From the IMG/VR virus record IMGVR_UViG_3300018424_000006, positions 155,820-219,819 of that record: a DNA stretch of 64,000 nt; one strand, 5' to 3'. Positions within the stretch are counted from its first letter, which is position 1, and every line of letters starts with the position of its first letter. Under the pieces are notes generated by a model, which was given only the letters and a program-made list of their open reading frames with translations, did no database searches and was not told the DNA's origin. A program made the position numbers and the translations under genes. Shown here piece after piece: positions 1 through 64,000 of this stretch.

Positions 1-1
1 G

Positions 2-355
2 AACATAATCCGCCTCTTTGAAGTTGTTAAGCTGAATAGTTACCAATCGATTTGAGACCGATGCTAAACTATTAGCATTGATCCACGGAATGCCAATGTA
101 CACAATGGTAGTTGAATCCGTAGCCAATGCTAGATAGTTGTAAGAGGTAAAGTCATTACTAATTAATGCTTGGTCTTCTGCTGGGATAGAAGGCCAAATA
201 TTAGTATGATTTACCTGTGCATTTGAATCGGCTGGCAAGGCTCTAGGATTTACTACGCCTAGAACCTTACCTGTGAACGACTGAACGCCGCCAATCAAAC
301 CGTGAGTTGTAAACTGAATTTCGTCATCAAGGATCAAGCTTGTTTGTGAGAGCAT
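2..355 (-). CDS. Conserved phiKZ-like protein, probably virion structural (runs off the window start; absent from ORF track)
   Basis: Manual translation from ATG at 355 (GGAG upstream): MLSQTSLILDDEIQFTTHGLIGG...NHTNIWPSIP...YNYL...IVYIGIPWIN, open to position 2. The NH..I.P / IG.PWI pattern is recalled from phiKZ-like virion proteins. Confidence 0.7.
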   Translation of the reverse strand, partial: MLSQTSLILDDEIQFTTHGLIGGVQSFTGKVLGVVNPRALPADSNAQVNHTNIWPSIPAEDQALISNDFTSYNYLALATDSTTIVYIGIPWINANSLASVSNRLVTIQLNNFKEADYV

Positions 356-656
356 GAGGGATCTCCAATAGAATACTGGTTCCGCCAATTAGCTTTAGAC
401 TATCTACATCTGGCGATGTAGACAAAGAAGCTTCTTTGCGGATGTCATTTAAAATTTCCATTATAAGATCAGTCGGCTCTTCTTCAATAAGTTCACCATA
501 AACAATGGCAACCTCAAGAAGTTCTTCTGCTTTCGCATAGAGTTGTTTCCGAACTTCCTTACAAGAAGGAGTATCCGGTAAGCTTTGATTATGAAGTAGG
601 TTAATCAGTTTTAAAACCGCGTTTGACTGACAGAGTAGTACTACGGGCTTATCCAT
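327..656 (-). CDS. Hypothetical protein, GGTS-motif paralog family
   Basis: 109 aa ORF with AAGG RBS, closely packed with neighbours; C-terminal LKLIGGTSILLEI. Confidence 0.75.
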   Translation of the reverse strand: MDKPVVLLCQSNAVLKLINLLHNQSLPDTPSCKEVRKQLYAKAEELLEVAIVYGELIEEEPTDLIMEILNDIRKEASLSTSPDVDSLKLIGGTSILLEIPHALTNKLDP

Positions 657-665
657 GTACCTTAC

Positions 666-1076
666 CTATTTATAGTTGACTATACCGAAACTGGCCGACC
701 ATTGATCGATGGTGACGAGTTCAGCTTCTAAGTATTCGATACCATCTACGTTTAAATTTTTCTCGGCGAATGAGACAAGGCGATAAAATATCTCCTTAAA
801 GTAAACGTAGAAAGTGTCTTCTTCAACATGTCCTATTGATAGACGGATACCATTAATTATGTCATCCGAAAAAGAATGCTCTGCAACTGCGATATGTTGC
901 AGCATATCTATAAAATTATCTTCTACGTTATCAGGCATGTAGCCACGACTAAGTAGACGCCGTTTAGCATCGATAATTATATCTTTAATATCAATTATAA
1001 GGATCAAGGGCTGGTGTTCAGACAAGCCTGTTCGGGAGAGTACTTCTCCCTGCGGTGCTTTGAACGGGAATGGCAT
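666..1076 (-). CDS. Hypothetical protein, probable member of the same paralog family
   Basis: 136 aa ORF in a co-oriented cluster; N-terminal LIIDIK strand resembles neighbours. Confidence 0.7.
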   Translation of the reverse strand: MPFPFKAPQGEVLSRTGLSEHQPLILIIDIKDIIIDAKRRLLSRGYMPDNVEDNFIDMLQHIAVAEHSFSDDIINGIRLSIGHVEEDTFYVYFKEIFYRLVSFAEKNLNVDGIEYLEAELVTIDQWSASFGIVNYK

Positions 1077-1494
1077 TTTGCATTGCGCCTCGATTAACGT
1101 TCTGAATGAAGTCTATTGTAAAAGACGTACCTCCTACATACTTCGCCATAATGCTTAAATTGGGGCGATGAATATGGTAAATAGGTGGCAGCGCAGAAAA
1201 CTCAGTTTGCATATACGCGCCCACATCCATTATCAAAGTATACGCATGACTTTGCTGATTGGCCAGAAGGTTGCAATCTCCGCAAATATAACTTACGTCA
1301 CACTGACAAGTTTTAGGTGGTGAGTACAAGTCTAGATAGTCAGTAGAGACCATATCGTCAATGATATTTTCTAGAGTCTGGAACTGGAACACTGCTTCTA
1401 TACAATGGCAAGCTAAGGTAACGTTGTCAATAGTAGCCAACTTACCCTGCAAGATTGGAACATCGATAATGAGTCGACTGGGTAGTACGTCCAT
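1018..1494 (-). CDS. Hypothetical protein, GGTS-motif paralog family
   Basis: Start moved to ATG 1494 (AAGGAAA RBS). Has RLIIDVP, a CQCDVSYICGDC Cys cluster and AKYVGGTSFTIDF. Confidence 0.75.
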   Translation of the reverse strand: MDVLPSRLIIDVPILQGKLATIDNVTLACHCIEAVFQFQTLENIIDDMVSTDYLDLYSPPKTCQCDVSYICGDCNLLANQQSHAYTLIMDVGAYMQTEFSALPPIYHIHRPNLSIMAKYVGGTSFTIDFIQNVNRGAMQNAIPVQSTAGRSTLPNRLV

Positions 1495-1504
1495 ATCTAT
1501 TTCC

Positions 1505-1939
1505 TTATAGGTTTTCTTTGAGAAGAACCCCTTCGTTGGGACCAATCCATTGAAACTTAATTCTTTCCAATGGCCATCCTGCCGGAAGAAATACTAGTAA
1601 AGCTCTCAGCTTATCTTTAATCATTTCGCTGGCTAGATTAAAGGTTGACTCGGCATGATAGGTAGGCATACCTAACGTGACGAACATGTCGAAGTTATGC
1701 GGAGTTTTCATTAACCTCTGATAGAGATCTCTGACTCCTTCCCCATAAAGAATGCAACTGACTTCTGCGTCCAAAAACCCTCGTATATCAAAGAAGCTTA
1801 TTCCTAGATTCGAGTGGTTCTCAAGCGATTGTCGGATGTGTTCTTTGACATCAACAAAACTGATAACTTCTATTTCATTATTTTCGTTTAGGATCGGTGA
1901 ATATATTTCCCGTCCCGGTCGGTATTGAGTCGCTCCCAT
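1505..1939 (-). CDS. Hypothetical protein, probable paralog family member
   Basis: 144 aa ORF; C-terminal FQWIGPNEGVLL resembles neighbours' terminal hairpin. Confidence 0.7.
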   Translation of the reverse strand: MGATQYRPGREIYSPILNENNEIEVISFVDVKEHIRQSLENHSNLGISFFDIRGFLDAEVSCILYGEGVRDLYQRLMKTPHNFDMFVTLGMPTYHAESTFNLASEMIKDKLRALLVFLPAGWPLERIKFQWIGPNEGVLLKENL

Positions 1940-2379
1940 TCTAAAACCCTATAATCTCCAAGTGGTTCGGCTACTACGGTAGTATTCATGCATGTAACAT
2001 GAAATACCTCGAACATGTTTTCTGGGCAATAAGGTGTGACTTCCCGTAGAATGAATAGATTGATAGGGTCGTAGTAACGAACACCGTAAACCAACTCATT
2101 AACGTCTTGGTCAGTAAACGTAATAGTACTCTTCAAGGCAAACATTCTAGAGATGATATCTCGACGTACACCATGTAGTTTGTCTCCCACATTACCGCCA
2201 CCCAAATACTGGTTTAAGTCATGATGCAACGAATCTGCCACAGCAGCCGTTATTAACTCTAAACCAAATAGTTCCCAGATCTGGTGAAAGGGACTACCCT
2301 TACCATGAGACGACTCTAGAAACTCTAGAGTAGACCGCGTTATCCCCCCAATATCTATCAGGATAGTTTTATTTTGCAT
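1888..2379 (-). CDS. Hypothetical protein, probable paralog family member
   Basis: Start moved to ATG 2379 (GGAGAA RBS): MQNKTILIDIGG. Confidence 0.7.
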   Translation of the reverse strand: MQNKTILIDIGGITRSTLEFLESSHGKGSPFHQIWELFGLELITAAVADSLHHDLNQYLGGGNVGDKLHGVRRDIISRMFALKSTITFTDQDVNELVYGVRYYDPINLFILREVTPYCPENMFEVFHVTCMNTTVVAEPLGDYRVLEWERLNTDRDGKYIHRS

Positions 2380-2752
2380 ATTCTTTCTCCAAAGCTGCAA
2401 AACTGGTTCCGCCCAAATATCGAATTTCAAAGTTCTCTGGTAGGTGATGGCTAGTTGGAATACTCTCTCGTATTTCAGCAGACATTTCCGCAAGGATCTT
2501 TCGATCTAATGCTTCCAGAGGTTCGAAATCAAAAGCGGTACTTTTTGTTCCACTTAAATCACAAACTAAATACATCCCTTCTATAACCCGTCCGATCCAG
2601 AAGACGACAATATCGATAGGCTCATTACCTAACGAGTCTACAGGATGTGCATTTGGGTTGTTTGGATTTTTAATTTCAGATTTAACAATGGAAATAGCAT
2701 CATAAAAACTTTCCGGTACTGCAAAGATAGTTCCTTTAAGTCCATTAACCAT
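2369..2752 (-). CDS. Hypothetical protein, GGTS-motif paralog family
   Basis: 127 aa ORF; C-terminal IRYLGGTSFAALE. Confidence 0.75.
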   Translation of the reverse strand: MVNGLKGTIFAVPESFYDAISIVKSEIKNPNNPNAHPVDSLGNEPIDIVVFWIGRVIEGMYLVCDLSGTKSTAFDFEPLEALDRKILAEMSAEIRESIPTSHHLPENFEIRYLGGTSFAALEKEYAK

Positions 2753-2780
2753 TTTTAATAAACCCTATATTAAGAAAAAA

Positions 2781-2806
2781 ATATCGGGAGAATTAACTCC
2801 CGATAT
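2781..2806 (-). terminator. Rho-independent terminator after phuZ
   Basis: ATATCGGGAG-aattaa-CTCCCGATAT perfect 10-bp stem; the A-run to its left reads as a U-tract on the minus strand. Confidence 0.8.
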
Positions 2807-2820
2807 TTTAAGTTTTGCCT

Positions 2821-3822
2821 TTAGAAAACGAAACCGTCTTCTTCTTCACCGGCTACTTCAGTAGTCTTAGAAGCTTCTTCTACCAATGCAGATGCCGCAC
2901 GAGTAAAGTCTGCTACTTTTTCTTTTAGCTTGGCGATACGAGGCTCACGCTGAACCGCTGTAGTCGCGAAGTGTAGAGATAGCTTTTCATCTGGCATACT
3001 GTCCAGAATCTCTTTAGGGTAGTAACCTACAGTTGAGTACAACTGGCTACCAGAGATTTGCTCAGAATCTGCATTAGGAATAACCGATGCAGTACTGATC
3101 ATCTTGCCCTTTAGAGTGTCTAGACGACTGACGTCAGACGTAATAACGACATCCACTAGTTGTGGAGGTACGCTAGTTACTTTGTTATAGCAGATGAAGT
3201 TAGCAATGTCTGCACGGTCTAGCTCAAGGTGTTGTTCACCCATCAATAGAGCCATGCGAGTTGCATCGTCAAGAACGCGAGCATCAACCTTTGTACGAGT
3301 ATTGATGTTACGACTACCTTCTTCGCCATTAGTGATGTTCTCATAATAGCTAATAAGGATTGGGTTCTTGGCGGTCTTTGAAGCTAGGTTCTGAAGAGTA
3401 GCTAGAGTCTTCAAAGTGTTGTCAGTTTCTTTTGCAGAGATAGTGCTACCCACTACTAAGCAAATTGCTGGTACCTGACGACGCGCTAGTTCTGCAGCTA
3501 CTAATGGGCCAATAACAGAACCAGAACCACCAGAGGTGCTGAACAGTACAAGGTTAGTAGTACCCGGTTTGAAAGTTTTCAACATTTCAACCACTTGGTC
3601 ATATGCAGCTTGGTGAGCCACTGCACGATTCTTGCCTGCTCCAGACATACCTGCTACCACGAAGGTATTGGCATTGTCTTCTTCGGTTACGTTTGAATGG
3701 CTGGTATCCAAGAAAGTCTTTTCAACTGCTGGATAACCTACAGCGTTAGGGACAGTCAATTGCTTGGCCAAGTTAATGCCACAACCACCACAACCGTAAA
3801 TACGAAGTTTTGCTTTTTCCAT
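2821..3822 (-). CDS. phuZ: PhuZ phage tubulin/FtsZ-like GTPase
   Basis: RIYGCGGCGINL N-terminal motif, tubulin signature SGGSGSVIGP, LDRADI T7-like loop, acidic-aromatic tail EEEDGFVF; 333 aa. Confidence 0.95.
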   Translation of the reverse strand: MEKAKLRIYGCGGCGINLAKQLTVPNAVGYPAVEKTFLDTSHSNVTEEDNANTFVVAGMSGAGKNRAVAHQAAYDQVVEMLKTFKPGTTNLVLFSTSGGSGSVIGPLVAAELARRQVPAICLVVGSTISAKETDNTLKTLATLQNLASKTAKNPILISYYENITNGEEGSRNINTRTKVDARVLDDATRMALLMGEQHLELDRADIANFICYNKVTSVPPQLVDVVITSDVSRLDTLKGKMISTASVIPNADSEQISGSQLYSTVGYYPKEILDSMPDEKLSLHFATTAVQREPRIAKLKEKVADFTRAASALVEEASKTTEVAGEEEDGFVF

Positions 3823-3903
3823 AGTTCTCCCCTTTAGGAAATAAGATTAATGTATTTGGGTTTTCTTACTACCATGAGAGTTTTATTATCTCATGCCACT
3901 AAA

Positions 3904-3916
3904 GTAATATAGAATT
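3904..3916 (-). promoter_or_regulatory. phiKZ-type early promoter (TATATTAC) upstream of phuZ
   Basis: Minus strand reads AATTCTATATTAC; the same motif recurs upstream of six other minus-strand genes; TATATTAC is the described phiKZ early promoter core. Confidence 0.75.
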
Positions 3917-3995
3917 GAAATTCCCTAGAACTCCCATGAAATCAAGGGTCTAGGTATTTTTAGTTAATCCTCTGTAAAGCAATGAGGATATAAAA

Positions 3996-4778
3996 ATGAA
4001 CGCTATTGACTATGCTTTGAATAATCTTTTTCAACGTATACCTTCTGAACTAATCACTCAGGCTTTTGGTACTTCTCCTGTCTATGGTTATATTGATAAT
4101 CGTAGCTTAGAGCAGCGAGTTCGTGAAACCGTAATTGATTCTTTTGTTTCTATAGACTGCAATTTAGTAGGTGGACAACAGGTAATGCTTCCGATGAGTA
4201 CTTTGCCAGGCAAGCCTGTGGAAACTGGATGGATTTATGAAATACCTTTAGCCATGACTCAAGGAAGAAAGATTACTTCTGTATTGGGAGTAGAGTATTC
4301 GTCTGGCAATGGGAACCTTTCTAATCCTGATATGAATGCAATGGGTAGAAGTTTAATGGATATGGTAAACTTCGCTACAGGGCCTTCCGGAGGCGTCGCT
4401 AGCGGTAACGTCATGCTGGTGGGACCTAATACTGTTTTCGTTGGATCGAATATGGGAACCGGTAGCTTGTACCTGCGGTGCATGATTGCGAATGATTCAC
4501 AGATGGCTAATCTGAATCCACGTGCACTTCCTATCTTTGCTCAGTTATGTGAGTATGCTTGTAAAGGAATGATTTACAATGCATTACGAATTAAGCTTGG
4601 TGAAGGTTCGATTACGGGTGGTTCTTTAAATAGCTACTTGAATCAGATACTGGATGAATACTCTGATTCTTTTACGTTGTACAATGAACTACGTGACGGT
4701 AAGTGGAAGAAGGTTTCTATTCTTGCTGATGACTTCACTCGACGTGAGTTGACTAGAATGTCATTACCTAGAAGCTAA
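3996..4778 (+). CDS. Conserved phiKZ-like virion structural protein
   Basis: 260 aa with GAGG RBS; the MNAIDYAL...IP.ELI..AF N-terminus is recalled from conserved phiKZ-like virion proteins divergent from phuZ. Confidence 0.7.
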   Translation: MNAIDYALNNLFQRIPSELITQAFGTSPVYGYIDNRSLEQRVRETVIDSFVSIDCNLVGGQQVMLPMSTLPGKPVETGWIYEIPLAMTQGRKITSVLGVEYSSGNGNLSNPDMNAMGRSLMDMVNFATGPSGGVASGNVMLVGPNTVFVGSNMGTGSLYLRCMIANDSQMANLNPRALPIFAQLCEYACKGMIYNALRIKLGEGSITGGSLNSYLNQILDEYSDSFTLYNELRDGKWKKVSILADDFTRRELTRMSLPRS

Positions 4779-4789
4779 AAGCATATTTA

Positions 4790-4818
4790 CTCTATACCCA
4801 GCATAGCTGGGTATAGAG
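4790..4818 (+). terminator. Rho-independent terminator
   Basis: CTCTATACCCAGC-ata-GCTGGGTATAGAG 13-bp stem followed by CTTTATT. Confidence 0.8.
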
Positions 4819-4830
4819 CTTTATTCTGTT

Positions 4831-5060
4831 TTAAATTTTCTAAATGTAAATCATATAGATATTAATAATTAATTATAATATTAATTTAATATTTATTTTT
4901 ATTCTTTAAAATTACTTAAAAAATTTATTCCCTTATATTATAGACAGTAATATATTTGACGAGGAACGAGGCAAATATATATACATTTAGTAGTCAATAT
5001 CAGAACTACTAAAAATAGACCTATTTTAAGCTACTTTCTATCTTAGGATAGGAGGTAGTT
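4831..5060. other. Extremely AT-rich intergenic tract with inverted repeats
   Basis: 6 G/C in 4831-4920 and none in 4859-4903; inverted repeats at 4950-4958/4972-4980 and 5031-5042/5047-5058. Confidence 0.6.
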
Positions 5061-5133
5061 ATTATGCTGTTTAAAAATACAAATAGGTATTAGGGTATGA
5101 ATTAAACATAAACCAACCAAAAGGAATTTAGAT

Positions 5134-5700
5134 ATGAACTTCTTTAAGTTATTATGGAAACGGATAGTAATATCCATTCTAGTGGATAGACCTTTCTTTG
5201 CTTTCTCAAATGAGATAGTGGAAAGTTTCTATCGGGGTTATAAGTCAATAGGTCGTACTAGGTTTACCCAAGAGCTGGATAGGCTCTTCGTGGCAAAGAG
5301 AGCTAAGATTGATCCTAAGTACACAAGTCCTAAAGCTTTAGGTTCTTATTCAGCCTTAGAAAGATTGAAAACTTTAAACTACTGGGCTGCTTATCACACT
5401 AACCTATTTGCAGACGCATGGGCGCTTATGTCTAAAGAGCCATTGTTTTTCTCTATCTTACCTCTAAGCAAGACTCGATACGAAGACGAAGATAGTCTAC
5501 AGGACTATCTAGAAGACTCTAGAGATCTTTTTACGTTTTTGGATATAGAAGATCTATGGAGCAGTAGTCCTAGACTAGATTTATATAACCGCCTAGTCGC
5601 TTACAAGGAAGTCTATGAAGAACGTGGTCAGTTAGAATACTGGCAACGAATCTATGATATGCTAAAACCAAGATTGATTGAGGTGGGTTATGACCTATAA
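5134..5700 (+). CDS. Hypothetical protein (KR-I-x-L-x-P family)
   Basis: 188 aa with AAGGA RBS; N-terminus LLWKRIVISILVDRPF. Confidence 0.7.
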   Translation: MNFFKLLWKRIVISILVDRPFFAFSNEIVESFYRGYKSIGRTRFTQELDRLFVAKRAKIDPKYTSPKALGSYSALERLKTLNYWAAYHTNLFADAWALMSKEPLFFSILPLSKTRYEDEDSLQDYLEDSRDLFTFLDIEDLWSSSPRLDLYNRLVAYKEVYEERGQLEYWQRIYDMLKPRLIEVGYDL

Positions 5701-6247
5701 GAATTGGTTCAAACGAAAGATCCTAAGTTTCTTTCTTGATATTCCTATGGACTATGTTCCGATGCGTTATGCAGACGCAGCATTTGCACATCTGACTAAT
5801 GGTCCTTGGGAAACCAGAAAGTATCGTGCTCGGATGTATTTAGCTCAGTGTAGAAGTATTCCGTGCAAAGACTCTACCCCGGATGTACTTTATTTATATC
5901 CGTTCCATGAGGTACTTACCTATCTTGCCGATAATCAATACGACATGGAGAAGGCCAAGTTCTTATGGAAAGATAAGAACATGGCCAAACACTGGATGGA
6001 AGTCTTTAGGGTATATAAGCTAGCGGATGGTACATATTCCAATAGTAATTTTATTTCGAATTACTATCTTAAGTTGGCAGGCTATATCGATATGGGTACT
6101 CCCGGGTTTTTAGAAGCGCTGGATGACTTTATTATGAATTTGAATGTAGTAGCCTACTCTGTCCAGGATGCCGATAAACACGTTGCTCTAGTTCAGGAGA
6201 TTGAAGTTTATAAGAAGCTACAATCTAAGCTTAGGGGCGAATCATGA
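5690..6247 (+). CDS. Hypothetical protein (KR-I-x-L-x-P family)
   Basis: Start moved to ATG 5690 (GAGGTGG RBS); N-terminus WFKRKILSFFLDIPM. Confidence 0.7.
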   Translation: MTYKNWFKRKILSFFLDIPMDYVPMRYADAAFAHLTNGPWETRKYRARMYLAQCRSIPCKDSTPDVLYLYPFHEVLTYLADNQYDMEKAKFLWKDKNMAKHWMEVFRVYKLADGTYSNSNFISNYYLKLAGYIDMGTPGFLEALDDFIMNLNVVAYSVQDADKHVALVQEIEVYKKLQSKLRGES

Positions 6248-6807
6248 TCAGACTAAAGCGCTATATACTAGAGGTCGTCCTACAACGGCCTCTAGAGTCG
6301 CTCACGGATAAAAACATCCTTGAGATATGGCATTACCTTCCTGATGGCGTAAAAGGTCTTATGGGGGTTTACAGCGCCCCTAAGGAATGGATTAGGAATC
6401 TTTATTTCCTAGGACTTCTCCCTATAACGGAATTTACGATCTCTGAGATTCATGATTTCTTTATAAATCCAATGTGTGATATCCATCCAGATATTCCGGG
6501 CGAACCTATACTTCCATATTACTTATCTGAAGCAGCGAAGCATAAACGCAAAGTAGAGATCTTTAAAGACTTCTGGGAAACCTGTCCTCCAAAGACTTTA
6601 TTTGCATTCTTTATGAGTCCTCATCAAAGTACTCATAAGCTGCTGTTAGAAAATGTAATAAGGGAGACGGGTAATGGCCGCTACGATTATCAGAAGTGGC
6701 TACTGAAGTATGGGAAAGATTATAGTCATATTTTCCATCAGTTACCGATGCCTTTTATACATGTCGATTTAATAACTAAGTTGGAGTTTGATTTAAGACG
6801 TAAATAG
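6244..6807 (+). CDS. Hypothetical protein (KR-I-x-L-x-P family)
   Basis: 187 aa; ATGA overlap with the upstream stop; N-terminus RLKRYILEVVLQRPL. Confidence 0.7.
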   Translation: MIRLKRYILEVVLQRPLESLTDKNILEIWHYLPDGVKGLMGVYSAPKEWIRNLYFLGLLPITEFTISEIHDFFINPMCDIHPDIPGEPILPYYLSEAAKHKRKVEIFKDFWETCPPKTLFAFFMSPHQSTHKLLLENVIRETGNGRYDYQKWLLKYGKDYSHIFHQLPMPFIHVDLITKLEFDLRRK

Positions 6808-6865
6808 GTTGTTAATCCTATGTATTAGCTTGTTCATTAATTAACCTGAAAAAGGAGAAAAGGTT

Positions 6866-7408
6866 ATGAGCTTTAAAATCTCAATGAAAACTTTGTTTAT
6901 AAAGTTTTTACCATTAGCGTTGTTGTCTGGGTTGTCTCGACGCTTAACTGCTGCGTTGTTTATTGGTCCTCGCGGTTTTAAATTAGATAACGAAGGTCTT
7001 GATATGGCAATCGCTGCTATCAAGAAAACGCCTCTGTCAATCTTTCTGCGTCCATTTGAATTACTAGAGAAGCTTTATCTAGCTAATAAGCTAGAGGCTT
7101 CTCAATTGTTCAATGAAGAGATTGCAAACTTTACTGAAGAATCCTACATCGCCATTATTAACCGCTACCTGACTCTGAATCCAGAGCGGGCTAGAATGAT
7201 ATGGAACTGGACCTCTTTAGATCGTCAATTACATATTCTTTTGAATAGCCATTTCTTGTCTGCTAAGATCAGCAACCTTGGCGATGTAATTGCAAACGAG
7301 CCGTTGATTAAAACTGTTTGGGATGCAAACACCCCATTCAAGAAAGGTGAGCGTCAGCGTGCTAAGAACTTAATCCGCAGAATGTATCCGCATCTGGATT
7401 TGACTTAA
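6866..7408 (+). CDS. Hypothetical protein
   Basis: 180 aa with AGGAGAA RBS; helical composition. Confidence 0.75.
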   Translation: MSFKISMKTLFIKFLPLALLSGLSRRLTAALFIGPRGFKLDNEGLDMAIAAIKKTPLSIFLRPFELLEKLYLANKLEASQLFNEEIANFTEESYIAIINRYLTLNPERARMIWNWTSLDRQLHILLNSHFLSAKISNLGDVIANEPLIKTVWDANTPFKKGERQRAKNLIRRMYPHLDLT

Positions 7409-7518
7409 AATAAACAGATGACCTTATACTTTGTAATTACTATTGATCCAGTCGTTAACTTGTTTGGTAGTGGTTCTTTAAAAATTCGATTTTAAATCAA
7501 ATTTTAAATTAGCCCTTA

Positions 7519-7947
7519 GGAACAATATTGATAGTTCCGTGCCTTTTATGGTGGGCAATAAGACTAACAGTAAAGAGACTCCTGTTAACTGGTCCTCGTT
7601 TTCCCGGGTTACACTGACCGTTAGTCTTCTCCAAATTTACGTCTTCTTGTCGGATCTGCTGGGTGTCCGACATTTAGGTTGGAAAGGTATGAAGGCCGCT
7701 ATAAGCTTTAGCGTTTTTTTGCGGCTTCTCCCACTCGTGCTGCTTTGTTACTTACGCTCGTTATTGGCAACGTCCTTTTGGTTGGTTCGTCGTGCCAGAA
7801 TAAGCTATTCCGGATATTTTTCTAATGGGTTTATATCCGTGCGACTCACAGCGGCCTTTATACCGATCCTTCTCCACTTCTCCCTTACCCGCACAGACTT
7901 TGTCCTCACTGCAGTCTTCGGATTGCAGTGGGGCGTTTTCTGCCGTT
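7519..7947 (+). ncRNA. Candidate large structured non-coding RNA (family unassigned)
   Basis: No credible ORF. Multiple stems, including a 15-bp long-range helix 7686-7700/7850-7864 and a 13-bp cUUCGg hairpin 7904-7933. G-U pairs work only on the plus strand. Boundaries are approximate. Confidence 0.6.
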
Positions 7948-8007
7948 AAAAAAAAATAAAGAGGCTCCTGAGTTATTGTAATCAACCCAGCCAAGAGAAA
8001 AACTTCG

Positions 8008-8994
8008 ATGTTAAAATTACATAAACTCCCCTACTCTCGATTTCAAGAACTTGTCGATGAAGATATCTTCCCTGCCGCTATCGGTGATGAGCTACTTGCT
8101 TTCCAAATCCAGAAGAAAGAAGGTAACTTGTTTATCGCTTATTTCGATATGGATAAATTCGGTACCGTTAATACTGAAACTAACGTTACCTATCGTGAGT
8201 TACAACTACCGGTAGAAGTTGAAACTATCGGTAGATTGCGCCTAGAATGTAGTAATGCATTCGCGGTCCCAGTAACATATAAAGACCCCCAAACTAAAAA
8301 GATCGTCAATCAGCTACTGCATGTCAAAGATTATCTGCCGGGTCAAGAAACTCTAATCACTTTTGATAATCTTAATCTGACAGATCACTATGAGCTTGAG
8401 ATTAATGAGAAAAGTTTTAAGGTAACTCCGGCAACTGGTACTGTACTGAAGATTTCAGATTCCGATAAACTTGGTGAAATTTGTGATAGTGCTGTTGAAG
8501 CGATCAATAAAAACCCTGAAATCCATCTACAGTTTGCTTTTGAATTGCAGATGCCGTTCAGTATTCTAGGCGGTATTGATAATCTGTTCTTCGCATATAT
8601 GGATTTAGCAAAAGGACATCGCACGGCATTTGTAATCGATAGAAATACTGGCGAAGCTAAGTTGTTGTCTCAGTTATTTGCACCTCTTAATCTAGAACGC
8701 AAGTCAATAGCGATTTGCGGACATAACTCCGACGGCTTCTTTGTGCTCTTCGGCCATCAAGATGGCGAGCGTAGTGGTTCGATTATGTTCGTTACTTATG
8801 ACGAACTACGTAACTGGAAGATCACAGATGGCTCTTTAACTACTGAAGCGATTGTGTTCCGAGACGAAATCTATCTTCTTGGTGAAGATGGTTACTTCAT
8901 TAATGATGCCACTGGTGATATCGTTGGTCGTCTTAATGAAGACGAACTACTTGTTGCAGTATCTCCAAATCTACCTTTCATTTTGATTGGTTAA
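8008..8994 (+). CDS. Hypothetical beta-rich protein (possible beta-propeller)
   Basis: 328 aa ORF followed by a terminator; repeated short hydrophobic strands with G/D turns; weak RBS. Confidence 0.7.
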   Translation: MLKLHKLPYSRFQELVDEDIFPAAIGDELLAFQIQKKEGNLFIAYFDMDKFGTVNTETNVTYRELQLPVEVETIGRLRLECSNAFAVPVTYKDPQTKKIVNQLLHVKDYLPGQETLITFDNLNLTDHYELEINEKSFKVTPATGTVLKISDSDKLGEICDSAVEAINKNPEIHLQFAFELQMPFSILGGIDNLFFAYMDLAKGHRTAFVIDRNTGEAKLLSQLFAPLNLERKSIAICGHNSDGFFVLFGHQDGERSGSIMFVTYDELRNWKITDGSLTTEAIVFRDEIYLLGEDGYFINDATGDIVGRLNEDELLVAVSPNLPFILIG

Positions 8995-9007
8995 AAAAGA
9001 AAAAAAG

Positions 9008-9039
9008 ACTACTCCCTAGGCTAATGCCTAGGGAGTAGT
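9008..9039. terminator. Bidirectional terminator
   Basis: ACTACTCCCTAGGC-taat-GCCTAGGGAGTAGT 14-bp stem between convergent genes. Confidence 0.85.
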
Positions 9040-9048
9040 TAGTCTGCC

Positions 9049-9459
9049 TTAAAGAGTAGATTCTGGGAATATCTTCTTTATGGTAATGTTGACTAGTGGA
9101 ATCACATCTAGGTATGGAACTAAGATATCTAGGACCGCTTGACGATCGTAGTTATCCACCCACCTACTATCTAGAGTTAGGAAACCAGCATTGCGTACTT
9201 TATCTCGAGCAGGATGAGAATACGTTATCACTGTTTGGAATAGGATATCGTAGTAATAGTTCTCGGCATACTTGATAGCAGCTTCTGCGATCTCTTCTGG
9301 ATTGAAATTCTCGCCTACACGACCACTAAATAGAAGATAGCCAAAATGATCCTTGGCGACCCTATGGGCTCCGTACAGAGCCATTGTTTCCGACCGGTCA
9401 ATGAAGTTATGTACTTCATCGATAAGTGCTAGCGAAAGGGGCAAAGTTTCATATTGCAT
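9049..9459 (-). CDS. Hypothetical protein
   Basis: Start moved to ATG 9459 (AAGGAG RBS); 136 aa. Confidence 0.7.
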   Translation of the reverse strand: MQYETLPLSLALIDEVHNFIDRSETMALYGAHRVAKDHFGYLLFSGRVGENFNPEEIAEAAIKYAENYYYDILFQTVITYSHPARDKVRNAGFLTLDSRWVDNYDRQAVLDILVPYLDVIPLVNITIKKIFPESTL

Positions 9460-9470
9460 ATCCAATCTCC

Positions 9471-10439
9471 TTATTGACATTCTGCTAAACTCGAAAAATA
9501 ATCTTCCAGCATTTTACGTACAAATTCTTTGCACTCGCTGCGACTATTATATTTCTTAAAGTTTTCCAGTCTTTTCCAAGGACTTCTACGATCCACTGCC
9601 ATATAAAAGTTTCCAATTCGAATGGAAGGAACACCTTCTCTAGAAGTACCTAGAGAAATAACTCCCGTTCCAGTATGGTTTTCTTCTATGGCCGGATAGT
9701 AGACATCGACAAATGGACCATTATACCCCCTATGATAGAGAACTCCATAGCTATCTTGCTTCTGACTAATCTCTATAATCCTTGGGAATAAAGAGTATAT
9801 AGTCTCCACTGCCTTTTCTTGCTCAGCATTTAAAGCCAGAGTAATAAAAGACCGTTTGACAGTTTCCTTGCCTCGATTAAGGCTAATATACATAGGAGAA
9901 TATTTAGTACGTAGGTTGTACGTTTTATCGAAACAAAAGAACTGACGTTCAAGAATGAGCCTGGCTCGTTGAAATAAAACAAGAAGTGCTACATCCTCGA
10001 AACTTACATTTAAGTTACTAAGATATAACTTAGTAGTTACGCTAAGCCCAAAGAAATCTTTGTCAGGCTCAGGCCTGCTTGGCTTTAGTAGTTTATGCAT
10101 CGATTCAGCTAGCATCTCTTTCTGTTCACATTCCACGTCTTTTTCAAAACGCCCGTGACGAAAGTAATCATAGATGTTTTTATAGATCGGAAAATACTTT
10201 CTAAGTGCAAGTATTTTTTTAATTTTCTCTTGGTCTTCTCCGCCATGTCGTAGAGTATTTCCTGAGTCGCTATACATCCACCACCAGTCGTAATGGTCAA
10301 GTAGTAAGAAAAAATCTTCTGGGGTATAGTCCTCTGGATTAACCAGCGTTCTTTTTCGTATCATCAAATCCCCAATTAATTTACCGTGCTCTTGGGTATC
10401 CTTTATAAACTGCTTTTCTTCTGTTGTTAAAAATCGCAT
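9471..10439 (-). CDS. Hypothetical early protein
   Basis: 322 aa with AGGAGAG RBS, downstream of an early promoter motif; contains HYDWWWMYSDS. Confidence 0.75.
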   Translation of the reverse strand: MRFLTTEEKQFIKDTQEHGKLIGDLMIRKRTLVNPEDYTPEDFFLLLDHYDWWWMYSDSGNTLRHGGEDQEKIKKILALRKYFPIYKNIYDYFRHGRFEKDVECEQKEMLAESMHKLLKPSRPEPDKDFFGLSVTTKLYLSNLNVSFEDVALLVLFQRARLILERQFFCFDKTYNLRTKYSPMYISLNRGKETVKRSFITLALNAEQEKAVETIYSLFPRIIEISQKQDSYGVLYHRGYNGPFVDVYYPAIEENHTGTGVISLGTSREGVPSIRIGNFYMAVDRRSPWKRLENFKKYNSRSECKEFVRKMLEDYFSSLAECQ

Positions 10440-10507
10440 TTGTGTTGCTCTCCTTTAAATGGATTATTTTATAGGAGACTTAGATTATATATCACAGCCT
10501 CACTTAA

Positions 10508-10520
10508 GTAATATAGAATT
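10508..10520 (-). promoter_or_regulatory. Early promoter (TATATTAC)
   Basis: AATTCTATATTAC on the minus strand, ~70 nt upstream of the 10439 start. Confidence 0.75.
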
Positions 10521-10600
10521 CAAATATTCTAAAAATACATATCCTACTTAGCGTATGAAGTAGTAACCAACCAAATTAAAAAAACCTACGGAGAAGGAAA

Positions 10601-11098
10601 ATGATTACATATGTTGAAGGCGATGTCTTCGATAAGAAACTCCTTAAAGAAAATGACTTCTTTTTACATCTAGCCAATTGCCATAAAACAATGGGTGCGG
10701 GTGTAGCTCTGGGAGTGAAGCATTTTATGCCGGAGCTATATCAGGCTGACCTAAATGATTCTCGAACCCCAAAACAGAGGCTGGGTTCTTATAGTACCGC
10801 CAGCGTTACTCTGACTGAAAGTATCCCTAGTATGAGAATTCCTGCCGAAAAAATAACGGGTGTCAATATTTATGGCCAGTTTTATTACGGTAGAGAACAA
10901 ACCTACGTACGGTATAAAGACTTAGAGGCAGCACTTTTAGCTTTCCATAAATCTTTCGAGTTGAAAGAAACCTCTAGAATCATCATGCCTATGATGGGTT
11001 CCGGTCTAGCTGGCGGTAGTTGGAAACGTGTTGAAGAAATCATCGGACGCACTTTCCCATTGCAAAAAGTAACAGTAGTTATTAAGAAGGATCAGTAA
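10601..11098 (+). CDS. Macrodomain (ADP-ribose binding/processing) protein
   Basis: ITYVEGDVF, ANCHKTMGAGVA, NIYGQ and MPMMGSGLAGGSW match macrodomain motifs. Confidence 0.88.
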   Translation: MITYVEGDVFDKKLLKENDFFLHLANCHKTMGAGVALGVKHFMPELYQADLNDSRTPKQRLGSYSTASVTLTESIPSMRIPAEKITGVNIYGQFYYGREQTYVRYKDLEAALLAFHKSFELKETSRIIMPMMGSGLAGGSWKRVEEIIGRTFPLQKVTVVIKKDQ

Positions 11099-11382
11099 TG
11101 GAAAACATGACTCAGTCCCCTAACTGGGATCTACCTACGTCTTTAGCGGAATTAATTGAATACAATGAAGATTGCCTTCTTTCCGAAAAGCCGGACCGCA
11201 TGGCAATTCTTCTATCTGACCCTAATGACCCGGGTAAATTGGTTATATTGGAATATGGTGATGATGGCTGGCAGAACCGTCCGGGTTCTCGTGAGTGGGT
11301 TTGTGACATGCCTATCCTGGATCTTCAGGAAGGTATTAACGCCGTACTAGAACGTCATACTTTCGATAATGAAAAAGGATAG
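11098..11382 (+). CDS. Hypothetical protein
   Basis: 94 aa; TAATG coupling to the macrodomain gene; AAGGA RBS. Confidence 0.65.
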   Translation: MENMTQSPNWDLPTSLAELIEYNEDCLLSEKPDRMAILLSDPNDPGKLVILEYGDDGWQNRPGSREWVCDMPILDLQEGINAVLERHTFDNEKG

Positions 11383-12118
11383 ATTTGGGATAGAGCAGTA
11401 TCCCGATGAAATTGCTTACCAATCAGTGCCTTGTCCCGGACACGAGGCCTATCTGAGGGAAATGTATATGCCCAGTTATAAATCTAACGTAGTTATAGAA
11501 CGAGCCGCTATTTCAGCTAGACAAACTGGCAAGACTTTAGCTAATAAGTATGCGTTTGATATTCTGGCAGAACGTTTACGAGATAGTCATGGGGATAACT
11601 TTTCTTTTAGTTCGATAAGTCCTTTTGGGACTGCTTCACATATTTCCGAACTCTATCCTCGGATTAACTTAGACTATATGTATGAAAACAGTGCGGCTAT
11701 TCGTAACCATATATCTAATGCTAGGTTCTCTTTGAAGATGTTTAAAAACTCTTCAGTATTTCAGACGATGTTGAAGTGTTGGCTACGCTATACTATCGAT
11801 ATGAATCGCTTTGTCGATTCTCTTATAGCTAAAGAGGAGGTAAGCCGGTATAATGAAAGTCTTTCTCCGATAGGAAACTTCATTAACCAAGCTAAGGCTA
11901 AGTTCGGATTTAGGGATGACTATTATACCCCTATTAACGTAGGTACACTTTCCAGCTATGATGAATCCAAATACGAATTTGTCTATGGCATACCACAACC
12001 TAGAAATACTTTCCCGTTCGAGATTTTTGATTACTATTTAGATAACCGTAATACTGGTCTTGATACTCTGAATGTCTTTTCGGAAGAGTTCTATTGGTTA
12101 ATTATCTACCCTAGCTAA
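11369..12118 (+). CDS. Hypothetical protein
   Basis: 249 aa, overlaps the upstream gene, followed by a terminator; contains ARQTGKT. Confidence 0.7.
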   Translation: MKKDRFGIEQYPDEIAYQSVPCPGHEAYLREMYMPSYKSNVVIERAAISARQTGKTLANKYAFDILAERLRDSHGDNFSFSSISPFGTASHISELYPRINLDYMYENSAAIRNHISNARFSLKMFKNSSVFQTMLKCWLRYTIDMNRFVDSLIAKEEVSRYNESLSPIGNFINQAKAKFGFRDDYYTPINVGTLSSYDESKYEFVYGIPQPRNTFPFEIFDYYLDNRNTGLDTLNVFSEEFYWLIIYPS

Positions 12119-12128
12119 AAAAAGAAAA

Positions 12129-12164
12129 AGCTATACACCAGAGCTAGTGCTCTGGTGTATAGCT
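12129..12164. terminator. Bidirectional terminator
   Basis: AGCTATACACCAGAGC-tagt-GCTCTGGTGTATAGCT 16-bp stem. Confidence 0.85.
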
Positions 12165-12205
12165 TGATCTGCGTTTAGGTAAACGTACAGGAACTACCTC
12201 GTCAG

Positions 12206-12661
12206 CTAACCTACTTTTTTCATTTGAATGACGTTGTCATATTTGCCCATGACTTTACAACCTTTAAAGTGAAGATCCTTTTCAAAGTTAAAGCAAGCTA
12301 CTCGAGCTAGATTGTTTTCAATCAAGTTCTTAAGTAACTTAACGTTATCAGGATCTTCAATGGGGTTAGTATTGAACAATTCAAACATATGCTTTTGTAT
12401 TTCAACAACAAGATAGGTGTTATCTACATCTTCTTTGTACATTCCAAATTGCACTCGAAACTCTTGACACTTTTTAACATAAAGACCTAGCTCATCTAGA
12501 CGAGGTTTAGTCATTAAGTTAAGCGCATCCAAACGAACTGCGTCTTCAATGTCTTCCGTAAATGCTCGTACAGAATATTGAAGGTTAAGATCACGACGCG
12601 GAATGTTTTCCCCAAGTACTTTTAATTTGGAGAGTACAAACTCCTTTATTTCTTTGTTCAT
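12206..12661 (-). CDS. Hypothetical early protein
   Basis: Start moved to ATG 12661 (MNKEIKEF), in ATGA overlap with the upstream microprotein stop. Confidence 0.7.
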   Translation of the reverse strand: MNKEIKEFVLSKLKVLGENIPRRDLNLQYSVRAFTEDIEDAVRLDALNLMTKPRLDELGLYVKKCQEFRVQFGMYKEDVDNTYLVVEIQKHMFELFNTNPIEDPDNVKLLKNLIENNLARVACFNFEKDLHFKGCKVMGKYDNVIQMKKVG

Positions 12662-12807
12662 TGCTCGTCTACCCACTTAGGGTCGTTATAGCACGAAGAA
12701 CAGTGATCCTGATATTCACGATTACCGTCTTCGTCTACTCCAGTTAAAACGATCTGTGCTCCGCAGCAGTCAGAAACTTTATCGTCCATATCTGTAGTTG
12801 TTTGCAT
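12658..12807 (-). CDS. 49-aa zinc-finger-like microprotein (absent from ORF track)
   Basis: MQTTTDMDDKVSDCCGAQIVLTGVDEDGNREYQDHCSSCYNDPKWVDEQ; GAGGAGAA RBS; ATGA coupling to the next gene. Confidence 0.75.
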   Translation of the reverse strand: MQTTTDMDDKVSDCCGAQIVLTGVDEDGNREYQDHCSSCYNDPKWVDEQ

Positions 12808-12811
12808 TTTT

Positions 12812-12985
12812 TTATTTCTCCTCTCTACCAGATTTATTGTCCGTCACTCTAACCGGCCTCATATCCCAACTACATTTACTGCAGTGATCAGAATAGTAAT
12901 GCCAGCCATTTTTAAATTTGCCGTAATAATCAACAGGCACATTGCAGCAGGGAGAAATAAAATCACCCTTCTTCTTAGTCCTCAT
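12812..12985 (-). CDS. 57-aa zinc-finger-like microprotein (absent from ORF track)
   Basis: MRTKKKGDFISPCCNVPVDYYGKFKNGWHYYSDHCSKCSWDMRPVRVTDNKSGREEK; first ORF after the early promoter at 13019-13031. Confidence 0.75.
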   Translation of the reverse strand: MRTKKKGDFISPCCNVPVDYYGKFKNGWHYYSDHCSKCSWDMRPVRVTDNKSGREEK

Positions 12986-13018
12986 CTAGCAACCCTTTTA
13001 TTATCTCATGTCAATATA

Positions 13019-13031
13019 GTAATATAGAATT
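13019..13031 (-). promoter_or_regulatory. Early promoter (TATATTAC)
   Basis: AATTCTATATTAC on the minus strand. Confidence 0.75.
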
Positions 13032-13057
13032 GAAATGTTTTCCACAACGGCAAAAAA

Positions 13058-13084
13058 CTCCATGCCCCAACTACGGACATGGAG
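13058..13084 (-). terminator. Rho-independent terminator
   Basis: CTCCATG...CATGGAG stem with an A6 run (U-tract on minus), just after the 13094 stop. Confidence 0.6.
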
Positions 13085-13093
13085 TGAAAGGCC

Positions 13094-14311
13094 TTAGCCG
13101 TTATAGTAACGGATACTAAGAATACGTAAAGAAATGTAAACTAAGACAGCTACTTTAGTTGCAGATAGAGTTGCTTCATGGCGAGCGCTTATAGAACGCT
13201 TCACAATGTCCTCTACCTTCTCTTTTATGTCTAGCACTGCTTTGTTATTAGTTCGATGCGATCGGAAGCCTGAGCGCAATCTAGAGACGATCTCGGGGAT
13301 GTTCTTTTCATCTATCTCAGAACTTTTCATGAACTGGTGAATATAGACTACTAGAGCCCCTACTTCTTTAGTGATATCGAATCGCTTCTTACCGTCAATG
13401 TTATCTGAGATAAAGTCTAGAGCTTTAACTAGATTACTCTCAGTAGCAGATTCTACTAAGTTAAGAGTTGCTTGAATTAACTCTTCCTTAATGAAGTCAT
13501 TTCGATACTGAAGAATGTCATGCATCTTCTTGGCATTATCTTCGATATTGTTAGTAAACTCACGAAGTACTTGCTCGCCTTCTAGGTTTGTAATGAAAGC
13601 TTGCTGACTAAGAATACGAGCTTCTGAATCTCGTAATTCATAGAAGGTACTAGTCAGCTTATTATAGCTCTTACGAACCCTATCCTGAACATCATTTACT
13701 AAAGCAACTTGCTCTTCGTTATCATCCATCTTATTTAAAGCTTTTTGATGGATACTCTTCTTACTCAAGAAGCCGTCTGTACGATATTCAATTAATGCTT
13801 TCCAATTACCAGTCAGCTTAAGTAGGCTCTTTCTGCTAAGCTGTTCATATACTGCCTGTGCCAATGCTTCATCTGCACGATATGGAAAACGCTTAGCGTC
13901 CACACTGGTTAGGAATTTAATCTGCAGCATGTTCATTGCTGCATGAGCACCCATCTCCTTATATTTGGAAGGAAGATCTGCTGTAAGGCATTTATGAATA
14001 ATCCAAGTAAAGATATAGTTTACTGGGTTACCAGAAACCGCAAACTCTTTGTTGATCTCTGGTAGTTCGTGTAATTCTTCTTTGAAAGATTCTATATCTA
14101 GAACCTCGGCTACATCTTCGACCCAGTAGTCACGATCTTCAGACTTAAAGCGGATAGGATAAACTCCTATTAAGTTTCCGCCAAAGAACTGGATATGGTC
14201 ATCGTTCTTATGAATAAAGTTATTATAACCGCGAACGATCATTTCCATCTTAGCGCGGTCAAATTTTGCCTCGCTATATTTTTCAATTAAATCTTTGATT
14301 GTTTTCTTCAT
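13094..14311 (-). CDS. Conserved phiKZ-like virion structural protein
   Basis: 405 aa; H..FFGGNLIGVYPIRF motif recalled from conserved phiKZ-like virion proteins next to the tail tube/sheath genes. Confidence 0.75.
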   Translation of the reverse strand: MKKTIKDLIEKYSEAKFDRAKMEMIVRGYNNFIHKNDDHIQFFGGNLIGVYPIRFKSEDRDYWVEDVAEVLDIESFKEELHELPEINKEFAVSGNPVNYIFTWIIHKCLTADLPSKYKEMGAHAAMNMLQIKFLTSVDAKRFPYRADEALAQAVYEQLSRKSLLKLTGNWKALIEYRTDGFLSKKSIHQKALNKMDDNEEQVALVNDVQDRVRKSYNKLTSTFYELRDSEARILSQQAFITNLEGEQVLREFTNNIEDNAKKMHDILQYRNDFIKEELIQATLNLVESATESNLVKALDFISDNIDGKKRFDITKEVGALVVYIHQFMKSSEIDEKNIPEIVSRLRSGFRSHRTNNKAVLDIKEKVEDIVKRSISARHEATLSATKVAVLVYISLRILSIRYYNG

Positions 14312-14759
14312 CGTAAATACTCAGTTTGCCATGGAAGGCTTCTCGGAAGTCTGGATGTTTCTTTGCTAATAACTTAGCATATTTAACAGAGTACGAAATG
14401 CGGTCTACATCTCGCTGTAACCCTACGGAGTCAGTACCAATATCAACAAGCTTTTCATGTACCTTATCTTTACTAGGAACTGTCTCTTCTATGGTAGTAT
14501 CAATAAAGTCAGCGATCATTGCAACGGAACGCATAAAGACTTTACCCGCATACTTATTCAGATACTTAGTATCCTTATAGGAGCTATGGTCGGTCAAGAA
14601 AAAATGTAGGAATTGATCCTTCGTTTTCAAGTCCTTCTCGACTATTTTAGTTAGACAGTAATCCATCATATTCCATTCCATCTCGCCGATCGGAAAGAAA
14701 CCCCAGATTATGCTATTTAATTCATGACGTAATTTATCATTCATTTGTGCTTCTAACAT
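14283..14759 (-). CDS. Hypothetical protein
   Basis: 158 aa with AAGGGGAG RBS. Confidence 0.7.
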   Translation of the reverse strand: MLEAQMNDKLRHELNSIIWGFFPIGEMEWNMMDYCLTKIVEKDLKTKDQFLHFFLTDHSSYKDTKYLNKYAGKVFMRSVAMIADFIDTTIEETVPSKDKVHEKLVDIGTDSVGLQRDVDRISYSVKYAKLLAKKHPDFREAFHGKLSIYDEENNQRFN

Positions 14760-14917
14760 GGCAAGCTCCCCCTTCTTATTTTTGGGCTTACATTTGATTC
14801 GGCAATTTAAAATAAAAAGGTAGGATTATATACATAATCGAAAAGTAGCCTATAAAATTTCAGTGTCGTTTTTACAGAGCTGCTTTGTTGTCAAAAACTT
14901 TCTAAAGGAAAAAAGAG

Positions 14918-15790
14918 ATGAGTGGTAACTTTCAACCCAAGCCTCGTCCAGTGATCGAAGAACCCGGTCATGACTTAAACCCAATGGCAGAATACATGAT
15001 TGCCAGTAAAAAAGATTTGAAGCCTCATGCCACTCCGGGTGGTCAGGTTTCTGGTAACACCATGCCTGTAAATGGCCAGATGGTTAAGGTGGGCACTTTC
15101 GCAGTTATTGCTAAGTACCAAATAGGTATCCCTGCCGACCATCCTAACTTCCCAGAAGTAGCTAAGTTCGCTACTACTTTCCCAGAGAACGAATACTTCG
15201 TTGCTTGGGGTAAGTCCGGCCCTGTACCTTGGGAGAAAGATGAGTCTTTCCGTTACATCCCAACCTTCTCTCGTTATGTAGTAAACGAAGCAGGTACCGT
15301 TAAAAATGCGCATACCGGCGCTGTTGTATATGAAGACGTATTCGACAAGCGTGCTCAGTTAGTAGCTGACGGTTTCATGAATGGCCTATCTTGGGTTATG
15401 GGTAACATGATCAAGATCCTAGCATTCAGCAAACTACCTGAAACATTCACTGACTATACTTTCCAGAACTATAGCCATTCTATTGGTGTAGTGGACGGTC
15501 AATTAGGCTGGGAACCAAAACCGGTAATCTCTGCTCGTAGTAATGTTGATGGTCAGATTGTTAAATCTCGTACTGTACAAGATTTCATTACTTGCCGCAT
15601 TAAAGACTTCACTCAGAAAGGTGAGGCGCGTAAACAGATCCGTAACCTATCTTCTACCGCTGCCGTGCGCATGGGTGAGTTTAGTGTTCTTAAAGGTGAC
15701 GTTGACGACGTGACTAAGTTTGGTCCTGCTCAAGAGTCTGCTCCTGTCCCACAAGGCAATGCAAGCTTTGACAATGATCTAAGCTTCTAG
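14918..15790 (+). CDS. NUMOD4-like domain protein with acidic-aromatic C-terminal tail
   Basis: EKDESFRYIPTFSRYVVNEAGTVKNAHTG aligns with the N-terminus of the intron HNH; no HNH motif; ends SFDNDLSF. Confidence 0.75.
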   Translation: MSGNFQPKPRPVIEEPGHDLNPMAEYMIASKKDLKPHATPGGQVSGNTMPVNGQMVKVGTFAVIAKYQIGIPADHPNFPEVAKFATTFPENEYFVAWGKSGPVPWEKDESFRYIPTFSRYVVNEAGTVKNAHTGAVVYEDVFDKRAQLVADGFMNGLSWVMGNMIKILAFSKLPETFTDYTFQNYSHSIGVVDGQLGWEPKPVISARSNVDGQIVKSRTVQDFITCRIKDFTQKGEARKQIRNLSSTAAVRMGEFSVLKGDVDDVTKFGPAQESAPVPQGNASFDNDLSF

Positions 15791-15804
15791 ACAAAAAAAT
15801 AAAG

Positions 15805-15832
15805 CTACTCCTAGCCTAATGGCTAGGAGTAG
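15805..15832. terminator. Bidirectional terminator
   Basis: CTACTCCTAGCC-taat-GGCTAGGAGTAG 12-bp stem with A/T runs on both sides. Confidence 0.85.
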
Positions 15833-15843
15833 TCTTTTATGTC

Positions 15844-16320
15844 CTAATCGGAAATAGACTCTACCATGAGGTTGATATCAGGAAACATACCAAAGCCTCC
15901 ATAATCTTCATCTGGATCGTAGATAGTTTCTATTGTGTCCGGTTCCTCTACAGCTAAGTAGGTAAGTATACCTATGGCCGGTTTTACATCCTCAAAGTAG
16001 AATACTCCAGAATGCTCCATTAAAGAACCTAGTACAATCTCGATAGCATGACGTATTAGATATTTTCTATAGTCAGTATAGCTAAGGTAGTCATACGGAC
16101 CCTTTACTATATCTTCAGCAAGTGCGTGATCAGGGACTTTGTTATTCATTAATAAAATCGAGTTCATATAGCTAACCGATTTATGTAACGAACGTGCCTG
16201 AGTTCCTTTCCAATTTCCATTTACAAAGATTAGCGATGGAGAGGTTAGTGCTCTCCCTTCTATCTTTTTCTCCATTTCCATAATCGCTAACAGAAGTTTT
16301 TCTCTAGACATTTCTGCCAT
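15844..16320 (-). CDS. Hypothetical early protein
   Basis: 158 aa with GGAGAA RBS, directly downstream of an early promoter. Confidence 0.7.
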   Translation of the reverse strand: MAEMSREKLLLAIMEMEKKIEGRALTSPSLIFVNGNWKGTQARSLHKSVSYMNSILLMNNKVPDHALAEDIVKGPYDYLSYTDYRKYLIRHAIEIVLGSLMEHSGVFYFEDVKPAIGILTYLAVEEPDTIETIYDPDEDYGGFGMFPDINLMVESISD

Positions 16321-16354
16321 AGGTTTCTCCAGTTATGGTTGGTAATGCATTTAA

Positions 16355-16367
16355 GTAATATAGAATT
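16355..16367 (-). promoter_or_regulatory. Early promoter (TATATTAC)
   Basis: AATTCTATATTAC on the minus strand. Confidence 0.75.
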
Positions 16368-16392
16368 ACAAAATTCTCGACAACAGAAAAAC

Positions 16393-16422
16393 CTATCCTA
16401 CCCCAATAAAGGAGTAGGATAG
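16393..16422 (-). terminator. Terminator after the tail tube gene
   Basis: CTATCCTAC...GTAGGATAG stem with an adjacent A-run. Confidence 0.7.
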
Positions 16423-16431
16423 ATAAATACC

Positions 16432-17280
16432 TTATTCTTGAACTTCGTCTGGTAGACTTGCAAAGCCGTTGTCGGCTGCTGCAACGTCTGCAGAGATCTC
16501 TTCAATGAAAGTAGGTAAGGCGTCAGGATTCAAACCTAATTTGTTTAGGTTATCCAAGTAGTCCTGTGCCATGGCGCGTACAGAATTACCACGTTCGGTA
16601 ATAGCTGTAAACTCGATGTCGGTCTGAGGAGACTCTAGAGCCTCACCCATAACACGACTACCAGTATTCTCACCACCAGTCTTAGGCATCATGTTGCTAC
16701 ACAACCAAGCGTTTACAACGCCATCTAGAGATGGGTTAGGCTCGATGAATAGAACAGTGAAGCTAACTTGAGATTCCAATAGAGGAAGCTTGTTAGGATC
16801 GTTCTGGTACGCTTCAGTACTAATAATACCTGCACGTCCTAAGTCAGGGTCATGCAATAATGCTTTACCCAACTGTTCCCAGAAACGGTTAACTTGCTTA
16901 CCATAGATCTCAGGCCATGAAAATGCCGGAACACTACGTTCAATTGTGGCATTGGTAACAGTCTCACGCATCTCACCAGAGTTGCCTTCAACAGTCTCAC
17001 CAAATTCCCAAGTGATAGTAGAGTTAAGTCCAGTAATGGAAATCGCACGATCTTCGATTAGGCTCTTAAGAACCGCAACACGCTTTTCGTAGTCATCCAT
17101 ATAACGCATGGCTGGAGGAGCTTCAACTAGAACAGGAATGATACGTTGTTTAACGTAGCGAGCTGAACTTTCGAAGCTGGATGGATCGCGCATCGCGCCT
17201 TGTTGGCCACGCGCAGAAGCATCAATACCCGGAGCATAGCCGCCATTCAGACTTGTTTTTTCGTCTAATAGAACACCCAT
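16432..17280 (-). CDS. Tail tube protein (phiKZ gp30-like)
   Basis: 282 aa immediately downstream of the sheath; AWLCSNMMPKTGGE and FT.I.E.P motifs typical of phiKZ-like tail tubes. Confidence 0.82.
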   Translation of the reverse strand: MGVLLDEKTSLNGGYAPGIDASARGQQGAMRDPSSFESSARYVKQRIIPVLVEAPPAMRYMDDYEKRVAVLKSLIEDRAISITGLNSTITWEFGETVEGNSGEMRETVTNATIERSVPAFSWPEIYGKQVNRFWEQLGKALLHDPDLGRAGIISTEAYQNDPNKLPLLESQVSFTVLFIEPNPSLDGVVNAWLCSNMMPKTGGENTGSRVMGEALESPQTDIEFTAITERGNSVRAMAQDYLDNLNKLGLNPDALPTFIEEISADVAAADNGFASLPDEVQE

Positions 17281-17291
17281 TGTTTAATCTC

Positions 17292-19349
17292 CTATGCTTC
17301 TAAGTCAGCACGACGCTTAGCGATAACGTTAAACGTACCTACAGTCTTCATTGGGTCACCGTAAACAGCAACGTCCATAGTCCAGCTATAGCCGCGTGCA
17401 TCATCAGCAGTGGTGAAGTAAGTTGTAGGAACGATAGTAACGCGGTCATCGTAACGACCTTCTACTAAGTCATTCATTAACTGGTTAGATTTCTCAATGA
17501 ACTGAGCTTTAGTCAAACGAGTTTGACCACTTAGTTCACGCCATACCACGTCACAAAGTTTTGTAACGTCGACCATGATGGTCATTAGCATCTCTGAGTT
17601 CAGGATACTAGTGTCATCTTTGTACACTGTCTGGAATGCAGGATAGAAAAGAGTCTGACGGTCATTATACTGAACGTAGTTAAGACCCGCTTCCCAATCC
17701 GCTTCACGGATAGACAGTTTCTTGTAGGTACAGTTAACGTCAGAGAAACCAGCAACACGGTTAAGTGGAGCTTCATCGTAACGCTTGTTAGGACGCATCT
17801 TACCATCGCCAGAGCCAGCATATTCTGCACGCTTCATTGCTAGGTCGTGTACAAAGCTAACCAAACCTTTATAAGGAGAGTTAGGTTGATAACCAGCATG
17901 GCCAACGATAACAGCACGACAAACAGAAGTACCGTACAATTGAGATTCTGGGAAAAGACCAATCTTGGCGTTAAGAACACCAGTGATTGAACTTTCTTCA
18001 GCGATAGTATTTTGAACGCCGCCGTTAGTCACTAAGTCGTGAGTAGAGAAGGCAACGTGAACGTCAGGACGATAGCCCATGGCTAACATCAAAGCGTCTT
18101 TAACCGCTGATGGGAAACCGGTATCGTACATCGCAGAGAAAGGATAACGAGCTACGTCTTTAAGCGCGTAGTCTGGGTTTTCCCAGTTGTAGTTCATCTC
18201 GTCGATAATACGGTTACCCAGTTCTTCAACACTTACTGTACCGTCGTTGCCGCCTGTAGCAAAATGAGTAGTGATCTCATCAAGGCTGATACTATCAGCA
18301 CTATAAATGAAGCTCTCGTACTCAACGCCAGACATGTCCTTACCAGTCAAGAAGTTGATAAGGTGGGCATCAGCAAAAGTGTTAGAAGAAATTAATTCTT
18401 CTTGGGTTTTCAATAGACCAAGAACTGTTGCGATGTTATCTGAATAAACATGCATGTCTTGGAATGGGCCATACGTTGGAACACGGCCAGAAGTAGGATC
18501 GTTATCTTCGTACGCTTTCACGATACGGTCAGAACCTAAATCTAAGTTGGTAGCGCGATCGAAAACACCTTCTTTAAAGGCGAAGTCAATGTAGCGTTCA
18601 GAATTAATAGTTTCTTGAACTACCGCAGTGCCAGTTTCGCTTAGCTCAACTAACTGAGCGCGATATAGCATTGCATTCTGATCCAGAACGATTCCGGCAT
18701 CAGCAGGATCGTTAGTACCATCAACAGGAGCACTTAGACGAATGCCCATGTTGTTGCCATAGTCACCAATATAGGTTTCTAAACCTAAGATTGGATAGAT
18801 AGTCGAAGTCTCACCAGTCTTACCGGTAAGAGTACCACCAACCTGAGTTGCTACTGTTTTAATGTCAGTTGCATCATCAACAGGCAATAAGCTCCAGCGT
18901 AACTTGTAACCTTCAACTACGTTTGAGCCGTCTTGTTGCTTCTCACCGCTACCGGCATCTACAAGAACTTTACCGTCAGCACCACGAAGGTAGACTGGAA
19001 CAGCATCGTCAAGTACGATTTCTAGAGCAAGAACAAAACGAGCAGACTTAGCATCAGCAGCTACTACACGCTTAATGAAACACTGGTTACCCGCACCAAT
19101 TATAGATTGGGCTAGATAAGTGTGGTGGTTATAGAACTTACCACGAACATCAAAGGTTTTAGAACCGAAGATTTTTTGTAGGGGAGCACCTACAACCATC
19201 TGAGGATCTAAAGGACCACGTTCAGTTTGCAAATAAAAGAACGGTAGATGTTGGGGTAACTGTTCAACTTCGGATTGTAGAGTTCCGCCTGACTCGTCCT
19301 TAATGCCGGGACGAATAGAACGCGGAGCGGCATTTTTAATCGACGCCAT
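17292..19349 (-). CDS. Contractile tail sheath protein (phiKZ gp29-like)
   Basis: 685 aa; NAAP...GIKD, PQHLP.F....ERGP, YDTGF and DARGYSW motifs. Confidence 0.9.
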   Translation of the reverse strand: MASIKNAAPRSIRPGIKDESGGTLQSEVEQLPQHLPFFYLQTERGPLDPQMVVGAPLQKIFGSKTFDVRGKFYNHHTYLAQSIIGAGNQCFIKRVVAADAKSARFVLALEIVLDDAVPVYLRGADGKVLVDAGSGEKQQDGSNVVEGYKLRWSLLPVDDATDIKTVATQVGGTLTGKTGETSTIYPILGLETYIGDYGNNMGIRLSAPVDGTNDPADAGIVLDQNAMLYRAQLVELSETGTAVVQETINSERYIDFAFKEGVFDRATNLDLGSDRIVKAYEDNDPTSGRVPTYGPFQDMHVYSDNIATVLGLLKTQEELISSNTFADAHLINFLTGKDMSGVEYESFIYSADSISLDEITTHFATGGNDGTVSVEELGNRIIDEMNYNWENPDYALKDVARYPFSAMYDTGFPSAVKDALMLAMGYRPDVHVAFSTHDLVTNGGVQNTIAEESSITGVLNAKIGLFPESQLYGTSVCRAVIVGHAGYQPNSPYKGLVSFVHDLAMKRAEYAGSGDGKMRPNKRYDEAPLNRVAGFSDVNCTYKKLSIREADWEAGLNYVQYNDRQTLFYPAFQTVYKDDTSILNSEMLMTIMVDVTKLCDVVWRELSGQTRLTKAQFIEKSNQLMNDLVEGRYDDRVTIVPTTYFTTADDARGYSWTMDVAVYGDPMKTVGTFNVIAKRRADLEA

Positions 19350-19536
19350 TTTTTACTCCTAAAGTTTCGTTGTTAACAAACAAATTTGACTACAGAAAAA
19401 GTCACCTAATAAAGGGTAATAGATTCCGTAATCTTGTGGGCGCTAGCATCACACATTATTATGTATTAAAGTGTGCATAAATAGTGCTAACTTTTATTTT
19501 TTTACTTGCAATGTAACTTAACTAATTGAGGGAACC

Positions 19537-20445
19537 ATGAACATTTATGAAACCTATTATGGCAAAAACCTTCGCGCACTTGCCGGTGAAGTAACAAAGC
19601 AGCTTAAAACTTACATTGCGATGAACGATGAAAATCTAAAACAGTCAGAAGTAGGCAATGTTTACTATCTTTCTATTGAAGACGAAAACGTCATTCAATG
19701 GAATTTCCCAATCGTTATTGATGGGAAGGCTTATGTAGATCTTCGTCCCTATCTAACTAAACAAGGTACGGTTCGTAATCCTCAAGATGTCTCAGCTGCT
19801 ATTCGTCGTGCCCAACTAGAACTTCTATGGTTAGAAGATCGAGACGACTTCGAAAACATTATGATTGGTACCGCAACAATCTTCGGTACTTGGATAGCTT
19901 CTTTATTGGCGTTTAGTCACAGCCTTTCTGGTCGTGATAAAGTAGTTATTGAAATAGCATTAACTGCTTACTATGCTGTTCTGTTTATGGACGAAGAAAA
20001 GCTAGACGATCGTGATGTCGAAAAGATCTTTGTACAGTTAGCTCGTAGTTCTAATGTTGGACGTCAAATCTTAGATGACGTTTTTGAAACAAAAGGTAGT
20101 GGTAGCTATACTTTAACCGAGGCTTTATTGGATAGAAGTATTGAACCTCTTGGTCCTGTACTGAACTGGATCAATAATGTAATCGATGTAGAAATTGAAG
20201 GTCTTTCTCCTAAGCTACTTTTCAATAAAGTAGTGAATGGTAGCTGGGTAGGTGCATTAGCGCCTGAACTAGCCTCTGCTTCATTGTACCATCCACCAAT
20301 CTTTATTAGCTTACTAGATCGTGCTATGACATATAGCTTCTTTGAGCGTACTGCTATTGGCCGTTCGGTTAAGAACAATAGTCGTAATCGCGCTGTACGT
20401 AATCTAGAGCCTTGGTTAAAACGGGCTCTTGAATATCAGGAGTAA
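19537..20445 (+). CDS. Virion structural protein (phiKZ gp28-like)
   Basis: 302 aa, first gene of the operon divergent from the sheath; synteny with phiKZ gp28-gp25. Confidence 0.7.
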   Translation: MNIYETYYGKNLRALAGEVTKQLKTYIAMNDENLKQSEVGNVYYLSIEDENVIQWNFPIVIDGKAYVDLRPYLTKQGTVRNPQDVSAAIRRAQLELLWLEDRDDFENIMIGTATIFGTWIASLLAFSHSLSGRDKVVIEIALTAYYAVLFMDEEKLDDRDVEKIFVQLARSSNVGRQILDDVFETKGSGSYTLTEALLDRSIEPLGPVLNWINNVIDVEIEGLSPKLLFNKVVNGSWVGALAPELASASLYHPPIFISLLDRAMTYSFFERTAIGRSVKNNSRNRAVRNLEPWLKRALEYQE

Positions 20446-20448
20446 CCA

Positions 20449-22968
20449 ATGTTAGATCAACTTGTCGATCGTGCAGTCCAAGAAGTTTGGGCTGCACCGG
20501 ATATCGATAGACAGTTCCTTATTGAACCTGTAGCACTTTCTGATAAGAATGGTGATATAGGTAAAGTCTATCTTCCGTATGAACAAATCATCTTGCCCGA
20601 CAACAGTGAACGCTTCATGGTCTATCAAGTAGGTCAATGGGCTCCTGACAGATTGGGTATTGATGACCGTCTTTGGAACTGGGTTAAATTAAGCGACCTA
20701 AGTAATGACGATGGTCTACTAGTGCAGTTTATGATTAATCATAAGTTGTTACCTCTCCATGAAGGCTATATCCGCAGAACTAAGAATCGTGCTTTAATCT
20801 TTGCTTTCCCATTAAGGGTAGCCGAAGAAGATATTAAGGCAGTCTATAGCCCCATGGTTCGTGTCTATACAAACCACTGGTATAGTACCCCTGAAGGAAC
20901 TGCGGACCCACGTCCTTCATATATGGGTTCTACTTACAGCCAGCTTACTGGCGACCCTGCGTTCTTTACGCACTGGGCAGGCATTAAAACTAATCCTGGT
21001 TCTTTCCTATATAAGAATGGTATTCTCGTAAATGATCTTACTCCGTCTGAAATAGTGACTGGAGATAAATTATCGTTATACGAAGACCATTCTGTTGAAG
21101 GTTATTTTGATATAGCTTTGGATGACTTACTCTTCTATACCTCTGATGTAGATTCTAAGAATAGATACATCATTCAAGTACCAGAAGAACTAACCAGTAA
21201 CCTCCATTACATAGATGACCTTGAAGTTTATATAATGGGTCATATCGAACAGAATGGGATTACTCGAGATGCAGGTATCTACGTTCCTCGTATTACGAAG
21301 GGAACGATTAAGATGCTTACTCACTGTGACTTCGCCCTAGAAGTTAACTATGTGACTAATGCGATTAACCAGAACGATCATTTAATTGATTTTGCTAACA
21401 CCCGCATTCGAGTTTATTACCGTAAGAATAATAAACTTCGTCCAGATGTTGCTAACTCTTCGTTCCTACGTCAGTTCTACCAGCTTCCTAAAACTACTCG
21501 TCTTCTCTTGATGACAGGTACTAACTCTAACGTTGCTGTATGGCAAGCTAAGAATCTAGAGCAAGGGGCCTTTACGACATTTATGTCCATGACTCCTCTT
21601 GAGTTAACTAATGCCTTACAGATTCCTGCTGCAGGTATTAATGACGTTTATAACTATTTCGGTTTAATGGAAATCTTTGAGACTTCCACTATTTCGAACG
21701 GTAAGATCCAGTGGTGTAGAGCAGATAAAGAGAATGGTTGCTTAATCAAGTCTTTTGATGCCGATGGGAATATGATTGATTATCGATTTGTTGACGATAT
21801 CTATACGTCAATGGAGAGAGACATCTTCCCGGGTACGACCTACATTGAAACTATCCCGGGTAAACAGACTTCAACTGCCGAGATAAATGGCTATGATGAA
21901 ACAAATGACTTTGTTGGTAAATATAACGAGGTTCGTTATTTGCTAAAAGAGTCCGGGGAAGTTAAAGCCGTCTTAGATAATGACTTTACAGTCAATAGCA
22001 TAACTGGGAAGGTTACATGGGACGGGAAGAACGCAGGTATCCCCAAGCGTCTTATTCGTTCTACCGATATTATCATGAGTGAGTATACTCTAGCCGCTAC
22101 CGACGTAACAGAGTCTTTGCCTCTGTTAGGTCCTGAAACTCCATTAACGTTTACTCCGGGTATTCCGGGAGTAGAAGTTTATATTGATGGTAAGCGTGCT
22201 AACTTAGGTCTGGACTATATTCTGGAATATCCTAACTTCAGAATCTTTAAGCAGATTACTCATGACAATCCAATTGATGTTAAGGTTATCCTTCACGGCA
22301 TTCCTTTAGTCGATGATAAGATCTACCCTGCTCCTAAAACAGGCTGGATTTTAGATGGTGAGATTAGTCGCAACAATGTCTTTGAGTTTTACAAGGATAC
22401 CTACTCTGAGATCTATATCGATGGTAGATATGTTTCACAAGACCAAATCAAGCTCGCTGAAACTGGTTTAGGTTCAATGCCTAACTGGGTGACGAACGGC
22501 ATGCCTTACGCAATCTATCCTCGCGTACAGCACATCCCTACAGACTTTGTAGATAGTGTTACTGCCGGACGATTCTGGGCATACGAGACGCTCGATAATG
22601 CAGCAGGTGCTGTTGATAACATTCTTACTCAGGGTGCAGATCAGATACCTAGTGTGATCATTGGACAGTATGAATTAGTCAGTCCACTTCTTAAAAAGGT
22701 TATTGACGAGATTCGTAATGGTTCTATTCAGATTGATTCTAATCTTTCGGATGCTGCAGTAGGTGTTAAGATAACGCCATACTCTAACCTAGTTGAAATT
22801 GATCCTGCTTCTGTACGGACAGATATCGAATATTTAGATTTTGTCCCTCATAGTGAGACAACCCCAATATCAGTAACTCTTTTGGAATACAATTTCCTAG
22901 AGAGAGTTAACGCAATTTATCTGAATAATAATTGCACCCTTTCATCGTACATACTTATAGGTTCTTAA
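20449..22968 (+). CDS. Virion structural/baseplate protein (phiKZ gp27-like)
   Basis: 839 aa; VW.AP..DRQF N-terminus and ELVSPLL C-terminus; synteny. Confidence 0.75.
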   Translation: MLDQLVDRAVQEVWAAPDIDRQFLIEPVALSDKNGDIGKVYLPYEQIILPDNSERFMVYQVGQWAPDRLGIDDRLWNWVKLSDLSNDDGLLVQFMINHKLLPLHEGYIRRTKNRALIFAFPLRVAEEDIKAVYSPMVRVYTNHWYSTPEGTADPRPSYMGSTYSQLTGDPAFFTHWAGIKTNPGSFLYKNGILVNDLTPSEIVTGDKLSLYEDHSVEGYFDIALDDLLFYTSDVDSKNRYIIQVPEELTSNLHYIDDLEVYIMGHIEQNGITRDAGIYVPRITKGTIKMLTHCDFALEVNYVTNAINQNDHLIDFANTRIRVYYRKNNKLRPDVANSSFLRQFYQLPKTTRLLLMTGTNSNVAVWQAKNLEQGAFTTFMSMTPLELTNALQIPAAGINDVYNYFGLMEIFETSTISNGKIQWCRADKENGCLIKSFDADGNMIDYRFVDDIYTSMERDIFPGTTYIETIPGKQTSTAEINGYDETNDFVGKYNEVRYLLKESGEVKAVLDNDFTVNSITGKVTWDGKNAGIPKRLIRSTDIIMSEYTLAATDVTESLPLLGPETPLTFTPGIPGVEVYIDGKRANLGLDYILEYPNFRIFKQITHDNPIDVKVILHGIPLVDDKIYPAPKTGWILDGEISRNNVFEFYKDTYSEIYIDGRYVSQDQIKLAETGLGSMPNWVTNGMPYAIYPRVQHIPTDFVDSVTAGRFWAYETLDNAAGAVDNILTQGADQIPSVIIGQYELVSPLLKKVIDEIRNGSIQIDSNLSDAAVGVKITPYSNLVEIDPASVRTDIEYLDFVPHSETTPISVTLLEYNFLERVNAIYLNNNCTLSSYILIGS

Positions 22969-22969
22969 A

Positions 22970-24625
22970 ATGCCCATAGTTCAACATGACGGTAAAAAGT
23001 CAACTGTTATAAATATGGATGAGTTGTACCAAGGAGTCGATCCTGCCGAAGGTGAAACTCTCCATATTCCTGCTATAGGAGATCTGGTTGTTGATTTCAA
23101 TCGTGGTTTCTTTAAGGTAGACGCGGTTGACCCAATTACCAAAATCCCGACCCTATCTCCATGGAAACCTGAGACATTAGGCGACTCTGGAAATAGTGAT
23201 GACATTAACGCGGGTCTAACTCGCAACTTTACTTCTGGCGCTAACCGCGCCTTTGTAAATTACAATGTTTCTCCACCGACAATCAACATCGATCGTCGAG
23301 TACTTATTATGGATGCGGCAGCTACGACTGTTAAAATCTTTAAAGGTACTGATACTAGTTCCGCTACCGGGACGGTCATTAGTCGTGTATATGACAATAA
23401 CCAAAACTTCATTAGCGAGAACGTAGAACTTGAACGCGTCTTCCCTGAGAACGACGTTATCAAATATGTTCCAGAGACTCACATTGATACCGGCCTTAAT
23501 CAGGGCGAAATTGTTACTGTAGTTGCTTACTCCGCAAATAGCGGCGTAGTACATGAAGAACATTTCACGACTCGACTAACGGACGCCATTGGTACTCCAG
23601 ATCTTAATAATAAGTATCTGGTTGGTATCAGTCTGGTATCTGACTTAGTGTCTGCTGAAGATCCCGAGATGATCCTGAATGACCTTAACGTTCCTTTCAA
23701 TACTACATTAATGCAATGTCGTTTACATTATAACGACGGCTCCCATGTAGACATCGGTATCGATGGTATGAAAGCTAAGTTAATGGGTATTGATAATTTC
23801 AATGAATCTACTCTAGGTCCTGCCAATGATATTCTATTGGTATACTACCCTTCTGCAGATGAACCAGCGATAAATGTAGTTGATGGCGAGAATCCTGTTC
23901 TCACTAAGAGCTATAAGCTTTCTAATCAGCGTGGTGAGGCGACCTTCGGATTCAAGTTATATGTCATTCCGAAATATCAAGATATTAGTCTTGGCTATAC
24001 TTTAGAATATCGTCTAACTAACTTTGACTACGACATCGATGTGGACGTTACCGCAAATGTAACAACTACTCTTCGTTCAGACGGTTCTGCATGGTCTCCG
24101 ACTAACTACGGTAATCGTCAAGAGCTGTTGGCAGTACTTCGCTTAGAAGATGTAATGCCGGGCATCTATGATGGCTGGATTCATACTCAGAACTTTAATA
24201 TCACTCTTGACGTTCCTACTGACGGCGCTGGTAATAGCTGGGTTATTGATTACGCGGCTGATAACTCTCGTCTATTGGGTTACGATGTGGATATCGAAGC
24301 ATCTAATATTAATAGTCGTGTGTTGATTCAGAACGGACACGTTAATCAAGCTGACTGGCTTGATAAGCTTTACTATGAAGCTGTGCCGTTGTTCGACCAA
24401 GATCTTATTTCCGCTCCTCCTCGTCCGACACATTTCCGATTCACCTATGGCGAACCGGCAATCTCTAAAGTGTTTGGCATTGACGAATGGGATAAGTATC
24501 TTTCTCGCGATACTGCTGATCCGTATACTGCACATGAAACAGCCACAATTACGTGGTTATTGGAAGATGGACCAAGTACCTTTACTTTGGGTCATACTCC
24601 ACTACTAGTTCGTATTGTAGACTAA
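22970..24625 (+). CDS. Virion structural/baseplate protein (phiKZ gp26-like)
   Basis: 551 aa; IP.IGDLVVD N-terminus and P.PTHF motif; directly upstream of the terminase. Confidence 0.75.
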   Translation: MPIVQHDGKKSTVINMDELYQGVDPAEGETLHIPAIGDLVVDFNRGFFKVDAVDPITKIPTLSPWKPETLGDSGNSDDINAGLTRNFTSGANRAFVNYNVSPPTINIDRRVLIMDAAATTVKIFKGTDTSSATGTVISRVYDNNQNFISENVELERVFPENDVIKYVPETHIDTGLNQGEIVTVVAYSANSGVVHEEHFTTRLTDAIGTPDLNNKYLVGISLVSDLVSAEDPEMILNDLNVPFNTTLMQCRLHYNDGSHVDIGIDGMKAKLMGIDNFNESTLGPANDILLVYYPSADEPAINVVDGENPVLTKSYKLSNQRGEATFGFKLYVIPKYQDISLGYTLEYRLTNFDYDIDVDVTANVTTTLRSDGSAWSPTNYGNRQELLAVLRLEDVMPGIYDGWIHTQNFNITLDVPTDGAGNSWVIDYAADNSRLLGYDVDIEASNINSRVLIQNGHVNQADWLDKLYYEAVPLFDQDLISAPPRPTHFRFTYGEPAISKVFGIDEWDKYLSRDTADPYTAHETATITWLLEDGPSTFTLGHTPLLVRIVD

Positions 24626-24629
24626 TAAT

Positions 24630-24657
24630 GAATGCTAGGTCTTCGGGCCTAGCATTC
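24630..24657 (+). terminator. UUCG hairpin between the gp26-like gene and the terminase
   Basis: GAATGCTAGGTC-ttcg-GGCCTAGCATTC 12-bp stem with a weak U-tract. Confidence 0.55.
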
Positions 24658-24679
24658 TTATCTTACCCGGGAGTCTATT

Positions 24680-26830
24680 GTGATTTTATTTAGAAAAGAT
24701 TGGGCCAAATATCCCGGCGCAATCATACATGCTAATACTAAGAATAAATCATTCTTACGCTATAGCTATATCTTAAGGGAAATGGGAATAAAGAATAACT
24801 TCTTTCATCTAGCTTTATTGCAACCAGAGTTAGCTAACGTTGATCCCTTTGATCCTGACTTAGATAATGAAACTAAGTTCAAAATTATCCGAGAATGTAA
24901 ATACAACATTTGGTACTTCTTAAGAGAAGTTGCACGATTCCCTCCAAAGGGCGGTAACGAAGCAATACCATATGCAGCCAACCGCGGTAACATGGCCCTT
25001 ACTTGGTCATTCATGAACCATATCGACTTTGCGCTTATCATGATCCGTCAGGCTGGTAAGTCGGGTTCAACTGACCAAATACATTCTTATATAACCCATG
25101 TAGCTGGGGAAGGTAATGCTACACAGATTCTAACTAAGGATAACAAACTTAGAAAGGCAAACATCGAACGTATTAAAGCGATTCGAGATCAATTGCCTAG
25201 TTATTTGCATACATGGACTCGTGACGATGCCGACAATACCGTTGAGGTCACCTGTAAGGCCCTAGGGAACGAGATTCAGACTGGAGTGGCCCAGAAGTCG
25301 GAAGACGGTGCAGATAATCTTGGAAGGGGTCTGACGGCGCAGGTGCAGCATATAGACGAAGCGCCATACATTGCAAACATCCATATCTCTCTTCCGGTAG
25401 CACTTGCATCCGGTACAGCAGCACGTGACCTTGCTAAAGCAGCAGGTGGTTTCTATGGAAACATCTTCACTACAACGGCTGGTAAGAAAGATACAAAAGA
25501 GGGTCGTTATATTTATGATCTAATTCATGAAGGCATGTATTGGAATGAAGCAATCTTAGATTGTGCTGATATTAATGAAGCTATTGAAATGATTGATAAG
25601 AACTCAGTGGGAGATTCTATCATTATCAATGGTACATTCAGTCATTCTCAGATTGGTAAGTCAGATGAATGGTTACGTAAGGCAATCCTTAATACGAAAG
25701 CCACTGAAGATATCGCTGACCGAGACTTCTTCAATGTATGGACTTCCGGTTCTGAAAGTTCTCCTCTATCTCAGAAACTAAGTACGGTAATTCGTGCTTC
25801 TGAAACTAGCCCTATTTATACCAACATTACTCCAGAGAAATATCAGATACGTTGGCAGATCCCTAGAGAAGATATCTTTAGACGAATGCAGAATGGACAA
25901 TTCGTAATGGGTCTCGATACGTCGAATGCGGTAGGTCGAGATGGTAACGGTATAGTACTTATAGATGTGAAGACTCTAGAAGTAGTTATGCTTGCCAGAA
26001 TAAGTGAAGCGAATATTCTTAAGTTTGCTAAGTGGATTTCTAGCTTTATGGTTATGTTCCCGTCAGTTACTTTGGTTCCAGAGAACAAGTCTTCGGGTCA
26101 GTCTATTATGGATATTATATCCACAGACTTAATGGCCGCTGGATACCATCCATTTAAACGAATCTTTAATAGATTGGTAGGCGGTAGCGAAGGGAAAGCT
26201 GAGAGAGGCTGGTTGGAGATTAAGAAGAACTTACCTTGTACTGAAGAGTTCTATGTTTCCTATAAAGGTTACTTAGGGTTTATGACCACAGGTAATACTC
26301 GTGCTCAACTATATGACTCTGTATTTCAACAAGCTGCTGGTTCTGCGGGCCACTTAGTTAAAGATAAGATTTTGATTGACGAGATCTTAGCTCTTGTAAC
26401 TAAGAATGGACGTGTTGATCACCCTTCCGATGGACACGATGATACGACTATTGCGTGGCTATTAGGTAACTGGTTCTTACGTCAAGCATCACACCTTGAT
26501 AACTATGGGCTATCTAGATTGAATGTATTGGCTGAAGTATCCGATGAAGGTGCAACAGTTGATCCAGAAGAACTAGAACGTGTACGTGAACGAAACCTTG
26601 TTCGTAAAGAAATAGAAGAATTGAAACTTGCTCTTGAAGGCACTAATGACATTATTGCCAAGACTAAGATTGAAGCTCGTCTATCTATCTTAACAAACAA
26701 ATCTCAAGTAGACGGCGGTGAACCTGTAAGCCTAGATGCTGTATTAGGTGAAGCTCGTGAGAAGAAGAAGTCTAAGACTACTATTCTTGAGAAGATGAAG
26801 CGTATACAGCAATACCGTAATGCGACATAG
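24680..26830 (+). CDS. terL: Terminase large subunit
   Basis: Walker A RQAGKS, Walker B HIDE, nuclease GLDTSNAVGRD and HDDTTIAWL; 716 aa, GTG start with GGGAG RBS. Confidence 0.92.
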   Translation: MILFRKDWAKYPGAIIHANTKNKSFLRYSYILREMGIKNNFFHLALLQPELANVDPFDPDLDNETKFKIIRECKYNIWYFLREVARFPPKGGNEAIPYAANRGNMALTWSFMNHIDFALIMIRQAGKSGSTDQIHSYITHVAGEGNATQILTKDNKLRKANIERIKAIRDQLPSYLHTWTRDDADNTVEVTCKALGNEIQTGVAQKSEDGADNLGRGLTAQVQHIDEAPYIANIHISLPVALASGTAARDLAKAAGGFYGNIFTTTAGKKDTKEGRYIYDLIHEGMYWNEAILDCADINEAIEMIDKNSVGDSIIINGTFSHSQIGKSDEWLRKAILNTKATEDIADRDFFNVWTSGSESSPLSQKLSTVIRASETSPIYTNITPEKYQIRWQIPREDIFRRMQNGQFVMGLDTSNAVGRDGNGIVLIDVKTLEVVMLARISEANILKFAKWISSFMVMFPSVTLVPENKSSGQSIMDIISTDLMAAGYHPFKRIFNRLVGGSEGKAERGWLEIKKNLPCTEEFYVSYKGYLGFMTTGNTRAQLYDSVFQQAAGSAGHLVKDKILIDEILALVTKNGRVDHPSDGHDDTTIAWLLGNWFLRQASHLDNYGLSRLNVLAEVSDEGATVDPEELERVRERNLVRKEIEELKLALEGTNDIIAKTKIEARLSILTNKSQVDGGEPVSLDAVLGEAREKKKSKTTILEKMKRIQQYRNAT

Positions 26831-26834
26831 TAAG

Positions 26835-26864
26835 CTACTCCTCCAGCCTGGGCTGGAGGAGTAG
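26835..26864. terminator. Bidirectional terminator
   Basis: CTACTCCTCCAGCC-tg-GGCTGGAGGAGTAG stem between convergent genes. Confidence 0.85.
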
Positions 26865-26867
26865 TCT

Positions 26868-27680
26868 TTATGCAAATCCAAAATCAGCAGCAGTCTTTTC
26901 GCCAATACCTATATCTTTAAGTAATGGATTCAGCTCACTAATCAAATCTTTATGGAAAGTTAAAATCGAATTAGAGCTATTGAAAGTTAATTGATCATTA
27001 GTCTTATTAGCAATAAAGATAACAGGACGAATTTCGCCTAACTCAGTTCTAACGAAGTCATCCCACCCAGGAGCATTAAGGATTTCAGGAACCTTACAAA
27101 TATACTCCATAAACTTTAAATAATTAGGGTGACTACTATTCTTATTATAATAGTTCTTAAAGTCATTCAGATAAGCGCCAAATGTTGGATCATTCATTAA
27201 GTTGGATTTAACTACAAAATTAACACTGGAAGTATTCATCTTGTCATAACCACCTAAGGCAGCGACGATTTGCGGAATGTCTGACGGGAATACTGAGATC
27301 AAAGCAAGCATAAGTAAGTTACGGTTAGTATCTTCCATACCACTTGTATCAGTATGAGCTACATCCCCCGCTTCAAATAGCTGGACTTTAGTATCTCTTC
27401 CAGATCCTAAACTCTCCCATTTAGCTCGTATAGCAGGCCCATCTAAACGAGCTGGATTTAGAGCAGTCATAGAAATGAATGCTTCATATGCATCCACAAT
27501 CATAACTGCATACTTATGAAAGATACATTCTTCTACTACTGGAGTAGGCTGTACTTTGTTATATGCAGGATAGTCTCCGGTTGCAGGGACTTCTACCGTA
27601 GGATAGTCGGTATACTCCCTGTAGTGTGGAGGACGTCGAAACATCCCCTCTAAATACTTAAGCGCTTCTGGCTGTTCCAT
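26868..27680 (-). CDS. Hypothetical protein
   Basis: 270 aa ORF overlapping the exonuclease stop. Confidence 0.7.
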   Translation of the reverse strand: MEQPEALKYLEGMFRRPPHYREYTDYPTVEVPATGDYPAYNKVQPTPVVEECIFHKYAVMIVDAYEAFISMTALNPARLDGPAIRAKWESLGSGRDTKVQLFEAGDVAHTDTSGMEDTNRNLLMLALISVFPSDIPQIVAALGGYDKMNTSSVNFVVKSNLMNDPTFGAYLNDFKNYYNKNSSHPNYLKFMEYICKVPEILNAPGWDDFVRTELGEIRPVIFIANKTNDQLTFNSSNSILTFHKDLISELNPLLKDIGIGEKTAADFGFA

Positions 27681-28263
27681 CTGGTTTTCCTATATAGTCT
27701 TGTGTGCCAGCGATAAGAACTTTAGCTTCAAAACGAGCATCGTCAAGAGCATGATGCTTTCTTCCTTCAAAAGGAATTTTGTGAGTAAGCTTTTCGCCGT
27801 GTTTGTATACATACAATCTATTGACTGTTCTTAAGGATTCTTGATTCCAGAAGAACCATGGAATAGGCATACCGACATGAGTATAAGCATTGTTTAAGAT
27901 ACTACAATCAAACTCTGGACCATTCCCATATACAACAACACGACTAGCGTCTCCAAAATGCTTCATTAGAAAATCAGAGAACTCTCTAAGAGTATCTTTC
28001 AGTGTCAACCTTTCTTTTTCGCGGGTAAAGACCTCATCATAAGCTTCAGGAGAATCTTTCTTCTGCCTTCCCCAGAAACGTAATGTATCTTCGCAAGTAT
28101 CACGCTCACGATTGTGCAGACATTGATGCGCTACTCGTCGATAGAACGTCCCTACCTCTTCCCCTGTTATAGGGTTAACAATTACACAGCCTACGTTAGT
28201 AATAACTGCATTCTCTTTCTTAGAGAAAGTTTCGATATCGGCTACCGCCGCTAATTGATTCAT
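27658..28263 (-). CDS. DEDDh 3'-5' exonuclease (RNase AS/Rv2179c-like)
   Basis: VADIETF, YGNGPEFD and HHALDDA motifs; start moved to ATG 28263. Confidence 0.88.
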   Translation of the reverse strand: MNQLAAVADIETFSKKENAVITNVGCVIVNPITGEEVGTFYRRVAHQCLHNRERDTCEDTLRFWGRQKKDSPEAYDEVFTREKERLTLKDTLREFSDFLMKHFGDASRVVVYGNGPEFDCSILNNAYTHVGMPIPWFFWNQESLRTVNRLYVYKHGEKLTHKIPFEGRKHHALDDARFEAKVLIAGTQDYIGKPDGTARSA

Positions 28264-28298
28264 TTTAAAATCCAACAAAAAATAAACCCACTAGACAC

Positions 28299-28667
28299 CT
28301 AAGTGCCTAGTAGAGTTGTAACATAAGTAGTTAGGAGGATGATCGGAATAGCTACTTTCAGATAGCGCTTTCTAAAACTCCGTTCATCTTCAAGAGTTCT
28401 CCGGTCCAGACCATAACTACCGATACAGGCCATGAATAAACAAAGGATTCCTAAATGCCCTAGAAGTATTATGCCCGGCATGTTTCTTAGTACGTCGGTA
28501 ATATACTCTAGACTATTGGGCCCCGTAACAATCTTTATAATGAACACAGACATTGATAGTTGAAAGAGAGCGTGGAGTAACAGGAAGCCAAATACTCTTT
28601 TACGGTGACCAAATCCTATTCCAAGCATAAGTTGGAATAGGATTATCGTGGAAAGGTAAGCTACCAT
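28299..28667 (-). CDS. Small membrane protein
   Basis: 122 aa with three to four hydrophobic segments. Confidence 0.65.
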   Translation of the reverse strand: MVAYLSTIILFQLMLGIGFGHRKRVFGFLLLHALFQLSMSVFIIKIVTGPNSLEYITDVLRNMPGIILLGHLGILCLFMACIGSYGLDRRTLEDERSFRKRYLKVAIPIILLTTYVTTLLGT

Positions 28668-29086
28668 TAAACTTGCATCACTGCGATAAGAACGACGATA
28701 ATAACGCGGATAGCCAAAGTCTCAATAAGCGGAATTATAAAATCTTTGTACTCGCGTAGATCATCTTTCATGTTGCGCGCTTTGATTAATATGGAATAGA
28801 CAACGTCAAGTAGAACACTAATAATTAAAAGTGCGGCTACTTCGCCCAGCGCACTAGTCGCACTAAGATTAGCTAAAGCGGTAATCGCACCGCCGATCAA
28901 TAACGTATAGCCGTGATCACGAATATTTGAATAGCCTAAGCGACGGACGAAGTTTTCATTTTTTGTATCAACAACTTGATCGACATACGCTTTCGTATAA
29001 GCACGATAAAGGCTAGAACGCGTCTTAGTAAAAGTCCAGACCATAACCGCTAGTAGAAATAGCGAAATAGCGAAATTAGTTTCCAT
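28667..29086 (-). CDS. Small membrane protein
   Basis: Start moved to ATG 29086 (AAAGGA RBS); four hydrophobic segments. Confidence 0.7.
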   Translation of the reverse strand: METNFAISLFLLAVMVWTFTKTRSSLYRAYTKAYVDQVVDTKNENFVRRLGYSNIRDHGYTLLIGGAITALANLSATSALGEVAALLIISVLLDVVYSILIKARNMKDDLREYKDFIIPLIETLAIRVIIVVLIAVMQV

Positions 29087-29202
29087 GATTATTTTCCTTT
29101 TGGTTGGGATAATTGAGTTATACAGGCTATAAGAAAAATAAATAAAAAAAGAAAGAGGGTACTCTCTCCCACAGGGGGAGAGAGCTGGGTGCATTGACAG
29201 GG

Positions 29203-29607
29203 CTAGGCTAACTCTTCTTCCGTGAGAGTCATGTCTGCTGCCATACGACGAATAGTATCGAAGTTAGGCATCGCTGTTACCAACGAAGTCTTAACATCGA
29301 TATTGTCGCCGTCTTTTGAAGCGTAGATGTCACTGGTAACGTGATCAGTGAAACGCACAGTAGTAACTACTTCATGCATATCACTATTGATTACGCCAGC
29401 ACCTACTTCAGCTGTTGCGAGGGTCGCAGCTTCAGTAAAGTTCTGAGTGAACTCCATTGCTTCGTTATATTGTTCAGGTGTCAGCGTTGCAGGTAACATA
29501 CCTTGTACAACATCTTGTCCGATGTTGGCAATGCCGTTCTGATCAAAATTAATTTCGTCTTTAATTTGAGCGCTAAGTGCAGTCAAACTAGTTGGTAGTG
29601 TAGACAT
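29203..29607 (-). CDS. Hypothetical protein
   Basis: 134 aa, AGGAGAA RBS, acidic. Confidence 0.75.
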   Translation of the reverse strand: MSTLPTSLTALSAQIKDEINFDQNGIANIGQDVVQGMLPATLTPEQYNEAMEFTQNFTEAATLATAEVGAGVINSDMHEVVTTVRFTDHVTSDIYASKDGDNIDVKTSLVTAMPNFDTIRRMAADMTLTEEELA

Positions 29608-29716
29608 TATTTCTCCTTAATGTCAATGGGTTTTACACTCGACTAAATGCCGAGATGTTCTTTTGCCTTTTCTTCAATAAAGCTTTCGAAAGCATTACGA
29701 AGATCAGGCTTAAGTC

Positions 29717-30106
29717 TTATGCCATATACAAAACGACAGATGGTAAAACGAATACATAGCCCAATGTCATCGGGCCCATGTTACCGCCTAGCGAATTACG
29801 AATACTGACTCGAGACTTCTTATTTGTATAAAGCACGAAAGCTAAAACATGAAGAAAGATCTCGATGAACAAGACAGAGAAGATGGTTTCCAAATGCTCA
29901 GTGATCGGTTCTTGGCTAATGCTAATTAAGAACAAAACAATTAAAGAGCCCGAGGCAAATCCGAAAATTCGACGAACTTTATTTATGCGCCTTTGTTCTG
30001 CAGGTGTATAGGGTTTGGAAATAGCCCCTACTTCTGTCTTATAAATTAGATACTGCATAATAAATATAAGTGCATAAGCAGTACCGATTAGTAAAAAAAG
30101 TTCCAT
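29717..30106 (-). CDS. Small membrane protein
   Basis: Start moved to ATG 30106; three to four hydrophobic segments; downstream of an early promoter. Confidence 0.65.
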   Translation of the reverse strand: MELFLLIGTAYALIFIMQYLIYKTEVGAISKPYTPAEQRRINKVRRIFGFASGSLIVLFLISISQEPITEHLETIFSVLFIEIFLHVLAFVLYTNKKSRVSIRNSLGGNMGPMTLGYVFVLPSVVLYMA

Positions 30107-30166
30107 AGTTTTATCCCCCAAAACTTATAGTAGTTTAATAGAGATTATATATCTCTACTCATTAAA

Positions 30167-30179
30167 ATAATATAGAATT
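30167..30179 (-). promoter_or_regulatory. Early promoter variant (TATATTAT)
   Basis: AATTCTATATTAT on the minus strand with the same upstream TTGTCTAG element as other copies. Confidence 0.65.
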
Positions 30180-30204
30180 GTAATTTCCTAGACAACGGCA
30201 TAGT

Positions 30205-30233
30205 AAGGACTACTACCAAACGGTAGTAGTCCT
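30205..30233 (-). terminator. Rho-independent terminator
   Basis: AAGGACTACTACC-aaac-GGTAGTAGTCCTT 13-bp stem. Confidence 0.75.
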
Positions 30234-30242
30234 TTAAAATCT

Positions 30243-30560
30243 CTAAAAATAAGAGAGAATAAATCCTAGAAGAAATGTTAATGCAAATGTAAGCAAGAAA
30301 ATATAAGATTTATACTTCTTAGCTTTCTTTGAAATATATTCCATAGAAACGTTTCTACGTTCACTAACGGAATAGAATACAAGACCGTATGAAACGTTCA
30401 GGCTAATATTTATCCGATTAAAGATAATCACCAGCTTTCTAGTCCAGCCTTTACTTGTAAACTTATTAGACACAAACTTAGCTATTAGTAATGATAGTAA
30501 GAACCACACTATAATAGCTATTCCCATAGCAGCGCTATATAAGAGCCTCTCTTCAACCAT
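30243..30560 (-). CDS. Small membrane protein
   Basis: 105 aa; hydrophobic N- and C-terminal segments with basic linkers. Confidence 0.65.
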   Translation of the reverse strand: MVEERLLYSAAMGIAIIVWFLLSLLIAKFVSNKFTSKGWTRKLVIIFNRINISLNVSYGLVFYSVSERRNVSMEYISKKAKKYKSYIFLLTFALTFLLGFILSYF

Positions 30561-30597
30561 TTCCCCTTTTACTCCCTCTTTTATTTATTCTTAAAGA

Positions 30598-31359
30598 TTA
30601 CCAATCCATAGAACTTGGCTTAATAAGCTGGGTCTTAGACCAGCCTAAATCATCACGAATCATCGTGGTGGTTACCAATGGATTACTTTCCAGACCAGCG
30701 CCATCAATCAATACAGCTTGCTCGGCCATATTTAAAAGCTCTGGAGTTACTTCAAAGCTATAAGCAGATTCCAAACCAGCAGAGTCGTATTTGTTAGCGA
30801 TTAGAATACCGCCATCATTAACATTATCCCAAGTAATTAATTCACGTACCTCGCGAACCAGACGGCCATTTACTGGACGCTCGCCACAGATAGTACGAAC
30901 AGAGAAGCAAACGTTCTCTTCTTTATTACTTAGTTGATCAAGAAGTACATCACGCTTAACGCCTGATGGACGAACACTTGCTTCAACTAGAATAATATCA
31001 CGACCTTCATGGTCTTTAGCTGCAGTAGCAGTAACGTCTTTAAAGTGGCAGATGGTATTGCGACCATCGATCATACGAAGACGGTTAAAGTACTGAGCCA
31101 TATTTTGACCCGGGGTCATTTGGGGATGCTCAACTTCTCCACGAAGACGTCCAGCGCTAATGCGCTGTTGTAAGAGAGAGCCCTGAGAGAACATATTCTT
31201 CAAATAGTTATTGAAGGTATAGAAAGTCCCGTGAGCATTATAGGCTTCAAAAGCACCTAAGTTAACTCGGTAGTAACCGTCAGCATCCGCTTTCAGTTTA
31301 CCTACCTTATTAGTGCCATTTAAAACCGTTCTTTCGAATTTCATTTTTTGATCGGCCAT
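30598..31359 (-). CDS. Prohead (head maturation) serine protease, phiKZ gp175-like
   Basis: RGEVEHP, CFSVR and TWDNVNDGG motifs; synteny upstream of the vRNAP genes. Confidence 0.85.
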   Translation of the reverse strand: MADQKMKFERTVLNGTNKVGKLKADADGYYRVNLGAFEAYNAHGTFYTFNNYLKNMFSQGSLLQQRISAGRLRGEVEHPQMTPGQNMAQYFNRLRMIDGRNTICHFKDVTATAAKDHEGRDIILVEASVRPSGVKRDVLLDQLSNKEENVCFSVRTICGERPVNGRLVREVRELITWDNVNDGGILIANKYDSAGLESAYSFEVTPELLNMAEQAVLIDGAGLESNPLVTTTMIRDDLGWSKTQLIKPSSMDW

Positions 31360-31361
31360 AA

Positions 31362-32084
31362 TTATTTCCTTAATAGCTCTTCAATTTCTTCGGTTTGTTT
31401 GGCAGGGTTAAGCAGCGAGGAATTAATACCCTCACTTAAATACGCGCCAGTAAGGCGAGCCGTGGTGTTGGTTGCACCATATGACACAGAGCGCAATGGG
31501 ATAACGTCTGTTGGCATATTTATCAAATCATCTTGAGTCTTATATACTTCACGAGCATAACGAGACCGGTCACCCGGAATACGAACGCGAGAAGCAGTAA
31601 AGATCTGAAGAATGGCAGGAGCAGAATGTAAGTTCGCGCCAGCATGTTTAACGGAACTATCAAACAACGTACCTAGATCGACAGGTGTTAGATACCACGG
31701 AGTTTTCCCTTTAGCTACGATTTCATCGTAAACAGCGTATGCCATTTTATCATTAACCACCAAGTTCCGGTTTGGGCATACTACCGATCCAGCTTCCCAA
31801 GATAGTTCAGCATACGGAGTTCCGTCGATAGTAACAACATTGGTTTCGTCAGGAGTAAATGGCATGACGGCTAAGGCAGATGAAACGCCATAACTATCAC
31901 CCATCACTACCGCAAAGATGGCGATGGTATTAAAGCGTTCATCAACACTACCTAACTGTGAGTCTAGGTAGTGTTTAGGGAAAAGTACCTTACAAGGAAC
32001 CTTAGTGACAATCTGCCCGCCTTTCTGATTAACCCAGTTGCGGTGAATGACGTCGGGTGCTCGCTTCAAATTTGAGATATCCAC
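31362..32084 (-). CDS. Virion protein, phiKZ gp176-like
   Basis: 240 aa; G.IPWY and TT.RL.GAY motifs; synteny. Confidence 0.7.
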   Translation of the reverse strand: MDISNLKRAPDVIHRNWVNQKGGQIVTKVPCKVLFPKHYLDSQLGSVDERFNTIAIFAVVMGDSYGVSSALAVMPFTPDETNVVTIDGTPYAELSWEAGSVVCPNRNLVVNDKMAYAVYDEIVAKGKTPWYLTPVDLGTLFDSSVKHAGANLHSAPAILQIFTASRVRIPGDRSRYAREVYKTQDDLINMPTDVIPLRSVSYGATNTTARLTGAYLSEGINSSLLNPAKQTEEIEELLRK

Positions 32085-32103
32085 GAAAGGTTCCTCCTAA
32101 AGA

Positions 32104-33528
32104 TTAAAATGCTTCGCAAGAAAGCTGATCAGCAATCCAATTAGCAACTAGATCACATACTGCTAAACAAGCAGCATCGCTAGGAGATAGTTCAGGATTG
32201 TCGGCTAGCTCGGAATCAATCTGAACAAGAATAGCTTTAGCGTCAGTACCTTCAGCCAATACATCACAAACTAGGTTGCGAATAAAGGCATGTAGGTCTT
32301 CGCCGATAACAAACTTGTTAGTAGCCATCAGCTTGTTAAGCTTCAAGTTAAATTCGGCTTTAACGTCATCCTCAAAATCAAATTCGCTGATCTTTTCGGA
32401 AAGACCACGAACAAGATATTTGTTGATAGCGACATTAGCTTCAGCTTTGCGCTTAATAAGCTTCATTGCTTCACGGCTCTTCCAGAAAGCAACTAGACCA
32501 TCGATGTCTTCAGTCAATGCAGAAATTGGACGCTTAGATTCTAAGAACGCTAGGTAAACTTCAGCAGAAGCGCCATCGTTGTCCTTGATCCACTTACGGT
32601 AAGGCTTAGAGCGAACGGCTTGTTCATATTCAGTACTTAGAGTTGGAATGCCGAAACCTTCCATGTTCTCAAGCAGAGAAAGATGCGTACGCTGAGTCTC
32701 AAGGATATAAGCGAAGTGATTACGTAGCTGAGCTAAACGACCACGAATATCGTGAGATTGCTCATCGATATTAACACCTTCAGCACGGCCATTTAAAACG
32801 CCGTTTAGGAACAAGAAGATTAGAAGCGGACCATATTCAGTATAGGGGTTCGATTTAGAACCAATACCAAACTTATATTCTCCGTTAAGTACAGAGAAAG
32901 CAGAATCTGCTAAATAACTAAAAGTGCTTGACTCTTCAACCATTTCTAGAATTTGCTTATCAATAGCAGGTAAGCCTGTAGAAAGAACAGACTTAAGTTC
33001 ATCAATAGAAAGAGTACTGAAGATATCCAAGCCATTCATGTTTGGACGACTTGCCTTCACCTGAGAATAGTTGCTTACCAACGTATCAAAGATGTTACCT
33101 TCAAAGAAAGCAGGAACTTCATATAGACGAACCATGTTATCTGCGAAGTCAGAACCAATTGCCTTTTCACGAATGATAGAGGCTTCTTTATTAAGTTCAC
33201 GAATAACGGGATTGATTTCTTTACGAGCGAAAAGGATATTGGCAGAAGCCATTTGGATAAGCTTTTCTGTTAATGCATTCATCTCGCTATTGTGAATCTC
33301 AACGCCGCCAGCATTTTTAGCAAAGCCTAGCTTTTGCATGGCTGCTTCTTCGGCAGTTAGAGCACCATCTACCGGAGTTGGAGAATCAATATACATATCT
33401 GCTGGTAATGCGGTATAACCAACTAAAGCAGATAATGGACTTTCTGGCTTAACGGATACTTCCTTACCAGAATAAGTTAGGTCGTCAACAAGAGGACGTA
33501 CTGCGATTAATGCGTCACGATTAAGCAT
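32104..33528 (-). CDS. Virion protein, phiKZ gp177-like
   Basis: 474 aa; V.PESPL..LV and WIADQL patterns; synteny. Confidence 0.7.
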   Translation of the reverse strand: MLNRDALIAVRPLVDDLTYSGKEVSVKPESPLSALVGYTALPADMYIDSPTPVDGALTAEEAAMQKLGFAKNAGGVEIHNSEMNALTEKLIQMASANILFARKEINPVIRELNKEASIIREKAIGSDFADNMVRLYEVPAFFEGNIFDTLVSNYSQVKASRPNMNGLDIFSTLSIDELKSVLSTGLPAIDKQILEMVEESSTFSYLADSAFSVLNGEYKFGIGSKSNPYTEYGPLLIFLFLNGVLNGRAEGVNIDEQSHDIRGRLAQLRNHFAYILETQRTHLSLLENMEGFGIPTLSTEYEQAVRSKPYRKWIKDNDGASAEVYLAFLESKRPISALTEDIDGLVAFWKSREAMKLIKRKAEANVAINKYLVRGLSEKISEFDFEDDVKAEFNLKLNKLMATNKFVIGEDLHAFIRNLVCDVLAEGTDAKAILVQIDSELADNPELSPSDAACLAVCDLVANWIADQLSCEAF

Positions 33529-33718
33529 TACGTTTCTCCTCTAGGTAACCACTTACTTTTGTAGAAATGATCTCAGAAAGATCTAAAGAGGCAGACTTAC
33601 CCAACTCTTTTCCTACCATACCCTGCACAGTACGAACGCCGACTGTAACGGCGTTCGCTAGCGCATTACGGGTTTGCTTAGCGGCGTCCCGCTTAGCTAC
33701 TTCCGATGCTGTTTTCAT
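33521..33718 (-). CDS. Small hypothetical protein
   Basis: 65 aa with a strong AAGGAG RBS overlapping the vRNAP stop; overlaps the next start. Confidence 0.6.
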   Translation of the reverse strand: MKTASEVAKRDAAKQTRNALANAVTVGVRTVQGMVGKELGKSASLDLSEIISTKVSGYLEEKRNA

Positions 33719-33721
33719 TGT

Positions 33722-34843
33722 TTACTCCTTAAAGTACTTTTCAGAGGCTTGTCGTGAAATCTCCATAAGTACCGCATTAACAATACCCATTATTTCAGCC
33801 GACAAAACGATACGATCCATGACGGATCGCCAACCAAAGATCATATCTATACTATCACCTTCTAGAGTCTCGTTGGTACCAGTAAGGATGCCGCCAAACA
33901 CAGTTTTTAACTGACTTGCCAAAACACCCTTATCCCCAATACCTACCCCTAGGTCTTGATCGATAAATATTTCAATTGCTACTTGACCCGGCTCCACTTT
34001 GTTGCCGGATACATAAACATTTTTATCTACATAACCACTAGTGGCCATGCCGCTACTCGTCGCTTTAACGTGTTGTGCGCGACGGCGGTCTCCCGCTTCT
34101 ACAATCTTCTTAACTGACTCAGACATGTTCTCTTTCTTAGAGCGATAAAGAACTTGTATGTCGGATACCTTACCCACAATTTTAGCTTTAGGGGCATGGT
34201 TAGAAAACTTACTTAACGCAGCTAATGCTTGTTCGTCAATAGAGTCTAAAGAAACACTACCGTCTTGGATAATACATAAAGGACTATCTAGATCAGTCTC
34301 GTCCCCAATCTTGACCATATTTAGAACATGGTCATCTTCATCAACAACAATAACTTTGCGTTTAGTATAAGCAGAACCTAGTTTCTCAGCTAAAGCAGCA
34401 CTAATCAAAGAACTATCTTCTAAGGTTCCATTACCTTCCATGAAAGCAACATTGGCAATCGCCCCAACCTTAAATGTAACGTTCTTTGGATTTAACCAAT
34501 CACGTTCGAAGTAGTCCTTGTTCCATGCAACGATATCGCCTTCTTTAACTTTGTCTCCAACTTTAAAGTCGGTAATAATTTCCTGAGGAATAGTTAAACC
34601 GCCTTGGATACCATGGTTAGTCCCAATCTTAACACCGGATGTTGAACCGTCTTTATTTTTGATGTAGACATATTCGTCAGTAATCTTTTCAATTACCCCA
34701 TCCATCTTAGCAGTATATGCAAACTCATCTGCTGTACGCGCACCAATCACCTGTTCATAACCAGTACGAAGAGGCATGGATTGATAACCCTTAGCATGAA
34801 CCATAGCAGACATCTGTACGTTCAATAAATTGGCTCTTTTTCC
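33722..34843 (-). CDS. Virion RNA polymerase beta subunit (gp178-like), exon 2
   Basis: In-frame GKRANLLNVQMSA continues exon 1 HDD, matching RpoB HDDANRALMGANMQ; also contains EDS and GDK...QLKT beta motifs. Confidence 0.88.
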   Translation of the reverse strand, partial: GKRANLLNVQMSAMVHAKGYQSMPLRTGYEQVIGARTADEFAYTAKMDGVIEKITDEYVYIKNKDGSTSGVKIGTNHGIQGGLTIPQEIITDFKVGDKVKEGDIVAWNKDYFERDWLNPKNVTFKVGAIANVAFMEGNGTLEDSSLISAALAEKLGSAYTKRKVIVVDEDDHVLNMVKIGDETDLDSPLCIIQDGSVSLDSIDEQALAALSKFSNHAPKAKIVGKVSDIQVLYRSKKENMSESVKKIVEAGDRRRAQHVKATSSGMATSGYVDKNVYVSGNKVEPGQVAIEIFIDQDLGVGIGDKGVLASQLKTVFGGILTGTNETLEGDSIDMIFGWRSVMDRIVLSAEIMGIVNAVLMEISRQASEKYFKE

Positions 34844-36375
34844 TGTTGGTATTAACTAGGTGTCGTTAGTACCTAGCCAGCAGTAATCTGCTGCTGCATG
34901 TCGCCATGCAGACTAGACCATATCTTCACCTCCAGCTTTACCTGCTGAGGTGCTCTCCGTTTCGAGTCCACTTGGACCCTACACCGTGATAAGCGGTTGG
35001 TCGTTGAACCTTGATCTTAGTCTTTCTAGACCTTAGACCCTTGGCTGCTGATTGTCTCTCACTTTACTTTTTCAAACATTCACGCTCACCGTTTCCAGTC
35101 ACGTTGTAGTAGTAAGCTTCTGAGTAGACCGGGTATGCAATTTATTAAAAATACCCGGCCCAGTTAAGCCATAACAACTTAACAGTTTCCAGCAATTAGA
35201 AGAGATTCTGACTAATCATTTCTGAATTAGCAGGACAGAATCAGTTTTAATTTCTTTGTAAATATCAGAATAGTTGTAGAACTTAAAGCCCTTCTTACGA
35301 GTTTTACCGGGACATTTGTTTATCCAGTAAGACATGGTTGTTTTACCAACCTCGAAGCTTCTAGCCGCATCAGCTAGTCTGATATAAATCCTCTCTTCAC
35401 CAGTCTCATCATTCTTGCAATAGATAGCACTATAGCCAGAACTCTTTTCGTAGTTAAGAACTGGATCATCCACAGTCTCCCATGGAGTTCCATCATCCAT
35501 CTTCAGCAAGTACAGGTTACCTTTAACAGCGAAGACTTCGAATGGATTATTTTTAATCCTAGTTGTAATGTTACTTTCCGGTAAGTCAATGGCACGTGCC
35601 GCTTCCCGGAAAGAACCATAACGCTCTATAGACCCCTTACAGTAGTCTTTTACCAGTATGGGTATCGATCTACCATAATTCTGCATTTCAAGCCGTAGTG
35701 CTTCATTAGAGGCCTTTTTCCATGGCGTTGTCGAAGTCCCGGACTTGTATAGCTTCCCTTCAGGAAAGATTTTCTGTCCGTCGCTACCTATGCGCTTCAG
35801 TAACTCGCCGCTACTCAATCCAAGTGTCTCCATTGCAATGGAGCGAAGAGGAAACTCTTCTATTTCTCCAGTGAATGGATCATAACTTATTAGAGGTGAG
35901 CGTGTACGCTTAAGTCCTGTGTCGACTGAATGTCTTACGTTCTCTTTAGCTGTACACCATTCAAGATTCTCTGCCGAATTGTCCTTAGGTAAACCATTTT
36001 TATGATTTACTTGTAAAGACTCCTTATTTGGAGTTTCTGGATAAAAGGCGGCTGCTGCTAATCGATGAAGAGCTACATGTACCTTCTTTCCGCTATCGTC
36101 AATAAAGCGGGTAGTAATGTAGCCTCTATCGTTAGGACTGACTTCCAGTAGACGACCGGTTTCTTTTACCTTAAATCTACCTTTGGCATTTACGCAATAA
36201 CGGCTAAAGTTAGGGATTTCGAAGAAGGTCTCGTCGCCCTCAACTGGTTTTGGATTAAAAATATTTCTCATTGTAATATACCTAATACTGATACATACAA
36301 TAAGATGACCTAAAATACTAACTGTACAAATTATAGATTAGGTCGCCAAAGAAATTATGAAACTAATTTTAGTTT
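34844..36375 (-). mobile_element. Group I self-splicing intron (IA2-like) with homing endonuclease ORF
   Basis: P1 GAUGAU/GUCAUC with a terminal U-G pair; P3 CUCUUC (35199-35204)/GGAGAG (34953-34958); P4 UGCUG (35190-35194)/CAGCA (35046-35050); P7 GACCA (34998-35002)/UGGUC (34916-34920); R element GUUCAACGACC, S element AAGAUAUGGUC; P9 hairpins. Confidence 0.92.
35216..36271 (-). CDS. Intron-encoded NUMOD4-HNH homing endonuclease
   Basis: NUMOD4 (IPNFSRYCVN..G), HRLAA..F, VNHKNG..DN..ENLEWCT..EN..H, and C-terminal NUMOD1-like helices (SFREAARAI, LADAARSF). Confidence 0.93.
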   Translation of the reverse strand: MRNIFNPKPVEGDETFFEIPNFSRYCVNAKGRFKVKETGRLLEVSPNDRGYITTRFIDDSGKKVHVALHRLAAAAFYPETPNKESLQVNHKNGLPKDNSAENLEWCTAKENVRHSVDTGLKRTRSPLISYDPFTGEIEEFPLRSIAMETLGLSSGELLKRIGSDGQKIFPEGKLYKSGTSTTPWKKASNEALRLEMQNYGRSIPILVKDYCKGSIERYGSFREAARAIDLPESNITTRIKNNPFEVFAVKGNLYLLKMDDGTPWETVDDPVLNYEKSSGYSAIYCKNDETGEERIYIRLADAARSFEVGKTTMSYWINKCPGKTRKKGFKFYNYSDIYKEIKTDSVLLIQK

Positions 36376-39180
36376 ATCATCGTGGTTAGTGCCCGGCATT
36401 AATAGGCCAGTGGTGGATAGCACACTACTAGAACCTTGTCCTTCTTTATAACGACTACTCACACCACGAACAGTGTCAATATTAGCGTTAGGAGAAAGAA
36501 TAGAACGAATACCTACTTTAGCACTATCTGGCGTACCTTCTGAGATAAGACCTAAGTCATTCTTATGGAAGATACGAGAACGCTTAACAAGAGTCTCTGC
36601 TGAACGACCACCCGCACCACCTAGGTTAACAGTTTCCTGTTCCTTTAAGCTGCTGATTGGATTCAGAGAACTTGCAGGAATAGTTGTTTGGTCGTTCTGG
36701 ATATCACCCATTACTGCCATTGGATTTACATCAATAGTAGCTGTCTTAGTAAACTGATTGTTCCTATGGCCACGCACACCTTCAACAAGTCTACGATACA
36801 AGGTACCAGAGAAACGCTCAATGCCACGGATACGCATGAACTCAGGATCAGTCTCATCAGGATGACGGTCGTCTTGAAGTAACTCAACCGCATAAAGCAA
36901 TAGCTCTTTATAGACAGTTGGTTGGTCTTTAGACTTTAGGATTTCTTCAGTGATTGGATCAATGAACATATCTTCCAAAAGTTCTAATTCATTTAAGTGG
37001 TAGTTACTACCGCCTAGGAATGTCATTAGAGGACCATAGCCTTCTTTACGGTTTAGCTGATCCATACGCAAAGTATGAATGGCTTTTCGTACAGGACGGA
37101 AGCCAGCATAAAGCATTGAGATCTCAGAGCGGCTAGCGTCGATAATAACCGTTTCGTCTTTAAACTTAACAGCAATTTCGTTGGCTTCAATAGGCTCACG
37201 AGAACCAGTGGCGACTATTCGGTAATTTACTTTGAGATACTTAAGTAGTTTCTCAAAACCTAGCAGATAAGAAAGAACCATAACAATAGGTACTTGCTTA
37301 TTGAAGACAGACATTACAATATGGTCACGAGGAGCAGTTCCTGCTTCAGGTAGAATGAAAGACTCTAGACGACCTTTAGACTCTGAATTACCCTTAGAAT
37401 GAAGAGTCAGTGCATTGTCCATATTGATAGTTAAGAACTCACCAGAGGAATTAGTAGCACAAACGACTACGCCATCTTTCTCTAGTTTCTTAAGTACGTC
37501 TTTACCGTACAATTCTTCACGTTTATCATAAGCAAAGTTGAATACAAACTTATTCGAAGTAAAGCCTTCTAACTTACTACCAATTGAGGAATAAGCTAGA
37601 GGTACCTTAGCTTCGATCTTCGTCATGTCGCCATAGCGAAGAGCCGTGATTGCTTTATTAGAAACGTCTAGACCAGCAGCATTGATATGCTTTAATAGCC
37701 AACGACCATAGTTATCTACAGCTTTAGGGGAACGCTTAATAAACGTCTTACCATAATAACTAGTCAGAGCAACCTTATCTGGTCCACTCTTACGAATTGG
37801 CATATCTACACGCTGAGAGTCAAACGTGTATTTAACACCACCCTTAAAGAAACGACCTTGGTCATCTAGTTTGGGGATTTGGAATTTAATAGTAGAACTC
37901 TTACCGGTAATAGGTTGAACTTTCACCGTGTATTCTAGCTGAGAATCCAGAGCATCTACAATCTCTTCCATCTGAACGTCGCGAACAATAACACCGGCAT
38001 CCTTAAGTTTAAGGAACATGTTATTTATATCACGGAACATGATGTTGTCCTGATAGTGCTTATCGAAATTACTTACTGAACTTTCCTTAATGGTAGGATC
38101 AATAATCTTATCGATAGCAGTAGGGATAGTACGAGAAACTACAGTCTCTTTAAATTCCACTTTAGAGGCTTCGCCGATAGGCTTACCAGTAATCGGGTCA
38201 GGAATAGATTCCGTAGCTTTGGCAAGTTCTATAATCTTAGCTTGCTCACGAGAAGACAATTGTCCTTCAGAACCTAGCTCAGAAACCATTTTAAGGATCT
38301 TAGGGCTAACCGCACCGTCAGCAGCCTGTTCAGTTTCTTTCTCAACTTCTAACGCAGCTGTCTCTACAAGACTCTTCTGCTCAACAAACTTCTCAAGTAC
38401 TTGATAGAAATGTTTCTGTCTAGTCTCTACTGAATCTTTATCGTCTTCATTAAAGCGGAATTGCAGAGCAGGAATCACGCTAACAAAACCAGCACCCATG
38501 AAAACAAAGTTAAGTTGCTTTAGCTGTTCCTCAGAAAGAGTAGAAAGACTACCTTTCCCTTCAATGAACAACCATAGGTCACGAAGTCCTAATGCTTCAA
38601 ATGTATGCCACTTAGTCGCATGCGTATTACTTAGCTCCTCAGTGATCATTTTAAAATCAGCAAAAGCAGGCAATACGTTTGGAAGACGATACAAAGAAAA
38701 CGTCTCACGTTCTTCCGTGGTAATCTTAATGCCCTTCAAGAACATATCGTTAATGTTACTCCATTCATAGTACGGAGTAAGGATATGGTCAGAGTAGTCG
38801 ATACCATGAGTTAGGAAACTATAATCATAAACAACTAAGTTACGACGACTATCTAAAGCTTTACCGATGTCGCGAGCACGACGTACACGTCCTTGACTAC
38901 GGAAGTAGACGGATTCCATCTTCTTGTAGTTTTGCTTCTTGCGGATGGCCTTACCTTTGGTAATTGGTAATTCAGTTTCATGAAAGACACGAACGTCTTT
39001 AGGGAAATTAACAATCATTGGATGGGAGCCCCGAATACCTAGTTCAGGACTGTCCATATCGATATAGTGCAAAGCAGAGTCTAAAGGTAGCTGGAAGTCT
39101 TTAGCTGGATGAACCTTAAGTAGGTTCAAGGCTTTGCCCGGAAGTATAGAAAACTTCTTTAAAAAGGGAGCATAAAGCAT
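36376..39180 (-). CDS. Virion RNA polymerase beta subunit (gp178-like), exon 1
   Basis: 935 codons ending ...LMPGTNHDD; contains QRVDMPIRK, VALTSYYGK, GGAGGRS and SEGTPDSAKVG motifs. Confidence 0.9.
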
Positions 39181-39207
39181 AATACTTGCCTTCTTGTTTT
39201 AATGGGT

Positions 39208-40824
39208 TTATTTGAAGTTCTTGAGTACCCAAGAGCTTACGTCGGTGGTTGTGTCATACATCAAACCACCAGAAGCCTGTAGGTACATTTCCTTCCCGTT
39301 TAAAATCTTACGCATTTCTTTAACAGATTCGTCCGAGTAGACTAAAGTCAAGGAGACAGTATCTCCATCGAAATCAGCTCCCAGAGGCTTAAGCATAGCG
39401 CTATGCGGAATCGTCGTATCAACGAAACTCTGTGAACCTTTATCTGCGTCTGGCATCTCAGGGAATACGCTTCCACTTGAAGTCCAGTCGTCAGCCAATT
39501 CAGTTAAAGAGATAGCAGGGTTGGTAGATTTACAATATAGCTTAGTAGGATAGATCGAACCTAAGCCAGTAACAGGATAGCGAGTAACGAAACCATACAC
39601 ACGGTCGCTAACAGAGTGCGCAGCATAATAAAATAACTCCGCCCAAGTCAATGGATAAACATTCTCTTTCTCTAGGTGAGGAGGAAGCTCTTCCATATTC
39701 TTAAAGATACGAAAAGACTTCTCATCTTTATAGATAAGAGCTAGAAAATGACCATCAACCATAACAGGCTTGTGTCTACGTTCAAGTAGATCAAAACCAT
39801 TCATGGTATCGTTAAGGCCATCTATAGTTGTCCATTTGTCCCGAGTCTTTTGTTTTAATTTTACAGGAACTAATTTAAGTGTTTTAGGATCGATTAAAGG
39901 AACCTCTCCATCTGGGTTACTGACAATATCAACTAACAAAGTTGTATTCAGCTTATGCTGAATCAAAGGAGAACAACCTTTAATAAACTGATGGATACCA
40001 ACTTGAGTTGTATTGATATCGGCAAGACGTGGACTATCCATGTCCTCTGCTGTCATGTCCATGGCACTGATAACATTCCGTGTACTACCAAATACCCGAC
40101 GTGCAGCCCACTTGCCTTGTATGAACCCTGATTTACCTGAGATCATATTCTCAAGGTATGCGTAAACTTCCAGTACTGCTCGTTGTACTTTCCATCGAGT
40201 CAAGTCTAGATCTGCAGTTTCCTTATTCTGCATTACAGGACTGATTGTTGCAGCTGAAGTTAGAACGGAGCGATAAAGTTTACTTAACTCGTGTTCGATT
40301 GGACGGCCACCTTCTGTCATCTCGATATCTCGAAGACCGGCAGGTAGGACAACCAATTTATCCATTAGAGCAACCTTACGATATTTCTCTATTAGATCGA
40401 TATTAAGATCACGTCGCTTTGATTCGTTCCGTGCAAACTTAATATCATTAAAATGTTTAACGAAGAAATGGAATCCAGTATCTCCGTCTAGTGCATCACT
40501 TCGAACAAAGTCTTTTAACTTCTTATCGAAGATTGCATATCCTTTACCTTCAAGAATATCTTTATAAAGACCTTTCAATCTAAAGATTTCCATAAGTAGT
40601 TTAGGATGAAAAACGGTTGTATTCAGTTTGATGAGTGCGTGTTGTTGATTACGCTTTTGTTCGCCAGCCAAACCGAATATAAGAGTGGAGTATAAACCTG
40701 CTGGATGATACTCTCCGCTGGACGTATCCCAAATGTCCGATGCAGTGATCTCAGCTAGATGACCTACCTTCTGTTTGGTTGGTTCAAGTATAGAGATATT
40801 AAAGGGTAGGCGCTTCTGTTGCAT
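39208..40824 (-). CDS. Virion RNA polymerase beta-prime subunit (gp180-like)
   Basis: Catalytic LGADFDGD, VTRYP and KSGFIQGKWAARR motifs. Confidence 0.92.
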   Translation of the reverse strand: MQQKRLPFNISILEPTKQKVGHLAEITASDIWDTSSGEYHPAGLYSTLIFGLAGEQKRNQQHALIKLNTTVFHPKLLMEIFRLKGLYKDILEGKGYAIFDKKLKDFVRSDALDGDTGFHFFVKHFNDIKFARNESKRRDLNIDLIEKYRKVALMDKLVVLPAGLRDIEMTEGGRPIEHELSKLYRSVLTSAATISPVMQNKETADLDLTRWKVQRAVLEVYAYLENMISGKSGFIQGKWAARRVFGSTRNVISAMDMTAEDMDSPRLADINTTQVGIHQFIKGCSPLIQHKLNTTLLVDIVSNPDGEVPLIDPKTLKLVPVKLKQKTRDKWTTIDGLNDTMNGFDLLERRHKPVMVDGHFLALIYKDEKSFRIFKNMEELPPHLEKENVYPLTWAELFYYAAHSVSDRVYGFVTRYPVTGLGSIYPTKLYCKSTNPAISLTELADDWTSSGSVFPEMPDADKGSQSFVDTTIPHSAMLKPLGADFDGDTVSLTLVYSDESVKEMRKILNGKEMYLQASGGLMYDTTTDVSSWVLKNFK

Positions 40825-40913
40825 GATAACTCCACATTTAAAAATCTAATAATTTATAAGGACTAGAAATTTTGGCCTTATCTAATTTATAGTGTTAACA
40901 AGAGGTCACTGTT

Positions 40914-43900
40914 ATGTCTGATGACATTAATTTAGATGACATCGATATGGACGGACTGGATCTGGATTTCGATTCGGACTTAGATCCATTTGATGTCAAA
41001 GATGACCGTAAGCCTGCTACTAAGGTAATGGATGGTGCTCTGGGTTCGCTTAGAGACAAAGACAACCTTGCGCATGCGGCTAAGACTATAGCGGATAATT
41101 CTTTACCGCCGGGTTTTAAAGCTGCAAGAGGACAGGCTGATAAAGTTCTGTCTGAGGCTCGCAGTATATACGATAAAACAGCCAAAGAGCTAAAGGGTCC
41201 AATGGAGGACCTGAAAAGGGCTGTTCATAACAATATTGATGGTTTATCTTTCTTACCAAACAGCATTAAAGATAAAATCAAAAGCATGACCAAGGAAGAG
41301 AAGAAGTATGGTTTAGAGTCTCAGCGCGAGATTGATGAAGCTAATATTTCTTCTGCTGCCAACGAAATCTTTGGTCGCCAACTTAATCTTCAGATGGCTA
41401 CTGAAGAGAAGAATGCTAAGGCCGAAGGTGCTAGAGACAAACGTGACCAAAAACGCTTTGAGGCCAGTAGTGCATTACTAGGTCAAATTTCTAATGCCGT
41501 AACTCGTTTGGCTGCGTATACAGAACAGATTGAAAGTCCATACCAACGTAAGATGTTGGAGCTGGGTCATCGTCAGTTCTTTATGCTTCGAGATATTGCT
41601 GAAACGAATAGAGCGTTCTCTTCTGACGCTATTTCTAATCTACGCAGCATCTCTAAGAACACAGGTCTTCCTGAGTTTGTTAAGTTACGTGGAACAGAAA
41701 GTTATATCCAACTTACCCGTGAACGGTTAATGGGTCGTCTTAACGACACTGCTGCTCAAGGGATATCTAAGTTTGGTAGTCGCTTTGCTTCTAACGTTAA
41801 GAGTCGAGTATCTGAATTCACATCTCAAGTCTCTGAAGGCTTGTCGATGGGTGCGGATATGATCGATACTGTTGGCGGAATGGCTGGCGATGATATGCCG
41901 GGTATGGATGCTCATGAGATGGCTGGTGAAAACATCGGCTCTATCGGAATGAGCATAGCCTCTAAAGCGGCCGGTAAACGTCTCGGCGCATTCCTCGCTA
42001 AGAACCCTACTATGTCACGATGGAGTAACCAACTACTCTATCTTTCCGAAAACGCCCCAGAGGCTCTTGTAGAGCTTTCTAAGATGGGTGATACGGAACG
42101 TTTCAGTATGCTTAGGGAACTTATCCCGGGCATAGGCGGAGATAATGAATCTGTTGTCCATAGTCTAGCCGAAACGATGACGGACGCTTCTCTTTTCGAT
42201 GAGATGACTCGTCGTAGTATTGTTGAAATTATACCGGGTTATTTATCCCGTATTTTAAAGACAACTACGGATATAGCAACAGGCCAAGATAACGAACGAT
42301 TAACTTACTCTGTAGATAAGGAAGAGTTTGTTACGATTGGTTCTGAAGTCAAGTCTCTTCGTAAACGTATTTATGACGAACGAAATGTAAGTCGTTCTGT
42401 TTCTGCTGGCTTTGATATCATCGATAAGATTGATCCTGAAGGTAAGCTTTCCAAGGAACAGAAGAATGCGTTAATGCGTATGTTAGTTGACAATGCTAAT
42501 GGGGGTCAACTATTCAGTTTGGGTAACCTTTCTAAACTAACCGATAAAGACGTTGAAGGCGGCGATCTATTTGCCAGTCTGATTCGTGATACTTATATTG
42601 GTGAAGGTAAGGAAGGTAGACTGGCGGAAGGTAATCTAGGCCTCTCTCGTATCTACAAAGATATGAAAGATGGATTTGGTAATATCAATCCAGAACTAGG
42701 TAAGCTTAATGCTAGCGGCAATAAAGAAATTGCTAGACGTCTTGGCATCATCGGTAAAGTCGGTGAGAAAGATATGGTGGATCATACCAATAAGAGAACA
42801 ATGTTCTTTGAAGAGGCAATGAATGATCCTGAACTAGCGGCTCGCCTAACGGGCGTTAAAGGTGTTGATCTAGATCTAGGATCTGGCGAAGCGGCCAAGA
42901 AGAAAGGTTTCTTTAAGCAGCGTAGAAAACAGCAGTTCTATAACGGCCCTACTAAAGGGTTTGAAGAGGAAGAATATGGGGAAGTGCTTTCCCTTAAATC
43001 TTTCATGGGTGCTGATGGCGGTCTTAAGTTGGATATCTCTGGTATCCAAGAAGTTGCTAACGGAATGCCGGGCAGCCTCAAGGAAGAGTTCTTCGAAGAA
43101 ATCGAAAATAAACTTGGCATCCCTGTTCATGTTCTTACTATGCCGGGAGGCTCTGTACGAATGGATGATGGGGCTGGACCAGAGGGTTCGGGTCCGGAAG
43201 GTCCATTATTTGGAATGCTTAAGGGTCAGTTGGATGAAGTTAATGTCCAGCTACGCGCTATCTTTGAAGCAACTATGTCTAGCGGTAACACTACCTATTC
43301 TTTCGGTGCTGGCGATCTAGCTAAGTTCGCTAAAGAGAAGTTAGGTAAAGCAACAGGTTTTATTACTGGCTACTATTCTAACTTAGGCAAGGCATTTACT
43401 ACTGCTAAAGATACCGTTATGGGTGGTGCTACATCCATGTACGAGAAGATCAAGAAAAAGACTAAGGACTTTAAACAGTTACCTTTTGATCTTTATATTC
43501 CGGGTAAGCCTGATCCAGTCTTGATTTATCAAAAACTTCGTGATGGCGAATACTTTGATGCAGTAAGTGGTAAAATACTAACCAGCTTTAATGAAATCAC
43601 TGGTCCTGTAGTAGACGCAGATGGGAACATCGTATTGTCCTTTGAAGATCTTAAACAAGGTCTTGTCGATCGCTTCGGTAAGAAGATTGATATAGAGGCA
43701 ATGAAATCAACTATAAGTGATCTATTCACTAAAGCGAAAGAAGGTCTAGGTAATATCTACGGCATGCAGTTTGGTCTAGCGAAGACTGCTTTAAATGCAG
43801 TTAAGCCTTTATTGGGTCAAGCTAAGAAGTTGTTAAGTGCTCCGATGGATGTCTATGTAGCTGGTGAGCGATCGCCTCGACTACTAGCTCGTATTATGGA

Positions 43901-46160
43901 GAACGGCGGATACGTAGATGCCGATGGTAAGATAGTTTCATCTTTACGAGATGTTAAAGGTGATATCTATGACCTTAAAGGAAACGTAGTATTAAGTTTA
44001 GATGATATCCGAAACGGTATCTTTGATAAGTTTGGTGTTCAAATTAAGAGCAGTGAATTATTATCTCGCTTAACTATGGCTCCTAAGCTTGCTATTAAGA
44101 AAGCAAAAGAAATGTTTACTATGGCTAAGAACTTCGGTCTTGGTGCCATGGGACACGCGAAAGATTTATTTAAATCTCTCTTCTCTGGTTTTGGTGGGCC
44201 GGAAGGAATCGCTATTGGCGGTTTCAATTCTGACATACTAGAACGAATCTATCGCCACATGGAAATGCGCTGGCCAGTTCAAAAGGCTGCTCTAGCGGGT
44301 GACATGCAGACCGTTTACAAGAACGAGGCGGAAGCTAAGGTTAACCTCACCGAAGCTATGAATAACTTTGTAGCCCAAGCTAAAGAAGCGAAGGATAAGT
44401 TTTCTGCAGATTCAAAAGAGAAAGTTGATAAGCACATCAAACCGCATCTAGATCGATTGATGAAAGAAGTCAAAAACTATAATCCGTTTATGGATGATGA
44501 AGTTGATGCGGAAGTGGACGTTACTAGTAAACGCAAAGTAAACTCTGCTAGTCTTAAAGATCTAATGGCAACATTGATTAATAAGATTGATGGAGATGAA
44601 GTACGCGGTGACGGTAACGGGGATGGTCTTCGAGACGGTGGTTGGAGAGCCCAACTGAAGCGTCGTAAAGATCAACTTAAAGAGAAGATGAACCTTAAGC
44701 CTAAGGATCGCGCAAAAGCCGAGAAGGATGCAGAGAAATCTGGAGACTCTACTGGCTTAATTGCAATGGTACTTGGCGGAATCTCGGACAAGATTACAGG
44801 GGCCCTTGGAGGGTTCTCTGGCGTTCTAGATGGGTTAAAGAGCTTAATAGCGGGCAAGGCTTTAGGAGGAATGCTTCCTGACGGTACTCCTGATTTGGGT
44901 AAAGGAGGGAAGAAAGGTCTCTTGCGTAGAGTTGGAGGAAAACTTGGAGGTCTAGCTAAGGGCGCTGGCCGTCTTGCATTGGGCGCTGGTAGCACCTTAG
45001 GGCGAGTAGCCTTAACTGCTGGTGCCGGTTTAGGTAAGATGGCTTTAGGCGGCTTAGCAGTTGCCGGTAAGGGCTTACTTGCCGCAGGCGCTGCTGTCAT
45101 CAGTAGTCCTGTACTTATAGCTGCCGCTGTGGGTGGATTGGCCTATGGCGGCTATAAAGCTTATAAGTATTTCTCGGATAGATCTGAGCCTGAGGGTGTT
45201 GAGAAAATGCGTTTTCTTCAGTACGGCGTAGACCTTACTGATAAGAGTGCAATCGCAAACATCCGACAGCTTGAAGCTGAGGTGATGGATGAAATAAGCT
45301 GGCAGGGTAATCGCCCAATACTTAAGAAGCCTGTAAAAGAGTTTGCTCAAGAATTTGCTGAAGACTTTGGTGTGGACATGAACCGTCCAGAACAAATCCA
45401 AGCATGGGCAATCTGGTTTGCTAAGCGCTTCATTCCTATTTTCCTTACTCACTTAAGTGCAGCTAAGAAGATGGGGATTGGTGATGACATTGAAGATATC
45501 GAAAGTGATATCAAAGAAGACCAACGTCAGGCATTTATCAAGGCAGCAGTAGCTCCTAGGTTCTATGGTGAACATAGTCCATTGGATGTATCTGCTAATC
45601 CTTGGCCAATGTCTCAGCCTACTAATACTGAGTCTGAACTAAACAGCATGTTAAGTACTGCTCTTAGTACTGCTCCAGTAACTGCTATTGCTTCCAAGGC
45701 TAAAGCAGATAAAGCTGAGAAGGTAGGTCGCCGTCGCACCAGAAACAAAACTAAAGACGTTGCTGAAACGAAACTTGACACAAAAGAAATAAAAGAACAG
45801 GATGGCTCTAAAGCCGCCGATGTAGTGAAAGCTACAACTTCTGTTGTTTCTTCTATGAAAGCAGCTAAGCCTGCTGAAACGACAAGTGACAAGTCAGTAG
45901 TAGATAAAGGTATGGAAGCTATGGCTTCTAACCAACATCTAAGTAACGAAACCATGTCTCGAATCGAAATGGAGCACAATAAAGCATTTGCTCAACGTGA
46001 ACGTAGTATCCAACAACAGGTTATTACGAACTCCAAACTTGATGAATTAATTGAGATTATGGCCGCTGGTCGTCAAAGATCTGCGAGTGCTACTAAAGCG
46101 AAAGCTAAGAGCCAAAACGTTTCAGTTCCTGTGGATCTTCGCAGGAGTGAGGCGAGCTAA
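40914..46160 (+). CDS. Large tail protein / tape-measure-like (phiKZ gp181-like)
   Basis: 1748 aa; RRS.VEIIPGYLSRI, duplicated D.Y..G...P...D.DGN.VLS..D repeats, Gly/Ala-rich segment, RFLQYG and RF.PIFLTH; divergent from the vRNAP genes. Confidence 0.82.
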   Translation: MSDDINLDDIDMDGLDLDFDSDLDPFDVKDDRKPATKVMDGALGSLRDKDNLAHAAKTIADNSLPPGFKAARGQADKVLSEARSIYDKTAKELKGPMEDLKRAVHNNIDGLSFLPNSIKDKIKSMTKEEKKYGLESQREIDEANISSAANEIFGRQLNLQMATEEKNAKAEGARDKRDQKRFEASSALLGQISNAVTRLAAYTEQIESPYQRKMLELGHRQFFMLRDIAETNRAFSSDAISNLRSISKNTGLPEFVKLRGTESYIQLTRERLMGRLNDTAAQGISKFGSRFASNVKSRVSEFTSQVSEGLSMGADMIDTVGGMAGDDMPGMDAHEMAGENIGSIGMSIASKAAGKRLGAFLAKNPTMSRWSNQLLYLSENAPEALVELSKMGDTERFSMLRELIPGIGGDNESVVHSLAETMTDASLFDEMTRRSIVEIIPGYLSRILKTTTDIATGQDNERLTYSVDKEEFVTIGSEVKSLRKRIYDERNVSRSVSAGFDIIDKIDPEGKLSKEQKNALMRMLVDNANGGQLFSLGNLSKLTDKDVEGGDLFASLIRDTYIGEGKEGRLAEGNLGLSRIYKDMKDGFGNINPELGKLNASGNKEIARRLGIIGKVGEKDMVDHTNKRTMFFEEAMNDPELAARLTGVKGVDLDLGSGEAAKKKGFFKQRRKQQFYNGPTKGFEEEEYGEVLSLKSFMGADGGLKLDISGIQEVANGMPGSLKEEFFEEIENKLGIPVHVLTMPGGSVRMDDGAGPEGSGPEGPLFGMLKGQLDEVNVQLRAIFEATMSSGNTTYSFGAGDLAKFAKEKLGKATGFITGYYSNLGKAFTTAKDTVMGGATSMYEKIKKKTKDFKQLPFDLYIPGKPDPVLIYQKLRDGEYFDAVSGKILTSFNEITGPVVDADGNIVLSFEDLKQGLVDRFGKKIDIEAMKSTISDLFTKAKEGLGNIYGMQFGLAKTALNAVKPLLGQAKKLLSAPMDVYVAGERSPRLLARIMENGGYVDADGKIVSSLRDVKGDIYDLKGNVVLSLDDIRNGIFDKFGVQIKSSELLSRLTMAPKLAIKKAKEMFTMAKNFGLGAMGHAKDLFKSLFSGFGGPEGIAIGGFNSDILERIYRHMEMRWPVQKAALAGDMQTVYKNEAEAKVNLTEAMNNFVAQAKEAKDKFSADSKEKVDKHIKPHLDRLMKEVKNYNPFMDDEVDAEVDVTSKRKVNSASLKDLMATLINKIDGDEVRGDGNGDGLRDGGWRAQLKRRKDQLKEKMNLKPKDRAKAEKDAEKSGDSTGLIAMVLGGISDKITGALGGFSGVLDGLKSLIAGKALGGMLPDGTPDLGKGGKKGLLRRVGGKLGGLAKGAGRLALGAGSTLGRVALTAGAGLGKMALGGLAVAGKGLLAAGAAVISSPVLIAAAVGGLAYGGYKAYKYFSDRSEPEGVEKMRFLQYGVDLTDKSAIANIRQLEAEVMDEISWQGNRPILKKPVKEFAQEFAEDFGVDMNRPEQIQAWAIWFAKRFIPIFLTHLSAAKKMGIGDDIEDIESDIKEDQRQAFIKAAVAPRFYGEHSPLDVSANPWPMSQPTNTESELNSMLSTALSTAPVTAIASKAKADKAEKVGRRRTRNKTKDVAETKLDTKEIKEQDGSKAADVVKATTSVVSSMKAAKPAETTSDKSVVDKGMEAMASNQHLSNETMSRIEMEHNKAFAQRERSIQQQVITNSKLDELIEIMAAGRQRSASATKAKAKSQNVSVPVDLRRSEAS

Positions 46161-46163
46161 TCG

Positions 46164-46189
46164 AGTGGGCATGAGAGATCATGCCCACT
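46164..46189 (+). terminator. Rho-independent terminator
   Basis: AGTGGGCATGA-gaga-TCATGCCCACT stem followed by TATCTTTTT. Confidence 0.7.
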
Positions 46190-46220
46190 TATCTTTTTTA
46201 AAAGCCATTAGGAAGACGTC

Positions 46221-48137
46221 ATGGAAAATCGAGAAAAGTTTACAGGCGAAATAGATGACACTAGCTGGATTCGCCAAGCTATGTTCGTACCACGAACCGT
46301 ATCCGAACAATCCCGTCACGTCAATCGTACTTATTCCAGTGCCGGAGAAAAGTTCTTCGACACGACTCTTGGGGGTAATCTAAGCATTAACCCTAAGCCG
46401 CAATTTACTCGTACCGCAGATTTAAAGATGCCATCTCTTTCCCCTAGCTCTAAAGGGATGGGTCGTTACTACTCAGAAGCATTGGACGATAATGCATTCC
46501 GTGTTTCTTTACAGTTCGGTGTTCCCGAATTCAATTCCCTAAGTCAGTTCTTAGGGAACTTCTATAACCCTCAGTTAGCCACGCTAGTAAATCGTGGTGA
46601 GAACCAAGGGTTTAGTTATAAGCTAGGCTATGCCGTAGGCTTTATCATGACTCTGCCTCTACAGGCGTTCTTTGGTATAAGCTACTTAGTTACTCGTTTG
46701 AGTTCTTTTGCCGCTGGTACGCCTTACAGTAAGTTCTATTACATGAAGCCCACTATGCCTCTGTATTGGAATACTGTAACCAGTTTAGTAAACCATCTGT
46801 CCGTTAGCATGGGTATTACTCAGGGTGCATTTAAGAAAGGTTCCGAAAAAGATCCTTTAACTGACAGCGAGATTGCTTTGTTAAACAAATCTCTTCCGGA
46901 TATCTTTAAGCGCGATACGGATTCAGATAAGAACTTAAACGGTATTGATGTATATGCTGTAGCGACTCGTGCACAACGTTTAGCAGATGAGCACTATGCT
47001 CGCTTAGACGGGATTGCTAAGAGTGCAGGTACGACTGAAGAATATGTTAAGCAGGTTAAAGCGGAACTAAGTCAACAGAAATCTAAGAAAGGAGATCTTC
47101 GAATGAAGTACCCTTCTTATGGTGAATATATGGATAGTTTCCTTAGCGGTAAGTTAATGGAACCTAAACCTGCCCCTGCTGAAGGTGAAGAACTATCTGA
47201 GAATCACGAATACGTTCGTGCAGATGAGCCTAGTTGGACAGACCACTTCAAAGCAGAGATTCGAGATGGTTCCCACTTTGTTTCTTTCATTACTGATTTG
47301 TCTAACCCTACTGAGTCATTCAGTAACAGCGTTAAGACCTCTGCTGTAGCTGAGAAATTAAACGGAGCTAACAATGCTGCTCGTGATATGCGTTTCAGTT
47401 TTGCTGAAGGTAACTTAATTGGCGATACTCAGAAATCTATTACTGACGCTATCGGTAACTTCGCAACAGGCGCTTTAGATTCCGTTGGTCTTGCAGGACT
47501 ATCTGCTTTCTCTGGTAATGCTTATGTTGATATTCCTAAGACTTGGGATAGTTCTTCTGCTGAACTAGGAAAGACCTCTTACAAAATTCGACTGCAAAGT
47601 CCTTATGGTAATAAGTTCTCTTTATTGACGAACATCTATATTCCTCTTTGTATGTTATTGGCAGGTGCTCTACCTAGAAGTACCGGTAAAGCTTCCTACT
47701 CTTCTCCTTTCCTTTGTCGTGTATTTAGTCAGGGCGTAACGGATATTAAGTTGGGTATGATTGATAGCTTAACGATTACTCGTGGTGTAGGTGGGATAGG
47801 TTGGACTGAAGACCGATTGCCGAATGCTATCGAAGTAGATATCGGTATTGTTAACTTAGATGAGATTATGCATGTCCCTGTAATGGAGTCATTCGGAGAC
47901 GGCGGGATCTTTTCTGCATTCGATGAAGATACGGCAATTGGTGATTACTTAAATACTCTTTCGGGATTATCTTTGTATGACCAATACTATATCTCTCCTC
48001 GTATTAAGTTAGCGTGGGCTAAGACAGTACAGAACTTTGAGAGCTGGACAAGTAAGTCTCATATGGCTAACTGGGCAGCTGGTACTATACCGGGTCAAGC
48101 TTTGTCTGCGATTGCTCGTGGTTCGGAAGTTTTATAA
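46221..48137 (+). CDS. Virion structural protein (phiKZ gp182-like)
   Basis: 638 aa; DTTLGGNLSINP.PQFTR.AD, FGVPEFNSL, KFYYMKPTMPLYW and IPKTWDSS motifs. Confidence 0.82.
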   Translation: MENREKFTGEIDDTSWIRQAMFVPRTVSEQSRHVNRTYSSAGEKFFDTTLGGNLSINPKPQFTRTADLKMPSLSPSSKGMGRYYSEALDDNAFRVSLQFGVPEFNSLSQFLGNFYNPQLATLVNRGENQGFSYKLGYAVGFIMTLPLQAFFGISYLVTRLSSFAAGTPYSKFYYMKPTMPLYWNTVTSLVNHLSVSMGITQGAFKKGSEKDPLTDSEIALLNKSLPDIFKRDTDSDKNLNGIDVYAVATRAQRLADEHYARLDGIAKSAGTTEEYVKQVKAELSQQKSKKGDLRMKYPSYGEYMDSFLSGKLMEPKPAPAEGEELSENHEYVRADEPSWTDHFKAEIRDGSHFVSFITDLSNPTESFSNSVKTSAVAEKLNGANNAARDMRFSFAEGNLIGDTQKSITDAIGNFATGALDSVGLAGLSAFSGNAYVDIPKTWDSSSAELGKTSYKIRLQSPYGNKFSLLTNIYIPLCMLLAGALPRSTGKASYSSPFLCRVFSQGVTDIKLGMIDSLTITRGVGGIGWTEDRLPNAIEVDIGIVNLDEIMHVPVMESFGDGGIFSAFDEDTAIGDYLNTLSGLSLYDQYYISPRIKLAWAKTVQNFESWTSKSHMANWAAGTIPGQALSAIARGSEVL

Positions 48138-48150
48138 AAAAAAAGAATAA

Positions 48151-48184
48151 ACTATACTCCTAGGCTAATGCCTAGGAGTATAGT
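48151..48184. terminator. Bidirectional terminator
   Basis: ACTATACTCCTAGGC-taat-GCCTAGGAGTATAGT 15-bp stem. Confidence 0.85.
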
Positions 48185-48196
48185 ATTTATGTTGTC

Positions 48197-48892
48197 TTAT
48201 TTTCCAAGAGGAACGACTTCAATAGATTCAAACTTACCAGACTCGTCATGGATAAGATTGTAGCGAAGAGAAAGGTCGACATCCATGACTTTCTTTATCT
48301 TTTCTACATACTTCAGTTTATCTCCAGAGTAGCCCATTACCATGCCTCGGAATGGTGAGCCATCGGGAGCAACTTGATCCATTGAACGCATTAGGCCGTT
48401 TTGAACAACGTAGATCTTTTCTCCTAATACAGGATGAAACAATTGGAGAGTCATATTGTCATAGTCTGCCGTGCCCGTGCATGCGAATGCAGAGTAGGTA
48501 GTGTTCGTTTCAATCTCATGCACTTCTATAGGATAGCGAAGGTCGTTTTCATACTTATACGTACGGCCATGAACTCCACTATACGGAAGGTATCGACGAA
48601 TGGCTGTTAAGCGACCTAAGTAATCTACCTCAGTCTCGACAAAGAACTCATTAAAAGTATCTGTCTGCTTAAATAACTTCCCATCTTTATCGAACCAGTA
48701 TTTGATTCCATCTATTCGTTTAAGAAGAATGTTTCCGCCTTCCAATTCTTCAATAGAAGAAATCTCTCGGATTTCATGGCAGAATTCATAGTCTAAAAGA
48801 ACTACGCGCATTTCAGGGAGAGTCAAATCTAAAAGACCCGACTTCTCTATCATAGCGATAGTTTCCCAAGACCAATCCATGCACTCCATCAT
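48197..48892 (-). CDS. Hypothetical beta-rich protein, paralog of the 48912 gene
   Basis: Start moved to ATG 48892 by similarity to the neighbour; YD/RHS-like strands (YLGRL, YKYEND, YDESG). Confidence 0.7.
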   Translation of the reverse strand: MMECMDWSWETIAMIEKSGLLDLTLPEMRVVLLDYEFCHEIREISSIEELEGGNILLKRIDGIKYWFDKDGKLFKQTDTFNEFFVETEVDYLGRLTAIRRYLPYSGVHGRTYKYENDLRYPIEVHEIETNTTYSAFACTGTADYDNMTLQLFHPVLGEKIYVVQNGLMRSMDQVAPDGSPFRGMVMGYSGDKLKYVEKIKKVMDVDLSLRYNLIHDESGKFESIEVVPLGK

Positions 48893-48911
48893 CAATCGGT
48901 TGAGCCGCATA

Positions 48912-49640
48912 CTACTCATAACTATAATCCCCAGACGTATGAAGATAGTCCTCAGTAACGTCTGTACAATTCCCTTCATCATCATAGCTAAACTTCAGCT
49001 TAACTGAGTCAAGAGTACGTACGACGTATTCGATTTTCACTTCATCCAACTTCCCGTCTTTATGATAAGTCAGATGCGCTTCAAAGTGTTCGTCATAATC
49101 ATCAAAGCGAGATAGACGCCATTGATTAATATCGCAGGGTTCGAATGCACAGCGAGCATCAAGGAATCGAGCGTCAATCCCAGCCTTGAATTCCTCGCCC
49201 TTATCTTTACCGTAGTAATCAATATCGAAGCCATTGAAGTCCTCATCGTTCTCGTTGATAACAAGTACGTGTCCATACGGATCGTATTTGAAAGAGGCAA
49301 ACTGATGTTCTTCAGAGCCCTCTTTGGCAAAGATAAGCTTCTCTGGACGATTATCGGGACGAAAGGTACCGGAGATTTGGAATACCTCGTCTCCGTTATC
49401 TACTTCCCAGATAATGCCTTCTTTGTCACACTTAAGTGTAACGCCATCATCTAGCTCTATATCAACACCATCTTTAACTTCTTTGATGGACTTAATGTCA
49501 TCTAGCGTATCGAAACCCGGAGTATAATCTATTAGTTCTTTCGCTAGTTCAATATTTTTGAATAAGCGACTGCGGCGTAAGATGGTTTGCTCGAACACAT
49601 TCATGCCCATCATATCCATCGTTATTTGCTTAAGTTCCAT
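48912..49640 (-). CDS. Hypothetical acidic beta-rich protein
   Basis: 242 aa with AGGAG RBS; FKYDPYGHV, YHKDGKL and FSYDDEGN repeats. Confidence 0.72.
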   Translation of the reverse strand: MELKQITMDMMGMNVFEQTILRRSRLFKNIELAKELIDYTPGFDTLDDIKSIKEVKDGVDIELDDGVTLKCDKEGIIWEVDNGDEVFQISGTFRPDNRPEKLIFAKEGSEEHQFASFKYDPYGHVLVINENDEDFNGFDIDYYGKDKGEEFKAGIDARFLDARCAFEPCDINQWRLSRFDDYDEHFEAHLTYHKDGKLDEVKIEYVVRTLDSVKLKFSYDDEGNCTDVTEDYLHTSGDYSYE

Positions 49641-49648
49641 GTGAACTC

Positions 49649-50029
49649 CTATGTGCGTTTAATTATAAATTTAGAAAAGAAGGTTAGAGTCTTAAGCCAA
49701 AGATAAAAAGATAAACTTCTTTCACCCTTAAGTCCGAGTAGGATATAAAGACTGGTCCGACGCATTAACTTTAATACAGTAATACTACGCGTCTTTCTTT
49801 TCCAAACGGATTCATGAAGAGACTTATCATAATGAGTTAAAGGGATGGCTCTGCGTTCCGCGATAAGCATTGTTATTTGCGCATCAAGGTTATGTTTGAA
49901 TTTATATAATTCCATCTGGTAGTCCCCATTTTGGAATACGTCAATAAATTTCATAAGCCATTGTTGCTCAGTTTTAGAATCACGTACTACGGCAAGTGCG
50001 TCACTAACCGGTCTAAGATAACTAACCAT
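49649..50029 (-). CDS. Hypothetical protein
   Basis: 126 aa; TAATG coupling. Confidence 0.65.
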   Translation of the reverse strand: MVSYLRPVSDALAVVRDSKTEQQWLMKFIDVFQNGDYQMELYKFKHNLDAQITMLIAERRAIPLTHYDKSLHESVWKRKTRSITVLKLMRRTSLYILLGLKGERSLSFYLWLKTLTFFSKFIIKRT

Positions 50030-50418
50030 TAGCAGACTTCCTTTAAGTCTAGAGTAACTACATCACGATATTCGTCCCATTTAAGCGGGTCGGTATTTTT
50101 CATCGTTTTCATTACTACTGCAAGTTTATTCCAAGCGTTGCGAGATAATCTAACCATGTCAACATTGATAATAGACTTAGCGTCTTCAATTAAGTCTTTA
50201 GCAGTTAACATATCTTTTTCATCTAGGCCGTAAATGGTTTGTATACAGGCCATATCAGTTGCAGTGTATTTACATACAAGTGGGTTCTCAAACGCATCAA
50301 TTGATTCAACGGATATTCCATTAGCTTCCGCTAGAGAGTACTTACCGTATTTAAGTAGAGTACGCTTTACACGTAAGAAGTGAGCGATGTCTACATATTC
50401 GTTTTGAAACTGTTCCAT
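50029..50418 (-). CDS. Putative XRE-like HTH protein
   Basis: LRVKRTLLKYGKYSLAEANGISVESIDAFEN resembles the Cro/CI HTH; AGGAGAA RBS. Confidence 0.6.
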   Translation of the reverse strand: MEQFQNEYVDIAHFLRVKRTLLKYGKYSLAEANGISVESIDAFENPLVCKYTATDMACIQTIYGLDEKDMLTAKDLIEDAKSIINVDMVRLSRNAWNKLAVVMKTMKNTDPLKWDEYRDVVTLDLKEVC

Positions 50419-50476
50419 TTTTATATTCTCCTGTAATGGACAAGTGCTCCGTGTTACCGGAGCTTTATTTTATTTA

Positions 50477-50857
50477 TTACTTTGTAAAGAGGTGAATGAA
50501 GAACGCGCCTACAGTAATCATTAAGATGCCGATACGCGCCCCTTTCTCTACTTCCGTTTCGCCAGATGACAATCCAAATGTTAAAGCAAAGAATCCAAAT
50601 AACACTAAGTTAAATATAAATTCTGATTTAGCTAGAATTGGATCTACGTTAAGCATGGCTGTTGCAACACGTATGGATACTACTATAAATGCTGCAGTAA
50701 ATGCGCCAGAAAAGAAGACGGCATAAAACCAACGCCCCTTCTTAAATTCGTCAATCATATCGCTGACACCTAGAAGACCCCAAGCTCCTTCGGTACCATT
50801 CTTTATGAGTAGTATGCCTACTCCAATGATTGCCATTATTAATATTAAACTTATCAT
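50477..50857 (-). CDS. Four-helix membrane protein
   Basis: 126 aa, four hydrophobic segments, GGGAGAA RBS. Confidence 0.72.
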   Translation of the reverse strand: MISLILIMAIIGVGILLIKNGTEGAWGLLGVSDMIDEFKKGRWFYAVFFSGAFTAAFIVVSIRVATAMLNVDPILAKSEFIFNLVLFGFFALTFGLSSGETEVEKGARIGILMITVGAFFIHLFTK

Positions 50858-50920
50858 AATCGTTTCTCCCGATTTTATTTATAATGTCCCCCTCTATGTA
50901 AGCAGGGGGACGTGGTCTCT

Positions 50921-51325
50921 TTAACCTACACTACGTAGGCGGCGAGGTGAGACCATCGCACGGTGGCGACCTAACCATTCAATGATACCAGTTTCTAGTT
51001 TTTCTCGATGGTATTCATATCCTTCAGGATTCAACTTAGGTAAAGTTAAAGCCTGTAGTACATTGTAAGCGATAGAGCAGGAAACGAAGTCACGATCGGA
51101 TGATTTCATCGCGTCGAATTCTTCATGTCCACCTAAGGCCCAAGCCATTGTACCAGTAGTGATGTCGTCTTTTAATTTATTTTTATAGTCCAAGACTAGC
51201 TCAGATAAATTTTCGCTATCGAGCTTAGAAGCAATCTCGCGTAGAGTCTTGCTGTGTTCCCTTCCTTCTGCTAGTTTAGGCAGTTCAATAAGAGCGGCGT
51301 CAACTAATGCATCAATGCGTTTCAT
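50921..51325 (-). CDS. Hypothetical protein
   Basis: 134 aa with GGAGAG RBS. Confidence 0.7.
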   Translation of the reverse strand: MKRIDALVDAALIELPKLAEGREHSKTLREIASKLDSENLSELVLDYKNKLKDDITTGTMAWALGGHEEFDAMKSSDRDFVSCSIAYNVLQALTLPKLNPEGYEYHREKLETGIIEWLGRHRAMVSPRRLRSVG

Positions 51326-51401
51326 TGTTTTCTCTCCAGTTAAAATTTGAGGCTGCAGAAAAGGACCTTGCCCACTAGGAGCAAGGCCTTCGTACTACAG
51401 G

Positions 51402-51986
51402 TTAAGCAGCTAACATTTCTTGAATCAACTTGCCAGAAGACAGACGCTGAAACAATTCAAATGACACTCTGGTAAAACCAGAAGGCCACTCACCAACCAA
51501 GACTTCCTCCTCAAGGGTGTTGAAGAAAGCAGCATGACCGACAAGTCGATCCGTGCGCAAGATAATCTTACTCACGTCCATTGCATGCTCGATGGTAAAA
51601 GAACCATCCTCTTCGAACAACTTCGCCCTAAGTTCAAGCCATGTACTAAAAAGCAGCATTTCATTTATAGATGAACCCTCCTTAACAATGTTGTTAACGA
51701 GATGCATGGGTACATCGTCAATATCCTGACATGCGACATAGGCCGCACATAGAACATTGTGATACTCTGCTTTAGAGACAGATTCCTCACGATACGCCCC
51801 AGCAATTTGGTTAAGCCATACAGCATGACTTAAGTAAGGATTGCCAGAAGCTCTCCCTAGACGTTCGCAAGTGTCCTTCGCCTTTAAGATCTCAGTCGCC
51901 CACTTTCGTGAGGGATTGTATCTCATCTCAGAAGCAATTAAGCTTTCTTCGATTTTGGCTAGTCCTTTCTCTATTTTAGTATCCAT
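51402..51986 (-). CDS. Hypothetical early protein
   Basis: 194 aa, AAAGGA RBS, downstream of a TATATTAC motif. Confidence 0.7.
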   Translation of the reverse strand: MDTKIEKGLAKIEESLIASEMRYNPSRKWATEILKAKDTCERLGRASGNPYLSHAVWLNQIAGAYREESVSKAEYHNVLCAAYVACQDIDDVPMHLVNNIVKEGSSINEMLLFSTWLELRAKLFEEDGSFTIEHAMDVSKIILRTDRLVGHAAFFNTLEEEVLVGEWPSGFTRVSFELFQRLSSGKLIQEMLAA

Positions 51987-52044
51987 AGATTTTCCTTTGT
52001 AAGGTAGTCAAGAGACGCAGAATCATTTCTACAGCCTCACCTAT

Positions 52045-52053
52045 GTAATATAG
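52045..52053 (-). promoter_or_regulatory. Early promoter core (CTATATTAC)
   Basis: CTATATTAC on the minus strand; the downstream leader GTGAGGCTGT is shared with the 10508 copy. Confidence 0.65.
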
Positions 52054-52060
52054 TACTATT

Positions 52061-52606
52061 TTACTCTGGAACACGCCCAGGGATAGTTTCGGCTTCTGCC
52101 TGAGTTACCATATTCAATTCTAGGTAATATGCACCATAGATAGCATAAAGGAAAGGACAGCCATTGCAGGAACGTCTACGTTCACGATCATTCATAGAAC
52201 GCTTAGGGTCTTTAAAGGGAAGGTACTTACTTCTTACTTCAGGAATAATATTGTGTTTATCGTCGCGTTTGTCCAGAAAGAAGTTCCCGTCTCTTTTAAT
52301 ATAAAGAATGCCTTGAAGTAGGTCATCGTTTTCTTCAGGTACTTCCGGAGAAACATGCCAACCTTCCGCTTCTAAAATTGTCCTTACTTCTTCTACTCGG
52401 TTAATAAGAACCATAAGGTCAAATCCTAATAGTCCTGCAAACTCATACAGCTTAGAGAGGGACGGTTTACCCTGCCCTACCTCATAACGACCAAGACTGT
52501 TCTCAGTTAAACATAAACGCTTAGCGGCTTTAGTTAAACCATATCCTAAAATCTCCCTAGCTTCTCTTAGAGCTAGTCCGGTAATAGTTGCAATAGAGGT
52601 TATCAT
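52061..52606 (-). CDS. XRE/Cro-family HTH DNA-binding protein
   Basis: LREAREILGYGLTKAAKRLCLTENSLGRYEVGQGKPSLSKL matches the HTH_3 pattern; C-terminal CNGCP. Confidence 0.8.
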   Translation of the reverse strand: MITSIATITGLALREAREILGYGLTKAAKRLCLTENSLGRYEVGQGKPSLSKLYEFAGLLGFDLMVLINRVEEVRTILEAEGWHVSPEVPEENDDLLQGILYIKRDGNFFLDKRDDKHNIIPEVRSKYLPFKDPKRSMNDRERRRSCNGCPFLYAIYGAYYLELNMVTQAEAETIPGRVPE

Positions 52607-52659
52607 AACAAATCCCTTATTTAAGTTTTTTATATAAAAAATAAGTTAAGGGCATAAAA

Positions 52660-52689
52660 AACTACCCTACCGAAAAAGGTAGGGTAGTT
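52660..52689 (-). terminator. Rho-independent terminator
   Basis: AACTACCCTACC-gaaaaa-GGTAGGGTAGTT stem with an A-run on the left. Confidence 0.8.
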
Positions 52690-52693
52690 AGTA

Positions 52694-53836
52694 CTATAGA
52701 TAGATTCTACGGTATTGTTTTCTAGCTAAACGCTTCCAGTCGGTAGGGCGATACTTTCTGGTTTTCCAAGTAACAAAGGAAACCTTGGTACGAGGGTCAT
52801 AGGCTAGTGCAGTCTGAGCATCTCTAGAAGCATAACGATAATTATCCATCTTGGAGATAGTCGTACCATTGCGAATAGCTTTATTCCAGTTAGGGTCTAC
52901 TTTATTTAAAGCATCTATTAAAGCAGCGCCTTGCTGAGCTTTTGTAGGATAAGATTTCTCTTCCGTTAAACCTTCTGCCGTTTCACCAATTAAATTGGCA
53001 AAAGCAGAACTGGCCCCAAAGAACTCAGCAGTATCTGTAATCAGACTTTTCTCGCTAGTACTAAGAGAAGTAATCACAGGCTTATCGCTATATTTAAAGC
53101 CCTTAAGTAATTCTTTTGCAGTCTGAGTACGCTTCTCGTTTGTCATCCTGTCTCCGATAACATCTATCAGAGAAGAAACAACATCTTCTAATCCATATTC
53201 GGCAGCTAGATCCATAATAGAATCCATTGCAGCATTCTGGAGAAGAGAAGGAAGTTTCGTACCGGCTATCATTCCAAGTAAGTCTTCACGACCTTCGCTT
53301 GTCATAGCTTTCTTAACTACATAGACGCCTACTGCAGCAGTCACTGCATAATCAAATCCGGAGGCATCTTTTAAATTATCTAAGGTAAGTTTGCCGTCTC
53401 GAATAATAACACTATTCGTTAACTTACCTGTTTCCTTTATAAGGAAGTCTACATCATCTCCTGCCAGACTACCTATTAAAGAAGGGTCCATTGTCTCAGT
53501 AAGACGTTTAGTGGTAGCGATAACATCACTTAAGCTATTGCTCTTAAGGACATCGTCTAGAGAAGCATTTGGAGGTAGATCATTCTTAACATTTCGAATA
53601 GCGTCTGCAAGAGTAAGGTTGTCTCGCTGCAATGCGGCAGTTAAGTCTCCATCCAAAAGAGTTTCACTGATCTTACCCGGCGGTAGACCGGGGATGGAAA
53701 AACCACCCCCACCTAAACTACTGGAAAGATCGACATTAAAACCGAATACAGAACCGGGGTCGTATGCATCGGCTACTTTGGGGGAATCGCTCGGACCATT
53801 AGAAAACGTAGTCGGCTTAATAGTAGATTCAGTCAT
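52694..53836 (-). CDS. Probable virion structural protein
   Basis: 380 aa; C-terminal LNKVDPNW...R...AS.DA..AL pattern recalled from phiKZ-like virion proteins. Confidence 0.6.
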   Translation of the reverse strand: MTESTIKPTTFSNGPSDSPKVADAYDPGSVFGFNVDLSSSLGGGGFSIPGLPPGKISETLLDGDLTAALQRDNLTLADAIRNVKNDLPPNASLDDVLKSNSLSDVIATTKRLTETMDPSLIGSLAGDDVDFLIKETGKLTNSVIIRDGKLTLDNLKDASGFDYAVTAAVGVYVVKKAMTSEGREDLLGMIAGTKLPSLLQNAAMDSIMDLAAEYGLEDVVSSLIDVIGDRMTNEKRTQTAKELLKGFKYSDKPVITSLSTSEKSLITDTAEFFGASSAFANLIGETAEGLTEEKSYPTKAQQGAALIDALNKVDPNWNKAIRNGTTISKMDNYRYASRDAQTALAYDPRTKVSFVTWKTRKYRPTDWKRLARKQYRRIYL

Positions 53837-53858
53837 ACGGACTCCTGTTTATTTGTAT

Positions 53859-54392
53859 CTACTTCTTCTCAAACGGTATTAACATTAACTCTTTGTTAAC
53901 AACCGGAAGAAGATCTTTAAATTCGGCAGCAAAATAGCAGAAAGCTTGTAGATTACAAACAGCATCTTCAGGGAAACTGACCATAATCTCTTCAGGCTTA
54001 TTAGTTAGATTTCCTAATACCGCTTCTTTAAAACGTACGGTATGTAAAACAGGCTTACCTTCACCGAAGTCACTTTCTGCCATTTCTACACCACTGTGGG
54101 TATCGGCAACAAAGTGGGTATCGGTAATATCGATATTAATAGCAGGTTCGTCGAAATAGTTAGGGAGTGCTGGTGAAGAAGCATGTAAGGAAATCCACAA
54201 ATAATCAGATTTCTTAGTACCTACCCTTAGCCATGCGCCACTAGGCTGCACAACAATCATAGTAGTCGCGTCTATCTTTATGGATGATAAGCCTCGCTTG
54301 TCTCCATTGCAAGATCTATGGACGCCATCTTTATATCTATCTAGATAGACTAAATCGCCACCTAGATTAAGTATTAAAGTTTTAGCTTTCAT
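53859..54392 (-). CDS. Hypothetical protein
   Basis: Start moved to ATG 54392 (GGAGAAAAGGA RBS). Confidence 0.7.
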   Translation of the reverse strand: MKAKTLILNLGGDLVYLDRYKDGVHRSCNGDKRGLSSIKIDATTMIVVQPSGAWLRVGTKKSDYLWISLHASSPALPNYFDEPAINIDITDTHFVADTHSGVEMAESDFGEGKPVLHTVRFKEAVLGNLTNKPEEIMVSFPEDAVCNLQAFCYFAAEFKDLLPVVNKELMLIPFEKK

Positions 54393-54408
54393 TTCCTTTT
54401 CTCCATCG

Positions 54409-54747
54409 TTAGTGGCAAGGAGCCACATATTCTTTTTCTAATTCTTTTGTTAATGGAGGACAGTAAGGCTTGTTAAACCAAAGACTACCGTCCGCTTCCG
54501 ATACAGATAAAACCATACCTTCATGTAAAGCAATACCTACATAGGCAAGTAGACTAAAAATAGACTCGCCCACTTCATAAAGATCTTCAATTACGTTATA
54601 ATCAAGGTATGCAGGTATCCAATGAGTAAAGTCTTCTTCATTTACCGTACTTACATGGTCCGGTATCATACGAAGGTAATGTCTATGGCATGACTTTTCA
54701 GCCTGCCCAGCCTTCATTAGTTTTATTTTTGTTATCTCAATTAACAT
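54409..54747 (-). CDS. Hypothetical protein
   Basis: Start moved to ATG 54747 (GGGGGGAA RBS). Confidence 0.65.
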   Translation of the reverse strand: MLIEITKIKLMKAGQAEKSCHRHYLRMIPDHVSTVNEEDFTHWIPAYLDYNVIEDLYEVGESIFSLLAYVGIALHEGMVLSVSEADGSLWFNKPYCPPLTKELEKEYVAPCH

Positions 54748-54791
54748 AATTCCCCCCAAAAAAATAAGGGCCGAAGCCCTTACTTATACTT

Positions 54792-55151
54792 CTACGCTAC
54801 CTTAACTGGTAGAATAGAAGCGCTACGTGGATCAACTACGAATTCGCAGTATCCATTTAAATCTGGCTTTTCAGTCATAGGTACAAAGGTTTTAATGTCT
54901 TCTTCAAAGACGTAGTGAGATTCTTGTTTTGAATCATCCCAAGATTGTTTCGATAATATAAGTTTTTCTTTGCCCACCATAAGCGAGACCAGATCATCTT
55001 CTATCGGTACCGGTACGCCAACATCTTCCTGATGATAAACATCAGTGATCTTTAGCTTACCGTTACAAATATGAAAAGCATGGATTCCTGTTGGTTGTGC
55101 GATCGTTAGAGATTTACTAAAATCAATATCGCCATTAATATGCTTAGTCAT
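54792..55151 (-). CDS. Hypothetical protein
   Basis: 119 aa with GGGAGAA RBS. Confidence 0.7.
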   Translation of the reverse strand: MTKHINGDIDFSKSLTIAQPTGIHAFHICNGKLKITDVYHQEDVGVPVPIEDDLVSLMVGKEKLILSKQSWDDSKQESHYVFEEDIKTFVPMTEKPDLNGYCEFVVDPRSASILPVKVA

Positions 55152-55186
55152 ATGTTTCTCCCGTTTTGTTTTTATATACCTTAGGG

Positions 55187-55891
55187 CTATAGATTAGCCC
55201 TAAGATTTAATTGCAAGCAGCGTGTGCCGCCTAGGACTAATGTTAGCTCGATATAGTCAAGCTCACATATTTCCAATCCCTCTACGAAGGACTTCCACAT
55301 TATAGTTGGAGTTTTCAGTTTCTTCTTAATAGAAGATCTGACTGCTGAAGCTGAGCGTTCTTCGCCTTCACGTTCAACCGATACTTTAGACTTTTGTTCG
55401 GAGTATTTGACTAATGCATTTTGCCAATCCTCTTCATTTCCTATATAGGTATCGAAGATATCGTTCAATACATTCTTCAAGTTAATCCGACTCTCTTCCA
55501 TATGTTCTAGTTCGAATACTTCATTCGCTCTGGTACATGTGGCAACCGTCTTAATAACAATTGTTCGCTCCAGTTCTACTTCGCCCTTGACGGCACGGAA
55601 AGTTAATTTTGTTATAGGGCGGTTTAGAATAACCATCCCTTTAACAAAGTTAGCCCACGTCATGTCGTCAGCTTTAAGGGCATCATCAAGATTACCCTTA
55701 ATATTTTGGGCTCGCTTAACTCCATATATCCTTTCCATAATGGCTACATAGTTTCCTACGTTTGATTCCCATTTAGGATAGCTGAGTTGCAGTTTCCAAA
55801 GTGTTAGTCTCCATAGTCGAGAGAGGATACCCGTACTGGAATTAATAAACTCCAGATCTGGGTTCAGTAGGTCTTCGGTTTCAACCGACAT
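55187..55891 (-). CDS. Conserved phiKZ-like hypothetical protein with internal duplication
   Basis: Start moved to ATG 55891; two copies of a (N/S)L..AL...(M/I)(T/M)W..FV.G..I motif. Confidence 0.72.
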   Translation of the reverse strand: MSVETEDLLNPDLEFINSSTGILSRLWRLTLWKLQLSYPKWESNVGNYVAIMERIYGVKRAQNIKGNLDDALKADDMTWANFVKGMVILNRPITKLTFRAVKGEVELERTIVIKTVATCTRANEVFELEHMEESRINLKNVLNDIFDTYIGNEEDWQNALVKYSEQKSKVSVEREGEERSASAVRSSIKKKLKTPTIMWKSFVEGLEICELDYIELTLVLGGTRCLQLNLRANL

Positions 55892-56777
55892 GTTTCTCTC
55901 CAACTTTACAAATCTTAACTCCGTTAACAGACAGTGAGGACTTGATTGCCTCAATGATATTGTCAGGGATAAGACCAGACTCAGAATTTAATACAACGGG
56001 TGTTGCATTAAGAGCTTTGTAAAATGGCATACGTTCTTCCATCTTTAAACGTTTAAGATCAATGCTGGATTTTGTTCCAAGCAAATGATTAATCGCAAAC
56101 CGCTCGCCGTCAACTTCAATAAGCATGTCAGGCATTAGCAGTTCAAAGATTTCAGTAGTATGCGCAATATCGAAGTAAGTGGCTTCTGGCCCTCGATACT
56201 TTGCTTCAACCAAACTTTCAAATATGTCACGTATAGACTCTTCAGCCAACTGGATAGTGTCTTCTCTATTTAAATCAACTTCATATTTACGAAGGGATTC
56301 GAATGAGTTAGCCTCTAGTTCCAGATCGGTGCTAAGTCGACAGTCGACGATTCCATCACTAATGACGGATTGTTCGATGTAAGTGCAAATGTTCTCAGGT
56401 AAGAGTCCACTAGCAGAACGCAATACTACCGGAATTGCATTCAGTGCTTTATAAAACTCCAGACGCGAACGCATCTTAGAGCGCTTGATCTTAACAGTGG
56501 CGCGAGTACCGATTGTTAAATCGATAGCATAGCGCTGACCATTAAATTCAATAAGGTAGTCTATTCCGAATAAATCTAATAGACAAAAGTAGTCTGGATC
56601 TTCGTGACGAATTTGTTCTTCAGTCAATCCAGACTTCTCGAGGATAACCTCGAATACTTCAGGGATATAGCATTTGGCTTTGTCGATAATCTCGTTATGG
56701 TCAATGCTAACTGTCTTATCCCAAAAGGGCTTCATCGCATTAAGCTCGAGATTTATTGCCCGCTTTACTTTGTTCAT
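55881..56777 (-). CDS. Tandem-duplicated protein, possible PD-(D/E)xK nuclease fold
   Basis: Two similar halves, each with D.LIE..G.R.AI..and FYKALNA.PVVL.S.SGL.P.NI. Confidence 0.7.
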   Translation of the reverse strand: MNKVKRAINLELNAMKPFWDKTVSIDHNEIIDKAKCYIPEVFEVILEKSGLTEEQIRHEDPDYFCLLDLFGIDYLIEFNGQRYAIDLTIGTRATVKIKRSKMRSRLEFYKALNAIPVVLRSASGLLPENICTYIEQSVISDGIVDCRLSTDLELEANSFESLRKYEVDLNREDTIQLAEESIRDIFESLVEAKYRGPEATYFDIAHTTEIFELLMPDMLIEVDGERFAINHLLGTKSSIDLKRLKMEERMPFYKALNATPVVLNSESGLIPDNIIEAIKSSLSVNGVKICKVGEKHVG

Positions 56778-57279
56778 CTTTAGCCTCTACTAGAGTAAAG
56801 CTCGATAGTAAAGTAAACAAGGATATCAGATCACCGTTCACCGACTTTAATAGTCGGCCTACGGCTGTCCTATCACTATCGGCTTCTGTGGCGTTTAAAA
56901 TCCGTTCTAAATATTCGCTTAACATACCTAATTGTTGGTTTATAAAGGAAGGAGTTATATCAATCTCCTCCAACCATTCGGTAACTGCTTGTTGAGAGCG
57001 TTCGTCTTTCAACATCCCGGGGTTGGTATTAGGATATTTTTGAAGGGATCGTTTTAAGTCACTAAGACGGATATAGCGAGTCTCTAAACTATACTCTGCT
57101 AAGTCCTCTGTAATCAAAGTAACCTTCATTCTTTTAAGCAATTCGGATATTTCTTTTAGGAAATAAAACTGCTTCATTGGACTGTCTTGAGGTAGTACCT
57201 CAAACTCATCCAGTAGATCGAGGAGCCGTTTTCTGACTCGTACCGAGGAAAAGTATCCCCTGATCGCTTGGAAAGGCAT
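56740..57279 (-). CDS. Hypothetical early protein
   Basis: 179 aa, AGGAGG RBS, downstream of a TATATTAC motif. Confidence 0.72.
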   Translation of the reverse strand: MPFQAIRGYFSSVRVRKRLLDLLDEFEVLPQDSPMKQFYFLKEISELLKRMKVTLITEDLAEYSLETRYIRLSDLKRSLQKYPNTNPGMLKDERSQQAVTEWLEEIDITPSFINQQLGMLSEYLERILNATEADSDRTAVGRLLKSVNGDLISLFTLLSSFTLVEAKDEQSKAGNKSRA

Positions 57280-57311
57280 ATGGCCTCCTATAATTTCTTT
57301 CTGTCGTTAAT

Positions 57312-57320
57312 GTAATATAG
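57312..57320 (-). promoter_or_regulatory. Early promoter core (CTATATTAC)
   Basis: AAATCTATATTAC on the minus strand with the upstream TTCTAG element. Confidence 0.7.
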
Positions 57321-57354
57321 ATTTGTACTGATCTAGAACACGGAGGATTCAACT

Positions 57355-57765
57355 GTGACTGATATAAAAGAATTAGATACAAGTCCAGATAACGTAGTAG
57401 AGTTGGTTCAAGCTAAACGACTTGAAATGTTACTGGATGATACATCAGACATCGATAAGACTAGACTAGAGCTTATGCGAGATCTGGCTAAAACCGCAAC
57501 TGATACTAACCGCATTCAAGCAGATAAGACTGCCGCAGATTCTAATGCAGAATTGGCGCGCGCCCTTATTGCTGGAATTAATAGTTCCAAAAAGGATGAT
57601 CCTTTTGCTATTGACGTTGACTATGAAGTTATCGCTGATGAAGCAAACATCCCTACTCTCTCTCAAGAGGACCTACCTGAGTTTGAGTTAAATGATAATG
57701 AGACTTCTACTGAACAAAGTAGTATGACTTATAAAGAAATGTTTGCTGCCACTGACGAAGAATAG
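57355..57765 (+). CDS. Conserved hypothetical acidic protein
   Basis: 136 aa, GTG start with GGAGG RBS, followed by a terminator. Confidence 0.72.
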   Translation: MTDIKELDTSPDNVVELVQAKRLEMLLDDTSDIDKTRLELMRDLAKTATDTNRIQADKTAADSNAELARALIAGINSSKKDDPFAIDVDYEVIADEANIPTLSQEDLPEFELNDNETSTEQSSMTYKEMFAATDEE

Positions 57766-57774
57766 GACAGCATT

Positions 57775-57806
57775 ATACCACCTAGACCATTCGGTCTAGG
57801 TGGTAT
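57775..57806. terminator. Bidirectional terminator
   Basis: ATACCACCTAGACC-attc-GGTCTAGGTGGTAT 14-bp stem. Confidence 0.8.
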
Positions 57807-57810
57807 GGTT

Positions 57811-58536
57811 TTATGCCGTCGTCCCGATGAGTTTAGCCAACTCAATATCAAAGCTGAAATCTTTAAGAGGCAAAAGGTTTAATTCCAGGTGTTCGGCTAA
57901 GAACATCTTAGAACCCGTTACTGCGTCTCGAAGATCTATCTCTTCTTCTGCTCTGGGCTTAATGGCCTTTATAGGACCAGACAGCATAAACCTAGGCATT
58001 TTGTTTTCTTTCAGCTCTTCCCCATGCATACTTAACCATTCGTCTACTTCATAAGTTATATACTGAGTATACTGAGAAACAGATTTTGGATTAAGAAACT
58101 GCTGAGGAATACTAACGATGTTAACAGACTCCGCGCCCTTAAAAGAATCCTGCATGGCAGAAAGAATAACTTCCTTTTCTGCATCGGAGAACTTATAGGG
58201 ATATAGATTAACCGTTATATTTACGTATTGTTTTACAGGAGACTTATCTCGAGTAGATACGCAACTATAAATGTGGTCTTGGATTTGAACAAGCATGTTA
58301 GTAGGTAAAACCTGCCCCTTAATATCTTCAACTGTTCTTTCCATATAAGCTTTAAGGAAAGAACTGTTATCAAAGTCAGGGACAAGATCAGAGAATAAAT
58401 CCGAAATCCGGGTATGGTAAGTATTCTCTTTAAGAATAGTATCGGACGACTGACGATCAATTCGATTTAAAATAGGGATACGAGTATCCCAGATACAATC
58501 TAAATCAACCAGTAAGTTATCGTTATAGCTATTCAC
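57811..58536 (-). CDS. Conserved phiKZ-like hypothetical protein
   Basis: 241 aa; LVDLDCIWDTR and TVNLYPY motifs; lies in the gp149 neighbourhood. Confidence 0.72.
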   Translation of the reverse strand: MNSYNDNLLVDLDCIWDTRIPILNRIDRQSSDTILKENTYHTRISDLFSDLVPDFDNSSFLKAYMERTVEDIKGQVLPTNMLVQIQDHIYSCVSTRDKSPVKQYVNITVNLYPYKFSDAEKEVILSAMQDSFKGAESVNIVSIPQQFLNPKSVSQYTQYITYEVDEWLSMHGEELKENKMPRFMLSGPIKAIKPRAEEEIDLRDAVTGSKMFLAEHLELNLLPLKDFSFDIELAKLIGTTA

Positions 58537-58957
58537 TAACCACCTCTATCTGCTCAAGAAGAGCAATCATAATAATGACCGGTCGCTTCATTATAACCTG
58601 ATAGTGAGCTTTGTAGCTTTGCTCGTTATAAGCGTCGTCATTTACGAACGAACCCATAGAGATAGCTAAAGACTCGACTATATTACCAAGGTCAACATTA
58701 TTCAGATTGCCACGAATACATAGCTGACTAAAAAGCTTCTTTAGTAAAGCTAACTTAACTTTAGGAATGTTCTTGATGAACTTATCAACTTCCCCGTTAG
58801 CCAAGATCTCAGATACACAAATATCTTGTAACCCTTTCCAGCTACCCAGTCCTAATATAGCCCCTGCTTCTTCTTTACTGAGCTTCTGTAAAAGTTCAGC
58901 TAGAATATCAGTTGCATATTTAACAGTTGTCGTTTCGACTACTTTCATTTTTATCAC
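58529..58957 (-). CDS. Hypothetical protein
   Basis: 142 aa, coupled to neighbours by overlaps. Confidence 0.68.
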   Translation of the reverse strand: MIKMKVVETTTVKYATDILAELLQKLSKEEAGAILGLGSWKGLQDICVSEILANGEVDKFIKNIPKVKLALLKKLFSQLCIRGNLNNVDLGNIVESLAISMGSFVNDDAYNEQSYKAHYQVIMKRPVIIMIALLEQIEVVSE

Positions 58958-59625
58958 GCTAATAAATCATTATCGAGATGCATGGCAAATAAGATAGCGG
59001 CAAATGTTTCATTCGCTTTCGTGTTAGTGCCAGCTTCTTCGATGGGTTTTAGACTATAGCTACCTTGCTCAACCATCGACTTGTTCATATGGCGGAATGC
59101 TGCCGCGTCACCGCCACGAACTTTAATCATTTCAACGAGACTGTTTTCAAAACCTTTAGAGTTAAGAACCAAAAGCTCTGGCATAGAAATGGATGAACCT
59201 TTACTATCGCCAGTAGCCTGGCCAGACAAGTGGTCAACAACTCGATCATCAGGCGGAAGAGACTTCTTCTTAATAAGGTGCTGTTCTTGACGACGAACAG
59301 GCATAGGTAGAACCAGATATTTAAGTGGAGTAGTAAACTCCTCTCCGGTCTGTGGGTCGGTTAACTTAAGATGATGGAAAAGATCCAAACCTAGTTCTTC
59401 AGCTACCTTTAATGCCTGTCCTTTAAAGACTTCGTTTTCACTTAAGTTAGGAGCATATAAAGGAACGGCCCATTCGCCATCCCTCGCTTTCTCCATATAT
59501 GCCTTGAAGTCTTTCTCGGATAAAGAGTTCAAATGGTCAGCAACCATCTTAATGCCGTCGTTTTTAGGCGCTAGTTTTTCAAGTTGTTTTACAATGAACT
59601 CTATTGTTTTTGCTTTGTTGGACAC
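58954..59625 (-). CDS. Virion RNA polymerase beta C-terminal subunit (gp149-like)
   Basis: RRQEQHLIKKKS, DHLSGQATG.SK...S.PE..VL...G and KVRGGD correspond to the RpoB C-terminal region. Confidence 0.85.
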   Translation of the reverse strand: MSNKAKTIEFIVKQLEKLAPKNDGIKMVADHLNSLSEKDFKAYMEKARDGEWAVPLYAPNLSENEVFKGQALKVAEELGLDLFHHLKLTDPQTGEEFTTPLKYLVLPMPVRRQEQHLIKKKSLPPDDRVVDHLSGQATGDSKGSSISMPELLVLNSKGFENSLVEMIKVRGGDAAAFRHMNKSMVEQGSYSLKPIEEAGTNTKANETFAAILFAMHLDNDLLA

Positions 59626-59638
59626 AGGGAAATCCTCT

Positions 59639-60025
59639 TTACATAGGGCCCTGAATTACAACACTGCGCGAGATAATTTCAGGGTGCCTTTCAATTGCAC
59701 TACATATGATTTCCTCAGTTTCTTTAATGAACGAAATCACATCCTGATAGTTTCTTTCTCGACAAGTCTTAACAAATAAACTAGTATCTAAACCGGCAGC
59801 TTCAAACTGTCTAGCCCAATACTCAGTCATCCAATAGACTTGCCCGGCGGGAGGAACCATATTAATGCTGTCCAGTATACCCGGCAGTTGTTCAGTAAGG
59901 TGCTGTAGGAATTCATCGCCTGCAAAACTATCGCTTCCTAGAGAAAGGCTGCGGTACATTTCCATGATGATATCCTTGGACGCGTAATTCGCGCCCGGGA
60001 TTGTGGAGATAGAGACAGAAGTCAT
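59639..60025 (-). CDS. Hypothetical protein
   Basis: 128 aa between uvsX and the gp149-like gene. Confidence 0.65.
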   Translation of the reverse strand: MTSVSISTIPGANYASKDIIMEMYRSLSLGSDSFAGDEFLQHLTEQLPGILDSINMVPPAGQVYWMTEYWARQFEAAGLDTSLFVKTCRERNYQDVISFIKETEEIICSAIERHPEIISRSVVIQGPM

Positions 60026-60026
60026 T

Positions 60027-61448
60027 TTATTCTTTTCCCTTTTGTGCAGGCAGCCAGAATGGATGGTATTCGCCTGTACGCATTTTAAGTAAATCCATAG
60101 TTGATAGGTAAGGAAGTTCTAACGGAGCGTCTTCCTCAAAACACCACCAACCGCGTGTGTTCAATAATACATCCCAATCATAACCTTTAGACTTAAGATC
60201 GTCATAAAGGTCTTTAGGAGAACAGATGTATTTCTCATCCAAGTTCCAGTGACGCTGCATCTGTGCCATCTGAGCAGTAATCTCAATAGCGCGTGCTAAT
60301 CTAGCATCTTCTAGAACTTTATGGGCTACAGTAGTACGACCCAATTTAACACCCGGATAGATATCCATTTCATAACTTACGTTATTACCACTGATACCGA
60401 AACGGTCTGCTGTTTCTTTTAAATAATGGAACTCAGTAAGTGTAGGCTGGAAACCACGAGTCTGAGAAACGATCAAGTTAAATTGGAAACCAGAAGGACC
60501 ATTCTTGTTACGAGTATTAACCATACGCACTAACATTAAGTCGATAGTACCTTCCTGACGATCGGATTCGCCAAATGGATATTTAGCTGTACGGTCACTA
60601 GAAGAATTGATCAATGGTTTGGCATCGAAGATTTCGAATAGGTTATTGTTAATGAATTCGAATTTCTCAGTAGCGCCTTTAACAGTTGCGCCTTTACGGG
60701 AGTGAGCTAACTTAGCTGCTTTAGGTGCATATTGATCCATCTCAATCTTGTTGCCTGTATGAGCAACCATACCAAATAACATATTGTTTTTAGTAGTCAT
60801 GTTTGGCAACTGAGTAATAAGCTGAGCCTTAGCCGCACCTTCTTTCATGAACTGGGTATTGGCACCAGATTCACCTACAGCATTCTTATCTACAATTTTA
60901 CCTTCAACAGAACTTATCTTGAACTGAGATAATGAATCAACAACCAGCATTACCGGAGGCATCATCTTAAGGTTTTTATCGCCGAAGTCTTTAAACGGAG
61001 TCGTCTTAAGTAATTTATCTTCAACTTTCTTACGTTCATCTAAAGACTTCTTAATTTCTTCAAACCACTTATCGCCTAAGATATCTCCGCTAGAAACAAG
61101 CTGGATAATTTCAGCTGACGTAGGGTCGTCTAAGTCAATATGTTTTAATCGAGCAAAATTTTCAAGGATAGATTTAAGGCGCTCATATGTGAAACTACCT
61201 TCGGTGTCATATACACCCATAAAGCTACCTTTATAGCGACTAAGTACAGTTAAGAAAACATACATAGTCAAAGCAGTTTTAAAGCTATTCTGTGGACCAA
61301 TAATAGAATTGATAGATGATAGTCCAGACGAAAGAATAGATTCTCCATTCTTACCGGTAAGATAGTTGCCAGTCGGAATGTCTAAAAGTCCCCCTAAACT
61401 GAACTGAGGTTTAATCTTTGAAGCAGTGGGTAATCGGTTAAAGAACAT
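60027..61448 (-). CDS. uvsX: UvsX/RecA-like recombinase (phiKZ gp152-like)
   Basis: Walker A GPQNSFKT, YDTEGS and Walker B VVDSLS; 473 aa. Confidence 0.9.
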   Translation of the reverse strand: MFFNRLPTASKIKPQFSLGGLLDIPTGNYLTGKNGESILSSGLSSINSIIGPQNSFKTALTMYVFLTVLSRYKGSFMGVYDTEGSFTYERLKSILENFARLKHIDLDDPTSAEIIQLVSSGDILGDKWFEEIKKSLDERKKVEDKLLKTTPFKDFGDKNLKMMPPVMLVVDSLSQFKISSVEGKIVDKNAVGESGANTQFMKEGAAKAQLITQLPNMTTKNNMLFGMVAHTGNKIEMDQYAPKAAKLAHSRKGATVKGATEKFEFINNNLFEIFDAKPLINSSSDRTAKYPFGESDRQEGTIDLMLVRMVNTRNKNGPSGFQFNLIVSQTRGFQPTLTEFHYLKETADRFGISGNNVSYEMDIYPGVKLGRTTVAHKVLEDARLARAIEITAQMAQMQRHWNLDEKYICSPKDLYDDLKSKGYDWDVLLNTRGWWCFEEDAPLELPYLSTMDLLKMRTGEYHPFWLPAQKGKE

Positions 61449-61549
61449 GTAATTAAATCCTTATGCACTTGATGGTATGTTGAGGCACGTTTGCCTTATA
61501 TACGAAAAAGCTTTTATGTATTTTATTCTTAAGAAAGAAGGCCTGTAAA

Positions 61550-62383
61550 ATGAACGAACATTTTATGAAAATGCGCCAAGCTTTGGAAGTTGAGACGTCA
61601 ACTACTGTAGCTGGTAATGAAGGCCTTGGTGATATCATCTCACGCGTGATGGGTGATTTCAAACAAGGTTTCGCAGGAAGTGGATTTGTCGAAGATATCG
61701 ACTCAGCTAAAGAGGATTTTAGTCGTAATCTACTATCCGAAAAATTAATAGCCGACTTGGAAGAAGTTGGTTTCAATAAAGTTAAAGATATTCCGGTATA
61801 TCGTCCTGAGCGCCTTAAAGTAAATATGCAGCGCGCCGCTAATACTTTAACGGAAGCTATCGACGAAACTAAAGGTATCGCAGAATCTTTGTTGTTGCCT
61901 GTAGCCCAATGGTTCGAAAAAGCTGTTACAGAGAAAGACTTCCGCGAGAAGATCTGGACGGCTAAAGAAGTGAAGCCTGCTGACATTGACGGTATTACTG
62001 ACAAGGTAGCTAAGCTTTATGATAAGAAGCGTAATGGTGAAGCAGACACTGCTAAATTCCGTGAGCTTTATCCTTCCGTTAAAGTGTTCAAGGAATGTGG
62101 AAACATTCTATTTGAACTTCGTAAGAAGGTAGAAGAGATTGATCTAGACGAAGTATCTCGTTTGGAAGATCGCTTAACCGAAGCAGTTCGTCTTTATCAA
62201 AAAGAGAACCTAGTTTCTGAAATTCCTAAAGATACTTCTCGTCGTCTTGCTGTTATGTTCCGTCACATTGGTGATGAGATGGAATTGCTAACCAGCGTAA
62301 TTGTTCAGGCTAAGAAACTTATCGTTGCATATAGCGATACCTTAGAAGGACTGGAAGAAGACCTCAAAGAACTGGAGGGCTAA
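61550..62383 (+). CDS. Virion (internal head-type) protein, gp153-like
   Basis: 277 aa; VAGNEGLGD resembles S/A/G-x-E protease-processing sites of phiKZ head proteins; coiled-coil composition. Confidence 0.7.
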   Translation: MNEHFMKMRQALEVETSTTVAGNEGLGDIISRVMGDFKQGFAGSGFVEDIDSAKEDFSRNLLSEKLIADLEEVGFNKVKDIPVYRPERLKVNMQRAANTLTEAIDETKGIAESLLLPVAQWFEKAVTEKDFREKIWTAKEVKPADIDGITDKVAKLYDKKRNGEADTAKFRELYPSVKVFKECGNILFELRKKVEEIDLDEVSRLEDRLTEAVRLYQKENLVSEIPKDTSRRLAVMFRHIGDEMELLTSVIVQAKKLIVAYSDTLEGLEEDLKELEG

Positions 62384-62386
62384 TAA

Positions 62387-63688
62387 ATGAATGTATTTAT
62401 TAAAGGCTTTGGTCGATTAAATGCATATCTAGATACAGTAGATGGAGGCATCTCTCCTGTAGGTGAACTATCTACTCAATCTAAAACGTTCAGTATCGAC
62501 AAAGACGTCCTTCGTGACCCAACGAAAGATGCTGGCGAAGCAGTAATCTTCCACTCAAAAGGTGAAGATAAATCTGACTATGCAATCCCCACTTCTTTCA
62601 AAGATGAGATCTTAGATATCATCGAAACGGTAAATGGGTTTGATGACCAGTCTACCGCCGAAGCTCAGTTCAATGCGGTATTCAATGCCAAGCCATGGAC
62701 AGATGTAGTAATCGGTCCTTCTGTACTGGGTAATGCTCAAAATATTCCTGCCTACGTTTTATTCAAAACTGTTATCGGTCTAGATACAATTGAATTTAAA
62801 CTATGGTTTGCTGACAGTACATTCCAGACTGAATATGACGAATGGAGCATCTTGCTGGTTCCGCCTGTAGACGATCTAAACTCTCTATGGGGAACGTATG
62901 CTGATGTTTCCAATGCATTAGTAAATGTTAAGTTAACTGATCGCCTAAGTAAAGTTGAGCCTCTTAAGGCCGGTAATCCAGAAACCAAACTAATGGGTTC
63001 TACGATCACTTGGCAAGACCGCGCAGATAACTCTCGTCTACTTCAGACCGAATGGACCGTAATCGGTTATGGCCCTAAGTCCTCTGCCCAAGAAAACATC
63101 ATGGAAGCTGTCCGTGAGTACTTGGTCGATAACTCGTCATATACCATTGAACAATGGGTAGAGCATTTCCCTGAGATTGTAGCCCTAGATAGCTATACGT
63201 TTATTCCTTTATGGGACCAGCCAGCTATCTCTGTAGCCGGACAATCTGAGTCTGTATTCAATCCTAGTATTGCTTATGCAGATGTTGTGCCTAGAACTCA
63301 ATTAGTTATCCCCGCTCTTTCTGAAACTGAAATTCAGAACCGTGCCGATATAACCAGTATTCTTTATAAGAGCATTGGTTTCATTGTTATGGGTGAAGCA
63401 GCAAATGCCGTTGATGCTATTCGTTTCACGGATCGCTTTACTGATTATGCAGTATTGGCAACTAATGACGCGAACATCAACCGTCTATCTGAAACAACCA
63501 AACAGGTTATTCAGGGACTGGAGCGTTTGGCTCGTCAGTGTGAAGTGGATGACGGCATCTCAGCGCTACCTGCTGATATGAACCGTATTACGACTGGTCA
63601 ATTAACTCTAGTTACTTTGACTATCGGTACAGCTCAACTTAAGATGGGTACAAAGAACAGCTATATGGCTGTTGTTAATGCTGTCTAA
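62387..63688 (+). CDS. Conserved virion structural protein
   Basis: 433 aa; SP.GELST.S.TFS.D, FKLWFAD..F..EYDE and FIPLWD motifs. Confidence 0.75.
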   Translation: MNVFIKGFGRLNAYLDTVDGGISPVGELSTQSKTFSIDKDVLRDPTKDAGEAVIFHSKGEDKSDYAIPTSFKDEILDIIETVNGFDDQSTAEAQFNAVFNAKPWTDVVIGPSVLGNAQNIPAYVLFKTVIGLDTIEFKLWFADSTFQTEYDEWSILLVPPVDDLNSLWGTYADVSNALVNVKLTDRLSKVEPLKAGNPETKLMGSTITWQDRADNSRLLQTEWTVIGYGPKSSAQENIMEAVREYLVDNSSYTIEQWVEHFPEIVALDSYTFIPLWDQPAISVAGQSESVFNPSIAYADVVPRTQLVIPALSETEIQNRADITSILYKSIGFIVMGEAANAVDAIRFTDRFTDYAVLATNDANINRLSETTKQVIQGLERLARQCEVDDGISALPADMNRITTGQLTLVTLTIGTAQLKMGTKNSYMAVVNAV

Positions 63689-63700
63689 TAGGAGGTAGTT

Positions 63701-64000
63701 ATGCCACTTAATAATACGCCCCCTATTAACGCCACAGGGGAGTATAGTTTATCTGCTCCCTTTTCTACTCCTTCTGGTGCCATTTACCGCTGTGAGGCCA
63801 TACAGGGCTTTGAGGCGCTGGATCAGAAGAATGTAGATATCTTTGCTACGTACTACGAACCTCATGGCTTGACTAGTCAAGACTATGAGAACGATAGAAC
63901 AAATGCAATAAATATCATTACGTTGATATCCGATGTAGAACCTACGATCTATGTGCCTAGTTCATATATCGCTGGCTTCCCTACAACTACTAATATTCCG
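63701..64000 (+). CDS. Conserved virion structural protein (partial, runs off the window end)
   Basis: ATG 63701 with AGGAGG RBS: MPLNNTPPINATGEYSLSAPF...YVPSSYIAGFP; open to the end. Confidence 0.7.
   Translation, partial: MPLNNTPPINATGEYSLSAPFSTPSGAIYRCEAIQGFEALDQKNVDIFATYYEPHGLTSQDYENDRTNAINIITLISDVEPTIYVPSSYIAGFPTTTNIP

What the first reader, a model, noticed from the sequence alone, without database searches (positions are those of the whole stretch)
34844..36375. Group I intron with HNH endonuclease at the conserved HDD motif of virion RNAP beta
A full catalytic core is present, and the insertion splits HDD|GKRA, equivalent to RpoB HDD|ANRA. An intron-encoded HNH in the virion RNAP beta gene of PhiPA3 (gp210) has been reported to cut the intron-less gp178 gene of co-infecting phiKZ. 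This element may be an equivalent inter-phage weapon with different specificity, and it would need import into the phage nucleus.
Basis: partly seen in the sequence, partly recalled or inferred. Interest (0 to 1): 0.6.

Follow-up and report, generated by a model that had tools for sequence, protein, structure and literature searches.

The report
Endonuclease intron in phage polymerase gene
A self-splicing-type intron carrying a DNA-nicking enzyme interrupts an essential RNA polymerase gene of an uncultivated nucleus-forming giant phage, at the same spot and with the same enzyme family as the published PhiPA3 "intron weapon"; it is one more member of a common kind, except that its last base is A where all its relatives have the G needed for splicing.

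Summary
Window 34844-36375 (minus strand) is a group I intron (Rfam RF00028, 82.8 bits, E 1.5e-19). It carries a 351-aa HNH endonuclease gene and splits the virion RNA polymerase beta gene right after the second Asp of NHDD|GKRA. The genome is a complete 219.8-kb chimallivirus that encodes a nuclear shell protein.

The interpretation needs correcting. This is the same insertion site as the PhiPA3 gp210 intron, and the enzyme is a full-length gp210 homologue (27-28% identity). It keeps the catalytic His in an identical VNHKNG motif and has an I-HmuI fold. The element is also common: 22 of 78 related IMG/VR phages have a group I intron at or about 10 nt from this site, with a full, decayed or absent endonuclease gene. 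That makes it a new member of a known kind. A weapon role, a different specificity and nuclear import remain untested.

One anomaly is real. The reading frame and a strongly covarying P9.0 pairing put the intron's last base at A34844, whereas all 19 relatives examined end in the canonical G. P1 at the family's guide-sequence position is only 4 bp. Five assemblies (two haplotypes) carry the same junction. Whether this copy splices accurately is open, and no RNA data could be obtained.

The parts
36376..39180 (-). Exon 1 of the virion RNAP beta gene (935 codons, ending ...NHDD; last base T36376). If unspliced, the frame runs on for 6 codons to a stop at 36355-36357.
   Evidence: phrog_3148 profile positions 362-1051; tblastn to about 300 chimallivirus beta genes.
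34844..36375 (-). Group I intron, 1532 nt, starting AAAC... and ending ...ACCAACA (terminal A34844).
   Evidence: Rfam 82.8 bits; exon boundaries; P9.0 register.
36304..36315 (-). Candidate internal guide sequence 'IGS1'. GTCATC (36309-36304) pairs with exon GATGAT, with a U36376-G36309 wobble. TTTTAG (36315-36310) pairs with intron CTAAAA (36372-36367).
   Evidence: Duplex energy -8.9 kcal/mol, the best in the intron but tied with one chance site. The position is not conserved in relatives.
35216..36271 (-). HNH homing-endonuclease gene, 351 aa, gp210 / I-HmuI type. Catalytic His90 lies in VNHKNG, with NLEW at 102-105 and N111. Its last 10 codons overlap the guide position and P2.
35234..35237 (-). 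TGTC at the family's conserved guide position, just 5' of P2 ('IGS2'). It gives only a 4-bp P1 (GAUA/UGUC).
   Evidence: Alignment A3. Duplex -2.0 kcal/mol here against -4.4 to -9.8 in 13 relatives.
35212..35230 (-). P2 hairpin (CTAATTCA GAAA TGATTAG). It contains the endonuclease stop codon.
34953..35204 (-). Core domain. P3 is 35204-35199 / 34958-34953. P4 is 35194-35189 / 35051-35046. P5 carries a window-specific insertion of about 60 nt (35186-35127). P6 is 35045-35036 / 35016-35008. The P7 5' strand GACCA is 35002-34998. P7.1 is 34997-34983 and P7.2 is 34979-34964.
   Evidence: RNAalifold on 20 introns: 37 of 45 pairs keep pairing through double changes. The window forms 40/45; I attribute the other five (in P2 and P9.1) to misalignment, because both hairpins pair when read directly from the sequence.
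34916..34952 (-). P8 (34952-34944 / 34936-27), J8/7 GAAGATA, and the P7 3' strand TGGTC (34920-34916). The G-binding G:C pair is intact.
   Evidence: P7 is 5/5 paired, with a compensatory C:G shared with L094.
34844..34915 (-). 3' domain. J7/9 is TAGT (34915-12). P9 is 34911-34894, P9.1 is 34893-34878 and P9.2 is 34876-34856. The tail TTAATACCAACA has P9.0 'AC' (34846-45) pairing with 'GT' (34913-12), and terminal A34844.
33722..34843 (-). Exon 2 of the virion RNAP beta gene (373 codons, GKRANLLNVQM...).
   Evidence: phrog_3148 profile positions 1052-1421; tblastn.

Best explanation
This is a mobile group I intron. Its P7.1/P7.2 layout matches what I recall of subgroup IA. It belongs to the lineage that includes the PhiPA3 gp210 intron and sits after the second Asp codon of the HDD motif in the single virion RNA polymerase beta gene of an uncultivated chimallivirus.

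Proposed mechanism:
1. The gene is transcribed through the intron.
2. The ribozyme core folds. Exogenous G attacks after U36376, which is paired with a guide G.
3. The exons are joined to give ...NHDD-GKRA..., restoring an essential active-site segment.
4. The intron-encoded enzyme is an extended I-HmuI-like HNH protein with three repeated beta-beta-alpha-alpha modules after the nuclease. By homology with gp210 and I-HmuI it is inferred to nick intron-less alleles of the same site in co-infecting relatives.
5. The nick leads to intron homing by recombination. Where recombination is blocked, as between separate phage nuclei, it damages the competitor.

Shown here: the anatomy, the homologies, the covarying ribozyme structure, the site identity with PhiPA3, and the chimallivirus context.

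Inferred only: splicing, nicking, homing or interference, and nuclear import.

The copy is atypical in ending in A instead of G. If it splices accurately, the 3' site must be set by P9.0 and P10 rather than by the terminal G.
For: - Ribozyme: Rfam hit. The family-wide structure covaries, 37/45 pairs with compensatory changes. P7 is intact with a compensatory change.
- P9.0: 36/38 positions pair in 19 relatives, and 0 of 10,000 shuffles reach that. In the window only the register ending at A34844 pairs 2/2.
- P10: exon-2 GGAA can pair with UUCU just 5' of the conserved guide G, in register with exon 2 starting at G34843. This is read from the sequence.
- Exons: the halves abut on phrog_3148 at 1051/1052. 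Intron-less relatives are contiguous.
- Endonuclease: full-length homologue of gp210 (E 9e-25, 94% coverage). His90 aligns with gp210 H82 in an identical VNHKNG motif. I-HmuI is matched by sequence (E 2.6e-6) and by fold (E 5.6e-11).
- Site identity: PhiPA3 locus L003 and the paper's text.
- Context: nuclear shell protein in the genome, and no second beta copy.
- Exon codon: all 16 site-A intron-bearing alleles end in GAT, against about 21 of 49 unique intron-less alleles by my hand count of the list. This fits a need for U at -1.
- Persistence: five assemblies in two haplotypes keep the same junction.
Against: - The terminal base is A34844. All 19 relatives, and the genome's own second intron, end in G. 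The G-binding G:C pair of P7 is unchanged. From established group I biochemistry, as I recall it (Michel 1989; Been and Perrotta 1991), an omega-A should ligate poorly.
- P1 at the conserved guide position is only 4 bp, -2.0 kcal/mol. The stronger alternative upstream of the ORF lies at a non-conserved position and is only marginally better than chance.
- The family's GAAGAY tail motif is missing.
- No RNA evidence could be obtained.
- No intron-less close relative was found as a target.
Confidence: 0.68

Rival explanations
1. Splicing-impaired or decaying copy. The G-to-A change at the intron's last base and the weak canonical P1 make exon ligation slow or inaccurate. If the next G (34843) docks instead, the exons join one base short (GAU|GAAAAAG), giving ...HDDEKEPIY and a stop. 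Full-length beta would then come only from rare correct ligation, or from a -1 slip of tRNA-Lys on the A5 run, which would read HDD-E-KRA.
For: Omega is A in the conserved register, while all relatives have G. The G-binding pair is unchanged. P1 at the conserved position is -2.0 kcal/mol. The 3' tail is divergent. Relatives show every stage of decay of the endonuclease gene, for example L128 and L142.
Against: This is the only virion beta gene in the genome. The KR residues just after the junction are near-invariant in the family. The core is as well kept as in relatives (82.8 bits). The same junction persists in two haplotypes across five assemblies, which argues that the phage is viable. The frameshift rescue is pure inference.
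Confidence: 0.2
2. The 3' splice site is the canonical G34856, the end of P9.2. Exon 2 would then start TTAATACC..., and the protein would carry a 4-residue insertion (HDD-LIPT-GKRA).
For: It is the only in-frame combination that keeps the conserved 5' splice site after U36376 and also ends the intron in G. The one other combination with U at -1 and a terminal G moves the 5' site to T36371 and is listed under Tried and rejected.
Against: The phrog_3148 profile and about 300 homologues have exactly one residue between DD and KR. G34856 is base-paired in P9.2. In every relative an 11-13 nt tail follows that hairpin. The P9.0 register does not fit.
Confidence: 0.05
3. Genes in pieces. The intron no longer splices, and beta works as two polypeptides: residues 1-935 plus 6 extra, and a C-terminal fragment started internally at TTG34825 or ATG34813.
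For: Chimallivirus RNAP subunits are already split at other places (recalled from the literature, not tested here). GenBank annotators call the two halves separate genes in PhiPA3, BONAISHI and 2050HW. A weak AAGAG lies 8 nt before the TTG.
Against: Any internal start would drop the conserved G-K-R-A-N-L residues at the active centre. There is no convincing ribosome-binding site. The ribozyme core is conserved and covaries across the family, which implies selection for splicing.
Confidence: 0.05

Closest known systems
PhiPA3 gp210 intron in vRNAP beta gp211/gp209 (Birkholz et al., Science 2024, PMC11620839)
   Same: Same gene family (phiKZ gp178-type virion RNAP beta). Same insertion point, after the GAT of the second conserved Asp. 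Group I ribozyme of the same alignable lineage (67.8 bits in PhiPA3). Endonuclease homologous over its full length with an identical VNHKNG catalytic motif. In both, the ORF precedes P2 and its 3' end overlaps the guide/P2 region. The host phage is nucleus-forming.
   Different: Only 27-28% protein identity. The flanking target is about 50% identical over +/-21 nt by my hand count of the list. The window intron ends in A rather than G, lacks the GAAGAT tail, has a weak P1 at the conserved guide position, and carries an extra insertion of about 60 nt in P5. The host is uncultivated; its nearest cultivated kin are Vibrio phages at about 42% identity. None of the PhiPA3 experiments (nicking, import, competition) exists for it.
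I-HmuI, the HNH nicking endonuclease of the Bacillus phage SPO1 DNA polymerase intron (PDB 1U3E)
   Same: It is the only solved structure matched, both by sequence and by fold. It covers the N-terminal beta-sheet, the HNH motif, helices and helix-turn-helix of residues 1-175.
   Different: The window protein is twice as long, with two further beta-beta-alpha-alpha modules. The host gene and the target differ.
ORF-less introns at the same site: Pseudomonas phage 201phi2-1 (L126, 336 nt) and metagenomic L094 and L096
   Same: Same site and same ribozyme lineage. L094 shares the window's P7 C:G pair and has a near-identical P9. 201phi2-1 has the same J7/9 TAGT and the same 'AC' before the terminal base.
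   Different: They have no endonuclease gene and they end in the canonical G.
L092, the closest relative found (228-kb ENA contig, 55% identity in exon 2)
   Same: Same synteny, same site, a 326-aa gp210-type ORF, and a ribozyme scoring 87.6 bits.
   Different: Canonical P1 of 7 bp at the conserved guide position, a GAAGAT tail and a terminal G.

Membership tests
Group I intron (Rfam RF00028) | Covariance-model score above the curated threshold | tested here: met
   82.8 bits against 50, E 1.5e-19, full model 1-253.
Group I intron (Rfam RF00028) | Conserved core helices P3-P8, with the P3/P7 pseudoknot and a G-binding G:C pair in P7 | tested here: met
   The window forms 40/45 consensus pairs; I attribute the other five (in P2 and P9.1) to misalignment, because both hairpins pair when read from the sequence. 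P7 is 5/5, GACCA/UGGUC, with the G:C pair kept.
Group I intron (Rfam RF00028) | U at the last exon position, paired with G of an internal guide sequence (P1) | tested here: inconclusive
   U36376 is present and can wobble-pair with G at two places. The conserved position gives only 4 bp (-2.0 kcal/mol). An upstream site gives 12 bp (-8.9 kcal/mol) but is tied with a chance site.
Group I intron (Rfam RF00028) | G as the 3'-terminal nucleotide (omega-G) | tested here: not met
   In the register fixed by the reading frame, the protein profile and P9.0, the last base is A34844. All 19 relatives, and the genome's second intron, have G. This lowers confidence in normal splicing, not in the element's ancestry.
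Group I intron (Rfam RF00028) | Self-splicing that joins the exons | not testable with these tools
gp210 / I-HmuI-type intron HNH endonuclease | Full-length homology to PhiPA3 gp210, with the catalytic His (gp210 H82) and the HNH Asn residues | tested here: met
   tblastn E 9e-25 at 94% coverage. H90, N102 and N111 are invariant in alignments A2 and A4.
gp210 / I-HmuI-type intron HNH endonuclease | I-HmuI-like fold | tested here: met
   Model pLDDT 81. Foldseek finds 1U3E at E 5.6e-11, probability 1.00, with no other match at E <= 0.001.
gp210 / I-HmuI-type intron HNH endonuclease | Encoded in an intron at the DD| site of the virion RNAP beta gene | tested here: met
   and the paper text.
gp210 / I-HmuI-type intron HNH endonuclease | Nicks the intron-less allele, is imported into the phage nucleus, and gives a competitive advantage | not testable with these tools
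   Needs biochemistry and a cultivated phage-host pair.
Chimallivirus virion RNAP beta (phiKZ gp178 type) | Homology across both halves to the gp178-type profile, gp178-type synteny, and a nuclear shell protein in the genome | tested here: met
   phrog_3148 at E 6.8e-236 and 2.8e-126. The neighbouring beta' matches phrog_2986 and the head maturation protease matches phrog_3014. The shell protein matches phrog_4795 at E 7e-34. Virion packaging itself was not tested.

The most novel reading that the evidence does not exclude
A natural group I intron in an essential, single-copy phage gene ends in A instead of the otherwise universal G, and the phage lineage persists in at least five assemblies. 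If the exons are nevertheless joined accurately, 3' splice-site choice here is governed by P9.0/P10 with a non-G terminal nucleotide in an ordinary G-binding pocket. Alternatively, expression depends on recoding at the A5 run. Either would be an unusual natural exception to group I rules.
Probability: 0.3. Interest if true: 0.6.

Novelty: new member of a known kind. Interest (0 to 1): 0.35.

Why it matters
It shows that the PhiPA3-type intron endonuclease is not a Pseudomonas-phage curiosity. It belongs to a widespread lineage of introns that repeatedly occupy the HDD-x-KR active-site segment of the chimallivirus virion polymerase gene, in about a quarter of the related metagenomic phages sampled. 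The same genome also has a second intron with its own HNH gene in the non-virion polymerase beta' gene. Polymerase active-site codons therefore look like a general battleground for such elements in nucleus-forming phages. For this particular copy, the practical value is as a natural test case of how much a group I ribozyme depends on its terminal G.

Tried and rejected
Splicing and any G/A polymorphism at 34844 could not be checked.
- Assembly error at the 3' junction: rejected. Two IMG/VR contigs are identical over 7 kb. A JGI contig and an ENA contig differ by one synonymous SNP elsewhere. A gapped pattern scan of metagenome contigs found only the two-G form.
- 5' splice site after T36371 with 3' site after G34842 (HDDKLKRA, +1 residue): rejected. 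The local hairpin pairs that U with A rather than G. By alignment the intron start AAAC matches L096, the genome's second intron and the FishSpeaker intron. The profile allows only one residue between DD and KR.
- A long-range helix enclosing the ORF (36297-36284 with about 35271-35259): not significant. 7.7% of shuffles reach its energy, and other ORF windows score better.
- Chimallin by BLAST or first-look search with the FishSpeaker protein: nothing found. The PHROG profile found it.
- Intron-less allele of this phage or a close relative (degenerate HDDGKRANL pattern in IMG/VR): none found.
- Single-protein locus search with exon 2 found only identical copies. An alignment was needed.
- A first regex census of junctions was too brittle and was replaced by tblastn.
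- The joined exon1+exon2 protein was not searched or folded.

Full report
**1. What is there**

On the minus strand, ORF 36355..39180 encodes 935 residues ending ...TGLLMPGTNHDD. It then runs six more codons (KLKLVS) to a stop. The frame that continues the protein opens after a TAG and reads ...GKRANLLNVQMSAMV... from G34843. Between the two lie 1532 nt. Rfam's group I model matches 34894-35259 (-) over its whole length at 82.8 bits (cut-off 50, E 1.5e-19). It is the only Rfam hit in the window. ORF 35216..36271 (-) encodes a 351-aa HNH_3 protein.

The two protein halves match the gp178-type 'RNA polymerase beta subunit' profile phrog_3148 at positions 362-1051 and 1052-1421, so they abut. In tblastn, three Vibrio phages (Yong MS32, sm033, pir03) run contiguously through exactly this junction. 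BONAISHI and C-ZP2022 have gaps of 515 and 1439 nt there.

**2. Context**

The window is bases 155820-219819 of a 219,819-bp IMG/VR virus record with terminal repeats, scored complete.
- The genome encodes a nuclear shell protein (phrog_4795, E 7e-34), so it is a chimallivirus.
- Beside the interrupted gene lie a gp180-type beta' gene (phrog_2986, with GADFDGD intact) and, downstream, the head maturation protease. This is the arrangement seen around the PhiPA3 and phiKZ virion polymerase genes.
- No second copy of this beta gene exists in the genome.
- The nearest cultivated relatives are Vibrio jumbo phages at about 42% identity. The nearest sequence of any kind is a 228-kb ENA contig at 55% identity in exon 2.

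**3. Relation to the published PhiPA3 element**

[quoted passage not shown] It also states that phiKZ escape mutations fall in D1072 of gp178, and that purified gp210 nicks the intron-less sites. That is the same position as here.
- In the PhiPA3 record, exon 1 ends AACGATGAT, the intron ends ...CTCG, and exon 2 starts ATGAAACGC.
- The window's enzyme matches gp210 over 94% of its length (E 9e-25, 27.6% identity).
- In alignments of 8 and 10 homologues, His90 sits in the same VNHKNG motif as gp210 H82, the residue whose mutation abolishes nicking. N102-L-E-W and N111 are invariant.
- The only solved structure matched is I-HmuI, by sequence (E 2.6e-6) and by fold (AlphaFold model pLDDT 81; Foldseek E 5.6e-11).
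- The model shows the I-HmuI-like part, which ends in one beta-beta-alpha-alpha module, followed by two more such modules.

**4. How common this is**

An alignment-based scan of IMG/VR returned 78 related beta genes besides two identical copies.
- 56 are uninterrupted and 22 are interrupted.
- The interruption lies either right after DD (site A) or about 10 nt downstream, after DDxKRV (site B).
- All 18 interrupted loci tested carry Rfam-scoring group I introns. One has three introns.
- The endonuclease gene is full-length in some (330-390 aa), truncated or decayed in others (L128, L142), and absent in others. Phage 201phi2-1, with a 336-nt intron, is one of the ORF-less cases.
- A protein search for exon-2-sized ORFs found 75 clusters.
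- GenBank phages of Serratia, Pectobacterium, Klebsiella, Raoultella and Vibrio carry gp210-type genes in the same place.

This is a populous family, and the window adds one member.

**5. The ribozyme**

I aligned 20 introns: 18 at or within 3 nt of site A, plus two from beta' genes.
- RNAalifold recovers P2, P3, P4, P6, P7.1, P8, P9.1 and P9.2. In 37 of 45 pairs at least one sequence keeps the pair through changes on both sides.
- The window forms 40 of the 45. The other five lie in P2 and P9.1, and I attribute them to misalignment, because both hairpins pair when read directly from the sequence.
- P7 is 5/5 in all 20. The window and L094 share a compensatory C:G (GACCA/UGGUC against GACUA/UAGUC), and the G:C pair that forms the guanosine pocket is intact.
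- The helix order P7-P7.1-P7.2-P3' matches subgroup IA as I recall it. I did not test the subgroup.
- The window has a private insertion of about 60 nt in P5, with two hairpins.

**6. The splice sites**

*5' side.* All 16 site-A alleles with introns end in GAT. About half of the intron-less alleles use GAC. The window's intron starts AAAC, like L096, the FishSpeaker intron and the genome's own second intron.

In the relatives, P1 is formed by exon GAU plus the first 4-9 intron bases pairing with the stretch just 5' of a conserved GUCC that precedes P2. The endonuclease gene therefore lies inside the P1 loop. The energies are -4.4 to -9.8 kcal/mol, and the intron's 5' end covaries with that stretch.

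In the window that position offers only GAUA/UGUC (-2.0 kcal/mol). A better partner lies upstream of the ORF: GTCATC plus TTTTAG at 36315-36304, 12 bp, -8.9 kcal/mol. One unrelated site in the core scores the same, so this is suggestive and no more. Either way the cleavage site is after U36376.

*3' side.* Every relative ends in G directly before the codon that follows DD. In the window the base before GGA is A34844. I found a two-base pairing, P9.0, between the two bases preceding the terminal nucleotide and bases 3-4 of J7/9. It covaries across the family (AC/GU, UC/GA, AA/UU, AG/CU, UA/UA, UU/AA). It pairs at 36 of 38 positions in register, against 12-22 when shifted, and 0 of 10,000 shuffles reach 36.

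In the window only the register with A34844 as terminal base pairs 2/2. This is AC with GU, exactly as in 201phi2-1, which has ...CAC-G where the window has ...AAC-A. G34843 as terminal base pairs 0/2. Exon-2 GGAA can also pair with UUCU next to the conserved guide G, in that same register.

The family's GAAGAY tail motif is also replaced.

This is not an assembly artefact. Two IMG/VR contigs are identical over 7 kb. A JGI contig and an ENA contig differ only by a synonymous SNP at 34482. A gapped pattern scan found no three-G variant.

**7. What the anomaly means**

From established group I biochemistry, which I recall rather than tested, the terminal G docks in the P7 pocket for exon ligation, and changing it to A blocks that step unless the pocket pair is changed too. 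On that basis this copy should ligate poorly at the in-frame site.

If G34843 docked instead, the message would be one base short and would stop after HDDEKEPIY. A -1 slip on the A5 run would restore KRA, but that is speculation.

Set against this, the gene is single-copy. The K-R residues just downstream are nearly invariant. The core is as well preserved as in relatives. The lineage persists in two haplotypes. I therefore rate accurate, possibly slow, splicing as the most likely outcome, with an impaired or decaying intron as the main rival.

**8.

Homing or interference by nicking intron-less alleles is a reasonable transfer from gp210 and I-HmuI, because the enzyme is intact and orthologous in position.
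- 'Different specificity' is plausible. The cognate sites share ACGATGAT but are about 50% identical over +/-21 nt by my hand count of the list, and the enzymes are 27% identical. It remains untested.
- No intron-less close relative of this phage was found. The closest relative has its own intron.
- Nuclear import cannot be addressed. The paper shows that import, not cleavage ability, decided the outcome between PhiPA3 and phiKZ.

**9. Procedure notes**

The exons were searched separately by reference. The joined protein was not built, searched or folded. 

**Verdict**

This is a new member of the PhiPA3-type intron-endonuclease family, with an unexplained non-canonical 3' terminal base.

Noticed in passing
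Outside the window: G000:C1:147743-149002 (locus L002 1450-2709, minus strand): A second group I intron in the same genome (Rfam 74.3 bits) with its own 272-aa HNH gene. It splits the beta' gene next to the nuclear shell protein gene (phrog_2987) inside the catalytic NAD|FDGDQM motif. It has a 6-bp P1 (GCAGAU/GUCUGC), a GAAGAT tail and a canonical terminal G. Shewanella phage FishSpeaker has an ORF-less intron 6 nt (two codons) further downstream in the same motif, at NSDFDG|DQM, in the homologous gene.
   Followed up: partly
window 35076-35120 (minus strand, P5 region): 35-45 nt of the P5 extension (…CTACAACGTGACTGGAAACGGTGAGCGTGAATG…) are 94-100% identical to a stretch in Shewanella phage FishSpeaker, where it lies in the beta' intron. 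They also match unannotated stretches of eight Enterococcus phages. This looks like a widely shared peripheral module.
   Followed up: partly
window 35127-35186 (minus strand): An insertion of about 60 nt in P5, absent from all 19 aligned relatives. It has two hairpins, one with a 10-bp G+C-rich stem (35160-35151 / 35136-35127).
   Followed up: no
Loci L117 and L175 (IMG/VR relatives): L117 has three Rfam-scoring group I introns in one beta gene, two of them back to back at sites A and B. L175 has an extra intron about 2.5 kb upstream. L128 keeps only a 208-aa remnant of the endonuclease gene. L142 has a 1.1-kb intron with no ORF over 47 aa. Together these show stages of the gain, decay and loss cycle.
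   Followed up: partly
Exon side of the junction across loci: All 16 intron-bearing site-A alleles use GAT for the second Asp. Intron-less alleles use GAC in roughly half of cases (about 26 of 49 unique sequences by eye). This fits a need for U at the splice site, or co-conversion, but the counts are not phylogenetically independent.
   Followed up: partly
window 35219; ENA contig ERZ27313169 k141_353956 (L180): This 5-kb contig starts exactly at the last sense codon of the endonuclease gene, in the P2 loop. This could be chance, or an assembly-graph branch caused by variants with and without the ORF.
   Followed up: no
window 14918-15790 (+): A 290-aa ORF contains a 36-residue stretch (…FRYIPTFSRYVVNEAGTV…) that is 50% identical to the N-terminal DNA-binding strand region of the intron endonuclease, without an HNH motif.
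   Followed up: no
BONAISHI (L005) and phiKp_32 (L007): Related introns sit 3 nt (HDDG|KR) and 10 nt (DDPKRS|L) downstream of the DD| site. At least three neighbouring insertion points are therefore used within this one motif.
   Followed up: partly
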